DNA from: Bugula neritina
Lineage: Eukaryota; Animalia; Bryozoa
Reading direction: 5' to 3'
DNA: 64,000 nucleotides
Assembly: GCA_964035545.1 (NCBI GenBank)
Contig: OZ037769.1
Coordinates: forward strand, 744,001-808,000
Of this stretch, positions 1 through 64,000 are shown in pieces; position 1 is the stretch's first letter, and each line of letters opens with the position of its first letter. A program made the translations under genes and the position numbers. The notes beneath the pieces were generated by a model. That model was not told the DNA's origin. It saw nothing but the letters and a program-made list of their open reading frames with translations, and ran no database searches.

Positions 1-1280
1 TGACCACGGTAGTATCATGAGGATGGCAGGAAATAAGGTTAGCGGACCATTACTGTGTTTACACAATTGGAATGAAAAACCAAACATCAGCATAAACTGA
101 TGAGCCCTTTAATCCCGGCAGCAATAAACTACTGCCTCCTGATATCTTAAACATGATTGGTTCAGCTGCAGCTGCATGAGTTTTTACTTAAATTAATTTA
201 TTAGAAATACTTAAATTAAGTTATTAGAAATAAAAACTACCTTTTATCAGGCGGCAGTAGGATTTACTAGTTTAGGATGAATGTAAAATGCAAACTTCCC
301 AAAATGAAAACAGCTGGTAATTTATGTAATTATTGTAAAGCTGCAGCTCACAAAAAATTATGTGGACTCAAGTTGATTAGTAAATATCTGCAAGAATAGC
401 AGCTGACATAAATAAAAAAATTAAATCTTTTTATAAACCAGATGTAAGTTATAACTATAGTCTATTCGTTAGACCTGACCGATAGCGAATGGTTAAGGGT
501 GTGCACTGACATTAATAACTTACTCATTGCATAACCACTATGAGGGGTGAAGACCAAGTGAGCAGCATTATTTTACTACAAGCAGCAAAATACTAAGAGC
601 AGAGCTGCCTGGGGAATTCCTAAGCTGCTTGACATGGTGGGTAGAGTAACTTCAAGCAGTGAAATTACTCTGCAGAACTCATATAATATATAGAGCCTTT
701 CTGGAGATCTGCACTGCAATAAATGAATGTCAAAACTATGGCAAACTAGTCTGAGAAAAGTAGCTGTTTTATCCTACGAACTCATATAAACCTCCCTCCC
801 CCTCCCTCCCCTTCCCCCCCCCCATATTCTCACTACTTGATCGTTTGTCTTGTCTCCAGAGTTGAGAGTCTCAACTCAAGTTGGAAATCAATACAGAGTG
901 ATAGCAACTCATCTTCTCACACTCACTTGTATGAAAGGAGACGTTAATTTATTAATTGAAAGACATCCGAGTCCGTCAACAGGACACTTGGGGCAAGGAA
1001 GTGGAGCTATTAGCTACGAGTAGGCATTGTTACATACAGTCATACCCTCTTGATGAGAGTCATCAGTATTTCGTATTGATAGGGGTGTACCACACACCAC
1101 CCGACTGTTCAAGATGAAAATACACAGGCTATGCTGGTTTGAGGAATATAGTGAAGATAAGAGAGAAGTGACATCAATCAAGAGTTACTCTCTCCTGCAT
1201 TCTCAATGGTTCAACTAATATAATAGAGCTAGCATCTCCAGCACAGCAATTGCTAAGTAAGTCGACTCCAACACAAACCT

Positions 1281-1378
1281 TTCAAGTTAGCTCAAGTAAT
1301 CTATTGATTTAAGTTAGCTCAAGTAATCTATTGATTCAAGTTAGCTCAAGTAATCTATTGATTTAACTTAGCTTAAGT
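1281..1378. repeat. 27-bp tandem repeat, about 3.5 copies
   Basis: Unit aagttagctcaagtaatctattgatt(t/c) starts at 1284, 1311 and 1338. Confidence 0.85.
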
Positions 1379-2199
1379 CAATCTTAACCAAAGTACAAGT
1401 ACTCCATGAAGTAGACATTTTAGCAGTTAGCCAGTGCACGTTTAGCAGATTAAACAAGAAGAATAAATTGATATCTTGAGCTAGTGACCCACGACTTGGG
1501 CTTAGCTCTGCAACACTAGACCGTGGGTGGTAGAGTGTTGGTTTACTGGATAAACAAGCAGGTCGGTTACTACATATACATTATACATCTTGGAGTTGCC
1601 TCCCCCAGTGATAGCTACACTAACATATGCCAAGTATTATTGCATCAAAAAAGTACTATACAGGCAGATGCAGCTTTTAGCAGGTTTTAAAAAGAAGATA
1701 ATTTCTAAATTCCAATGACAAAATGTTCAATACAGACAACAATTGTGCTAGTAATTATATTTTAATTTTGTGATAGTCTCATTGCGTGAATAGAATACTT
1801 GGTGTAGAACAGGTGAGAAAGTAGAAACAGACACACAGACAGACATATTGATAGGAGAGCTCTTTGCCTGCACAGAAATAGCCTTACCTGCAGTGAGCAT
1901 GGAGTTGTGCATCCTTAGACCTCCGAGCTGCATCTGTCTGCCTGTTAGTCCTACAATATGATACGTAGTTACGTGGGCAGACAAAATGAGACGTCTTCGT
2001 ACACAACTTGATGTCAGATCAGTAGAAGTAGAGAGGATATTTACCAGGAAGTGAAAAAGGAAGGTCACACAGGGGTCACCGCGTCAGATCAGATACTTCA
2101 TTTCTAAGCCACACCTCTCAGGCTATACTAAAATGTCAACAAACAACTCATTTGTAAAAAGCACATTAGCTACATCTAGAATATGGTTCACAGTAGCCA

Positions 2200-2312
2200 C
2201 TCTCTCCGCCCCACCCCCTCTCCACCTCTCCGCCCCACCCCCTCTCCACCTCTCCGCCCCCCATCTCCACCTCTCCGCCCCACCCCCCCTCTCCACCTCT
2301 CCGCCCCCACCA
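2200..2312. repeat. C-rich imperfect ~24-bp tandem repeat (G-quadruplex-prone on the minus strand)
   Basis: ctccacctctccgccccacccc repeated 4-5 times; it explains the spurious Pro-rich ORFs at 2133 and 2183. Confidence 0.8.
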
Positions 2313-3752
2313 CAATGTTCAGTTTCTTTGCCGTTAAAAGAGTCAGGTACAGATTTCCTGCACCTGAAATTAAAACAGGAAGATAGCAGACCAGTTGAAG
2401 TTCACGAATAAAAGTATCAGGTGTGTATAATATTAAGGTATAGCAAAGGCGGTTATGTTACTACTACTGATGGATCTTTACAAAAGATGCTGAAAAACGG
2501 GACAAATGTTAAGTAAAGTAAAGGTAGTTTATAGGCTTTCTGTCAGTTTTGTTTATCTCTAGTTGATGAACACACATCTGTTTTTATTGTTTATTTATTA
2601 GAAGTTGTGTTGTTATTGCGTCATCACCTTACTTTGCTTTTAAACTTTTCTCTGTCGATAATTGTAATCTCTACAACGATGACTAAGAGTTTCCAATGAT
2701 GAAAATTATCTTAGCCAAGCTCAAGAGATTTGATTTTATGCAATTGTACTTCACATCGAGAGCGAAATCTGTTTCTTCTATTTAAAGTGGAAACAATTGT
2801 AAATGAATTGTAGAATTAAATAACAAAGTTGATAGGGAGATGCAGAGCTGGTGTAGTTGTAGTTGGACAGGAAGAGAATGTAACATAACAAATACTTTTA
2901 GGAGTCATGAGACGACATCTGCCGTTCAGCTGGTGCTGAGCTAGTATAACTGAGGAGACAAGAACAATCTAAAACATAGGCAAAAACAAACCAACAGCAG
3001 GCATACTCGGTGTATAGGGATGGAAAATAAATTATAATGCAACATTTCCAACTTGAAACATCACAGCAATAATTGACCATCAAGATTTCTACTAAATGCA
3101 GTTATTATTGTGTAAACAGGGAATGCGTAAATATGGTGTGCCCTCATATGTAGAAGATTAAAGCTGAATATTATCAAATTGATAGAATTGTCTAACTAGT
3201 ATTATTGTTGGTTAGTGAATTATTTATATTTCGACATGGCTGCATTTTAACTAAATTAACTGTTCATGTTCTGCTATATAAAATGTTTTTTGTTTACTTA
3301 CATTGAATTCGTAACCTTCACATATAAAGTAGCAACCAGTGTTGAAGAATATTTAATTTTAACAACAGAATGGCATGCTCCTGTTGATTTTGTATGCCTT
3401 TATAAAAATATTTGCTAGTTTGGTAAAGTGATAAGTAATGTAGTATTTTTTTCCTATTTATCTTCATAGGGTGCAAAATTGTACAGCTGTTGCACTAAAG
3501 TAGCTGAGGAAAACTAGCAGTGATTTTAGCAATGCTGATAACTAAACCACGAGACAGATTTAGTTTATTAAAGCTGTATTTTTGAAGATTTGATGATGAA
3601 TACAAAATATTGGGTTTTGTATTAAGAGTAGATAAAAAGAAAACTTGAAGATGAATATCAGAGCAAAAATGATAAAATACAAATGTACACAATGGAACAC
3701 AGAGTGAACCATCAACTAGCTGAGTCAATACTCTCAAGCAGAGTTACGGATG

Positions 3753-5759
3753 TCAGTAGCCACCATAGCCACCTCTATCCTCATAATCTCTATGACTACT
3801 GGATTGATCATGACCATATCTATAACCAACATCTTTTGAAGATGGAAAATTACCTTCTTGGGCATTTTGATATATCATATTGAGAGCAACATTGAATGGA
3901 TCATTTGGATCATCCGATTCTTGCTTGATCATCTTAAAAATCTTACTCTTTTGCCTCTCAAGAGTATCATTCATTTCTCGAGCGAGTGCTTCTTTTTGAA
4001 GTTCTAAAGCTTTATCCATTGCACTTCCGGTGAGCTGACTCAGATTAGATAAGGTTTGCATTTGGCCAAAGTTATTTGTACCAGACAGCTCTTGATTTCC
4101 TCGAGCTAATTGCATTAGATCTTCATCAACAAGCAATGAATCAGGGCCATTTCCAAGCAGGGACTTCGGAGCGTCTCCAAGTAAACCTTGTTTATGACCA
4201 GGAACTTGGTTGTGAAGTTTATCTTCATTTTTTCGCTTAATGCGCCCGAATCTGTCAACAGTTGAAGTACTTCTTGATCTGCGTCTTCTATCAAAAGAGT
4301 CTCGATTTCTCGACCGAGATCTCCGTCTTTCCCGAGATCTTGACCTTCGCCTTCTAGAGCGAGATCGGGATCTTCTTGTTCTTGATCTATAATGATGATG
4401 AGATTTTTCCTGGGAAGATTCATATCGAGGACCTTGTGAGTAAAATCTAGAAACTGATTTTGGATTGGATTGAGTATTTTCATGAGATGGAGACTTGCGG
4501 ACCAGTATATCGGGATCTCTATCATTTTGGGGTGGCGACATTGACATAGTATCATCTTGTTCAGCTTTGCTTGCATTCAGGGAGCCAAGAAAAGCACTTA
4601 ATGTAAATGAACCGTGCGTCTTTTTATTTTCTTCAAGTTGGTCTTGTGAAGATTGAATCTCCGAACGTGGTACATGTACTGCTTGGTACTTGGGAACACT
4701 CGATGTTGAAGCAGTTTTACTACCTGAACTGAAACGCCTTTGTGGGGAGCCACGATTCTGTGATGATCTACTTCTATCTCTAGATGACCTACTTCTATGC
4801 CTAGATGACCTACTTTCATGTCTAGGTGACCTACTTCTATATCTGGGTGACCTACTTCTATGTCTAGGCGACGCGCTATTACGCCTTGGAGATCTGCTGT
4901 ATTGCTTGGGTGACTGACTCTTTCTTCGACTAGAATCTGGCTTAGCCTCATCCCCAGCGTACTCCAAACCCTTTGTAACAGTTGCTACAGATTTCAAAGA
5001 TAAATCAGGTTTCCCCTTAGCCTGCTGTGATTCTTCCCTTTTCTTGATACTAAAGCTAATGGAACTAGAAGATTTAATCTGATGTGACTTTCTGAGCCAT
5101 TCTGGACTACGCTTGCCTTGCTTAGACTTTCTCAAATTTTGGGCAAGTTCAACATTAAGAACAGTGGAGCCTTGGTTGGTGAGATGCAATCCATCTTTTA
5201 AGTAAACATCTTTCAAAATGTGGCGACCCCTTTCTTGAACAAACACCTTATTAGAAAGTTGGCATGTAACAACCCCATTCTCACAATTGATTTTTTCAAT
5301 CCGAGTATTTACTTTAGCCACATATTCATTGAGCTTTATTTGCATTGTTTGATAATGTTGCTTTAAGTCAAGCTTTCCGGTGATTCCATTTTTGAACAAA
5401 AACTGGTTATGCTTGACAAAACTCATAGGAGGAAACGTGCATAGCATAGGCAAAATATTATTTTCTTTTAGTGATTTTATCCCCCAGTCAATTTTTGACA
5501 TAAGAAGCGAATCACCGTTCTCCCGAAGAACAACTTCCCGATAACCTTGCGCCTGTTTTACCTCTAAAAGGTCGGTGATGCCAAAGAAAATATAGCAACA
5601 AACACGATAGCCTTGCAGCGAAGATGCATTCATGAGTTTAAGTGCAGCCGCTATCAAGTCTTCAAACTTTCCATTGGGAACGATTTCCTTTTCATCAAAG
5701 ATTCTGAGGTCCAGATTATTAGCCATAGAATGCCCAACAAACATACATCTTTCAGGAAC
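3753..5759 (-). CDS. 2007-nt terminal exon: SGNH/GDSL hydrolase-like domain followed by an RS-rich region
   Basis: Acceptor ttttccag|GTT at 5759, in frame with the 696-aa ORF. Motifs FVGHSM (block I-like), IFFGITDL (block III-like) and DGLHLTNQG (block V-like), then RSRSPR heptads and an RS tract. Confidence 0.8.
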   Translation of the reverse strand, partial: VPERCMFVGHSMANNLDLRIFDEKEIVPNGKFEDLIAAALKLMNASSLQGYRVCCYIFFGITDLLEVKQAQGYREVVLRENGDSLLMSKIDWGIKSLKENNILPMLCTFPPMSFVKHNQFLFKNGITGKLDLKQHYQTMQIKLNEYVAKVNTRIEKINCENGVVTCQLSNKVFVQERGRHILKDVYLKDGLHLTNQGSTVLNVELAQNLRKSKQGKRSPEWLRKSHQIKSSSSISFSIKKREESQQAKGKPDLSLKSVATVTKGLEYAGDEAKPDSSRRKSQSPKQYSRSPRRNSASPRHRSRSPRYRSRSPRHESRSSRHRSRSSRDRSRSSQNRGSPQRRFSSGSKTASTSSVPKYQAVHVPRSEIQSSQDQLEENKKTHGSFTLSAFLGSLNASKAEQDDTMSMSPPQNDRDPDILVRKSPSHENTQSNPKSVSRFYSQGPRYESSQEKSHHHYRSRTRRSRSRSRRRRSRSRERRRSRSRNRDSFDRRRRSRSTSTVDRFGRIKRKNEDKLHNQVPGHKQGLLGDAPKSLLGNGPDSLLVDEDLMQLARGNQELSGTNNFGQMQTLSNLSQLTGSAMDKALELQKEALAREMNDTLERQKSKIFKMIKQESDDPNDPFNVALNMIYQNAQEGNFPSSKDVGYRYGHDQSSSHRDYEDRGGYGGY

Positions 5760-8700
5760 CTGGAAAAGATAGTAGAACAAATTGTAGTCACTAAGCCTTT
5801 GGTGGCAAACGAGACTGGTCGGACATACTGTAAGCCAGTGCATGATAAAATTGATGTATTACTAATTCGGATACTTTATTTAAATGTTTTGTCAATCATC
5901 CAAAATGAAATAAATGGCGACAGCCAATGTAAAAATTGTTTGAAAACGGCACTGCCACATGGTAACAAGATGTGCCATTGTAATCAGCCATACAGTTTCT
6001 TAAAAACAGTTCATCCGATACTGCAGCTGGCTGCAAGTTCCAGTTCATTGCTAGATAATGTTTTCAAGTATAAAAACCAGAAAATTACCCGCCATGCCGC
6101 ACGTTAAGACAATAACACTGGCCATTACGATATCGCCCAACCTATATCGCCCAAAATAGAGTTTTTGATTATGATTGTTTTTATTTTTCATCACAACTTA
6201 CAATGCATATGTTTGTATCAGGAATTGAGGCGACACATTTCTTCCCTCCCCTCACCATAAATCTCACATTATTATCAATAAATCGCGCTTAAGAATGTAA
6301 TTAAGTTTTTCTTCAATAAAATAACTTGGGGGAAAAACATATTAGCACCTACGGCCTCCATAACATATAAAAAGCACAGCAACGGCAAATGAATATTTAG
6401 TAATGCACAAGCGCATTAAATAGCCAGTGTCCCAATACTCTGCAGTTGTTTCCATAGTAAATATAATATTAATAAAAACTTTAATTTAGAATATAATAAT
6501 TTGATTATTAAATGCTCAGTACTAAATAGTAGTAAATGGATTATTATACATAAATCATATGATAATCAAAATAGTGAAAGCTTTTAAACTGTATCTGCTA
6601 CGTCGAGACACGCAGTGACAATTGAAACGACTCATAAGCAAAAATGGAAATTATCCACACAGATTCGCCAGATGTGAAGGTTGACCGACGTCGAATCGTT
6701 GATATAAGCATGAGAGGCTATTGCTACGAATATCTGCATACGACCGAGTATCAGCGTCGGACTGATTTAATATCCGCTGAAACATTTGTTGACTGATGCA
6801 CTGTATACGTAGTCTAGTAAAATATCCGACTGAGAGAGTTTAGTAATGCGTCTGACTCGGTACTCTGCACTAAAGATGCAGAAAGAATGAATTATGACTT
6901 ACAAATTGTCCTTTTTCTTTGTAAAGTCCAGTCTCGTTGTCATAGGCAAATCCCGTGAATGATTCAACAGAAACTTTTGCTGTAAAAACATATTGCAGTA
7001 ATAAATAATTTGTAATGTAATAATGCATAATGAACAAATTAAAACGAATAATGGGTAATGCAGTAACGAATAATGGGTAATGCAGCAACATATAATGTGC
7101 AAAAATGCATAATGGATAATGTAGTAACACATAATGGGCAATGATGTATAACTATTACAGCAATAATGCATAGAGAGTAATGCAATAACACATAATGAAT
7201 AATGTAAAAATGCATAATACATAATGCCGTGAGTAAACTATTTACAAGAATACAATCAGTATTTGGACACAGTAAGACATACCAACAGCGGCGGCAGCAG
7301 CTTCAGCGGCAGCTTTAGCTTTGGCAAACTCCTGCAACAACATCCAACAGTAAATTAAGGTTTCCCTTATATCTGTAGCCAGCATAATAAGTATCAAGTA
7401 GCGCACATGGTAGTAGAAGTGCAAGTAGGACGGTGTGAGTGGGCCCTAACTCAGCTAATGAGAATACAATTCGTATCAACTTAGTTAGAAGTTAACGCAA
7501 CTCGGAACACCAAGGCAATAAAATCAGATAATTTTTATTAATCTTTGACTTCACTAGTATCAAGTTTGCTGAAACTATCCCAGGGTCACAGTCTGACTGG
7601 TTCAAATGAATCAACTATACCACGAGCTGATAATTAACAGTGAGAGAAACACACCTCAGCTTTCTGCTTACGAATCTTATCCATGGCTTCTTCTGCCTTC
7701 TTCCTCATATTCTCTTGCTTCTCCTTCAACTCCAGATCCCTTCTGAACATCTACAAATATATTCTAATCCTCACAAGATATCCCTTCTGAACATCTACAA
7801 ATATATTCTAATCCTTACAAGATATCTCTTCTACACATCTACAAATATATTCTAATCCTTACAAGATATCTCTTCTACACATCTACAAATATATTCTAAT
7901 CCTCACAAGATATCCCTTCTGAACATCTACAAATATATTCTAATCCTCACAAGATATCTCTTCTGAACATCTACAAATATATTCTAATCCTTACAAGATA
8001 TCTCTTCTGAACATCTACAAATATATTCTAATCCTCACAAGATATCCCTTCTACACATCTACAAATATATTCTAATCCTCACAAGATATCCCTTCTACAC
8101 ATCTACAAATATATTCTAATCCTCACAAGATATCCCTTCTGAACATCTACAAATATATTCTAATCCTCACAAGATATCTCTTCTACACATCTACAAATAT
8201 ATTCTAATCCTCACAAGATATCCCTTCTACACATCTACAAATATATTCTAATCCTCACAAGATATCCCTTCTACACATCTACAAATATATTCTAATCCTC
8301 ACAAGATATCCCTTCTACACATCTACAAATATATTCTAATCCTCACAAGATATCCCTTCTGAACATCTACAAATATATTCTAATCCTCACAAGATATATC
8401 TTCTGAACATCTACAAATATATTCTAATCCTCACAAGTTATCTCTTCTGAACATCTACAAATATATTCTAATCCTTACAAGATATCCCTTCTACACATCT
8501 ACAAATATATTCTAATCCTCACAAGATATCCCTTCTACACATCTACAAATATATTCTAATCCTCACAAGATATCTCTTCTACACATCTACAAATATATTC
8601 TAATCCTCACAAGATATCTCTTCTACACATCTACAAATATATTCTAATCCTTACAAGATATCTCTTCTACACATCTACAAATATATTCTAATCCTCACAA

Positions 8701-11700
8701 GATATATCTTCTGAACATCTACAAATATATTCTAATCCTCACAAGATATCCCTTCTGAACATCTACAAATATATTCTAATCCTCACAAGATATCCCTTCT
8801 GAACATCTACAAATATATTGTAATCCTCACAAGATATCCCTTCTGAACATCTACAAATATATTCTAATCCTCACAAGATATCCCTTCTGAACATCTACAA
8901 ATATATTCTAATCCTTACAAGATATCTCTTCTACACATCTACAAATATATTCTAATCCTCACAAGATATCCCTTCTGAACATCTACAAATATATTCTAAT
9001 CCTTACAAGATATCTCTTCTACACATCTACAAATATATTCTAATCCTCACAAGATATCCCTTCTGAACATCTACAAATATATTCTAATCCTCACAAGATA
9101 TCCCTTCTACACATCTACAAATATATTCTAATCCTCACAAGATATCTCTTCTACACATCTACAAATATATTCTAATCCTCACAAGATATCCCTTCTGAAC
9201 ATCTACAAATATATTCTAATCTTTACAAGATACCTCTTCTACACATCTACAAATATATTCTAATCCTCACAAGATATCTCTGCTACACATCTACAAATAT
9301 ATTCTAATCCTCACAAGATATCTCTTCTACACATCTACAATTATATTCTAATCCTCACAAGATATATCTTCTACACATCTACAAATATATTGTAATCCTC
9401 ACAGTATATCCCTTCTAAACATCTAATACCCTCACCACATACAGTATACAGGAGTTAAAGTGTCACTACATCGAGTACCTCTTGACGTTGCCGATCAGCC
9501 TCCTTCTCCTTTTTTCTCTGTTCCTCTGTCAGCTTCATCATCTCCTCTTTCTCCTCTTTGGCTCGTCTAACTGACTCAAACTGCTCTTTGGCACGGGAGA
9601 TACCAGCCATTCTGTCAACACAACTCCTCACATGACTCATCACTGGTCATCTCAGCACAATGAAAATACCATACAACCAAAATTAGTTGATATTCTATAA
9701 CAGGTGGGTTATCTACTTACTTATTACTAGTAGACGGTAAGTTACTTAACTTGAACGATACTTACATTGTCTTAAGTGTGTTCTTGGCGTAGTCTAACAG
9801 CAGCAGTTTCCCGTCCACCTCAAACGGCTCCTGATTGGAGAAATAGTCTACTATTCTCTTAGCATCAGCAACTGTGTCAAACTCCATGAAGCCATATCTA
9901 CAAATTATTATGATAATATCTACAAATACCTGCAACGACATCTACAAATAGCTACAATGAAATCTACAAATAGTAACAATCAGATTTACAAATGATTACA
10001 ATGAGATCTACTAGTAACAGAGTAGACAGGAAGTGATGCGTACCCGAGAGAGATGCTGGTGGCGAGGTTTCTCATGACGTAGCAGCTCTTGGGTTCCAGA
10101 GACGTGATTTCAGCCAGAGAATCTAGAATCTTCTTCTCGTCAGAGAGACCATCCAACCCTCTGAGGAGAACAGCTGAAATATAATGGTAGAGTTAGTACT
10201 GTATACTCACAGTGTAACTGATATGATTGGTACTGTATACACACAGTGTAGCTGGTAGGATTGGTACTGTATACACACAGTGTAGCTGGTAGGATTGGTA
10301 CTGTATACTCACAGTGTAGCTGGTAGGATTAGTACTGTATACTCACTATTGCAGGGGTTCAGTCCAAGCTGATCTGATCCATCTTCAGATGCTCTACTGG
10401 GTTTTGCGGGAGAACGTGGGAGTCCGGGTCTGGGCACCTCCACGAACCCTCTACGACCGCCTCTTTCTATTTCTCCGCGGCCACGACCCAACGGAATGTC
10501 ATCGTCAAAGAAATCTCTAGGACCGCCTCTTTCTATTTCTCCGCAGCCACGACCCAACGGAATATCATCGTCAAAGAAATCTCTACGACCACGGAATGCC
10601 TCTTCTGGAAAACTCCGAAAAGGAGGGCGTCTCTCTGGAAAATCCTCAACAGGATATCCCCTTGGAGGATACCTCTCGGAAAAGGGGGCTCTTCTCTCGT
10701 ACTGCTCTACAGAAATCAACCTATCAAATGTTACAAAACATAGAGAATGATATACCAACCATAATAGTCATACAGCAGCGAGTTATAAGTTATAGTTTAT
10801 GGAATACAAGTTTGGGGTTAGAGGCCCTGGTGCAACTCCCAAACTTCTCAGACCTTGCAAAAGGTAACACGTTAAGTATCACTAGAAAGCTTATAACCAG
10901 TACATCTGTACTTAGTAGGAATGTGACCCTTGGGTGAATATTTGACCCACTGTGAACAGATGTAAGTATATTAGTGCAGGTAGACTTACCTCTCAGGGGA
11001 AACTCCCGTCTGGGCTCTAAGAACTCCTCGGGGTCATACATGTCACCACCTCGACCTTGACCTCCATTACGAGCTGCAAGAGAGAAGAGTAGCATTGAAG
11101 TGAACTGTTGATCTCACCAAGTGGACAGAAACCAAAGATAAAGAATACAAATAAAATGAAGCTGGCAGGAAGGTGGTTCTAACCTGGAGGTGCGACAGGT
11201 CCGGGCCCACCCATGAGGTGGGGAGGTCTACCACGCCCACCGAAAGGTGGTCTACCTCTATGGCCCGGCCCAGGTGGACCACCTGGTCCATCATGAATCC
11301 TGGCCAGGCCAGCTGGTCCAACTGGTCGCGGTAACTCACACCTGAAGCAGGCTTCTCTTATGTCCACATTGAGGGCTCCACACTAGATAGTATAACAGAC
11401 TAGTGTAATATAATACAACATAATATAATACAATAATATAACGCAATAATATAATATAGCATAACATATTATAATATAGTATAATATAATATAATATAGC
11501 ATAACATATTATAGTATAATATAATATAGTATAACATATTATAGTATAATATAATATAGTATTATAATAACATAAAACGGTAAAATGCAATATATTAACC
11601 ACAGATCTGCGTCACGGGGCAGATAAAATAGTAGGAGGGAGGGGCCTACTGTGAGACTATATAGAAAGAGGGGCAGAAAGTTGGAGAAGTCTATTCTAAC

Positions 11701-13663
11701 CTCGCAACCCCAAAGAGCTTCTGAGGGTTCGTTCACATACATCTGTGAGTAGAGTAGAGCGCTATTGTGGCCTGGCTGAAGGCTGACACAACCCTGAAAC
11801 AGCATGAGAATAAAATGTTATTATGTAATTATATATTATGTAATATAACACAATATAATTATGAAGCGTAATATAATTCAACACAAGGTTAAGCCAGAAA
11901 AACTACTACACTAAAATACACACTACTATATCGCATAATAAAAATGTTTTACTTGAAGAGTTTATATTTTGTCTATTGTTGAACTGACTACTAGTTCATT
12001 AGAAAGACACACCTTTTGCTGTTCAACCCAATCTACCGCTTCTTTGATGTTGAAGAACAGAACGTGGGCAAACCCTTTGCCACCGGGACCTGAAAACAAT
12101 TTAATAACCTTAGTTTAAGCAGATTATGTCTCCATGACAAAAGACTAATTTCTATTCATTATGTCGAGACATGAAATACGAGTATTGCTAACACACCTCC
12201 TTTTGCTACAAAACGGATATCTTCAAAGTTAACGCCCATATTGTTCAGCCTCCTCGCCAACTGTAAAAGTGTACAATTTCATTTTGTTGTATGAGTATAA
12301 TTCAGGTATAATTTACTAACACAATTATAATCACTTAAACACTTGGAATTTTCAACCTCTCACCAATCTAAATGTAATATGATTTTATTTCTGGATTTAC
12401 ATTTCCTAAAGTTTTATATGTTGCAGATAACTTTAGTGATCAAATAAAACTTAAAAGAACACTAAAATACTAAAATATGTGTGACTTGAACTTTATTAGT
12501 CTAGTACCTGTACTGATAGTAATATTATATTAATACTTACAATAAATTCCACATTATAATACACTTTACAAGTTCAAGTTATACTAAAACTTATAATTAT
12601 ATTTATACATTATAATTATTATTTTAAATATATTTATAAGTTAAACTATAACAGTACAACTATAAAACATAGTTTACAGTTATTGTCATTATTATTATAT
12701 TTAATTTTATAGTGCGCTACCCCTATTCATAGCCATAGTCATACTTAAACACACACTATAGTGATACTAAAAGTAACACTAATACTTATAGCTATATTTC
12801 AGTAACTCAAATTGAAATATTAAATCGCTAAACTTAAAAGACTAACAGTGGCTGTAACTGTAAGAATCAAATGAAAATTGTAGTGTTGAGTTTACCCAGT
12901 GGTCCCTGTAGTGTATTGGTTAGCACACTTGCTTGCAAGCCAGAGGTCTCGGGTTTGATTCCCAGTGGGGGCAATTATTTTTCAAAAATTAAACGTAAAA
13001 CTAAATGTAACTGTGAAAAGTAAAATTTATAATAAAATTATATATAATCATAAATTAAATTCAAAATTAATTAGTCTTACGAGTTAGTGCTACGATAAAT
13101 TGAAATACTAATAGTAATACTAATACTAGTAATACTAATAGTAATACTAATACTAATAGTAATAGACATAGTAACGGTAGCAGCAGACTCAGACTAAGCC
13201 ATTCTCATTCTGAGTTTTAGTTAACTGTTTAGTATGGAAAAGTCCAAATCTTAGTCTAAGAGTAAGAGTAAGTCAAAGTGATGTACGGTTACTGACTAAC
13301 ACCAAACAGTAACTCACAACTGTAAGTGTAACACTAGTGACTAACCGAGTAACTCTAGTCTCTATGACTAAAAATAAAACTAAGTAAAATTTAAAGTCTA
13401 GTATCACTATCAGTATCTTATATCTAAGTTTTACGACTTGCCTCTGAAGTAAAGTCTGATACCTGTCGATACCTGTCGATGTTATTTCCACACTGGACCT
13501 CCCTAGAGGGAAGAAGGGGAGTCTGAGACTCAGACTGGGAGTGAGTCTCACTCTCAGTCAGAGTTCTGACTAAATGACTTACCCGACTTTCATCTATGTC
13601 ATCGGGTAACTCTTTTATAACAACATTTTTTGTCGGATTTTGGTACTGCCATTTGGTCTCCAT
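3753..13663 (-). CDS. RBM5/RBM10-like RNA-binding protein with an unusual C-terminal SGNH-like domain and RS domain (14 coding exons, about 1193 aa)
   Basis: Exons 13663-13583, 12260-12197, 12089-12013, 11793-11701, 11382-11184, 11073-10990, 10706-10347, 10173-10044, 9897-9766, 9611-9479, 7750-7655, 7331-7283, 6979-6903, 5759-3753; all GT-AG and phase-compatible. RRM1 (TKNVVIKELP...KGFAHVLF), RanBP2-type zinc finger (WGCECGALNVDIREACFRC), RG/Pro-rich linker, RRM2 (NTVLLRGLD...GYGFMEF...EVDGKLLLLDYAK), charged coiled coil and an OCRE-like start (GFAYDNETGLY) match the RBM5/10 order. The link to the last exon is inferred from phase. Confidence 0.85.
4760..4885 (-). repeat. Coding 21-bp repeat (7-aa RS heptads)
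   Basis: Variants of gatgacctacttctat..cta encode HRSRSPR/YRSRSPR/HESRSSR/HRSRSSR/DRSRSSQ. Confidence 0.8.
7735..9424. repeat. 44-bp minisatellite, about 38 copies, containing the 3' splice site and first codons of exon 7750-7655
   Basis: Unit gatatcccttctgaacatctacaaatatattctaatcctcacaa (period 44, e.g. 7777 to 7821). The minus strand reads ...tatttgtag|ATGTTCAGAAGGGAT. Confidence 0.95.
10190..10346. repeat. 34-bp intronic repeat, about 4.5 copies, starting at the splice donor
   Basis: Minus-strand unit gtgagtatacagtac(t/c)aatcctaccagctacact begins exactly at the GT at 10346. Confidence 0.85.
12902..12973 (+). pseudogene. tRNA-like pseudogene or tRNA-derived SINE head, antisense in intron 1 of the RBM5/10-like gene
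   Basis: GTCCCTG TA GTGT ATTGGTTA GCAC A CTTGC TTGCAA GCCAG AGGTC TCGGG TTTGATT CCCAG TGGGGGC A. It has an A-box-like TAGTGTATTGG, a degenerate B-box GGTTTGATTCC and a T-run at 12978-12982. The anticodon loop is only 6 nt and the stems are mismatched. Confidence 0.65.
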
Positions 13664-15016
13664 CACAACGAGCTTTTAAGCCTGTGTGTTTGAGTTCCTG
13701 TTTCTCTATCAGTATCACTGTGCAGACCTTGTGGTTATAGCTTATTTTTGCTAAGCGCCATTTTCTAGTCCCTTTATCATGGCCTTGAACTTTATTCATC
13801 CTTGGCTTCCACCTTGACCTTAGGACGAGGGTCACTTGGGTCTTTTTTATGAGGATAGTTTAAATTTTAGGGTTCGGGGATTATCTTCGACCTCCGAACC
13901 AAATAATCTTGGACTCTGATCTAAAATGACCGTTAATCCCTAGAGATGCCGTACTACTAATAATGATTATAATTAAAAATATGTTAAAATGTATATTAAA
14001 TGTAATACTTAAGTTATGTCAGCAATCATGGCAGTATTAGTATGAGTATCATACTGAATCCAACATCGAGTCCCGTCGTCATACTCATAGTCATAGTGAC
14101 TGTGATGAGTGACCTGAAGGTGAAAGTGATACTCATACTCATACTGATACTCATAGTGATAGTCATAGGATAGTGATAGTCATAGTGATGGTCATACTGA
14201 TAGACGATAGTAATTGTAAATGTAATATAGTCATACTGATGTCTAATAGTAATAGTTAGTGATACTGAGTCTGATACTGATAGTCAAACTCAATAGTCAT
14301 ACATAATAATTATATTGATACGCAGTCTCAATCAGTAGATTGATATTCGTAGATGATAGTCCCGTGTCTAAAAAAAGTCATACTCATAGTGATAGTGATA
14401 CTGACAGTGATGCTGATGGTGAGATACTAAGAGTAAGACTAGTCATACTCATACCCATAATAATACTGATGCTCATAGTCATAGTCATACGTTTAGTGGC
14501 TTACACTTACAGTCGCAGTGATTTACATTTTCATACCCATCAAGACGTATACCGTACTCCATAGTGATAGTAATAGTCATAAAGATAGTTATATCAGATA
14601 TATCATGAGTATGTGAAGTTATTAAATAATTAGTACGGACACTCTTGTGAGCTCATTTTAGGTTCATAGTTTATAAGTCTGCAGTAATTGTATATTGGGG
14701 AATACCAATGGTAACATAAGCAATAGTAATAATGATACTATGTTGCTATCACTATAAATATCAAACTTCGTTTGAATTTAGTGTTAGCCATGTCAATGCT
14801 AATATTATTTTCATCAATGATTAATTCTGATATTAACTTTTAATAGTATTATGGTATCATATAGTATTATATTAGATAACATCATCATTGATAATTTTTT
14901 ATCATCAATGATTTTTCAAAACGTAAATACCATCTCCAGTATTGTATATAAAGTTGTCGCCTCTGCCATCTATTTGGGGTTGCCTACCCAGTGATGTTAT
15001 TTGTTTATAGGTAAAC
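13664..15016. promoter_or_regulatory. Probable shared head-to-head promoter region of the RBM5/10-like gene and PLGRKT
   Basis: Divergent start codons at 13663 (-) and 15017 (+). An acceptor ttgtttatag| at 15010 implies an upstream PLGRKT UTR exon. YY1-like CGCCATTTT at 13756-13764. Confidence 0.5.
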
Positions 15017-16069
15017 ATGGGCAGCTTTATGAGCTCAGCTTTAGAGGACAACATGAGGAAACAGCAGGAGTTTATGCTGGCCAATCAAGTGGTAATGTTG
15101 GAGAGAAACATCAATATGCAGAATGCCATGAGGGAGAGAATGATGGCAACTCAGGTAGGCGTCACAACAGTCACAGGCTAGTCACATGCTGGTCACAGGC
15201 TAGTTACATGCTGGTCACAGGCTAGTCACAGGCTATTCACAAGAGTCACAGTAGCAACGAATTAGTACTATTTAGCTCTTCCAATGCAGTTGTATATAAT
15301 GCACTTTCTGTTAGTCTGTAATTATAGCAACTGAATGTTACGCATGCTTATATTGGTCACTTTTCGTATCAGCTTACATTGCTATTGTGTAACACACTTT
15401 CTCACTGGCCTGTTGGTATTAAACAGAGCTTGTGATTGGTGCAGGTTTATGTTGCTAGGTTGCCAGAGCCCGAGACTTGGTGCATTGGACTGGCAGTTTC
15501 TACGGGCTATGTGTCCTTGGACTCGGGACGGCTGCAGTTAAGGGCCATAAGCCTCATTTACTGGCACCTCTCATACCTCTGGGGTTTGTAGTTGGTGAGG
15601 AACTCATGCTAATTCATATACCATAATAAGCCACTTTGACTTTACATCTTTAACAAAATTTCATTTTTTGACCGATCATGAATTGCACTTGACCATTTCA
15701 TACTCTACATAATTTCTGTGTTTTACAAGTTTGTGTTTAAGAGTTGTCTATACCTTGATCATTCACTGATCCGCTTGACTGCACTCATACTCTTGCTGTA
15801 GAATAATAGTATAATGAGGAACTTCAATATTCAAAGTTGTCTACACATTTTAAAATCATCAGATGGTCAGACAACTCCAAATTACTGTTATCGCTGTTGA
15901 AGGTTACCAGTGGGACATGGCGTACAACGGAAAGCTAAAGAGAGTGACTAGAGAGGCAGAGAATATTCTAGAGAGTGAAATGGACTTGCTGAGTATTGCT
16001 AATGGAATGCCAGACTTGGCTGAGATTGAGCGTAGAAGAAAGATGGCGGAAAAAGATTCAACTAAATAA
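15017..16069 (+). CDS. PLGRKT: Plasminogen receptor (KT) homolog, 3 coding exons, 146 aa
   Basis: Exons 15017-15154, 15459-15594, 15903-16069. MGSFMSSALEDNMRKQQEFML...MQNAMRERMMATQVARARD...LAPLIPLGFVVGYQWDMAY...EAENILESE matches the PLGRKT pattern; the protein ends in Lys (DSTK). Confidence 0.92.
15165..15250. repeat. Short imperfect repeat (gtcacaggcta/gtcacatgctg) just after the PLGRKT donor
   Basis: About 7 copies of an 11-bp unit starting about 10 nt after the GT at 15155. Confidence 0.75.
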
Positions 16070-19000
16070 GGAAAATCTGAAGAAATGTTGTATGCCAAAC
16101 CACGAATATCTGCAGTCAGTATTGTTACTGATTTTACTGCTGTTTGTGACAATTAATTTGAGGGGAGTTTTTATCGATTAATATTGATACTTCACTGCAT
16201 TCACTGTTTTACACAGCTACCGAGTTTGACTTTTTACAGTTTTTTTGTTATTATATTATATGTTTGTGGTGTATGTTAGCTGTAGTACTGTATTCATTAA
16301 GGATATCATGGGCCACTGTGTAGTTTATATTTGTTGCCGTTTAGCTGTGATTTAAGTTAGCTACTGTTTAGTCATCACCTAATTAGCCCTGTGAAAGTCT
16401 TTCATACTTGGCTTAAACACTACTCTAGTAAGATATTCTGAATAAATTTATTTGCAAGTTAAATTTCTAGCAATTACTCTAATGTTTTTGCCAGATGCAA
16501 AGTTGAAACGTTTTTTGCATTTTCTTTTGCTTCTGCCAAATATTAAAGTTCAAAATTCACGAGTCATCTATGCCACCGATTCCGCTGAATTTGATGTTTG
16601 CTGCAGTGCGTGGTGGCGCCAATGTGGTGTTTCACTGGAGACAGAGGAATATTGCGCACTTGTGTTAAAACAACGTTTTGGCACATTCAAATACTAAATA
16701 CCACCTGTTGAAACTGAGACCGAGCAGAAAACCCTTTGATCACCCTATTTCCTGACTCCAAGAAATAAGTGCATTCCTTGGTGGTGGTGAAATATTTTGT
16801 GAGTAGAAACTGGTTTTGAACATTGTACTAAACTGGAGGAAGCTAGATTTCCACTTTAGTGTAAAAAGTGCACAAAACATCTCAAAACAGATTAAAATTC
16901 TTCGTCTGATGAATTGTGTTGATAAAAGCAGTGAAATGTTGGTCATTACGGCGGCCATATCATCATCACTAAGCTGCTTGGCATTTAGAAGGACAAATAA
17001 TTGCCTATTTGGCAGAAGATCATGTTTTCAGTGTCATAGCTGTACCTCAGCACGAGTCTCTTTATTAGTTTATCTTCCTAACGTTATGTCCATTTTTTAC
17101 TGGATTGTTGAGATAGTGGAACAGATAATCCTATATTTTGGTTGTTTTCTTTCAGATTGCAGCATATTTTTGCACATAAACATTTATTTAGCCATTATAT
17201 ACTCCTAGTGTCACATTTCATAGCCTTAGTGTCACATTTCCTAGCCTCAGTGATACATTGTCACCCAACATAAACTATTGCACGTTCTCAGCATTGTTTA
17301 TTGGTGCACGAATTTCATCTCCTTTGCAGCAATAACTTGCAGTTGAATTGACCTGTTCCATCTCACAGATTCTCTTACCACTATAAACTGTTGAGAAACT
17401 TAGGTATACGCGTACTCTGTACGCTCTCAATCAAATCACAACAAAGTACTTTTAGCATGATGAGTTTTTAAATAGGGTAGTTATCTGCCGCATAGAAAAT
17501 GTTCACCTTGAGTAAGCGAAATCATTCTAAGAATATTTTCATGTAAGTTAACCAATAAGCTTAAAACTTGAAAGTAGAGTTGATTTGAACACCCATCGTT
17601 GAATACATTTGTTTGTGAGGCTACTGCAATACTATTCCTAGTGGCTTTCAAGGAGTGACCTAGCTATTTCATGACAACGTTACATACTTTCAATCCGCAA
17701 ACAATAGTATTGTGTTTCTCTGTCATCCTCACAATTAGCTGTGGGCGTATCCACACCCTCTGTAAGCCTTTGATCAACTAATTTCGACTATGCAACCGTT
17801 TCCGCTGTTTTTATGCGTAAACTAGAAACATTTAATAACTGGCATAAGCTTACTTCTATAAGGTTGGTGTGAGTCACACATAATGGAGTTCAAGGTTTAT
17901 TTCAAGTTCCACATATCCTCTTCCTTTGACATCACAATGATTGTCAAGTGAGTCACAAAAATCGTAGTGACCTAGAGCAAGGGAAAACAGTTTGAGATTT
18001 AGTTGAGCATCAAACCATTTTTGGTAGTCTTTTGATTTTATATATATACAGTTTTGCAAACTGGAATAAGTATAAGCATTTTGCCATTAAACCTATCTTG
18101 TTTTCCAGTATGTTATTTATTATATCGATATGGATATTATAAACCAATTTATTACATTACAATATATATCAGTCAACTAACAACTGGGTGTAGGGTATAC
18201 CATCACTCAATGTAACTGAAATTCTCCGAATTTAGTCAAAAGACATTCTCAGCCAAAATTATTAATTATTAATATTCAAATATTGATATTCATATGCAAT
18301 AAAGGTAGCAGGCAGCTAAATATAGAAGGGCATATACTCTAGTATGACATGTCTAGACGACCACGCAGTGTAAATTTGCATAAACTAGTTCAAATCTAGA
18401 CCTTTTGCATACCTGCATGGTGTAGGTGTGCCAATGTTATCACTTATTGAACTGCACATGTGCAATCACTGATACCACAGTGCACGATTTAACACGACCT
18501 ACATACGACCTTGTCTATTCAACCTTGACCAACATACTCCTTGCCTGCCAATATTCTTAAACATTTTTGTCACAGACAGAACTTGTCATTACCCCACGCA
18601 GTTCCTGTACCGGCAGAGTTTAGCAGTGACTTTCCTGCTAAAGGTACATGGTATTAAATATTCACATTGACTCCAGTCATTTACGTGTCTAGCTGCCAAG
18701 CGAGTCAGTTTTGTTGGAACTGTTTGTTTTTGCAAAAAAAATTCACAAGGATGTTATTGGAGTGAAGGACATTATCGAGCAAGAATGTGAGATTTGATAA
18801 AAGGTTTTAGACCATGAACTTTTATATAATGGAATCTTATTTAATGAACAAACTATAGCAAATTTCCAATTGTACATTTCTATTAGAATTTTTTCTTAAA
18901 CTCATAAAGAGTTTTTGCTTTCTGTATTTGAGACATAAAGATTTTGGAATTAGGACAAATAGTTTAAGCCACCATCATTACTAATTTCCGAGATACACCT

Positions 19001-22000
19001 AAAATGTACTACTTCTTTGTATGTGGGGGTTACACCTATAGTACCTGCCCAATATTATGAATGCACAATATCTAATTGTTTTTATTACTACGAAACTCAA
19101 TAACAAGTGATGTTTGGGAACTGGAACACCCTCTACATACCTCACTGCAACTAGATACTTATGAGATTACTGTATGATGCAACCCCTGTATTGAATTACG
19201 CAGCAATATCTACATTGTGGTCACTCTAAGACTTTTCAGCCAATCAGAATGAGAGTCACAGAAACTTGTCCTTTGAATGTCACCACACTTTAGAATTCTG
19301 TTGTGAAAGCCTCCTTCATTGCTGGCCAATTTTTATTTTTGTAAACTAATATTCCAAGAAAATTGGTGAAATTCCACTCTGGATTTGACACTGTATTTTT
19401 GACAAACAACAAATTTAGTTCCACGGCTTGAGTGGCGCCAAAGAAGGAAATAAACAAGATGACAGTGATAAGGGTGCGCTCTGAAAATATAAGTTAATGC
19501 ACCAAAGAGCTGTAATACATCCTATAGGTATCATCATTACTGTCAAAAGTTTATTGTTCGACAGCAAGCTGTTAGTATTTGGCCTTAGAGTTTCGAGTTA
19601 ATGCAAGGGGCCAACAATCGCCCCACCTAATTTAGAATGCACCTTAATATAAGTATTTAGACAAACATGACTTTCAATTTTGACCTGCCAAGCTCACACA
19701 TACCCAGAATTTGACATTCAGATCAAAAAGTTAAAGGTCAAAGTTCAACGAGATAACAGGTTCAGAATCTAGTCCTATGAAGTTTAAATAAGCAAAACAC
19801 TGGTAATTCTTTTGACAAGTTTGCTAAATTAAAATCCAAGACTTAATATGTTTCAGCCGGTTTTAATTTTAGATACATCTTTTGATTTTCAGTTCATTCA
19901 CTGCTCAACACATTAGAAAGAGTCACTGCTATGTTGGTCAAGTTGATTTGGAGCTTCTTGGAATCAAATACATTTGGCAGCATTCCACATCTATGTGAAG
20001 TCAGCAACTAGGTACAAAATCTCATAGCAAGTAAATTTCGCAGAAAAGCACTTTCTAGACAAGAAACAGCTTTCAGTTCATTAAACAGTCACTTCAATTA
20101 CAAAACTTCTGCAGCAACTCACTAAAAGTAGATAAAATTGTGTAAATAAAAATTCACACAGTAGTTATTTTGCTCTCATCAACTAAAAGCTATATTTGGA
20201 CATCATAGCTAACCAAAAAGAATTAATTTCTTTTTTCATTTTTTACAAAAGAAGAAATCCCAACTGTATGCATAATTGCAATCCTAAAATATGTCAACCA
20301 TATGGCAAGGCACGTGTACACCACAACATTGTTTTATACCAAGTTTGGGAACTGACTTTAACACTATGTTTATAGAGATCTATATTTTCTAGCGTATCAA
20401 TACCTTACTATGTGAAGGTTTACATTTTCTGGCGTATGAATATTTCATTGGGAGGAAAGTTTCCAACTCAGAGTTAGTCTGCAGTCCAGTCTACTTTATG
20501 CGATATATGAACAGAATTTACCGCAAAAACATTTGCTTTTGGCAACATAACTTATTCTGTCTAGTCAGTAAAATATTCCTAGTCTAAGAATTTGGTCCCA
20601 GACTATTAACCAAGTGGCCCCTGGACTATAATTGCTGCTAAATTGATCACCAGACATTGCACCACGCTCTTTTACACCAGAGATAGGTTAATGGTGAAAC
20701 TATTGGAACGCTACAAGGTATTGTTTTAGATGAAGCAACCATTTATGGATTATTTGTTATGCATTCCGAAGAAAATAGAGTGCCTTCACAAAAACAAAGA
20801 GACTCTTTTGCCTTTCAAGTTGGGCAATTCCACTTTTTCCTAAAATAGCAAACACACCAATCATGCAACTTTTCTGCTACGGTTGAAAGTTTTGGGTAAT
20901 TCATACGCATGCTTGTTTACCTTCAAAAATTTAATTCAGAATAAAATCTGAAGTTGAGAAAATACAAATACTTGTTTGTGATTTTATAGCTACAGCTGCA
21001 AGATGTGCCAACAAAGTTTAAAATTTTATAAACTGATATACTTTTTTTATATAAAATTATAATATCGTATACCATTTTATTTGTTATTATAATATATTAT
21101 TTATTATATTATTACTCCTACCACTATTATATTTCCCAGTATTACTATTAGTGAGTATGTATGATTTTCAAGTGTAATTATTCATACAGATAAAATTATT
21201 AAAATTTTATGCCCAAAATTCATTTATAGCAATAAGCTGGCGATGGCAAATTATTACAAAAAATGATGGCAATATGTTTTCAAAGTTTTCATTAAACTGA
21301 AAAATAAACATGGAAAAAAATTATATTATCCTATAAAATTGCAATTACTTGATTGTAATATATACACAGCACTAAAGTTAAAGAAATGTTAAATATAGGA
21401 TAAATATATTTTAGTGAATAGACATGTAATTATTTAGCTGTTCTGTCACCAATTAAACATTTTTCCACCAACAAATTTGAAAGTTAATTTCAATAACAAA
21501 ATATGCATGTGGATTCAACTCTAATTTCATTATCTTCCATACAGTCCTAGAAACTGCATTTTAATATGCATGACCATCATTTTATTCCTGCTAAATATTT
21601 AGCAGTAGTTCATTGTAATCAAAATAAAATAATATAACTAAAACAAGAAAACTATTGTATTTTGTTACTATATATAATAGTAATTAAACAACTAAAATAA
21701 TAACCAATAAATTAGTAAGCAGTGAATTGTACATTTTAAGCACTTCATTTAATTATGAAAAACACATTGAGATGAATCAAATGAATAGAACTGTATCAAA
21801 AAGCTAACAAAACGTAGCAAAATTCTGGTTCCCTTTTATTGGCCCCCACATAGTTTCTAGATACAAGTGCCTAAGGCTATATATGAAGTAGTTACACTGC
21901 TGTAGCTATTATTACAGACTAATCAAACACCAATCTTTACACCTAAATATAGTTTTCAAACTAAATAACACAACACTTTACAATTAAAAGAGATGTCACC

Positions 22001-22860
22001 AAACAGACAGATTACAAGCACCTGCTCTCATCTGCAAAGACTTGTCAACCCTAAGAATTCTGCATAGTCTACTGTGGCTATCCTCACCAATGTCGCCAGT
22101 AAAGTCAACAAATATGTTTATTTTCTTTGCAGAAAGTGTCAAGATTATTTTAATTTAAGTCACACTTCACCTGCGTGATTTTATTTCTAATTTTATTGCA
22201 ACAAAGGTTTCTGCAAGCCATAGAAAAGACAAAAGCTGCAAGTTGGACCTTGCCAACCCAAGTTTGCTAGTTACTAATAATAGTTCTAGCCAAGTAGTGG
22301 ACAACACTTGGACAGTGGTCATGCATCTTCTAAACGTAACTTCACCACTGAAAGGCTAATTAATCACGGCATCACACCACCTTTTTCTGACTCCTGCTGT
22401 CAAACCTCCACAGCTGCATTTCTCCAAATATGACAAGCTAGCATCGCTTGGGTGTGATAGAGCTTGGTAAACTTCAGAATAAACTTCGTCTTCACCCAAC
22501 TTTTGGCTGGTATTCGGTGCCAGGATTGGCACAGAAATTCTCAGATCCCGTGCATGAATAACTAAGCATTATGCTAATATGATATATAGTAAAATATATT
22601 CAAGTATAAAACGGTGATGTTATTTATTTTACATCTACATATATGTTGAATGAATAATGTTTCATTGAAAATTAATAATATAATAGAATTTGACATACTG
22701 CAACAAATGTATCCTTCAGGGAAATTTGGGAGGAGTTTAAAATGAAAATATACGAAAGTGGGAGGAGCTAATGAAGTTAGTCATAGGCAGAGAATGCTTA
22801 GCAGTGTTGAGACAGGATCTCCAACAGTAAAGGGAGACAACTTCAAGCAGAGGTGAAGCC

Positions 22861-22868
22861 TATAAATA
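22861..22868 (+). promoter_or_regulatory. Candidate TATA box of the sulfotransferase gene
   Basis: TATAAATA 74 nt upstream of the ATG at 22935. Confidence 0.55.
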
Positions 22869-22934
22869 CAGGTTTGGTACCTAAAGTCGCTCAGAGCTAA
22901 CCTGATGAGAGTAGAGAACCTTCTTTAAGCTAAA

Positions 22935-23566
22935 ATGGAACAAATAGCTTCAGCATCCAACTGTGTCATCTACGGTAAATATCCCTGTGTGGATTGGGAC
23001 GAGGAGGAAGAGGTAAAGCACCCTGTGGGGATGGAGAGCTTTGTCATACACCTGCCATACTCTGTCTCCCCTGTAGTCATCCCTGCGCAGGTGGCTGTCA
23101 AGTGGCATGATGATGTCATCCAATCTCTAGAAGATCAGACGATGGCCAAAGGTGACTTTTTACTGGTGTCGGCACCCAAAGCGGGTAAGAAAAAATAAAT
23201 TCTAAATTCATAACTCAGTTTTCTGCTGAATATTATTTTTATAATTGATAACTTTTGCAATTTATTACACAAAAACTGCAGACCTGAAAAAAGTATATAT
23301 TTCTTTGTAAACTCTGCATGTATACATGCATGTTGAAGGTAATAATTAGGCTAAAAAATCTGGCATTATTAATTAAGCTTTATTCATTAATCCAAAATAA
23401 TCTTCTATATTACATTGATGAAGCAAAACAAAAGCTTTAATGGAGACAAAACTCTGTCATTCCTAAAAAATGCTTTTGCCAAAAATCTTATAAACTAACA
23501 TTTCATCTTTAAGTGGCTCTATCACACTCACCACATATAGCACCATATATATCTGAGCTGCTGCTA

Positions 23567-23613
<47 letters not shown>

Positions 23614-26600
23614 TGAGTCATTTTCTGTGTACACTACGAGCTACCGAGTTCACATAAAACCTTTACTAGCATAATTGAGTTAGATTTATTAATATGATTT
23701 GTGAAATACTCTATTTGAGATTAAAATATTTCTATAGTATATCACATATTAATCTGGCAAATGGGCAGATGCAACTAGTAGAACATTTTGGCCAATCAGC
23801 ACTCGAGCAACAAGCAATGGAGTAATTCCCCCAATACCATATTTGGAATGGGTAGCTATGACGTAGCAATTTATGAGCACATGCTCAACAGCTATAACTT
23901 TCAGCCGCAGATAGGGTTGGGCTACAAATGACAATATTATCACCTATTCTCTCTATAAATCACTGCCCAGCCACAGCTAGTACTGGCCGTGGTTATATGT
24001 GCTCAGTTATTGACCTACTGTTATGATGCGTTATATAACCCAGTAACTCAAGCACACTTGGTGTATGTACTCATCAAATACTCAGTAGAAAACCTATAAA
24101 CTAATTTTATATATTGTTTTCTTAGCCACTTCCCATCATTTCTAAAATATTGTAGACAAAAAATTGACTAACTATTCATGTATGACTTTGAAAATTGGAT
24201 TAATTAGTTTTTAAAGTATTATGATTGCCATTAGGTTGATTTTTTAATTATATATATATTACAATTAACACATTATGTTTTCCAATGAGTACATTTATAT
24301 ATAAACTAAAATATCCAAAAAGTTATATTAATTTCTTAATTTATTTAGTTGAAATTGTGTGACAGAAAAATAAAGTTTAATGTTTCTAAGAGCATTTGTT
24401 GAGTTGTACTTTTAGCTAGCACCTCGTGAAGTTTCCTTTGCAACTATCTTACTATAGTTTATATGAAAATGTAATGAATACAGGTGCGAAGGGTCGACAG
24501 TTGCCAAGTATTTAATAATTGTTTTTCAAACCAGCAAGAATTGAAACCTTTTTTAGACCAACTTGATTACAAAACAGTTTTGTAAAACAAGAGAGACATA
24601 AATGAACCTCTCTAGTACCTTGAACTTGCCATGCCTGAGGTTACGTGCTGTAGAGGTCAATAATTAGGTTTGTTGGTCACAAGGCTGCGTAATGATACGT
24701 GATGAATCACTGCTTTATTAATGAGCACTAGAAATTGCTCCTATACGTCTACACCTTTCATTTTTCTCTTGTATTTCATAAGCAAGTAATAAAAATAATA
24801 TATGCTACATTTAGATGACAGTTGAGTAGGTGTTATCCCAATTGAAAATGATGTATCACCGTATAAATTATTCATAGCACAAAATTGTTATAATTATTTA
24901 TGTAACAAATTAGTTTCTGTTTATCTCCAGCCTTCAGTTTTCTCCCTCCCCTCCCTCCCCCACTAAGATCACTTTTATATTAATTTCTTTTTCAAATTTT
25001 CTCTCTTCATTTTTAAGAGACTTTACCATCTTAACCGGCATGCATGTACTTAAAGAATTGAAGAATTACAAAATTATTAAAATGATAGCTAAAGTCAAAT
25101 GATGTGGTTTTTAGTGCAATATCCACGAGGTTTATTCTAATTACCAATACAAACTGCATGAAGGATTAGAGTTCAAAGGGGTCATAAGTTATGTAAATAT
25201 TATAAATGAACTTATCGTAACTGGTTACATTATTGACATGAATCATCTAATACATGTAATTAGGTTTCACAGTTTAAGTCAGTTAAAACTTAAACTTTAT
25301 ACGGTGGCGACTAATTTCTTTGCTAATATCTATACAAACTACACTTCAGCTTTTTTCAATGTCCCATGACCAGCTTTCCTTTCCAAATAAAATTAAACTC
25401 AAGCTTGCAGCATTTACACAGAAACCATTTTTTTAAAATAAAATGCACCATTTGCAGTCCTTTGAACCAAGGATTTAATTTTTGTTTTTATCGTTCCTAA
25501 TTCTAAATATTTGTTTTGATCTATAAATTTAAAAATATAGCCGATAAATGGTTTGAGCAAGCTTCAAACAGAGTTTTAGTGAGTGAATAAAATTCTGTAA
25601 AAGTAAATACAAGTTGCCATGTTTGCTTCCTGCAGTGCTCGTTTTATAACAACAATACATATTACAACATAACCTATGACTAATTGTACTTGATTATTAG
25701 AATACTTATGTAATTATATAGTTATACTAATAACACATGATTATGCAATTAACAGTTAATAACAAAATTCTAACTTTGTTGATGTTAGGGAAGTTATTTA
25801 AATAGCTGCTAAAGTTGATGGTAGAACATTAGATTACCTACCACTGTATAGACTTCATAGGACAGATTAACAGAAATAACCTTGAATACAATGAGGTGTT
25901 AACTTGTTATGCTTATATAAATGATAATGTAAAGCTTTTTAAGCAATTATATGTCATTTTATATCATATTATTGCTCAATAATAAATTGAAGTCAAAATT
26001 TAGGTTCAAATCTGTTCCCTATGAAATGTTGAAACGAAGTTACGAAACAGACAGGTGTTCTATATATTGACTAAACATTATTGGCTGTGGTGTCTATGCA
26101 GTGTTGTTGAAATTTTCACCAATCAATCTTATATCTATTCAATGTTCAAGTAGGTCGTCTGTTTCCCCATTTCCTTCAGAGTTGAAGAACTAGGTTGGTG
26201 ATGTTTGGTGACACATCATCAGTCATTGCTAATTATGAATAACAAAAACACTTCAATTCTTGCTTCCACCATGTGTCTGCTTCACCTCATCAATTTATGC
26301 CACTTATTTTCAAAATAGAAGGCAGTTTTAATTGCGGCATGCAGTTCTCTGAATAGCACACTCAGCTGAAATCTATTAACAATCAACTTGTTGTGACAGA
26401 AAGCATGAAGCTTTAGGCAGCGCAGCACACTGCAACCTGATAGCTTGACCTTTTGAACTCATTGATTGAGCTTGTGATGTCAGCACTTGAGCTGATGATG
26501 TCAGCACACAATGTCATGATATCAGCACACATAGTGATCTGTCATGCAGAGACAAGTGGTTGCAGTGGTTGGCACGTGTTCAAGATGAACAATACACATT

Positions 26601-28731
26601 GCAGTTAGACACAGCATACAGTGTGTACTGAAAACATAACAGGTTAAAACTGGAGTGCTGGCACTGTGCAAAGTATATTCTAAGAAAGATATGTCAACAA
26701 TGTTTAGAAAGCTGCACACAGGCATAACTAAACACATGAACTGTGGCATCAAGTTCTACTCAATACTTATTAGTAGACATATTTTAGAAAAATATTTTAC
26801 TTACATGTTTTAGTTGCAGCATCTGACAGTCTTTTTAATAATTACACTATATAATAAATATGATAAATCTAAAAAAAGGCTAGAAAACAATATTCTGTCA
26901 GGAAAGCTGTTTTTTTAGCCACAGCTTTATATTATTTGATGTTCATAGCCAATGATTGAATGACTACAATGAAAAGCAGTCGTTGCATTGTCTTGTAGGC
27001 ACGCATCTAGCATGGGAAATCATGTCTATGCTAGCCAAGGGAAAAGCTACATACAGCACGGAGCCAAAGCACTTGACTTGGTGTGAGTTCCTACCATTCC
27101 CAGAAATACTGAGGCAGGGTGAAAGGGAGCCTCGGATAATCAATACTCACCGGTCTCTCTCCCAACTCCCTCCAAACTTTAGGTATTCATCTTGCTGTTT
27201 TATAATATTATTACAATCATTGTTATACATAAGATTATATAATTAATTTATGTTGTATAATAATTATTATGCATAATATATTTGCTAATATATAATAACA
27301 AATAATGTATATTATAATCAATATATAATATAAAAATGCTTTTATCGTATATATAACATAATAAATAATATAATATATATATATATTATTTAATGTATAA
27401 TATATTAGCAAATGTATAATATAATAATTAATATAAGACATAATGTTGAGATAATATAGCTATACTGAATCATACGCAGGTTGAGCAGCACAAAGACAGT
27501 AGCGTGTATGAGAAACCCAAAGGATGTCCTCGTATCTTTTTATTATCACATGAGAAACGGCGTGCCAAAAGTAAACGGAGAATTCATCAAGTTTAATGAC
27601 ATGTTTGATTTTCTATTGCGTTCCAAATATGGTGAGATAACTACCATAAATCACACTGTCATTGAATATTGCCTACACCAAGTTTCAAACACTTTCACAA
27701 TTAGCTGTTGATTGCAAACCTACTGAGCTTTTCTCAATTACTTCTGGAATGTTCTAATATGTATATAAATTCTCAAGATACATGTCATTATAAAATCAGT
27801 ATAATATTCTTGTAGTACCATTTGGAAGAACGCTGGACCACTACGCAGACATCTGGGACAACTATCGAGATGACCCAAACACTCTCATCATTTTCTTTGA
27901 AGATATTAAAGAGGTTAGCAATAATCACGCATTTTATAAATGATCAAAAACCAACAAACTTAGAAAATATCCCCCATAATTAAAAAGAAGGTAACTTCAA
28001 ACACAATTTTTAATAGTCTATAGTTCCCTTTTTTATAGAAAACAGGATGTTTCTAGAATTTTCAATAGTAGCCCAGACATGTAGAATTTGTACACCGCTC
28101 TGCTTGTTAGTTATATGCCAATGTATACCTGCAGAACCCAACTAAGACTATCAGATTAATAGCGGAGCACATGGAGGTAGATGCTTCAGAAGACCTCATT
28201 GCCAGAATAGCAATGGCTATAGACATCAGTGTGATGCGAGAAGGCAAGTATTGTACTGAGAGACAATTTCGACACCGATATGGAGAGAACGCAACTCTCT
28301 ATCGCAAAGGTTTGTCTTCTCCTTGTCATGTAACCTAACCTCAAACAAGTGGACACAACTCTTATCTGAATGCTTACCTTGCACAAAGTCTTTCGATTCT
28401 AAACAGAAAAATAAAAAAGTTGCCTTTTATTCTATAAATTAGATTTAATAACGACTATTTTAGATTGAGAGATTGTGTTCTATTTTTCATTTTAATTTTA
28501 CCCACGAATTGGATTTTTCTTTCAGGTGAAATTGGAGACTGGAAGAATCACTTTTCATTCCAGCAGAATATTCAGTTTGACAATATATTCAATCTGTGGA
28601 ACAGTGATAGACGGATTCCTTTTAGATTCGAGCCATCTTTACCCTCGCCCCATTCCTATGTGCACAAGCTATTGGAGCACAGTTTAGGTTGGAGAGAGAG
28701 AATAACTTCTTGTGACTCTAAGATTCATTAA
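22935..28731 (+). CDS. Cytosolic sulfotransferase (SULT family), 6 exons, 354 aa
   Basis: Exons 22935-23184, 26999-27182, 27480-27631, 27816-27913, 28135-28309, 28526-28731. 5'-PSB loop APKAGTHL, catalytic PRIINTH, 3'-PB RNPKDVLVSFYYH and RKGEIGDWKNHF. Confidence 0.92.
23557..23613. repeat. Compound (GCT)n-(GT)n microsatellite
   Basis: Directly visible in sulfotransferase intron 1. Confidence 0.9.
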
Positions 28732-29324
28732 TTTAATATTTCTGCTTGAGAATTTAACCTATATATTTTATATTATTAATTTGCGCTTTTTATTTGAAAG
28801 GGCAGTAAAACCAAACAATTTTTTATCTCAGCCAGCTGTTAACTGAGTATAATATATTATATATATTTATTATCATTGATATCATTAGAATATTAACATA
28901 TCAATATTTACTATAAACTCTTGAAAATTGGTTGGTGCACAAATTTGAACATTTTTGTATCTAACACCCTATAACCGTACACAATACTATAACTACTGTA
29001 CACATATGAATACTATTTATTTTTTTAAGTATATAAGTTATTTAATAAGAATTGTACTTAAGTATGTTCTCTTATTTTATGTACCATTAAAACTATGCCA
29101 AAGTTGAAATTGTACTTGTTTGGTGAACAAATATTTTTGGATATAAAGAGTTTGCTGTAATTAGACTACATATAAACTATACAACAGTCGTAAATTTACA
29201 TTACTTAATATCGCTATTATTATAATTGCATTTATTTCAATAATATTGCATATATTTGTAAATGATCTTTTTGCTCAGTTACTAACCTTAAGATGCTAAA
29301 CTGTGGGAATTGTCTAAACTTGAC

Positions 29325-30128
29325 CTATTTTTGGCCATCAGAGTAACTCTTTCTGTCAGAGCAGCTGTAGGTAATATTTGGAAGCTGAATTATCAACTCT
29401 TTCCTCCTTTCAGTTTCGAGATTATCCTCTGCACTTGGCAGAGTAGCAGAAGCTCTGTTATCTGCTGATGAGTCATCTGGAGCTGGCTGACAGCTTGCAA
29501 CATGTCTTTCGCTCTTTGCTGTGTTTGGGCATATTCCACATCGCCTGCTACCATTGTCTTTCTGACACACCCTTTGCTGACTTTGCTCAACTATTTCTAA
29601 AATGTTCTCTGTATCCTGTTTTGAGTACGACTGCGCTTCAATGGCCAGTGACTCGTTCTCGTACGCTCGAAGTTTATTGTCAAGCATTCTCTTGACCCTT
29701 GAACTAGCATAGCTAGCCTGAGTCAACTTGAACGCCTGAAGCAAAGGGTTTATGGCTTTGGAGGGAGAGTCCCTATAAAGCTGACCCGATCTCACGTCTG
29801 CTAAAGGTCTCACGTCTGCTATAGTTTTAGTTGCATGTTTGCTAGTAGCTGCAGACGAGTGGGAAGTTGACAGAAGTTGGTGATTGGATGAGTTGCTAGT
29901 AGTTAGTATAAAATCTCGCAGTCCTTTCTGATTGGTCAAGTGAGGAAGCTGAATCTGTGTCTCACTCTTCCAAGAGGAAGTCGGCTGATGGTAGGGCAAT
30001 CCCTTGTTTGGATTCCTTGATTGAAAGGCATCTGGAGCACTCTTGGTCATCCTCTGTAAGGCATACTTGATAATGTAGGACTTTGACAATGCATTGGCTG
30101 AGTTAAAAGTTTTAGACTTTGAAGTCAA
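29325..30128 (-). CDS. Candidate large exon of an uncharacterised Ser/Lys/Gln-rich protein
   Basis: 267-codon non-repetitive open frame with higher GC than its flanks; no recognisable motif and the acceptor is unclear. Confidence 0.5.
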   Translation of the reverse strand: MTSKSKTFNSANALSKSYIIKYALQRMTKSAPDAFQSRNPNKGLPYHQPTSSWKSETQIQLPHLTNQKGLRDFILTTSNSSNHQLLSTSHSSAATSKHATKTIADVRPLADVRSGQLYRDSPSKAINPLLQAFKLTQASYASSRVKRMLDNKLRAYENESLAIEAQSYSKQDTENILEIVEQSQQRVCQKDNGSRRCGICPNTAKSERHVASCQPAPDDSSADNRASATLPSAEDNLETERRKELIIQLPNITYSCSDRKSYSDGQK

Positions 30129-31750
30129 GCTGTAACATCCTACCTCTTATACATTATAATATACTGATTTTGGGCTGTCATGGGAGTTAGTTGTCAAAGT
30201 TTAAACTATCTAGATTAAAGACTCAACATCTCAAAGTTTTGAGTTATTTGTCAAAGATTTCCTTATATTTAACTTTAGAAAGCTGAAGTGGCCAAACTTG
30301 ATAATAAAAGGTACATTCAAGATTATTGATTTACAATAATTCAGTAATGATGTCTAATAGCAACTAATGCTCTGTTTACTTATAGTTTTTTTAGGGATCA
30401 AGCTGTAAATAATGTAGTGCAGTAGTTTTTACCAAATAAAGCAGTTAGAAATCTGAACAAATTTAGAAATTGGTAGATACAGTTTTGTCCGTCTGCTAAA
30501 TATCAGAACAAATCCTCCAATCAAAGACTATAAACTCTGAGGAAATCAAAATTCAAATCGCTCCCAAGTAAAGTATATGACCTCCTTTATAGCCACTTTA
30601 GCAGCTCTTAAAGTTATATTCGTTACTAATCTATCACCAAATCTTAATAAACTGTCATGCTGTTGGCACTACAATGCCTGATGGAATAAAATTAACAAAT
30701 CTGATAGCCTATTGAAAATATTTTTATAGCGAATTCATGTCTTATGAAAGTTTCAACATCAGAAATCCTCAAAAGAATGAACTACGGACAAGCATTGATT
30801 TACTAAGTTCCAACATTTTGATAAACCCCGATCTTCACATTATAATAAAGTTTCTTTTCAAAAGATACATGCAATATATATACTCATAGTCATTGCCATG
30901 GATGGCTTTTGTATCTACAAAAATATTTGTATTTCTTTAAAGGTAATCGTTTAAATTTAAATAGTGGTTCATAGGTGTTCCTTTTGAGGAATTCGATTTT
31001 TCTCCTAACCTAGCAACCTAGATGAGATGCAGTTTTTAAAACTAAGTTTTAAATCCAAGTGACTTCATACTAAGAATATAGTTTATAATGATGAAAGTAG
31101 AATTTTTAAAGATTGAAGGTGTTATATTTCTAAACTTTTAAAGCCAGTCAAAATGGGTTGATTATTTAGTGAATAAAACAGAGGGCAACAGCTTTTCTCA
31201 ACTTATATAAAATTAGTAGAACTTAAGTCATATTTACATTTTGTAGATATAAATTTTATTGGAATTCAACTAACCTTTGTTAGCTAAAACTTTTTATACA
31301 AGGGCAGGTTTCAGGAATGATTTTGCATAAAGCTTACAATTTGGAATTTATGTTTGAAGTATTTTTGTCTTGTTGAAACTTTTGCACCCCATGCAGTGTT
31401 TGCCCACTAACAATATTATAATTAAAATTAGATAAAAATTGAATCTATTTAAGCTGAAAACAATGTAAACTATACAAGATTAAAAACATCTTTTGTTCAG
31501 CAGTTATGACAGTCTTAATAGTGAGCAGAGTAATTGCACATCATGGAGTTTATTTTTATCACATCTACCCACAAACTTTAGCCTCTAATTAGCGTTTAAA
31601 CTGCAACAAAGCAAACTTCTCAACTGGTGCTAAATGTGTTGATGGACAATTAAAAGCAATTTACTTTTTTTAAAACTCTACAGTAACATTATAACAACAT
31701 AATACAGTTGTGTCGTAGCCTACAATCAGCAAACAATGGCCAGTCTGTTA

Positions 31751-32093
31751 GCCTAGGGCCACACGGTGCGTATTTTCGCATGCGAAAATTGAAATCACAA
31801 GTAGCAAAGGTGTCCACTGTGCGCGTTGAGAAAACCTTCGCACTTGTCGCTCTGCATTTTCAACGCAAGTGCGAATCGTCTCTGTCGTCGTCACCTAATT
31901 GGCTGGTAGTTATTCAGCGAGCCCAATTTCTTTTTTTAGTGCTATATTCCAGCAAATTGCGTTTTATTGAAAGCGAGTGCGATTTAAAAATGAATGCTTT
32001 ATTTATCACGCATCACTGACGCTACAGTGGACACCTTTGCTACTTGTGATTTTAATTTTCGCATGCGAAAATACGCACAGTGTGGCCCTAGGC
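31751..32093. mobile_element. Non-autonomous DNA transposon (MITE), PIF/Harbinger/Tourist-like
   Basis: 343 bp with 70-bp terminal inverted repeats (GCCTAGGGCCACAC...TGTCCACTGT, 2 mismatches). TTA on both sides (31748-31750 and 32094-32096). Confidence 0.9.
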
Positions 32094-32359
32094 TTAGCCT
32101 TTGCTCTGAAGAAGTTTATAATACATTCTGATTAGTTAACATTATAAATCAAAATAAAATGAGCTGTACCAAAGGGTAGAAATTAAAGCTACAGCATGCA
32201 AGTATATAGTTCATGTAATGGAGTTTGTTACTTATTACTTTTAATGCAGAAAATTATTCTGGCAAGTATTATGCAGCTTCACTGTTTCAATTTCAATCCG
32301 ATTCTACCATGCTCTGCCACCTTATACCAAGAAATACTAAGAAATGTGTAGCTACTTAC

Positions 32360-32797
32360 TTTAGCTTTGACCTTTGACTTTTTAGTCTTAGATCCACTGA
32401 GTGAGACTTGAACAGGTTCAAGAGATACAGGGGTTTTAGGTCGGGCTCTGTGTTCATGCATAGCCTGCTTCTCTTTTACCATCTGCAGATGTGTTTCAGG
32501 ATCCACAGCTATGCTACAGTGGCTTTTACCTTTAAATATCGCCGGTCTAATTCTACTTCTAAACTCTCTGTATGAACCTATGACACCTGACACTGGGTTG
32601 TCACATTGTTGTACTGACTGGGAAGACTTCCTGACATTCATCAGCAGGTTGTTATTTCTACCATAGGATTTTGTGACAAGTGATGGTAGGTAGACAGAAG
32701 TGTTGACTTTGTGCAATAGCGGCATGTTTGAATGAGTAATTCCTGAGTCATATTCAGACCACACACCATGTTGGTGTGTGTCACTCATAACTGTCAT
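32360..32797 (-). CDS. Candidate first coding exon of the uncharacterised gene
   Basis: Acceptor ttttacag| at about 32816, gccATG at 32797 and donor AAA|gtaagt at 32360; a possible UTR-exon donor gtgagt lies at 33073. Confidence 0.5.
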
Positions 32798-35441
32798 GGC
32801 TTCCACAGCTGATGCTCTGTAAAATACAGAAACTAATTTAATATAATTTGCGATGCTGCCCTATGACGCTATTGTAAGTCTAGCGATTTTTAAAGTTTCA
32901 AATAAATTAGAACAAGCAAAATTAATAAATGACAAATACCTCCCACTAACTTCCTATGCTACTTAGAAAAAGGTACAAATTGGTAGTATGCGTGCCTCAA
33001 AACAATTATCATATGTATCCCAGCAGTCAGAAATCTTACGAGTTTTATAAGACGTGGGAATAGTTGTACTCACATGCTGTCAGCTGTAGTCAGCGATGAA
33101 GAATGATCACACACCTGATTACATCTAATCAGATACAACACCCTGTGGGGTAATAACACCGTAAAGAAACTATAGTCTGGTTGAGGGGAATTCTATTGAG
33201 CACCCGCAATGAAAGGGGAATAAAAGCGGGAAGGCAAGCTAATCAATAACTAAGCTGAAGAATAGCAAAGATGTTTATTAAAATATGATAAAAAGAAAGG
33301 TGGACCTCTGCACTGATATTCGTATTGATTATTAGTCTATTATGAACTGTAGTTTGGGGCTGCTATTGAGATATACTCTATATATGCAGTGGTGGATTGA
33401 AATTTGTTTGCAAAGGGTGGATAGAGATTAGTTTGCTAAGGGTAGATGGAGCATTTGCAGTAAATCGATCTATTTCAAAAATGATACTTTTTTAAACAAA
33501 ACGCTAGCTAAAAAAAGTACATCTTTAAATAATAGTCTACGTCAAAGTACATGCAAATACTAACAACTATTTTTTCAACTTTCAATAATGTTGTCTGGCA
33601 TTTGCCCTAATACCAGTTCTTGCTGATATGACTTGATGTCACCTGATCATGGAGAACTAACAAAACTGAAGAACTGAAAAAACAGAACAATGTTCAAAAT
33701 CAAATAAAGCACTGTTATCAACCAGTTACCGTACAGAACTAGTGATGTATGTCTGCTATACTCTACCCCTGAAGTGCAGTGTTAGTGAACACTGGTGAAG
33801 AAAGCTAGCAACAAGTAGGGCTATCTAGCCAAATGCATAGAATGTTACAAGTTTTGGGTCTAATATGATTAGCCTGACATTGCCGGCTTTGCTTGAGCTT
33901 TGTGCTGAGGTCCCATGGCTATGTTATTCAAAGCTATTCTAGAAACAGTATATAAATTAATATTGCTTGCGTGCTGTAAATAATCATACCCTTTCCCATT
34001 ATACACCTGCATCCACCCTTTATTCTCACTAATCCACAAATCATGGCTGGAAGCCAATAACTTTAAATGTTATGTAATTGCAAAGGAAAGCAACACCCTG
34101 CTTGTATGAAACAGCTAGTATTATCATCTATTGATTACTCTTTGTTAAAGTGATACTTAATAACATAAATACAACATTGATTAACCTTTAGTTTGCTAGT
34201 CTATTGTGCCTATTTAATATTTACACAGACTATTATCACATAATTTTACATGTAACTGAAGTCAGATAACTGGCTAAACTAATACACTTAATAAAGGTTG
34301 TTATTGTGGATTGGAAATGCATGACAAGATTTTTATACTTTACACTATTTGCTATTTCTATTTAGAGGTAATTGCAAACTTATTGCCAGCATTTACAGCT
34401 TTATCTATATGACTGTATCATTTTCTCAGTATCCTAAATAAATATTAGTTTTAGTAAAGTGAGAAGTGAAAGAATAACATGCATCAGATCAAAAGAAAGC
34501 AGAGATATAGTAAACAGAATATTACACCAGTAAGACCTACTTGCCTAAGACTATCAAGTATATACATGTTGTATTACTCCTCTTGGAACAAGCATGCATA
34601 TAATAATCACGTTTAGTGGTTGTGTCATCAAAAAGTCACATCAGAGCCTATAAAACCAAAAATTCGCAGAATGGCTTCGTTTTTATTACATATTATGGTC
34701 GAATTAACTGCGCATGTCTACTCCTTTTTTGTGAATAAATGCATAAATAAGGTCAGAAGGTTTGACTACATAAATTCTAAGTCTATAGCTCAAAAGATCT
34801 AAGCCTATAATTTGAAGGAATCAAGTCTAAAAATAAAATGCTAGAGTAGAAAATATGCTAATTATTTCTCAAATGCAAGCTGAAGAACGAGAGAATTACG
34901 TGAGCGTGCTCACTGGGACACTTAATTGGCCCATCCTTGACCTGGTTTCTTAAGATGAGAGTTAAGGTAATTAACTGAATGTGATTATTATGCACGTAAT
35001 TACTACGTAGTGACCCAATTATTAATTACTATTTAGTCATGACTTGGCCACAGTGTAGCTGGCTTTGTTAGTGTTGCTATGCAACAGCTGGATGAGAATA
35101 AAATATCATGTTGGACGTTATATATGAGCATATGTGAGGCAAAACACGGGTGGATTTTAGACATTTTTAGTCATTACATACCACAATACAAACACAAAAC
35201 AAAATGTGTTTTTTAAATTTTATGCCAAATAAGTTTATTTGCACATAAAACTTGATTGAGATAAGTTATAAAAAATATCTGAAAATCACCAAAATAAAAA
35301 TCAGGTGATGATAAGAATTTTCAGGATCATAGTTTGCAGCAGAAACTAGAATAAACTTAATACAACATACAATATGAACTATACTAGCAGTATGAAGCAA
35401 TACTAATTAATACTAATATGAAGTGTGAACTATACTAACAG

Positions 35442-38400
35442 TTATGTGTATTGTTTGATGACATAGGGCCATGAGACGACAACCCCTTGCCCAGGACTCA
35501 ATTTGATCTCCGACAGATCTACCTCCTGGTCCAGAGAGTACTCTGTGACGTCTCCAGTAAGAGCTACAACAGTGGCCTGCGTCGAGCCATCAACCACCTT
35601 GGTAGTCATGTCAACTGTTTCCGCGATGTCACCAACATTGATTGACACCAAGTAGCTGCAGTGTCAGAATTGAAAGATTAGCACATGTATGAGTTGCTTA
35701 TGAGTCATTGGCAGGTGAGTGGCAGGTGAGTGGCAGGTGAGTGGCAAGTTTGGCAGGTGAGTGGCAGGTATCAATAATCAGACAAAATCTTGAAACACTA
35801 GGTATTATTTTTTTAAATTGAAACAAATAGATAGGAGCATTAATAGAAAAAAATTAGGAACAGGTTGAAAGATAATTTTACTAATTTTCCAAACAAAAGT
35901 AAAATCAATAATTAAAACAGAGCTTGCAACAGCAGGCGAAAAAGTTCAAAACTCACGTATTCATGCCGTCGAAGTATCTACGGAATGAGTAGATATTTTC
36001 TGTAACAATATGTTCAGCGAACTCTCCATACACAAAAGTGTCTTCTAGCCTAAGTTCTGTGAGGTTCCTGAAGACGGTGAGATGTGACGAGAGATCTACC
36101 GTCTCATTCTATGATGAAAAAGGATAGAGATTATGTGGTTGTCTAAACTTGAAGTCAGCATTTACTACTTGTATGTTACAAGTAGTAGACATTTACCTGC
36201 TCGTTATAAGTAGTCAAAACTTACCTGTATGTTACAAGTATTAGACACTTACTTGTACGTTATCAGTGGTAGACACTTACCTGTACGTTACAAGTGGTAG
36301 AAACTTACCTGTATGTTACAAGTAGTAGAAACTTACCTGTATGTTACAAGTAGTAGACACTTACCTGTACGTTATAAGTTGCAGCCGAAGGATTCACCAA
36401 GATATTACTGCAGTTAGTAGAAAATCCAGAACACTTTTGGTAATCAGGGTTCCACTGCATCACCGATCTGCTCAACCCCCGATTCTACAATACAGAAATA
36501 GTTGCATCCACCCCTTCTGCATACTTCTCACTATGAAAACTATGAACATGAAAATAAAACATCTTCAATCTTTTGTTTATGTATTTAAAATCTAATTTCT
36601 ATAAAAACAAGAAATAAATACAATTAGCTGTAAAAGAATGGAAACAGTTTAAAAACACTTTTTAAGGTTTTACTAGATATATTTTATAAACAAGGGAGGC
36701 AATTACCAGGTATGTTGAGGAGGAGGCACTGATCATTCCGATCTCGTCTCCATAGTAACTGGTTGATACTCCCGGCAGCAACAACAGCAGCATGTGAAGT
36801 ATGTCGAGTTTGTCTAGTCCAACTCTTGAGGCAACCCGGTGGCCATTTTGTTCTCCAAGCTGATCGGAAATAAATAATCGCCAGATATGAATCTACACTT
36901 ACCAATCAACAATTTATACTTCATTGAAAAAAGGAAATAAATCTCAAGTACTACATATTTAAAAAGTTATTTTCAAACGATAACACAACTCATCCATCTA
37001 TTGTACATATTGATGATGTTCTTTGTTATTATTGAGCAACTGGGCTATTATATTCAATATGATGTTATGTTAATGTATAGTAGTGCAATGTATAACTAGT
37101 CTATATAATAGTTGTACTCTCCTGCATTAAAAGTGCACACAACTCCACATTTCATGTACTGAATAGCATGCAATGTGTGAAAAACTCTAAGTTATATGAG
37201 CTACAAAGTTATTCATACCATCCATTGTATTGTAGAATGTTCCGGTAAATTATCAAGTGATTCACTGATCAGGTCACTAATAGCTACTCCATTTGTAACA
37301 TTTGTCACTTGCACTAGCTGATGGTTGAGTGGGAGGTGTGCTCCGCCGTTCCGTGTTTTACCGTAATAATCTTTTAGGTCACTCGGGCTACCCACTGTGT
37401 CTGTTATCATTATCCTGCGATACGAAATTTAAAATACAGTTAACCAATCAAAAGCTGTGAAACAATAAACAAACCAATCAATAGTTTAGTCACAACAACT
37501 CGACTTTTAGATGTTTTATAGCAGTTCTAATAAAAATGAAACTACTGAAACATGAAAATAACCTATCAGGAGTGTTGTAACATAAACCTAACCTATCAGG
37601 AGTGCCGTAACTGTCGAGTACTCCTCGCCACCTGTTCAACATGTCCAGAACTTCTGGCTGGTTTCTTGTCATGTTGTGATGCAGTGAGTCATAATCTTTC
37701 TGCAGTTACATAATACACTATATTATGCAATACAACCATCTCTTGAGTGTACAGAGGAGGATATAAGGGGTACAAAGGTGGATATCGGAAGGGGTACAGA
37801 GGTGGATACAGGAAGGGGTACTCACCACTGCGGAGGGGTTGGTGGACACCTCATCTCGCAGGTAAAGGTCTTCAAACAACCGATCAGCTGAGTCCACTTT
37901 CACACCATCCACTCCTTTGTCTAGCCAATACTTCAGAATATTCTGGAAATATCAGACCCAAATATGCAGAAAATTCTTAGAGGATAAATTATGATACACC
38001 ATATCAGGACGAATATGACTTTCAGGAGATATACGAGACGTTACTACTGCTATTACATATAATTTACTGCCAAAAAATAAGGAAAAGAACAGGAGGAGAT
38101 AAACTCACGTCTAGTTCTACTCTCACATCCTCGTTCCTCAGGTTGAGGTCAGGCATAGAGGATAGGTACTGGTGGAAGTAACACTGTCCTCTGATTGGAT
38201 GATACGTCCACGCAGGATCTCCCGAGATAGACAACTGTGACATGTGCAAAGTTATATTGATCTATATTATATTACAGAATATACTTTGTATTATATTACA
38301 GAATATACTTTATATTATATTACAGAATATACTTTGTATTATATTACAGAATATACTTTATATTATATTACAGAATATACTTTATATTATATTACAGAAT

Positions 38401-40814
38401 GTATGTTACATTATGTTACAGAATATACGTTATATTATATACTTTATATGTTATATAACAAAGTACACTTTATATCATATACTAGGGAGTAATCTCCCCT
38501 TAGACTGTTGACACATACCCAGTTGTTAGGAAGAGAAGGGTTAGCTTGAGTTCCACAATCTCTCCAGATATAATAGTTCTCATACAAGGGATCTCTGGCT
38601 ACGCTCCTCTCAAACCAGGTATGTTTGTCACTCGAGTGGTTCGGAATAAAGTCAATAACCAGTTTGAGACCTGCAAGGACGAACAGACAGATATAATGGA
38701 CGAACAGACAGACACCAACGAAATAAATACACTACATAATAAAAATATAGTATAATATTAATATAAAACAATATAATATAACAAACTACTTGACAAATGT
38801 AATACAAAACAATAAATTATAATAAATACAATATAAACATAGAAAAATATAATACACTACATAAAAATATAATATTAAGATAATAGAATACACTACATAA
38901 TAAACATATTATAATATAAAGATAATACAACACACTACATAAAAATATAACATATGATATATAATATATATATAACATATGATATAAAGAGAATACACTA
39001 CATAATATATAACATATGATATACAGAGAATACACTACATAATAAACACACAAGATATGTGAATATTCACCCTCAGCATGTATCTTCTCTAGCAGACTAT
39101 CAAAGTCCTCCAGACTGCCGTACCTTCCGTCCACATCTCTGTAGTCACTCACGTCATACCCATAATCCTCTACTGGACTCTTGTAAAACGCTCCTAACCA
39201 TATAGTCTCTACATGTAGCCCCTTGATGTAGTCCAACTTGCTCTTTATACCTGCACACAACATAGAACTAGCTCTCAGACTACACTGTGAAAAAAACAAA
39301 ACTGAGAGACACTGTGATACAAACTTTATAAACTGAATTATAGTATATGAGTAGTAACCCTTTTCTTGTAAACAAGGCAATGTGCTGATTCTTAATAAGC
39401 GGATATTAAGGTTTATAGAATATAAATTGTTATAAAAAATTTATTTCAGATTTAGTAGGTCATGTGACAAACTGAGCAGTAAACAGGTCATGTGACTGAC
39501 TGAGCAATAAGCTGGTCATGTGACTGAGCAGTAAGCAGGTCATGTGACTGAGCAGTAAGCAGGTCATGTGACTGAGCAGTAAGCAGGTCATGTGACTGAG
39601 CAGTAAGCAGGTCATGTGACTGAGCAGTAAGCAGGTCATGTGACTAAGCAGTAAGCAGGTCATGTGACTGACTCATACCAACCATTGAGGTCACCACTAC
39701 TATCCCCATCAGAGTCCAGGTAAGTTGCAGGGTAAATGTGATAGAAAGACGTCTTTTGCCACCATTGCATTGATGGTCGAAGTTTGCATCTACATTTGTA
39801 AAAGATGTTAGTAGAAAACATGCTGTGGCTGAAAAATCACACCATCTTATCATGTTGACATTTGTGTGACCTATACTTTGAACTGAGATAAATTTCAAAT
39901 ACTTTAACTAAAAGGATCAATTTACATTTCACTCACACACTTACTCGCACGCACACACTCACTCACTCACTCACTCACTTACTCTCCCAGTCTCTCTCTC
40001 ACTCACCCACTCACTCACTCACTTACCAACCAATAATATACAACAACTAAGCCCAAATCAATGAGCCATACCAATCACATCAGAACTAACCGAGGATGTG
40101 TCACAGTGATGTATATAACAGAACCTAGAAGGGCCACCCACGACCCCCAAAACACCAGCAGCAGTATCTTTCTGGCTCTCTTCCACCCTGGAGTGCCAGA
40201 GTGGTGGAGAACCATATCTTTGCCCATTCCAGCATATGGTGGCTACAATATACTTTAGATATACTACGTAATAGCTACTAATTACTAGTTAGTAGCTACT
40301 AGTTACTAAAGAGACCTCAATACAGAATACTTTAGATATAACAGTTACTAGTTACTAGCTACTAGAGAGAGAGATATAAATAGTGACTTGTGTCACAGCT
40401 CCAACACACAGACAGACAACAAGTATAACTCAACCTGATGACTCAACAGTAGGAATTGTCTACTCCCACATATCTCACTGTGTTCATTTTAGTTATTACT
40501 TGAATATTAAATGCTTGAAGATTTGTTTAAAATATCGATATTAAAAATACAACTACACTTGAAATTATGACAATAGAATTTGAGTAGGACAGTAGGGAGC
40601 ATTAGACAGCGAAAGATGCAGTTATCCATCTTGATCAAGTTCATTGTTTTGTCTATAACCTAAGATTACAATAGAAACTTACTGGCATCTCTTTGGAGGT
40701 GAAATCACGAGCCTCAGATACCTTTCCCTTTACATTAGTAGACAGTCCCGTTACGTCATCAGCAGACGTAGTTTGAGACTCAGTATCCTTCATATTTTCT
40801 TCGTTGTGCGACAT
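35442..40814 (-). CDS. SLC3-family amino-acid transporter heavy chain (rBAT/SLC3A1-like; GH13 alpha-glucosidase-fold ectodomain), 13 coding exons, 635 aa
   Basis: Exons 40814-40683, 40242-40091, 39789-39683, 39250-39071, 38670-38519, 38234-38109, 37942-37826, 37699-37593, 37414-37219, 36859-36707, 36484-36365, 36108-35957, 35655-35442. PYAGMGK motif, single TM (KILLLVFWGSWVALLGSVIYITV), post-TM Cys (HPRC), WWQK..FYHIYP, DYGYDVSDY, DFIPNHSSD and YYGDEIGM. Confidence 0.9.
35710..35770 (+). repeat. 11-bp repeat GGCAGGTGAGT, about 5.5 copies
   Basis: Directly visible in the last intron of the SLC3 gene, on the antisense strand. Confidence 0.85.
36160..36378. repeat. 28-bp repeat, about 7-8 copies, of exon end plus splice donor
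   Basis: Minus-strand unit TAACGTACAG|GTAAGTgtctactacttg; period 28 (36303 to 36331). Confidence 0.9.
38265..38430. repeat. 24-bp intronic repeat, about 7 copies
   Basis: Unit tatattatattacagaatatactt; source of ORFs 38242 and 38244. Confidence 0.85.
39458..39672. repeat. 24-bp intronic repeat, about 9 copies, beginning about 10 nt after the donor
   Basis: Unit ggtcatgtgactgagcagtaagca. Confidence 0.9.
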
Positions 40815-42043
40815 GTTTTCAGAAGTACAGACTGTAGAGTAAACTATTTGTATTTATATGAGGGGTAAGTAACACACTTACTCATGTAATCACCGTAACC
40901 CATGTTAATAGTTGTATAATGTAGTAGAATAAAATATGGCAATACAAGTATTAGTATAAATAATATAGTTTATCGTATGATGCAGTATAACTATAATATA
41001 ATAATATATAATGGTATAGTAATTATTAGTACAACTACATAACACAACATATATACAATAGTTGTATTATAACATAATATAATACTACACAGTACAATAT
41101 AACACTATAATGTAAGATGAACCAACAGAATATTTAGTACTGAACACTAACCTGCCTGTAGAGAAGCTGTGTAAAGACTGAATACACTGGAACCTCAAGT
41201 AGTAATGGATAGTTAACCTTCCAACAATGCACTCTAAACTCACACCCTATACTTATCACCACCAAGTGCCCTGACTTCTACAGAATGACGTCTGACAAAC
41301 GCTATCATTACCAGTTAGAGGTCTTTAATTTGTTATCACAAAGAGACTATGAATGGTAAAACAACACTAGAATATGTTATTATATGGCAGTGTTAGCCCC
41401 AGAGTCTAACGTACTTATATATACACGGTGGGGAGGTAACGAGGCCCGTAATAAAGGCTGGGAACATGGGCTATGTAAATTTAGATAAGGCTCATCAAAA
41501 GTAGATTATCAAAGGGGCTGAGAAGTGATAAAACGACTGAAGTAGTTACCATGTTTATTAGATAGATATAAAATGGTGCAGCAGTCTTAAAATCATAGTA
41601 AATCTCTATTCTCATAGGAGAAGAAGTGCTAGGGCATTGAGTTAGGTTATGAAGTGCAACTTTATTACTGACAGTATAGAGTATATAATATAAATATAAT
41701 ATCCTGGCAGAGTAATCATGGAACCTGAATGAGTGTAATACTGCATAGCAGAGTATAGAAGAGTTAACTTAAGAAGGGGGGGGGGTCCGCCTACCCCCAA
41801 CTCAATGGCACAGTGAGATCTTGGCTATGTCTATTCTTTGCACCCTGGAGAACAATAGAACACAGGCTACACAAAGAAAATTCTGGAAACTGTTTTCTCA
41901 GATAATAATTAGCTTGTTATTCTAAACATTGAGAATTTCACTGAATATAATAAGATAGTGTGTATATTGCTAACTAACCATAGTTGTACAAATAGGGGAG
42001 TATAGTTTACCTGTTTCACAGCCAGGTGTGCACCAGGCGTGCA

Positions 42044-45000
42044 CTAATCAACCCTGACTGTGTCCCTCACAGAAGCAAAGTTGGTATAGAAACTCTACAA
42101 TGTATATTATATAACATCATTACATAATACACAATGAACATTATATTATAATATTAAGGTGTGTTTATACTTATTCTGAAAAAGTGCATAGTTTCAGTTA
42201 TTTTAACCCAGCCAGTCTGGGCACATTACAGGGCTTTACTGGAACTCATTGAAATCATATTCATGTGGAAAATCACATTAAAATGACGGATTTTAATTAC
42301 AGTTTGATTGAATCAACCTTTTGACTGTGCTGGCAATTAAGTGCTAGTTGAAGCTAACTGAAAGAGTAAGTCTATATAAGGGATAATGAGAACATAATTG
42401 ACAACTTTCACTTGAGTCTTTGAAGCTTTATACAAGTGAATCATTTAACCCACAAGTAAGTCAGATACTGACATAGACTGTAGAGAAAGTGGTGGGGTGG
42501 GAGGGGAGTTATATACAGCCAGTGTCTACCTTGTACAGCTGTATGGCGTGGTGCACACTCGTAGTAGAACATTGCTCTCTGATGGAATGCATGGATAGTT
42601 GGGCGCCACCGATGTCTATAGTCGGTATGGCCAACTTCGCAGACATCATTGGGCCGATAGTGCTGCCACACGGGCTGTCGTTCTTCACGACAAAATCCTG
42701 TCACAGTATTACATAGTCACAGTATTACATAGTCACAGTATTACATAGTCACAGTATTACACAGTATTACATAGTCACAGTATTACATAGTCACAGTATT
42801 ACATAGTCACAGTAATACATAGTCACAGTATTACACAGTATTACATAGTCACAGTATTACATAGTCACAGTATTACATAGTCACAGTACTACATAGTCAC
42901 AGTATTACATAGTCACAGTATTACATAGTCACAGTATTATATAGTCACAGTATTACATAGTCACAGTATTACATAGTCACAGTATTACATAGTCACAGTA
43001 TTACACAGTATTACATAGTCACAGTATTACATAGTCACAGTATTACATAGTCACAGTAATACATAGTCACAGTATTACACAGTATTACATAGTCACAGTA
43101 TTACATAGTCACAGTATTACATAGTCACAGTACTACATAGTCACAGTATTACACAGTATTACATAGTCACAGTATTACATAGTCACAGTATTACATAGTC
43201 ACAGTAATACATAGTCACAGTATTACATAGTCACAGTATTACATAGTCACAGTATTACATAGTCACAGTATTACATAGTCACAGTATTACACGGTATTAC
43301 ATAGTCACAGTATTATATAGTCACAGTATTATATAGTCACAGTATTACACAGTATTACATAGTCACAGTACTACATAGTCACAGTATTACATAGTCACAG
43401 TATTACATAGTCACAGTACCACATAGTCACAGTACTACATAGTTACAGTACCACATAGTCACAGTATTACATAGTCACAGTATTACATAGTCACAGTATT
43501 ACATAGTCACAGTATACCTGCAGAGGCACGTCTGCTCTACCCGCGATCTCCCGCAGGACGGAGGCCGTCCAGGAGTTAGTCGTGTACCGCTGGTTGGTGT
43601 TGAACTTGAGAACTATCCCCTTGTGCATCTCCACGCTGTGGTTCTCCTCGTGTTTCGTCTTGTAGTTGGGGTTGACGGCGTGTGCCTGATCGGCGCTGAT
43701 CTGCAGAAAACAGGTGCATTGTGGGTATCATTAAACTACAGCAGTGATGTCTAACAGTAAACAGCAATGATGTCTTCACTGACAGGAAACAGCAACGATG
43801 TCTCCACTCACCATGTAGGAGTTGGCCATTGACCTCTGGAAGGAAGTCTCATCCTCTCCACCGGCGCAGAGACGCTGCAAGACAAACCTCTGGAAGTTGG
43901 AGTTAGCTCCCTGCGCGCTCGTTGAGCCAACCTCTTCGTGGTCAAAGAATCCTGCCACTCGAATACAGGGATCTGAGGCTAAGTCTTTGTCAGTGAAGCT
44001 GATCATAGCCTGTGAGTTAACAACAGCTTTCTATACTCCCGTATTAACATAGTATACCATATACTATTATAACACAATATAGTATAATAAGAATATAATA
44101 TTATAATAACATAATGTAATATTATATTATAGTAAATAGACATAATAATGAATCATATCAAGTTGAATAGTTGAAATATTTAACACTCAGTTTCCTGAAC
44201 CCACGAGTAATGAGACGAACCTGCAAAGCCGTGTAGACGTTGAACAGATTATCCAGTCTCGGGGCAAATACAAACTCATCCAAAGCACCTCCAAGATTCT
44301 GAAAAAGGAAAAAATAAAACTCCAACAATAGAGTTTCAGTGGCAAATAGTTTGTATAAAATCAATGCATTGGTTAGGAGACATTTGCTAAAGCAGACGTA
44401 TATCAAGTGACTAGTAAGCAGACGTATATCAAGTGATTAGTAAGCAGACGTATATCAAGTGATTAGTAAGCAGACGTATATCAAGTGATCAGTAAGCAGA
44501 CGTATATCAAGTGACTAGTAAGCAGACGTATATCAAGTGATTAGTAAGCAGACGTATATCAAGTGACTAGTAAGCAGACGTATATCAAGTGACTAGTAAG
44601 CAGACGTATATCAAGTGACTAGTAAGCAGACGTATATCAAGTGATTAGTAAGCAGACGTATATCAAGTGACTAGTAAGCAGACGTATATCAAGTGACTAG
44701 TAAGCAGACGTATATCAAGTGATTAGTAAGCAGACGTATATCAAGTGACTAGTAAGCAGACGTACATCAAGTGACTAGTAAACAGACGTATATCAAGTGA
44801 TCAGTAAGCAGACGTATATCAAGTGATCAGTAAGCAGACGTATATCAAGTGATTAGTAAGCAGACGTATATCAAGTGACTAGTAAGCAGACGTATATCAA
44901 GTGATTAGTAAGCAGACGTATATCAAGTGACTAGAAAGCAGACGTATATCAAGTGACTAGTAAGCAGACGTATATCAAGTGATCAGTAAGCAGACGTATA

Positions 45001-47504
45001 TCAAGTGACTAGTAAGCAGACGTATATCAAGTGACTAGTAAGCAGACGTATATCAAGTGACTAGTAAGCAGACGTATATCAAGTGACTAGTAAGCAGACG
45101 TATATCAAGTGACTAGTAAGCAGACGTATATCAAGTGACTAGTAAGCAGACGTATATCAAGTGACTAGTAAGCAGACGTATATCAAGTGATTAGTAAGCA
45201 GACGTATATCAAGTGACTAGTAAGCAGACGTATATCAAGTGACTAGTAAGCAGACGTATATCAAGTGATTAGTAAGCAGACGTATATCAAGTGACTAGTA
45301 AGCAGACGTACATCAAGTGACTAGTAAACAGACGTATATCAAGTGATCAGTAAGCAGACGTATATCAAGTGATCAGTAAGCAGACGTATATCAAGTGATT
45401 AGTAAGCAGACGTATATCAAGTGACTAGTAAGCAGACGTATATCAAGTGATTAGTAAGCAGACGTATATCAAGTGACTAGAAAGCAGACGTATATCAAGT
45501 GACTAGAAAGCAGACGTATATCAAGTGACTAGTAAGCAGACGTATATTAAGAGACTAGTAAGCAGACGTACTGCTGGCTGGTAGTCAGCGAGACAGAGCT
45601 CAAAGTCAGAGATATCAGCTACGGCCACACCGATCTCTTCAGCTATCAGGTTCAAGAGCAGAGGATGATGTTTATCTGATTGAACTCCGTTACCAACGTC
45701 TTCCTGTTCAACCAGCTGATTCTGGAAGGCAGTGGCTATCACAGGGCAGCTATCAAAAATGAAAACCAAAATAGAAACTGCGGCAGCAACGCTAGAAGTG
45801 GCAGCAGCAGAACCAAACTGTAACATGCGTAAGTATATCATCTGCCAACATACATTTCATTTTCAAAATTGGGAGAAAAGTTCTTGTTAATATCTCTCTG
45901 GAGGTGAATGGCAATGGAAGGGATTCTCATTAAAGGACGGTTGACATGGACAAGACGGTTAATAAGTTGGCCTTTTTCCTACAATAAGAATATAATATAT
46001 ATTAATAATAGAATATATACTAATAATAGAATATATGCTAAGAATAGAATATATACTAAGAATAATAACTATGTATAATATGTAAAGTCACTCATACCTT
46101 GACTATGGCTCTACCAGCCAGTCTCAGATCTCTATCAAACCAGGTGAGCCAGTTACCACCCCCATACAGCTCCACCCCTACCTGTAAATAGCCTACATTC
46201 TCTTTCTTAGACACTGGCTTCACCTACAAGAACATCAGGACATACTAGCTTACCTTTACATACTAAGAATACTAGTTGATATATATAACTATTTGATAGG
46301 CTGAATAAAACCCTAGTTGTATGCACAACAACTCAAAGATACAAGACAAGGTTTGATTGGCTAAATGACTGACTCTGATATAAGACAAGATTTGATTGGC
46401 TAAATGACTGACCCTGATACACGGGCTATCTGTGTGGGCGCCCATCAGACTGAATCCATTTCCTGGTTTATAGGCTCCTCCCACAGCAAAAGAGATGATA
46501 GTGGACATATTTCTTGTCACGAAATACTGCAAATGAACAAAGTAACAGTGAGGTAGCAGTGAAAGTAGAGCATTCTTTAGTGTGGCTACAGAAACAATCG
46601 AGGGGACAACATCAGCTCAACGAGCTAGACTCTGGAAAACTATACTCTCAAATACAACGTCGAGATAGTTGGAGTATTGATATAAATAATAAATGAGTTC
46701 TAATGGCTGAAAGAGCGTGACTGTATCTTTTTAACAAAGAGGAGGGAGCACTCTGAAAGTTAGCTTTTTATTTTGATAATCATGTTTAATAGGTTGAATT
46801 GACATACAAAACGAATGTTAAATCTACATAGCATACAAAACCACAGTTATAATTGTTTAATATTATACATGTCACTATACATTTCACATTACACCACACA
46901 TGTCACATGACACCACACATGTCACATAAAAATTCAAACTTGAAGAAACGGTTCGTGTCTCTGGTAGGAAATTGATCTCTAACCTTACTCATAGGTTTAA
47001 TGTCCCACTTGTCTGTCTCCTTGAGCTCCAGATATCCTGCAGCTAGCAGAGCTTTCTTACACTCGTGTACAGCTAAACAATATGTTTATAATCCCATAAT
47101 GCATTGCAGTTCTTCATTATTGAGAATATTACATAATGGGACACCTAATCTTATATGTACTGCATTATACACCACATAGTACCAGCAGAATATAGTGAAC
47201 TGCTCAACATAGGTGATAAAACCTGAGTTTATGATTGCTTTTTGTTGTTGAAACATTCACTACTCTCCACATACTGAGTAAAAATAATTATGTAATTAGA
47301 ATCAAGTTGATAGCTTGTCACATAGATTCTAACCAACTTACCATGCCACGGTGAGGGGGACTTACTTACCGTGCCATGGTGAGGGGGAATTACTTACCGT
47401 GCCACGGTGAGGGGGACTTACTTACCGTGCCATGGTGAGGGAGACTTGTTGATGAAGTCCACCATTCCCTGAGCAGTGCTGGTAATCAGCTGCCGACTCG
47501 CCAT
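42044..47504 (-). CDS. DNPEP: Aspartyl aminopeptidase (peptidase M18), 11 coding exons, 462 aa
   Basis: Exons 47504-47426, 47072-46984, 46526-46413, 46223-46098, 45978-45854, 45749-45572, 44298-44221, 44009-43812, 43700-43518, 42697-42530, 42094-42044. Motifs [47 protein letters not shown] and LSMHSIRE. Confidence 0.95.
42698..43517. repeat. 16-bp minisatellite, about 51 copies, forming an entire DNPEP intron
   Basis: Minus strand: CAG|gt-atactgtgactatgta-(n)-atactgtgac-ag|GAT. Confidence 0.95.
44388..45571. repeat. 26-bp minisatellite, about 45 copies, starting at a DNPEP donor
   Basis: Unit gactagtaagcagacgtatatcaagt; the first unit overlaps the GT at 45571. Confidence 0.95.
47335..47445. 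repeat. 28-bp repeat, 4 copies, of DNPEP first coding exon end plus donor
   Basis: Minus strand: CCCTCACCATGGCACG|GTAAGTAA repeated. Confidence 0.92.
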
Positions 47505-48129
47505 ATTTCACTGAATCTACACAGAGAACACAGGCTATAGCTGTATTCAACATATTTCAGTTGTAGTGTAAAACTAAATATTAAAATTAATGTTACCGAT
47601 TAGTAAATAATTAACACTAACTGACTTTGAGTACTATAACTTATAACATTAACTATAACTATAAGCATAAGTTAATAAATAATATGATACTAATTATTAG
47701 TATCAGTATTACTATTAAAATTACTTGTATTATAAATTTATTAGCTTATGACTATAACGAATACTAATACTGTAATAGTAATAGTTATACTTATACTACG
47801 AGTAAACAATCAATTACTGAATTAGTATTACACTTACAGTATAACTGTATAACTATAAGACCTAAAGAGTAAGGGCTAAGACTAAGAGTAGGCTTAAGTT
47901 TAAAATTAATGCACAATTACTATTACTTTTACTTATTAGTATTACTAATAGTATTACATTTACTGTATTACTATTACTATTACTATTAGTATTAGTATTA
48001 GACTTTGTATTACTATTACTACTATTAGTATTAGTATTACTATAAGTATAAGTATTACATTTACTCTCACTCTGAGAGCAATTTAAATATACTGCACAGT
48101 GCACCGTCTACTGCTAATAGTAATAGTCA

Positions 48130-48536
48130 TAGTAAATACACTTTAAAGCCCCTTACACTAAAAAATGTTTAGAGTTTTGTAAAATAAACTTCCTAGTCTC
48201 CTAAAACTTCAAGTCTTCATTTGTGTCCAACCAACTGTAAATCTTAGAATAATATATAATGGACTCGTGTAACCTTCGATTTCCTACAGCTGTATGTGCC
48301 CTTTGACCCTTCAATGCTACCGCTAATCAAGATCTCGGAGCGATCTTTCGAAAGGTAGACAATCCGTCCGTTAATAAGATAACCTCCAGGCTAGGCCATA
48401 ATCGCTTGCTATAACAACGAGCTAGTTGCGATGAAAGAATAGGAAAAACTGAAAGTGGAAGCACGAGACCCAAGACAAAAAAGAAATTAAAATTGTAAAT
48501 GATTAAATCGATCTTCGAGCTTTAATTCTTTCAACA
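48130..48536. promoter_or_regulatory. Probable shared head-to-head promoter region of DNPEP and MAT
   Basis: Divergent ATGs about 1 kb apart. DNPEP has an acceptor just upstream of its ATG (about 47517), and there is a CpG-richer patch at 48260-48520. Confidence 0.5.
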
Positions 48537-51500
48537 ATGGCAAATCACAGCAATAATGGCTCCTTTTTGTTTTCATCAGAGTCTGTTGGAGAAGGACATC
48601 CTGGTATGCCCTAAGGCTAAAGCTTAAATTTTAAACTGAAACTCAGACTGAGACTTGAAAGTTGAAAAATTAAGTTTAACTAACTTTTAATTTTATTGTA
48701 GTTTCAAGTGTAAAGACAGTTGAAACATAAGTGAACATCCCGTTATAATTATTTATTTTAATTTTCAATGATTCTAATTACTATTGCTATTAGGGAATGT
48801 TTATACTTATATTTATTAAGTTAGTCTTCAGATGCAGTTTAGGCAGACAGAACATGTGCTTGAAGTGACAACACCATTAATGCTGAACAGCAAGGTGCTA
48901 ATTAATACCTGCCAAAATATCTGCTGAGTCTACTTAAATCATCTTCTAGCACCTGATTCAATGTGATTGTTGATATTAGAGCCCAGACTGGTGCTGAGTG
49001 GAACTCATTTGTCTTGTAAACAATTTGTAGACAAGCTTTGTGACCAAGTCAGCGACGCAGTGCTAGACGCCCATCTGGCACAAGACCCTGAGGCTAAAGT
49101 AGCCTGTGGTAAGTATTATTTAATTTTGATTAAAATTTTGGTGAAATTTGCAAACTGATCACTTTGTGTTGAAGTCTCCAAGGAGTTATATTATTATTAC
49201 ACGAGCTATGAATTGTGGGTGTAGAAATATACTGATGTCTTCTAATACAGAGGCGATAACCAAGACTGGAATGGTAATGTTACTAGGGGAGATAACCTCT
49301 AAAGCCGTAGTGGATTATCAGAAGATCGTGAGAGATACAATCAGAAAGGTTGGGTACACAGACAGTAGTCAAGGTAAATACGTTTTCATTCTTATTATTA
49401 TATATCAACATGTAGGATGTGTCAGCCAATGTCATGCCACATTTCAGCATAAAATTTAGAATGACTAGTTGGCTTTTGGTCCACAAAATTTACTTCAAAA
49501 TAATTTAGAGTTTTTTAAAACTACTTTAGCTATTCCAATAAATTATTTTGCTCAACTAAAACATGGAGGATGATCATAAGCTGTTAATATAAAGTGGGCT
49601 CAACCTTTTAAACATTCAGGCTGTTTATAATCCTTATATCATATGGTGCAGTTATAATATTCTGTAACTTGTAAAACACTCAGGTTATGATTTTGAGTCG
49701 CATAATTTAAGTATGTTCAGCTATTATTTGATAAGTTGTTTAGTGTTTCAATAACAACCTGAGCTACATGCAATGTACACTTAATATTCATTGTGTATTA
49801 AAGAACCAATAACTTGTAAAGTCTATCCATTAAACTATACTAATATTCCCCGACAGGTTTTGACTATAAGACATGCAGTGTGACCTTGGCCTTAGACGCT
49901 CAGAGTCCCGACATAGCCAGTGCTGTTCACTTGGAGAAGAGCGAGGATGAACTCGGTGCTGGCGATCAGGTGACGTATTCCCACCGCGTGGAGAAGATAA
50001 CACCTCAATATTTCACATGTTCCACCTACACACTCCATTCTCTCTGTACACTGAATAGCTACTCTGGTGGTCAGAGATGATGTTCTCTCTCTGTATTGTA
50101 GGGGTTGATGTTTGGCTACGCCACTGACGAGACGGAGGAGTGTATGCCCCTCACTATTGATCTCTCCCACAAGCTGAATATGAAATTGTCGGAGTTACGC
50201 AAGAGCGGGCAACTTCCGTGGGCTAGGCCAGACACTAAAACTCAGGTTACTAGTCAGCTCTTTGACCTAATCATGACATTGAACTCTATTCTCATCTCCG
50301 TACAACAGATTAATAAGCACCAAATGTGTCTCATCTTGGAGAGAAATGTGGTATTAGTTTCATTATATAAAATATCAGGTTCCTGTTGGGTATTCCCCAG
50401 TTAATAGGTAGTTGTGTTGGTTTTGTATCAGAAATAAGTTAGTTTCTCTATTCTAGTCTAACAACTGCATTTTAGAAGTGAATAATGAGAAATAGTAAAA
50501 TAGTAGTCGGTTATGTTGTCATCCATTGTATCAGTTATACTGACATGACGCAGGTGACTGTAGAGTACATGTTCCAAGATGGCGCCTGTCTTCCTCTCAG
50601 AGTACACACTGTTGTTATCTCCACTCAGCACGATGAGACTGTCACTATGTCACAACTCCAAGACGACCTCATGCAGAAGGTCATCAAGGTCGTCATTCCT
50701 TCTCATCTTATAGACAATCAGACGATATTTCACCTCAACCCTTCCGGAAAGTTCATCATAGGCGGCCCCATGGTTCGTGGAAACTTTCTTTGCACTGAGT
50801 CAAGTCCTTGCAGAGAGGATAACTCTCATTTAGTGGTTGTTTACTTGTTAGGGAGACGGGGGATTGACAGGAAGGAAGATCATTGTAGACACGTATGGTG
50901 GGTGGGGAGCTCATGGGGGCGGAGCTTTCTCCGGCAAGGACTGCTCAAAAGTAGACAGGAGCGCCGCTTACGCCGCTCGGTGGGTTGCCAAGTCGCTGGT
51001 GAAAGCTGGCCTGTGTAAACGCTGCCTCCTTCAGGTACTGTTTTCTCAATACTTTTACTAAAGACTGTAGACTAGGAATACTGAATAGTAGATAGGTTTG
51101 TATGTGGGTTTCCACCTTCTTGCAATATTTTTAGAATCTAAGCCTTTTTATATATATAGCATAGTACGGCAGCAAAAATACTTCACATTTATGTGACATA
51201 ATGGATGGGCTGTGTGGGTCACAAGAGATGGAGTTAATATTTGTCTTATATTTCTAGATTTCATATGCAATAGGGGTGGTGGAGCCTCTCTCCCTAGCCG
51301 TCTTTCACTTTGGAACCTCGGATAGAACCGAGGCAGAGCTGCTCAAGATTGTCAATGATAACTTCGACCTCAGACCTGGAGCCATGATAAGGTATCTGCT
51401 TGATCTCTTCTAGCACTTCACTATTCACATTGACTTCTACTAGCACTTCACTATTCACATTGACTTCTACTAGCACTTCACTATTCACATTGATCTCTAC

Positions 51501-51675
51501 TAACACTTTACTATTTACATTGATGTCTACTATATATATGCCTGTGTTTAATTCCATTGGTTTAAATTGCAGAGAGCTCAAGCTAAAGCAGCCCATCTTT
51601 CAACGGACCGCTGTCTATGGTCATTTCGGGAGAAATGAGTTTCCGTGGGAACAAGTCAAACAGTTAAGATATTGA
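48537..51675 (+). CDS. MAT: S-adenosylmethionine synthetase (methionine adenosyltransferase), 9 exons, 387 aa
   Basis: Exons 48537-48603, 49031-49108, 49251-49373, 49857-49969, 50102-50245, 50554-50772, 50852-51034, 51258-51391, 51573-51675. Motifs [39 protein letters not shown] and YGHFGR. Confidence 0.97.
51405..51530. repeat. 30-bp intronic repeat, about 4 copies, after the last MAT donor
   Basis: Unit ctagcacttcactattcacattgacttcta. Confidence 0.85.
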
Positions 51676-52259
51676 GTATTTCCTACCCCATCTGTGATAA
51701 GTAGCTAGTTCAAATATTTTACTAATGTTTATGTTTTACTAATTTCGATAGAATCTCAGAATTTCTTTATATGTGAAGAATAATCACGTAGCCGACAATC
51801 GTGAGAAGTCAATACTAGTCGTCAGTCTAAACAATTTTATCTCTTATTGTTTTCAGCTGTGTTTTGTAGAATCTCACTTTCTATCATTTTTCAATTTTCC
51901 ACGTCAGAATAAATTGCAATACATAGTAATACCAAGTCCATTTGTCTCCTAATACAGTAATATAATAATATATATTATACGATTATATTATTCTATGCTA
52001 AACGGAAGTTAGAATGATTTTGAGAAAAACCATTTCTTTTATGAAATTGGTTCATGCAACATTTATTTTAATTAATTAAAAATAAACAAGGATATGTGTG
52101 GCAGAGCCTCTGTACTAAACACGCTGAGCTCTACACCTCTATATTTTGATTACAAACAACTTCATGACTTTGAAAAAAGTCAACTTAAAAATATTCAATA
52201 TCAGCAAAATATGTACTGAATAAAAACAGAGTGAAATATTTACATTGACCCTTGACGTG

Positions 52260-55200
52260 CTACCGGACTTTCTTTAGTTTAGGAGGTGAGCACCCATAAT
52301 CCTCTGTAAACGGCAACAAAAGTTTGGTATAGCATATAACTAGTAGAACATAACTAGTAGAACATATTTGGGGGAATATATAGTATAAACTTAGAGGGCA
52401 AATTTAGGAGTTGTGCTTTCCATGCGGAACAGACGATAAACTACGAGTAGAATTTTACAGCGAAACCCGATCTCCATAAATAAATGGCAAGTAAAAGTAG
52501 TGCCACACCATATGACTTACAACATCTCTCATGTCTCGCATCTGCTACGGGTGTTAGCAGACAAACAGACATACACACTAGCAGACGGAGGAACTGCAGA
52601 AGGATGTACTACAATAGCAACTACCAACCTTGTGAACTGTAAGAAGCGACGAGTAAATCGCTGTAAAACGTGTCACAGTGCTGTAATGTTTGATTAAACG
52701 CCGAAGAGCCGCCAAACACAACTAGCTGATCATTCAGAGAGACGAGAGTATGACAGGCTCTGGCAGAGAGTCCGTCAGTTTCTAGTCTGGTCCAGCTGTT
52801 GCTCTCTGTAACACCACATTGTTACAATAATACACACCTGGGACAGACTGTAGACATCATTGTATATAATACACACCTAGGGACAGACTGTAGACGTCAT
52901 TGTATATAATACACACCCAGGGACAGACTGTAGACATCATTGTATATAATACACACCTAGGGACAGACTGTAGACATCATTGTAGTGTTGGTTCTCAGTG
53001 CCCCGCCCTCCCACCACCAACATGGTAGAGTCAGCTGCCAGAGCGGCAGCGTGAAATGAGCGGCACTCGGGAGGTGAACCAGTAACGTGGCGATCCTTCA
53101 GCCATTTTCTCTTCTCTAAAGCAACACGTGACAAACTTGAGCTGCTCGTGAGTATTAGCAGTATACTGAGTAGAAGAACTCTACCTGCACGGAGCAGTAA
53201 CTTACCTGTATCGAAGAGGTGAAGGTCATTCAGCCTCCCATCCGCGTCGCGTCCACCGAATATCACTACAGAAAGTAATACACACACTAGTAATATACAC
53301 ACTAGTAATACACACTAGTAATATACACACTAGTAATATACACACTAGTAATACACACACTAGTAATACACATACTAGTAATACACACACTAGTAATACA
53401 CACTAGTAATATACACACTAGTAATATACACTAGTAATACACACACACCTAGTAGATGCCTGTAGGATATCATACTGGCAGCACATCTGGGACTGGGTCT
53501 GCCCATGCTGAGCTGCAGAGGCTGAGACCAGACTCTAGTCTGAGTGTCGTACACATGCAGGTCATCAAACCAGCCAAACTGAGCAGCTTCTTGCTGCCGC
53601 TCTAACTGGTGGATCTCGTCATCACTAGAGATATCCTCCTGGAGAAATATATACCTGTATACTATCTACCTGTACACATCTACCTGTACACATCTACCTG
53701 TACACATCTACCTGTAGCCCTGTACACATCTACTCTGTAAACATCTACCTGTATACTCTACTCTGTATACTCTGTATACTCTACTCTGTATACTCTACAG
53801 TCTACACTGTATACTCTACTTTGTATACTCTACTCTGTATTCTCTACTCTGTATACTCTACTCTGTATACTCTACTCTGTATACTCTACTCTGTATACTC
53901 TACTCTGTATACGCTGTATACGCTACGCTGTATACGCTACTCTGTATACTCTACTCTGTATACTCTACTCTGTATACTCTACTCTGTATACTCTACTCTG
54001 TATACTCTACTCTGTATACTCTACTCTGTATACTCTACTCTGTATACTCTACTCTGTATACTCTACTCTGTATACTCTACTCTGTATACTCTACTCTGTA
54101 TACTCTACTCTGTATACTCTACTCTGTATACTCTGTACTCTGTATACTATACTCTGTATACTCTACTCTGTATACTCTACTCTGTATACTCTACTCTGTA
54201 TACTCTACTCTGTATACTCTACTCTGTAAACTCTACTCTGTATACACTCTACTCTGTATACTCTACTCTGTATACTCTACTCTGTATACTCTACTCTGTA
54301 TACTCTACTCTGTATACTCTACTCTGTATACTCTACTCTGTATACTCTACTCTGTATACTCTACTCTGTATACTCTGTACTCTGTATACTATACTCTGTA
54401 TACTCTACTCTGTATACTCTGTATACTCTACTCTGTATACTCTACCCTGTATACTCTACCCTGTATACTCTACCCAGTATACTCTACTCTGTATACTCTA
54501 CTCTGTATACTCTACTCTGTATACTCTACTCTGTATTCTCTACTCTGTATACTCTACTCTGTATACTCTACTCTGTATACTCTACTCTGTATACTCTACT
54601 CTGTATACTCTACTCTGTATACTCTACTCTGTATACTCTACTCTGTATACTATACTCTGTATACTCACTACTCTGTGTACTCACTACTCTGTGTACTCAA
54701 CACTCACATCATCTTCGAGGTCGAGAGGCCCCCTGGTGGCCACTTTAGGACCAAACCCTCCAAAGAACCAGATGCATTGACCAATCACAGCTGAGGATAG
54801 TTTATCTCGTGCAGACGGCATATTTCCTGTACACTCATCCTCTTCCCTCCAGCAGTTGGTTTCTATATCAAAGACCAACATGTCATCTAGCCAGCCCACA
54901 GACTGGTTCAACCCTCCGAACAGATACAGCTTGCTGCCAACAGCTGCCATGGTCGCTGCCGATCTGGACAGCGGCTTTTCGCTGCCCTTTGAAGGCGTGA
55001 CAAGAGTCCATTTCTGTTCATCTACAAAAAGGCAGCGTGCAGCAGAATGAGAAACTTGCAGTCACTGAATTACAGTTTAATTAGATAAATGAGAAATGGT
55101 TATGTTTCGAGAACTATAAATGCTTTCTTGCTGATAACAAAACTTTATTTAAAATGTTTAAATTACTGCACAAGTTTGTCATATTAGAATGAGACAAAGT

Positions 55201-55949
55201 GATATAAAAACTAGAAAATGACAGGTTTTCTAATAAAGTTTATAAAATGGGATGGCAGTTTGCTAAAGAAATTGGTTTCAAGTCTTCAAAAAACACAAAA
55301 CTAAATCCAAGCACATTATAGCTTTGAATGTTTCATCCAATATGGATTGGCACTTATTTTGTTAAATTGATAAAGTAGCTTACATGGTTAAGTGAGTAAA
55401 AGGTGTGGAAGTGATGCACTCACTGAGATTAAACTTCCACAGGTCACTTTTCTCATCCACACCATTAGTTTCTGAGATTGAAACACCACCAAATATATAG
55501 ACATCATCACCAACAGCACAGCAACAGTGTCCCTCTCTAGCGCTTGGCTTGTTTGCCTTCGAAGAATCACCTACCTGTAGATACAGTGAATATAAACAAT
55601 AAATCAGTATGGTCATACATAATTATAGTACAGAGTATGTAAATATTCATATTGATAATAATAACAAAGGTGATACATAAAAATGGCTCATACATCTGAT
55701 TTAATTACCAATGGCATTTCACATTAAGTATCAGTCAGTGAATTGCTGTTACAATACCTTCCAACTGACAACTTTTATTTTATCCGCTTGACATAAATCT
55801 CCCCTGCCATCTGCTTCTGATTTGGATTGAGAAGTTGGTGCCGCTGCATTGGCTGCTGTCACAAGTGTACCAGCATCAGTGTGGGTGTGAAGCGATTTGG
55901 ACATGTTGATTGATTTCTCTTCAGTAAGTAAAGTGACTGGGCTGGGCAT
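52260..55949 (-). CDS. Kelch-domain protein, KLHDC1/KLHDC2-like
   Basis: Exons 55949-55758, 55574-55424, 55021-54708, 53638-53449, 53265-53206, 53115-52957, 52805-52629, an optional 52544-52521, and 52303-52260. Six kelch blades, with PSARDKLSS..IWFFGGFG, GWFDDLHVYD and FGGRDADGRLNDLHLFD resembling KLHDC1/2. The 3' end is uncertain. Confidence 0.85.
52832..52982. repeat. 40-bp repeat, about 4 copies, of exon end plus donor
   Basis: Minus strand: AATGATGTCTACAGTCTGTCCCTAG|gtgtgtattatatac repeated (period 40). Confidence 0.92.
53274..53455. repeat. 15-17-bp repeat filling most of a kelch-gene intron
   Basis: Minus-strand unit tactagtgtgtatat echoes the junction TACTAG|gtgtg. Confidence 0.9.
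53650..54705. repeat. 14-bp minisatellite, about 70 copies, filling a kelch-gene intron
   Basis: Unit tactctgtatactc; source of the spurious 319-aa ORF at 53821. Confidence 0.95.
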
Positions 55950-57709
55950 GCTTTTAAATTACTAAAAGTAAAAGTAGAAACAAACAATAAATATAATTTT
56001 TGTTTATTCAGTTAAAAATCACGCAATAATACTAACTAATATTATTTGTAGTATTACTATCACTAATAATAATACTAATATTAATAGTAATACTAGTAGT
56101 AGTACTAGTAGCAGTACTATTACTATTAGTATTATCACTATGACTATGAGTATGAGTAAATGTAATACACTATTAGTATTAGTATTAGTATTACTATACA
56201 CTGACTCTGAGTATCAGTATACAGACTTATTAGTTATTAGTTATTACTATTACTATTAGTATTACAGTATGAGTATTACTATTACTATTATTATTACTAT
56301 CAGTATTAGTGTATTACTATTGGTATTACTAATAGTAATACTAATAGTAATTACTAATAGTAATAGTAATACTAATACTTATACTAATAGTAATACTAAT
56401 AGTAATAGTAATAGTAATACTAATAGTAATGGCAATGTAATGGTAATAGTCACTATTAGTATTACTATTAGTAATTACTATTGGTATGATTCAATCAAAT
56501 TTATTAAGCCATCTTGAAATTTAGGTAAGCTTTGAAAGGGTTTAACGGTTCTTTAATCACAATGTTTATGTTATTCCCTATGAATAATCCTACTTACAGT
56601 CATCATCATATTCATACTGATGGTGAATTTGTGATCAGCAGAAAAAGATAAAAACAAACCGTAGGTACACTCGCGCCAGCAAGGTAAATTATTCGGCGTT
56701 TATTCGAATTAAAGGAAAACAACTCCTGTAACAAACCACTGGCAGTAATAATGTTCGATGCACACTCTTACATACCTATATCGTTTATCTGTCAATAGCT
56801 TAATGTTATATCTAATTTAGATTTGATTGATTTCACCTTATAAGTCGCGGCAAATATTATATTTATAAACAGCATTTAGCAGAAACTTACAGATTTCTAT
56901 GGGTTTCTTTTAATTATCATATTTTAATTTACATGCTGGTACCTTTAGCTGTTTAACAGTCGATTTGTTGCAACTTGAAAGCTATAACAGGCAACGAATG
57001 TAAGATTTAGGAACTAATTCTTGGTTCTTGGAGCCTCAGCTATGTAGTTTAATCAGCTCAACATTGTAAATAATTCATTGGCTGCTAAATTTTTATTCAC
57101 TGTATTGCATCAATAGTTGACAGCTAAAGAACTAAACAGAGCAATGGTTAACCAAACCTGACATGATCAGCTTCCAAGTTATGAAACACCAGAATTGTTT
57201 CTTAGAGAACGAAAGTGTTTCACATAATCTCATATTCATTCTATCACAAAACATACATGAATAAAAGGGATGGCGAGAACAAAACTCCAAAATAGTAAGT
57301 AAAAGTATTAAAAAAGAATAAATAGACCAATAGAATGCTATAAAACATGTATATACATTTGTACAAGATAAGTGTAAATCAAAGCATAAAATATTAATAT
57401 AAAATGTATACATGTATATACTAAGAATAAGTAGTGTGGTGTATATGTGATATAATCAATGGAAGGGTTTACATAAAAAATGGGCAACTAGACAAATAAG
57501 AGGGTTCGGCAACATGACTAGACTGACACGTGTTTGCACGTGATAGAACCTGTCAACAGCTTAGCAAGTATGACATATCACCTGCTAGCACATGCTAGTG
57601 TGTAACATATCAACAGCTAAATATATGGCACAGAAAAGGCGAATATATAACTAAGTAGTGACACCAGCTGATTACTAGGTAAATATGACACAAGAGTATG
57701 GCACCTGCT

Positions 57710-57882
57710 GCTAACTACAACACATGTCGCAAGGTGAGTCAGGTCATGTCACCATAGCTGTCAGATAGCTAACTACGACACATGTCGCAAGGTGAGTCAG
57801 ATCATGTCACCATAGCTGTCAGATAGCTAGCTAACTATGACACGTGTCGCAAGGTGAGTCAGGTCATGTCACTATAGCTGTA
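57710..57882. repeat. ~60-bp repeat, 3 copies, spanning the CACHD1 stop codon
   Basis: Unit acatgtcgcaaggtgagtcaggtcatgtcaccatagctgtcagatagctaactac; the top copy includes the last codons and TGA. Confidence 0.85.
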
Positions 57883-60800
57883 TCTGTTTCAAGCTGTTCT
57901 TCAATAGTCTGAGGTAACACGCCAGACATATCGCCTGCCGCTAGTTCTGCAGGTAACAACTTCCTATATTCGCTATCATCATGTTTACCTCTATTAGTAT
58001 GACTACGTGCATTCTTTGATAATGGAGGGAAGAATTTAATGGCCGCCTACAAGATTAAAGCAAGTTTCAAACAATTTTTTTTTTAAATTGAATACGGTTA
58101 AAGTTAAAGATTGGCAATATATAGGTGGCACCATCAAAATAGCTGGTAACAAACCTCTAATAGCAAAATCTATATATATATATATTATATATTTACATGT
58201 TTCTGATTTCACAGCTCGTACGATGCGGGGGATACTAACCTTACTAATACTGCCCCGTGACCGCACCGACTCTTTACAGGAAGTAGCTGAGGCCGTCTCC
58301 GCCTCTTCCTGTGCAGTCATAGTACTATATCCGTGGTCACTACTTTCAGTTGCCGTGACAACAGGTCTGGGAGGGACGTAGTGCTCGTTTAGTTGGTAGG
58401 GGGAGATGTGAGCTGCAGCTACCAGAGGTCTGTTCAATTCCATCAGATTCAAGTGAGCTGCATATCGTAATATAAGAGTAGTAATATAGTAATACAAGAG
58501 TAGTAATATAGTAATATAAGAGTAGTAATATAGTAATATGAGAGTAGTAATATAGTAATATAAGAGTAGTAATATAGTAATATGAGAGTAGTAATATAGT
58601 AATATAAGAGCAGTAATATAGTAATACAAGAGCAGTAATATAAGAGTGGTAATATAGTAATATAAGAGTAGTAATATAGTAATATAGGAGTAGTAATATA
58701 AAAATACTACAGTAGTAATATAGTAATATAAGAGTAGTAATATAGTAATACTATAGTAGTAATATAGTAATACAAGAGTAGTAATATAGTAATACGAGAA
58801 GCATTACCGTGAGATGGACCAGCTAGAGAGGGGAGTTCATGGTACACGTAACCATCCTGCTCCTGGTTGCTACTCGTGTCGGGAGAGTCGCCCTCTGGTG
58901 GTGACCTTCGATGCACGCTGTGTCTGTAGCAGTAGACACCCAGCACTACGAGCAGCACGATGCAGAGCACGGCTCCAGTTACCGGACCCACCGGAATATT
59001 CTTCAGCAACAGGTCAGGCGTCTCCTCAACACCAGACACTGTAAGAAACACAACTAAGCATGACATCATGTTGGCACGGTGAAGTAATGTAGAGTTGATA
59101 AGTTCTGGAAGCATTGACATTGCCTACAAACCTTTGAGTTGATCATTGTAAGGAGTGCGGGCACCGAGTACACCCCCGAAGCACATCTGCTGCACATCGC
59201 AGTAGCCTGAGGAGAGTGGCGTGACGCTGTCTGCGTTGGTGTGACACCAGGAGCAGCCGACGAGGCCCAGACAGGAGAGTCTTGTTGAGTGGCGACTGCA
59301 GGCCGGCTCCACACACTGACCTAGCATGTCGGAGATAGTGTGTGGCAGTTTGAACAGGTGTCCACTCTCTGCCGGCGTGTCACAGTTGTCATGTGACAGC
59401 TCGGTGAGGTCAACATCACCTGTGCAAGGGTCAGAGGTCAAAGGGCACTCGCAAGGACATTCACATTCTGCTTGTTCCATCCGCTGACAATTCAGGCAAA
59501 GTCTGTCCGTCTGTAATACACAACTATGTAGGTCAATATTATGTAGGTCACTACTATATATGTCACAATTATGTGGGTAATGACCTGCATACAGCATATA
59601 GTATACAGAATGATGTCACAAGGGCACATATACTACAGAATGATGTCACAAGGGCACATATTATACAGAATGATGTCACAAGGGCACATATACAGAATGA
59701 TGTCATAAGGGTACATAGTACTTACAATACTACAAGGACAAAAAGCTGACATCCTCAATTCACACGTCTCGTTCACCATGACTATGAAGGTGTTACTCCC
59801 AGGAATACTGGCCAGTTGGTATCTCACGCACTGCTCTCCTGACTTCAGGTTTGTCAGAGTTCTACTCAAAGCTGTGTTGAACTGTAAGTAGGAAACCACA
59901 CAGAGTCAGTTAAAGAAATAGTATGTAATGGAACAAAGGTACATACACAGTGCGGGACACACTCTGTACCTCCTCCCCCATCCTTCTGTAGAGAAAGTCT
60001 ATACTGGAGCAATGTACTCATAGTATGGCAGAAGTTGAAACACGAAGTAAATAAAATATAACCTACCTGATAGTATCGCTGAATGGTGCTGTCAGAGAAG
60101 CTGTTGCACATCTTCTTTACAACCAGTGATTTGTGTCCTAGAATGTCATTGGCTATCAGCGGCTCCTTCAACCAATAAAGAACAATTATTATCAACCATG
60201 TATATTTAAATAATATTTAAGAAGAGGAAGAGAAAATATAAAATGTAATAATTGATATTGAATTCACTTACCATGTGTGTCAGATGTTGCTCTTCTTCAG
60301 ATTTCTGATACCCAGACAACTTCAAGTTGGGGTGGGTAATGATGTACCCCCGACTATCAAAGACGAAGCAGCGAAGATCTTCAGCTTCACACATGGGAAT
60401 AGCTTCCCACACAAGTCTTTCAAAATAAGAGGCTGGAAAGTCAGCCCCCATTACAGCAGCCACGGGATCTTGAGGAGTGTGAAGGGATGCAGATCTGTGG
60501 GCAGATAATATGGCATGATTTCACGGAGGAGAATGACATGACAGAGGAGAATGACATGACAGAGGAGAATGACATCACGGACGAGAATGACATTAATTCT
60601 AATTAAATTACTTTCTTTCCAGTGCGTGAGATAAAAGATGAAAAGCAGTCCGTATTTAAAAAGCAGAAAACGATCACACAGACACTTTTATTTAAACCAC
60701 GAATATTCCATTTGGAGAAGACACGTATAGCTAGAATAATATACTAGATACACAGCTGACCCTCTGACTGACCTTCCCTCATAGACGGAGTGCGCCATGC

Positions 60801-63800
60801 TGACTACGTAACCGGCACCGGCCATGTCCACGTACGGTCTGGTGAGGATGATTCTCCCGGGGAGTCTCATAGCCTGAGTGTACCACGGAGTGCTGGTCGG
60901 GTCGTAGAGCTTATGGGTGAGAGTTGCCGGGTACATCCGGAGAGAGCCCGAGGGAGTTGCCACGTACCTAGCACAGGAAACACAACTTAGCAGACGTCAT
61001 TAGACAGAACTCGTATCAAAGTGTGAGAACACATAAATGATAAACTCTTCGTAGAAAAACTGAGATGCCCTTAATAACTAGTTTGGGTATATTATTGTGC
61101 TAATAGCTGTGTGTTAACTTATGTGTCATATAAACATCAACTAAAAGTATCCAGTGCTCTGATTGGTGCTTATCCAACAGATGCACCAATCACAGGCCAC
61201 TACTCACCTCCGAACAATAAAACTCTTATAAGCAGACGTCTTCCATCGCTGGAGCCACACTCTGTCTATATTAGAAACAGCTATGACATCATTTCTAACC
61301 TCTTCTTTCAAACCTGGATGAAATATGAAAGATCAAGGAATTATAAGAGTTGAGATAAGATTTTAACTGAGTCAACAGAGAATTGGCTAGATGAGGTATG
61401 TACCAGGTTTGCTAATGTAGGAGGAGCTATCAGTAATGTAGGCCAAATAGTTGGAGACCATCTTCTTAGTCTCCGCCTTTCTCATGTGCTCATACGGCTG
61501 TTCGAATGCCTTTGCAGACAGGAAGAGCGCGCTAGTTGAGAAAGAGGCTAGCTGTTTGAAATAGAGGCATGTGTGTTCAGAAGGCAGTTGTCCAAGATCC
61601 AGTCTGTGGTACACCATCGACTCTGAGTTGGTAACTGAAATAGAAGTACCTTGAAATATGAATATTAACTAACAACTATTCAATAAGTATATCCACTCAC
61701 CTCTACCATTCCCTGCATTTACTGTTAGATATACTAGCTTGAAGCTAAATAAACAACTCAACACCTGGACATCAATTAACACTGAGGCTACGTCTATAAA
61801 TACTTTTATCACACTTTCTAATTAACCTCTATCGAACATGTAACAACACCTACAATCCAAATAACCACACCCACACCCACCAGTCAGCTAACCACACCCA
61901 CCAGTCAGCTAACCACACCTACTAGTCAGCTAACCACACCCATTAGTCAGCTAACCACACCCACAAGGCATAATCTATAGACATGAATACACATCACTCA
62001 CTTGCACTTTCTGATATGACATGAGATGGATCCAGGCTCTTTAGTGCTCTCATAACGACGATATACGGACTGGTTGGCAACCTGTACCAAGAATAGACAT
62101 AGGTCTGGGAGAACGGGGCGCCTGCATCACCCCCTATACCTTCGTCTGAAGTCACATTGACTAACGGGAGCTCAGCTATTCCCTGCCTGCTAGACAATAT
62201 ACTCTGCAGAACAGAGGAGAAACCCGGCAGATTCTCCAAACTAGAAATACTTCTGTCCACAAAGACGTCTCTCTCTTTGATGATCTGTGTGATACCAGGA
62301 TGAGTGATCACATGACCTAGAAAGCAGACGGCAGCAGTGATGTCACTCTGTCAAAAGGTCAACAAAGAGAAAGTCGGCCTACCTATCAAGAAGGTCTTCA
62401 ATATTAGACACTGTGATGAAAAGCGCACCACGACGTTACTAACTGATAACTGGTGTAAAGATGTAATGAAATAGTAAAATGGCGGCAGATGTTAGCTGTG
62501 AAATCTGATGCGTTGTTGTTGGTGAAACCATGGCAACAAAATATACAATTCAGCATCAATATCAGCAGTTTAACTCACCTTTGACATCTATGAGAAAGGC
62601 ATAGAGTCCTTGCTTGTTGGTGTTAGTGACTTTGTCAGTGAGGTCTTCCAGAGATATATCAATGCCGACCACCCCTATGACTCTAGACATCAAAGTGTTT
62701 TCTGCTAGACAAGGCAGTGACAGACTTACAACTAGACCTACAAAGGGAGAAGAAGTTGTACAAGACGGGCAAACTAGAATTATGACATTACTAAAAAGGA
62801 AATGACATAACCAAATAGGAGATGATGTTACAGCAGAGATCAAATATAAGTTTTAATAAGTAAATATGGAAATTACAAGACCAAGTGTTGTATTGATGTT
62901 TACTTCTTTGCTGTTCAAGTCAGTACACAGAACGTTCACAAATATCTAATAAAGCCTTAAGGAAATAGAAGAGTATGAACTGTACAGTGAGCTATGAATA
63001 CCTTGTATACACATAGCAAGCTGCATGCATGCTTCCCGGTGCAAAGCTGTGTGTATTACATACTGTGATAGAGATATCTATTGTCAACAGATAAAACTTA
63101 TTCTACATGTAGAATATGTCAACAGATAAAACTTATTCTACATGTAGAATATTTTAACATGTAGAATATGTTCTATCAGATCCAAAATTGTAGAAAATCT
63201 GCACATCTCAAATTGCTAAAAAGCCAACACCAACAAAGTAAAAGGTGCTGCATATTACTTATACATATCTTCCACCTGCGTGGTGACATTGTAGACTACA
63301 GCTTAGCATCATATAAAATAATATGAACATTAGAAGCACACGCATAATTGCGAGATACAAACTTAGCCAGTGAGAGTGAATGAAAGCAGTGATGAGGCAG
63401 TAACGATATAAAACAACACGTAGTATATACAAACTAGAGCAGCGGATGGAAAGTCTCGCCATCTATACAGTGTCTACAGAAAGAGGTATTCTCTACAGTA
63501 TATCTCTATAGTATATCTACAGTATCTCTACAGTAACTCTACAGTATATCTCTACAGAAAGAGGGACTTTTACAGCATCTCTACAGTATCTCTACAGTAT
63601 ACACTACAGTGTCTCTACAGTATACACTACAGTATCTCTACAGTATACACTACAGTGTCTCTACAGTACTTCTACAGTATTTCTACAGGACTATAAGTAC
63701 CTCTACAGTACTACAAGTATATCTACGCACCCCTATCCATGATGTCGTTGTACGGAGTAGAATACACAGCCTCTCTAGACAGATTCAACAGGCCATGACT

Positions 63801-63875
63801 GGACTTATCAACGAAGAGGTTATTGAGAGTGACAGCTACGTCCTCTTCACTGTACACACTGTGGTATATGCCCGG
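57864..63875 (-). CDS. CACHD1: VWFA and cache domain-containing protein 1, 3' portion (the gene extends beyond the window)
   Basis: Exons 63875-63731, 62737-62579, 62316-62002, possible 61733-61701, 61634-61404, 61313-61208, 60967-60773, 60494-60272, 60165-60067, 59881-59726, 59510-59132, 59038-58808, 58457-58240, 58046-57864. Cache motifs (IGVVGID, YDPTSTPWY, PYVDMAGAGYVVS, AVMGADF), ECECPCECP Cys-rich region, TM segment (GAVLCIVLLVVLGVYCY) and cytoplasmic SDHGYSTM. Confidence 0.9.
58465..58797. repeat. 24-bp repeat, about 14 copies, filling a CACHD1 intron
   Basis: Unit taatataagagtagtaatatagta occupies nearly all of intron 58458-58807. Confidence 0.9.
59600..59720. repeat. 27-30-bp repeat, about 4 copies, right after a CACHD1 donor
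   Basis: Unit tacagaatgatgtcacaagggcacata. Confidence 0.85.
63460..63722. repeat. Degenerate (tctacagta)-based repeat after a CACHD1 donor
   Basis: ctacagta recurs about 20 times, starting close to the GT at 63730. Confidence 0.8.
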
Positions 63876-64000
63876 CTACAGGATATGACATCAACTTAGC
63901 AACTTATATTATTAAAAAATGTTTTATAAAGGTATATTATATTATTGTATTGGAGCACATGATTATATTATTGTACCATATATCACATTATTATTCTAAA

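What the first reader, a model, noticed from the sequence alone, without database searches (positions are those of the whole stretch)
3753..6979. RBM5/10-like splicing factor whose normal C-terminus is replaced by an SGNH-hydrolase-like domain plus RS domain
Seen: the RRM1-RanBP2 ZnF-RRM2 exons lead to an exon with only the start of an OCRE-like motif (GFAYDNETGLYKEKGQF|gtaagt, phase 0). The next good acceptor (ttttccag|GTT, 5759, phase 0) opens a 668-codon exon with GHS (5727-5735), GITD (5571-5582) and DGLH (5184-5195), then RS repeats. I found no C2H2 zinc finger or G-patch. Known: RBM5/RBM10 end in OCRE, C2H2 and G-patch; SGNH folds occur as the RNA-binding OSK domain of insect Oskar and as the esterase of some LINE ORF1 proteins. 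Inference: a chimeric protein joining splice-site-recognition modules to an SGNH domain. It keeps a candidate Ser and Asp-x-x-His, so it could be an RNA-targeted esterase/deacylase or an Oskar-like RNP scaffold. I do not know of this architecture.
Basis: partly seen in the sequence, partly recalled or inferred. Interest (0 to 1): 0.88.

Follow-up and report, generated by a model that had tools for sequence, protein, structure and literature searches.

The report
Splicing protein with captured retrotransposon esterase
In bryozoans, a duplicate of the RBM5/10 splicing regulator swapped its usual back half for an esterase-type domain that otherwise occurs in retrotransposons. The fusion is conserved across at least nine lineages, so an enzyme-like transposon part has been attached to an RNA-splicing protein.

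Summary
Confirmed and extended. The window is Bugula neritina complex DNA. A 14-exon, 1,193-codon gene joins RRM1, a RanBP2-type finger, RRM2 and half an OCRE to an intronless exon with an SGNH domain, RS repeats and PTB-binding-like LLGxxP motifs. The 6903-5759 GT-AG junction is in one public contig (probably RNA). Watersipora subatra RefSeq XP_067929586.1 has the same fusion. Seven more lineages share the acceptor position; four show the upstream half-OCRE exon. The fold is SGNH (pLDDT 97, Z 18). Ser11, Asp189 and His192 are invariant; the oxyanion-hole Asn is Thr. New here: the domain's relatives are retrotransposon ORF3 proteins (four LINEs; intact gypsy elements in this genome, sister group 99/96). 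The junction is the ancestral phase-0 intron splitting OCRE in a second RBM5/10 paralog. Best reading: duplication plus capture of a retrotransposon esterase as terminal exon, giving a splicing co-regulator with a probably weakly active hydrolase. Function is untested. No paper on it was found. The scan had noted the gypsy ORF3 elsewhere in this genome, not this fusion.

The parts
13583..13663 (-). Exon 1 (start inferred): start of RRM1
   Evidence: matches the C4 paralog's RRM1 exon, 52% over 21 aa; not tested in RNA
12197..12260 (-). Exon 2: RRM1 middle
   Evidence: GT-AG, in frame
12013..12089 (-). Exon 3: RRM1 RNP1 (KGFAHVLF)
11701..11793 (-). Exon 4: end of RRM1 and first half of RanBP2-type finger (WGCE)
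   Evidence: the W-x-C-x-C spacing also occurs in W. subatra P0184
11184..11382 (-). Exon 5: second half of finger (C-x3-N-x6-C-x2-C), then G/P/R-rich linker
10990..11073 (-). Exon 6: linker
10347..10706 (-). Exon 7: R/P/E-rich linker with a 66-nt duplication; ends just before RRM2
10044..10173 (-). Exon 8: RRM2 first half
   Evidence: 71-76% to orthologs L012 and L048, 64% to C4 paralog; RBM10/RBM5 RRM2 structures are the best PDB hits of the ortholog
9766..9897 (-). Exon 9: RRM2 second half
   Evidence: 74-77% to orthologs, 53% to paralog
9479..9611 (-). Exon 10: charged, probably coiled-coil linker
7736..9425 (-). Intronic 44-nt tandem array (38 copies); the last unit supplies the modelled exon 11 acceptor
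   Evidence: 37 ATTTGTAG copies, 36 followed by a phase-0 stop
7655..7750 (-). Exon 11: charged linker (acceptor inferred from phase)
7283..7331 (-). Exon 12: Ala-rich linker
6903..6979 (-). Exon 13: N-terminal half of OCRE, ending at the ancestral phase-0 OCRE intron
   Evidence: Pfam OCRE E 0.027; same intron position in the C4 paralog; homologous exon in L008, L009, L012, L048
5760..6902 (-). Intron 13 (1143 nt, GT-AG), the fusion intron
   Evidence: spliced out in run X2; also covered by lower-depth contigs in X6 and X9
3753..5759 (-). Exon 14: 668-codon intronless terminal exon
   Evidence: annotated alone as KAF6039017.1 in B. neritina
5112..5759 (-). SGNH/GDSL domain (216 aa), related to retrotransposon ORF3
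5724..5735 (-). Block I GHSM; candidate nucleophile Ser11 at 5727-5729
   Evidence: invariant in window plus 7 loci and in P0184
5571..5582 (-). Block III G(I/V)TD; Thr where canonical SGNH has the oxyanion Asn
5184..5195 (-). Block V DGLH (Asp189, His192)
   Evidence: invariant
5040..5132 (-). Conserved basic extension after the domain
4762..4867 (-). RS region 1 (21-nt repeat, heptad units)
   Evidence: copy number varies between B. neritina types
4270..4388 (-). RS region 2
4143..4187 (-). Two PRI-like motifs, GLLGDAP and SLLGNGP (candidate PTB RRM2 binding)
   Evidence: 0.0045 expected in shuffles; consensus from PMC4365034
3564..3569 (-). Candidate AATAAA polyadenylation signal
   Evidence: X2 contig ends at 3572, but X6 and X9 run further

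Best explanation
Origin (well supported): an RBM5/10 gene duplicated in a bryozoan ancestor. A retrotransposon ORF3 encoding an SGNH/GDSL hydrolase, most likely gypsy-type, came to lie in or behind the phase-0 intron that splits the OCRE domain. An acceptor 11 codons before the first Met captured it as the new terminal exon, and the old 3' half was lost. Function (inferred): a nuclear splicing co-regulator. RRM2 and the RanBP2 finger hold it on pre-mRNA. It lacks the parts RBM5 uses to bind Sm tails, SF3B1 and DHX15, so it cannot act as the RBM5 gatekeeper. The new tail gives RS repeats (speckle and SR-protein contacts) and PRI-like motifs (PTB). The SGNH domain most likely remains a low-turnover serine acyl-hydrolase or acyl-binding module acting on a partner in that RNP; its substrate is not identified.
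For: Spliced junction. Same fusion in W. subatra RefSeq, 1327 aa. Acceptor at the same codon in 7 further lineages; in 5 the acceptor TAG is an in-frame stop, so the invariant GHS is translatable only through splicing. Junction equals the OCRE intron of the paralog. pN 0.07-0.29 with saturated synonymous sites. Single copy in the genome. 276 profile hits; the 143 listed non-bryozoan ones are short stand-alone ORFs. All 4 contexts with enough upstream DNA are ORF3 behind a LINE ORF2. Host gypsy elements carry the family after integrase, and that clade is sister at 99/96. ZfL2-1 esterase 4c1b hit; that enzyme is active at low turnover (PMC3905857). Triad invariant. LLGxxP in 7 of 9 lineages; PTB ortholog with the QNIY RRM2 motif present.
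Against: The junction rests on one contig in one run guessed to be RNA, from a sibling type about 94% identical. Exons 1-12 were not tested in RNA, and the W. subatra model lacks RRM1. Block III Asn is Thr, and block II aligns Asn where the family has Gly, so the oxyanion hole is non-canonical. The gypsy sister grouping joins two long branches, one compositionally biased, without an outgroup. Only 5 of about 140 relatives have known context. PRI-like motifs are absent in W. subatra and P0005. No localisation, binding or activity data.
Confidence: 0.6

Rival explanations
1. Same origin, but the SGNH domain is a non-catalytic, Oskar-like RNA- or protein-binding scaffold; the triad residues are kept for structure or ligand binding.
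For: OSK matches at Z 15.8. Domain pI about 9.3 with an invariant basic extension. Oxyanion residues are non-canonical. 59-87% of all positions are conserved, so triad invariance is not exceptional.
Against: Ser, Asp and His are among the few positions shared with the retroelement family at about 25% identity. That family also mostly lacks the block III Asn. Oskar's domain is listed as non-catalytic (PMC3905857). The isolated ZfL2-1 esterase did not bind poly(A) despite pI 10.8 (PMC3905857).
Confidence: 0.25
2. A transposon-defence protein: the captured domain recognises or competes with ORF3 or RNPs of the gypsy elements still intact in this genome, and the RRM/RS parts redirect splicing or retention of their RNA.
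For: Intact elements with identical 111-nt LTRs and the same ORF3 family coexist in the genome. Domesticated retroelement proteins that restrict their relatives are known (own knowledge).
Against: Identity to the resident ORF3 is only 22%. The domain is under strong purifying selection with no sign of arms-race change.
Confidence: 0.08
3. The SGNH domain came from a bacterium (as proposed for Oskar) or from a host SGNH gene, and the retroelements are only cousins or took it from the host.
For: Best solved-structure matches are bacterial GDSL enzymes. The tree is unrooted.
Against: Sequence-level relatives are eukaryotic-type retroelement ORFs. No other host copy exists in the genome. The intronless exon fits a retro-origin.
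Confidence: 0.05
4. Exon 14 is mainly a separate single-exon gene, as annotated in B. neritina (KAF6039017.1), and the junction is occasional read-through splicing.
For: An in-frame upstream Met exists in B. neritina. Intron 13 is covered by contigs at lower depth.
Against: In-frame stop at the acceptor in 5 of 7 other lineages; conserved residues before the first Met; conserved donor; RefSeq fusion model.
Confidence: 0.02

Closest known systems
RBM5/RBM10 splicing regulators
   Same: RRM1, RanBP2 finger, RRM2 (best PDB hits RBM10/RBM5 RRM2), start of OCRE, shared intron position with the host paralog
   Different: Second half of OCRE (with most Sm-binding tyrosines, PMC5127646), C2H2, helix-loop-helix and G-patch (SF3B1 and DHX15 contacts, PMC13041897) are absent; replaced by SGNH, RS and PRI-like motifs
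Retrotransposon SGNH/GDSL esterases (ZfL2-1 ORF1p, PMC3905857; bdelloid LTR ORF3, PMC5408684)
   Same: Fold, Ser-Asp-His triad, profile hit to 4c1b (E 4e-4); nearest relatives are ORF3s of gypsy and LINE elements
   Different: Single-copy host exon under purifying selection, fused to RNA-binding domains; block III Thr in place of Asn
Oskar (LOTUS plus OSK; PMC7250577)
   Same: Lineage-specific chimera of a eukaryotic RNP domain and a foreign SGNH domain; structural match Z 15.8
   Different: Different N-terminal partner; retroelement rather than bacterial relatives; triad intact; PF17182 not matched by the bryozoan domain
Host-transposon fusion genes formed by exon capture (SETMAR, PMC9062482; CSB-PGBD3, own knowledge)
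   Same: Intronless transposon ORF spliced in frame as terminal exon to host domains and then conserved
   Different: Captured part is a retrotransposon accessory hydrolase, not a DNA transposase; host is a splicing factor
texim SGNH genes of fish (PMC4021074)
   Same: Animal SGNH genes related to CR1 esterases, with a transposon link
   Different: Stand-alone genes carried by Helitrons; no RNA-binding fusion
Raver1 and Matrin3 (PMC4365034)
   Same: RRM proteins with [S/G][I/L]LGx-hydrophobic-P motifs in a disordered tail
   Different: Unrelated RRMs; motifs here are only predicted and absent in two lineages

Membership tests
RBM5/10 family | RBM5/10-type RRM2 | tested here: met
RBM5/10 family | RRM1 followed by RanBP2-type finger | tested here: inconclusive
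   exons present and homologous to the paralog, but below Pfam detection exon by exon; finger has C-x-C spacing; RRM1 absent from the W. subatra model
RBM5/10 family | Complete OCRE domain | tested here: not met
   only profile positions 3-16 of 52; second half absent
RBM5/10 family | C2H2 finger and G-patch | tested here: not met
SGNH/GDSL hydrolases | SGNH fold | tested here: met
SGNH/GDSL hydrolases | Block I Ser and block V Asp-x-x-His | tested here: met
   invariant in 9 lineages
SGNH/GDSL hydrolases | Block II Gly (oxyanion hole) | tested here: inconclusive
   PNG invariant; Asn aligns with the family's Gly, with a Gly one position later
SGNH/GDSL hydrolases | Block III Asn (oxyanion hole) | tested here: not met
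   Thr in all; retroelement relatives mostly Pro or Cys
SGNH/GDSL hydrolases | Serine-dependent ester hydrolysis | not testable with these tools
   needs an assay
Oskar/OSK | LOTUS domain plus non-catalytic OSK (PF17182) | tested here: not met
   no LOTUS or OSK Pfam hit in P0184 or the domain; triad intact
Domesticated transposon-derived fusion genes | Domain related to transposon ORFs | tested here: met
   (unrooted tree, so direction is inferred)
Domesticated transposon-derived fusion genes | Single copy, orthologous position, purifying selection, spliced to host exons | tested here: met
PRI-motif PTB cofactors | [S/G][I/L]LGx-hydrophobic-P in a disordered tail | tested here: inconclusive
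   GLLGDAP fits; [SG]LLGxxP in 6 of 9 lineages, LLGxxP in 7 of 9, none in 2
PRI-motif PTB cofactors | Binding to PTB RRM2 | not testable with these tools
   PTB ortholog present; binding needs an assay

The most novel reading that the evidence does not exclude
An active serine hydrolase or acyltransferase taken from a retrotransposon is delivered to pre-mRNA by RBM5-type RNA-binding domains and changes an acyl modification on a spliceosomal protein, RNA or nuclear lipid. This would be an enzyme-based mode of splicing control, and a second, independent recruitment of an SGNH domain into an RNP regulator after Oskar.
Probability: 0.25. Interest if true: 0.92.

Novelty: new variant of a known kind. 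Interest (0 to 1): 0.78.

Why it matters
What retrotransposon esterases do is an open question (PMC3905857, PMC5408684). In the library searched I found no report of one domesticated as a host fusion. Here one is fixed in a single-copy host gene with its triad intact, so Ser-to-Ala, localisation and knockdown tests become possible. It parallels Oskar with a different donor and partner. It also shows the route of origin: exon capture at the ancestral intron that splits OCRE. The gene is unrecognised in databases: split in the B. neritina annotation, 'uncharacterized' in W. subatra, and invisible to Pfam.

Tried and rejected
Pfam found nothing on exon 14 and no RRM or finger on single exons. The first fold, from 7 sequences, was poor (pLDDT 62) and is superseded. 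The bryozoan scan gave only lineages already held. An RRM2 search among 730-2322 aa proteins returned only P0184; this word-based search missed known RBM5/10, so it says nothing about range. ESM Atlas has no cluster for the joined architecture (best 0.79). No shared sequence among the fusion introns of five lineages. The sigma-70 promoter scan does not apply to an animal. The OCRE plus G-patch gene at C4:8.19-8.20 Mb looks like AGGF1, not RBM5 (identification from own knowledge). Literature searches found no description of the fusion.
Full report
Organism and gene. Exon 14 is 98% identical over the domain to P0001, whose cluster holds KAF6039017.1 of Bugula neritina. The window is G000:C5:744001-808000 of a 216-Mb assembly. 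The RNA-type contigs differ by about 6% in DNA, so the window is probably a sibling type within the species complex (inference). On the minus strand, 14 exons from 13663 to 3753 chain in frame through GT-AG sites without stops, 1,193 codons in all. I checked phases exon by exon and did not search the joined model.

Observation. No rest of OCRE, C2H2 or G-patch lies in window 1-14000. Run X2 has a contig that skips 1143 nt from 6903 to 5759 with GT-AG ends and 32 nt on the short side. Contigs of X6 and X9 end exactly at 5759. Lower-depth contigs cover the intron in X1, X6 and X9, which may be retention or pre-mRNA. These runs are only guessed to be RNA, and exons 1-12 were not covered.

Conservation. 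Watersipora subatra XP_067929586.1 (1327 aa) runs finger, RRM2, half OCRE and SGNH through the same junction and is 72% identical over the domain. It has the same W-x-C-x-C finger spacing but no RRM1. Seven unnamed lineages from public assemblies and runs, presumably bryozoans, have an AG at the same codon 11 residues before the first Met. In five of them that acceptor is an in-frame TAG, so the invariant GHS can be read only after splicing. Four show the upstream half-OCRE exon with a phase-0 gtaag donor, and two of those also show RRM2 exons at 71-77% identity. Across eight domains, identity is 59-87%, pN is 0.07-0.29 and synonymous sites are saturated.

Where the join was made. The genome has a second RBM5/10-like gene at C4:20.619-20.626 Mb with RRM1, finger, RRM2, full OCRE and C2H2. 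Its OCRE is split by a phase-0 intron 18 residues after the Ser/Thr-Gly that aligns in both genes, the same position as the donor at 6903. So the fusion used an existing intron of a duplicated gene. No G-patch was found within 30 kb downstream of that paralog.

The domain. A profile of seven orthologs found 276 proteins; apart from bryozoan exons, the listed ones are ORFs of 136-359 aa at about 25% identity. With 121 sequences the model reaches pLDDT 97.3. It matches GDSL/SGNH enzymes (Foldseek E 2e-7; VIA Z 18.1, rmsd 2.6, 165 aligned), OatA (Z 17.2), Oskar OSK (Z 15.8) and the ZfL2-1 ORF1 esterase 4c1b. Ser11, Asp189 and His192 are invariant in the orthologs and kept in 100, 108 and 109 of 113 relatives. 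Block III has Thr for Asn, and the relatives mostly have Pro or Cys. Block II aligns Asn on the family's Gly. ZfL2-1 uses Ser-Asp-His with Gly and Asn in the oxyanion hole and has low turnover (PMC3905857). The triad is therefore present and the oxyanion hole non-canonical. I could not inspect the model's active-site geometry.

Source of the domain. Of five relatives whose contigs I fetched, four had enough upstream DNA. In three the ORF lies just behind an endonuclease-RT ORF2, and in the fourth behind what looks like an ORF2 C-terminus. In the host genome the family occurs in eight places besides this exon, and the four inspected are gypsy elements. One has gag, protease, RT, RNase H, integrase, a 203-aa ORF3 and identical 111-nt LTRs. 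In a 48-row tree (a subset of the 121 rows; no outgroup) the bryozoan domains form one group (100/99), sister to the group holding the gypsy ORF3 (99/96). Both branches are long and the gypsy row is compositionally biased, so a gypsy donor is likely but not shown. GDSL ORF3s are known in bdelloid LTR elements and move between retroelement classes (PMC5408684).

The tail. It is poorly conserved in sequence but keeps RS dipeptide runs in all lineages. LLGxxP motifs occur in 7 of 9, against 0.002-0.02 expected by shuffling. GLLGDAP fits the PTB-binding PRI consensus of Raver1 and Matrin3 (PMC4365034). A PTB ortholog at C1:23.71 Mb keeps the QNIY motif of RRM2 (its Tyr as the Y247 equivalent is own knowledge). 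This is a lead only.

How it probably works. Shown: spliced fusion, conservation, SGNH fold, triad, retroelement relatives, loss of the RBM5 C-terminus. From the literature: OCRE tyrosines on strands 2-5 bind Sm tails (PMC5127646), and the C2H2, helix-loop-helix and G-patch contact SF3B1 and DHX15 (PMC13041897), so this protein should not work as the RBM5 gatekeeper. Inferred: it binds pre-mRNA through finger and RRM2, joins speckle or PTB complexes through its tail, and carries a weak acyl-hydrolase or acyl-binding module (0.6). Rivals are an Oskar-like scaffold (0.25), transposon defence (0.08), a non-transposon donor (0.05) and a separate gene (0.02). I put the chimeric, retroelement-derived origin on its own at about 0.85.

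Verdict. A real, conserved, undescribed architecture. Transposon exon capture and SGNH recruitment into an RNP protein each have precedents, so I class it as a new variant of a known kind, interest 0.78.

Noticed in passing
L051:817-5638, L053:214-5473, L072:945-5010, L042:1080-1796: Non-LTR elements (one with a PHD-finger ORF1) carry the SGNH gene as a third ORF behind ORF2, not as ORF1. I found no paper describing this layout; the family has at least 276 clusters.
   Followed up: partly
L064:2782-8239 (G000:C2:26.90 Mb) and seven more places: Gypsy element with identical 111-nt LTRs and an intact 203-aa SGNH ORF3 after integrase; three copies score identically, so it is recently active.
   Followed up: partly
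L040, L041, L068 (G000:C4:20618900-20625700, minus): The conventional RBM5/10 paralog seems to stop about 20 codons after the YRDRA motif, with no G-patch within 30 kb. B. neritina may have no G-patch-bearing RBM5/10, or the assembly is faulty here.
   Followed up: partly
window:7736-9425: 44-nt tandem array in intron 10: 37 acceptor-like copies, 36 followed by an in-frame stop; the last is the modelled acceptor of exon 11. Not tested in RNA.
   Followed up: partly
window:5760-6902: The fusion intron is covered by contigs at about a quarter of exon depth or less in two runs. Retention would give a protein ending 10 residues after the half OCRE; possible autoregulation.
   Followed up: no
window:11701-11793 and 11184-11382: The RanBP2-type finger has W-x-C-x-C spacing, split by a phase-0 intron, and the same spacing in W. 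subatra.
   Followed up: partly
window:12902-12973: tRNA-like match (Rfam RF00005, 35 bits) on the plus strand in intron 1, not called by ARAGORN; probably a tRNA-derived SINE or pseudogene.
   Followed up: no
L037-L039 (G000:C4:8.19-8.20 Mb): Second OCRE gene with a G-patch, probably AGGF1; its OCRE is also split by an intron near the same position.
   Followed up: no
L082, L083 (G000:C1:23.71 Mb, C2:20.91 Mb): Two PTB-like genes; only the C1 copy keeps the QNIY motif in RRM2.
   Followed up: partly
window:38817-39380, 50485-51018, 58036-59597: Exons resembling an alpha-glucosidase/amylase-family gene, S-adenosylmethionine synthetase and a cysteine-rich receptor (recognised from memory, not tested).
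   Followed up: no
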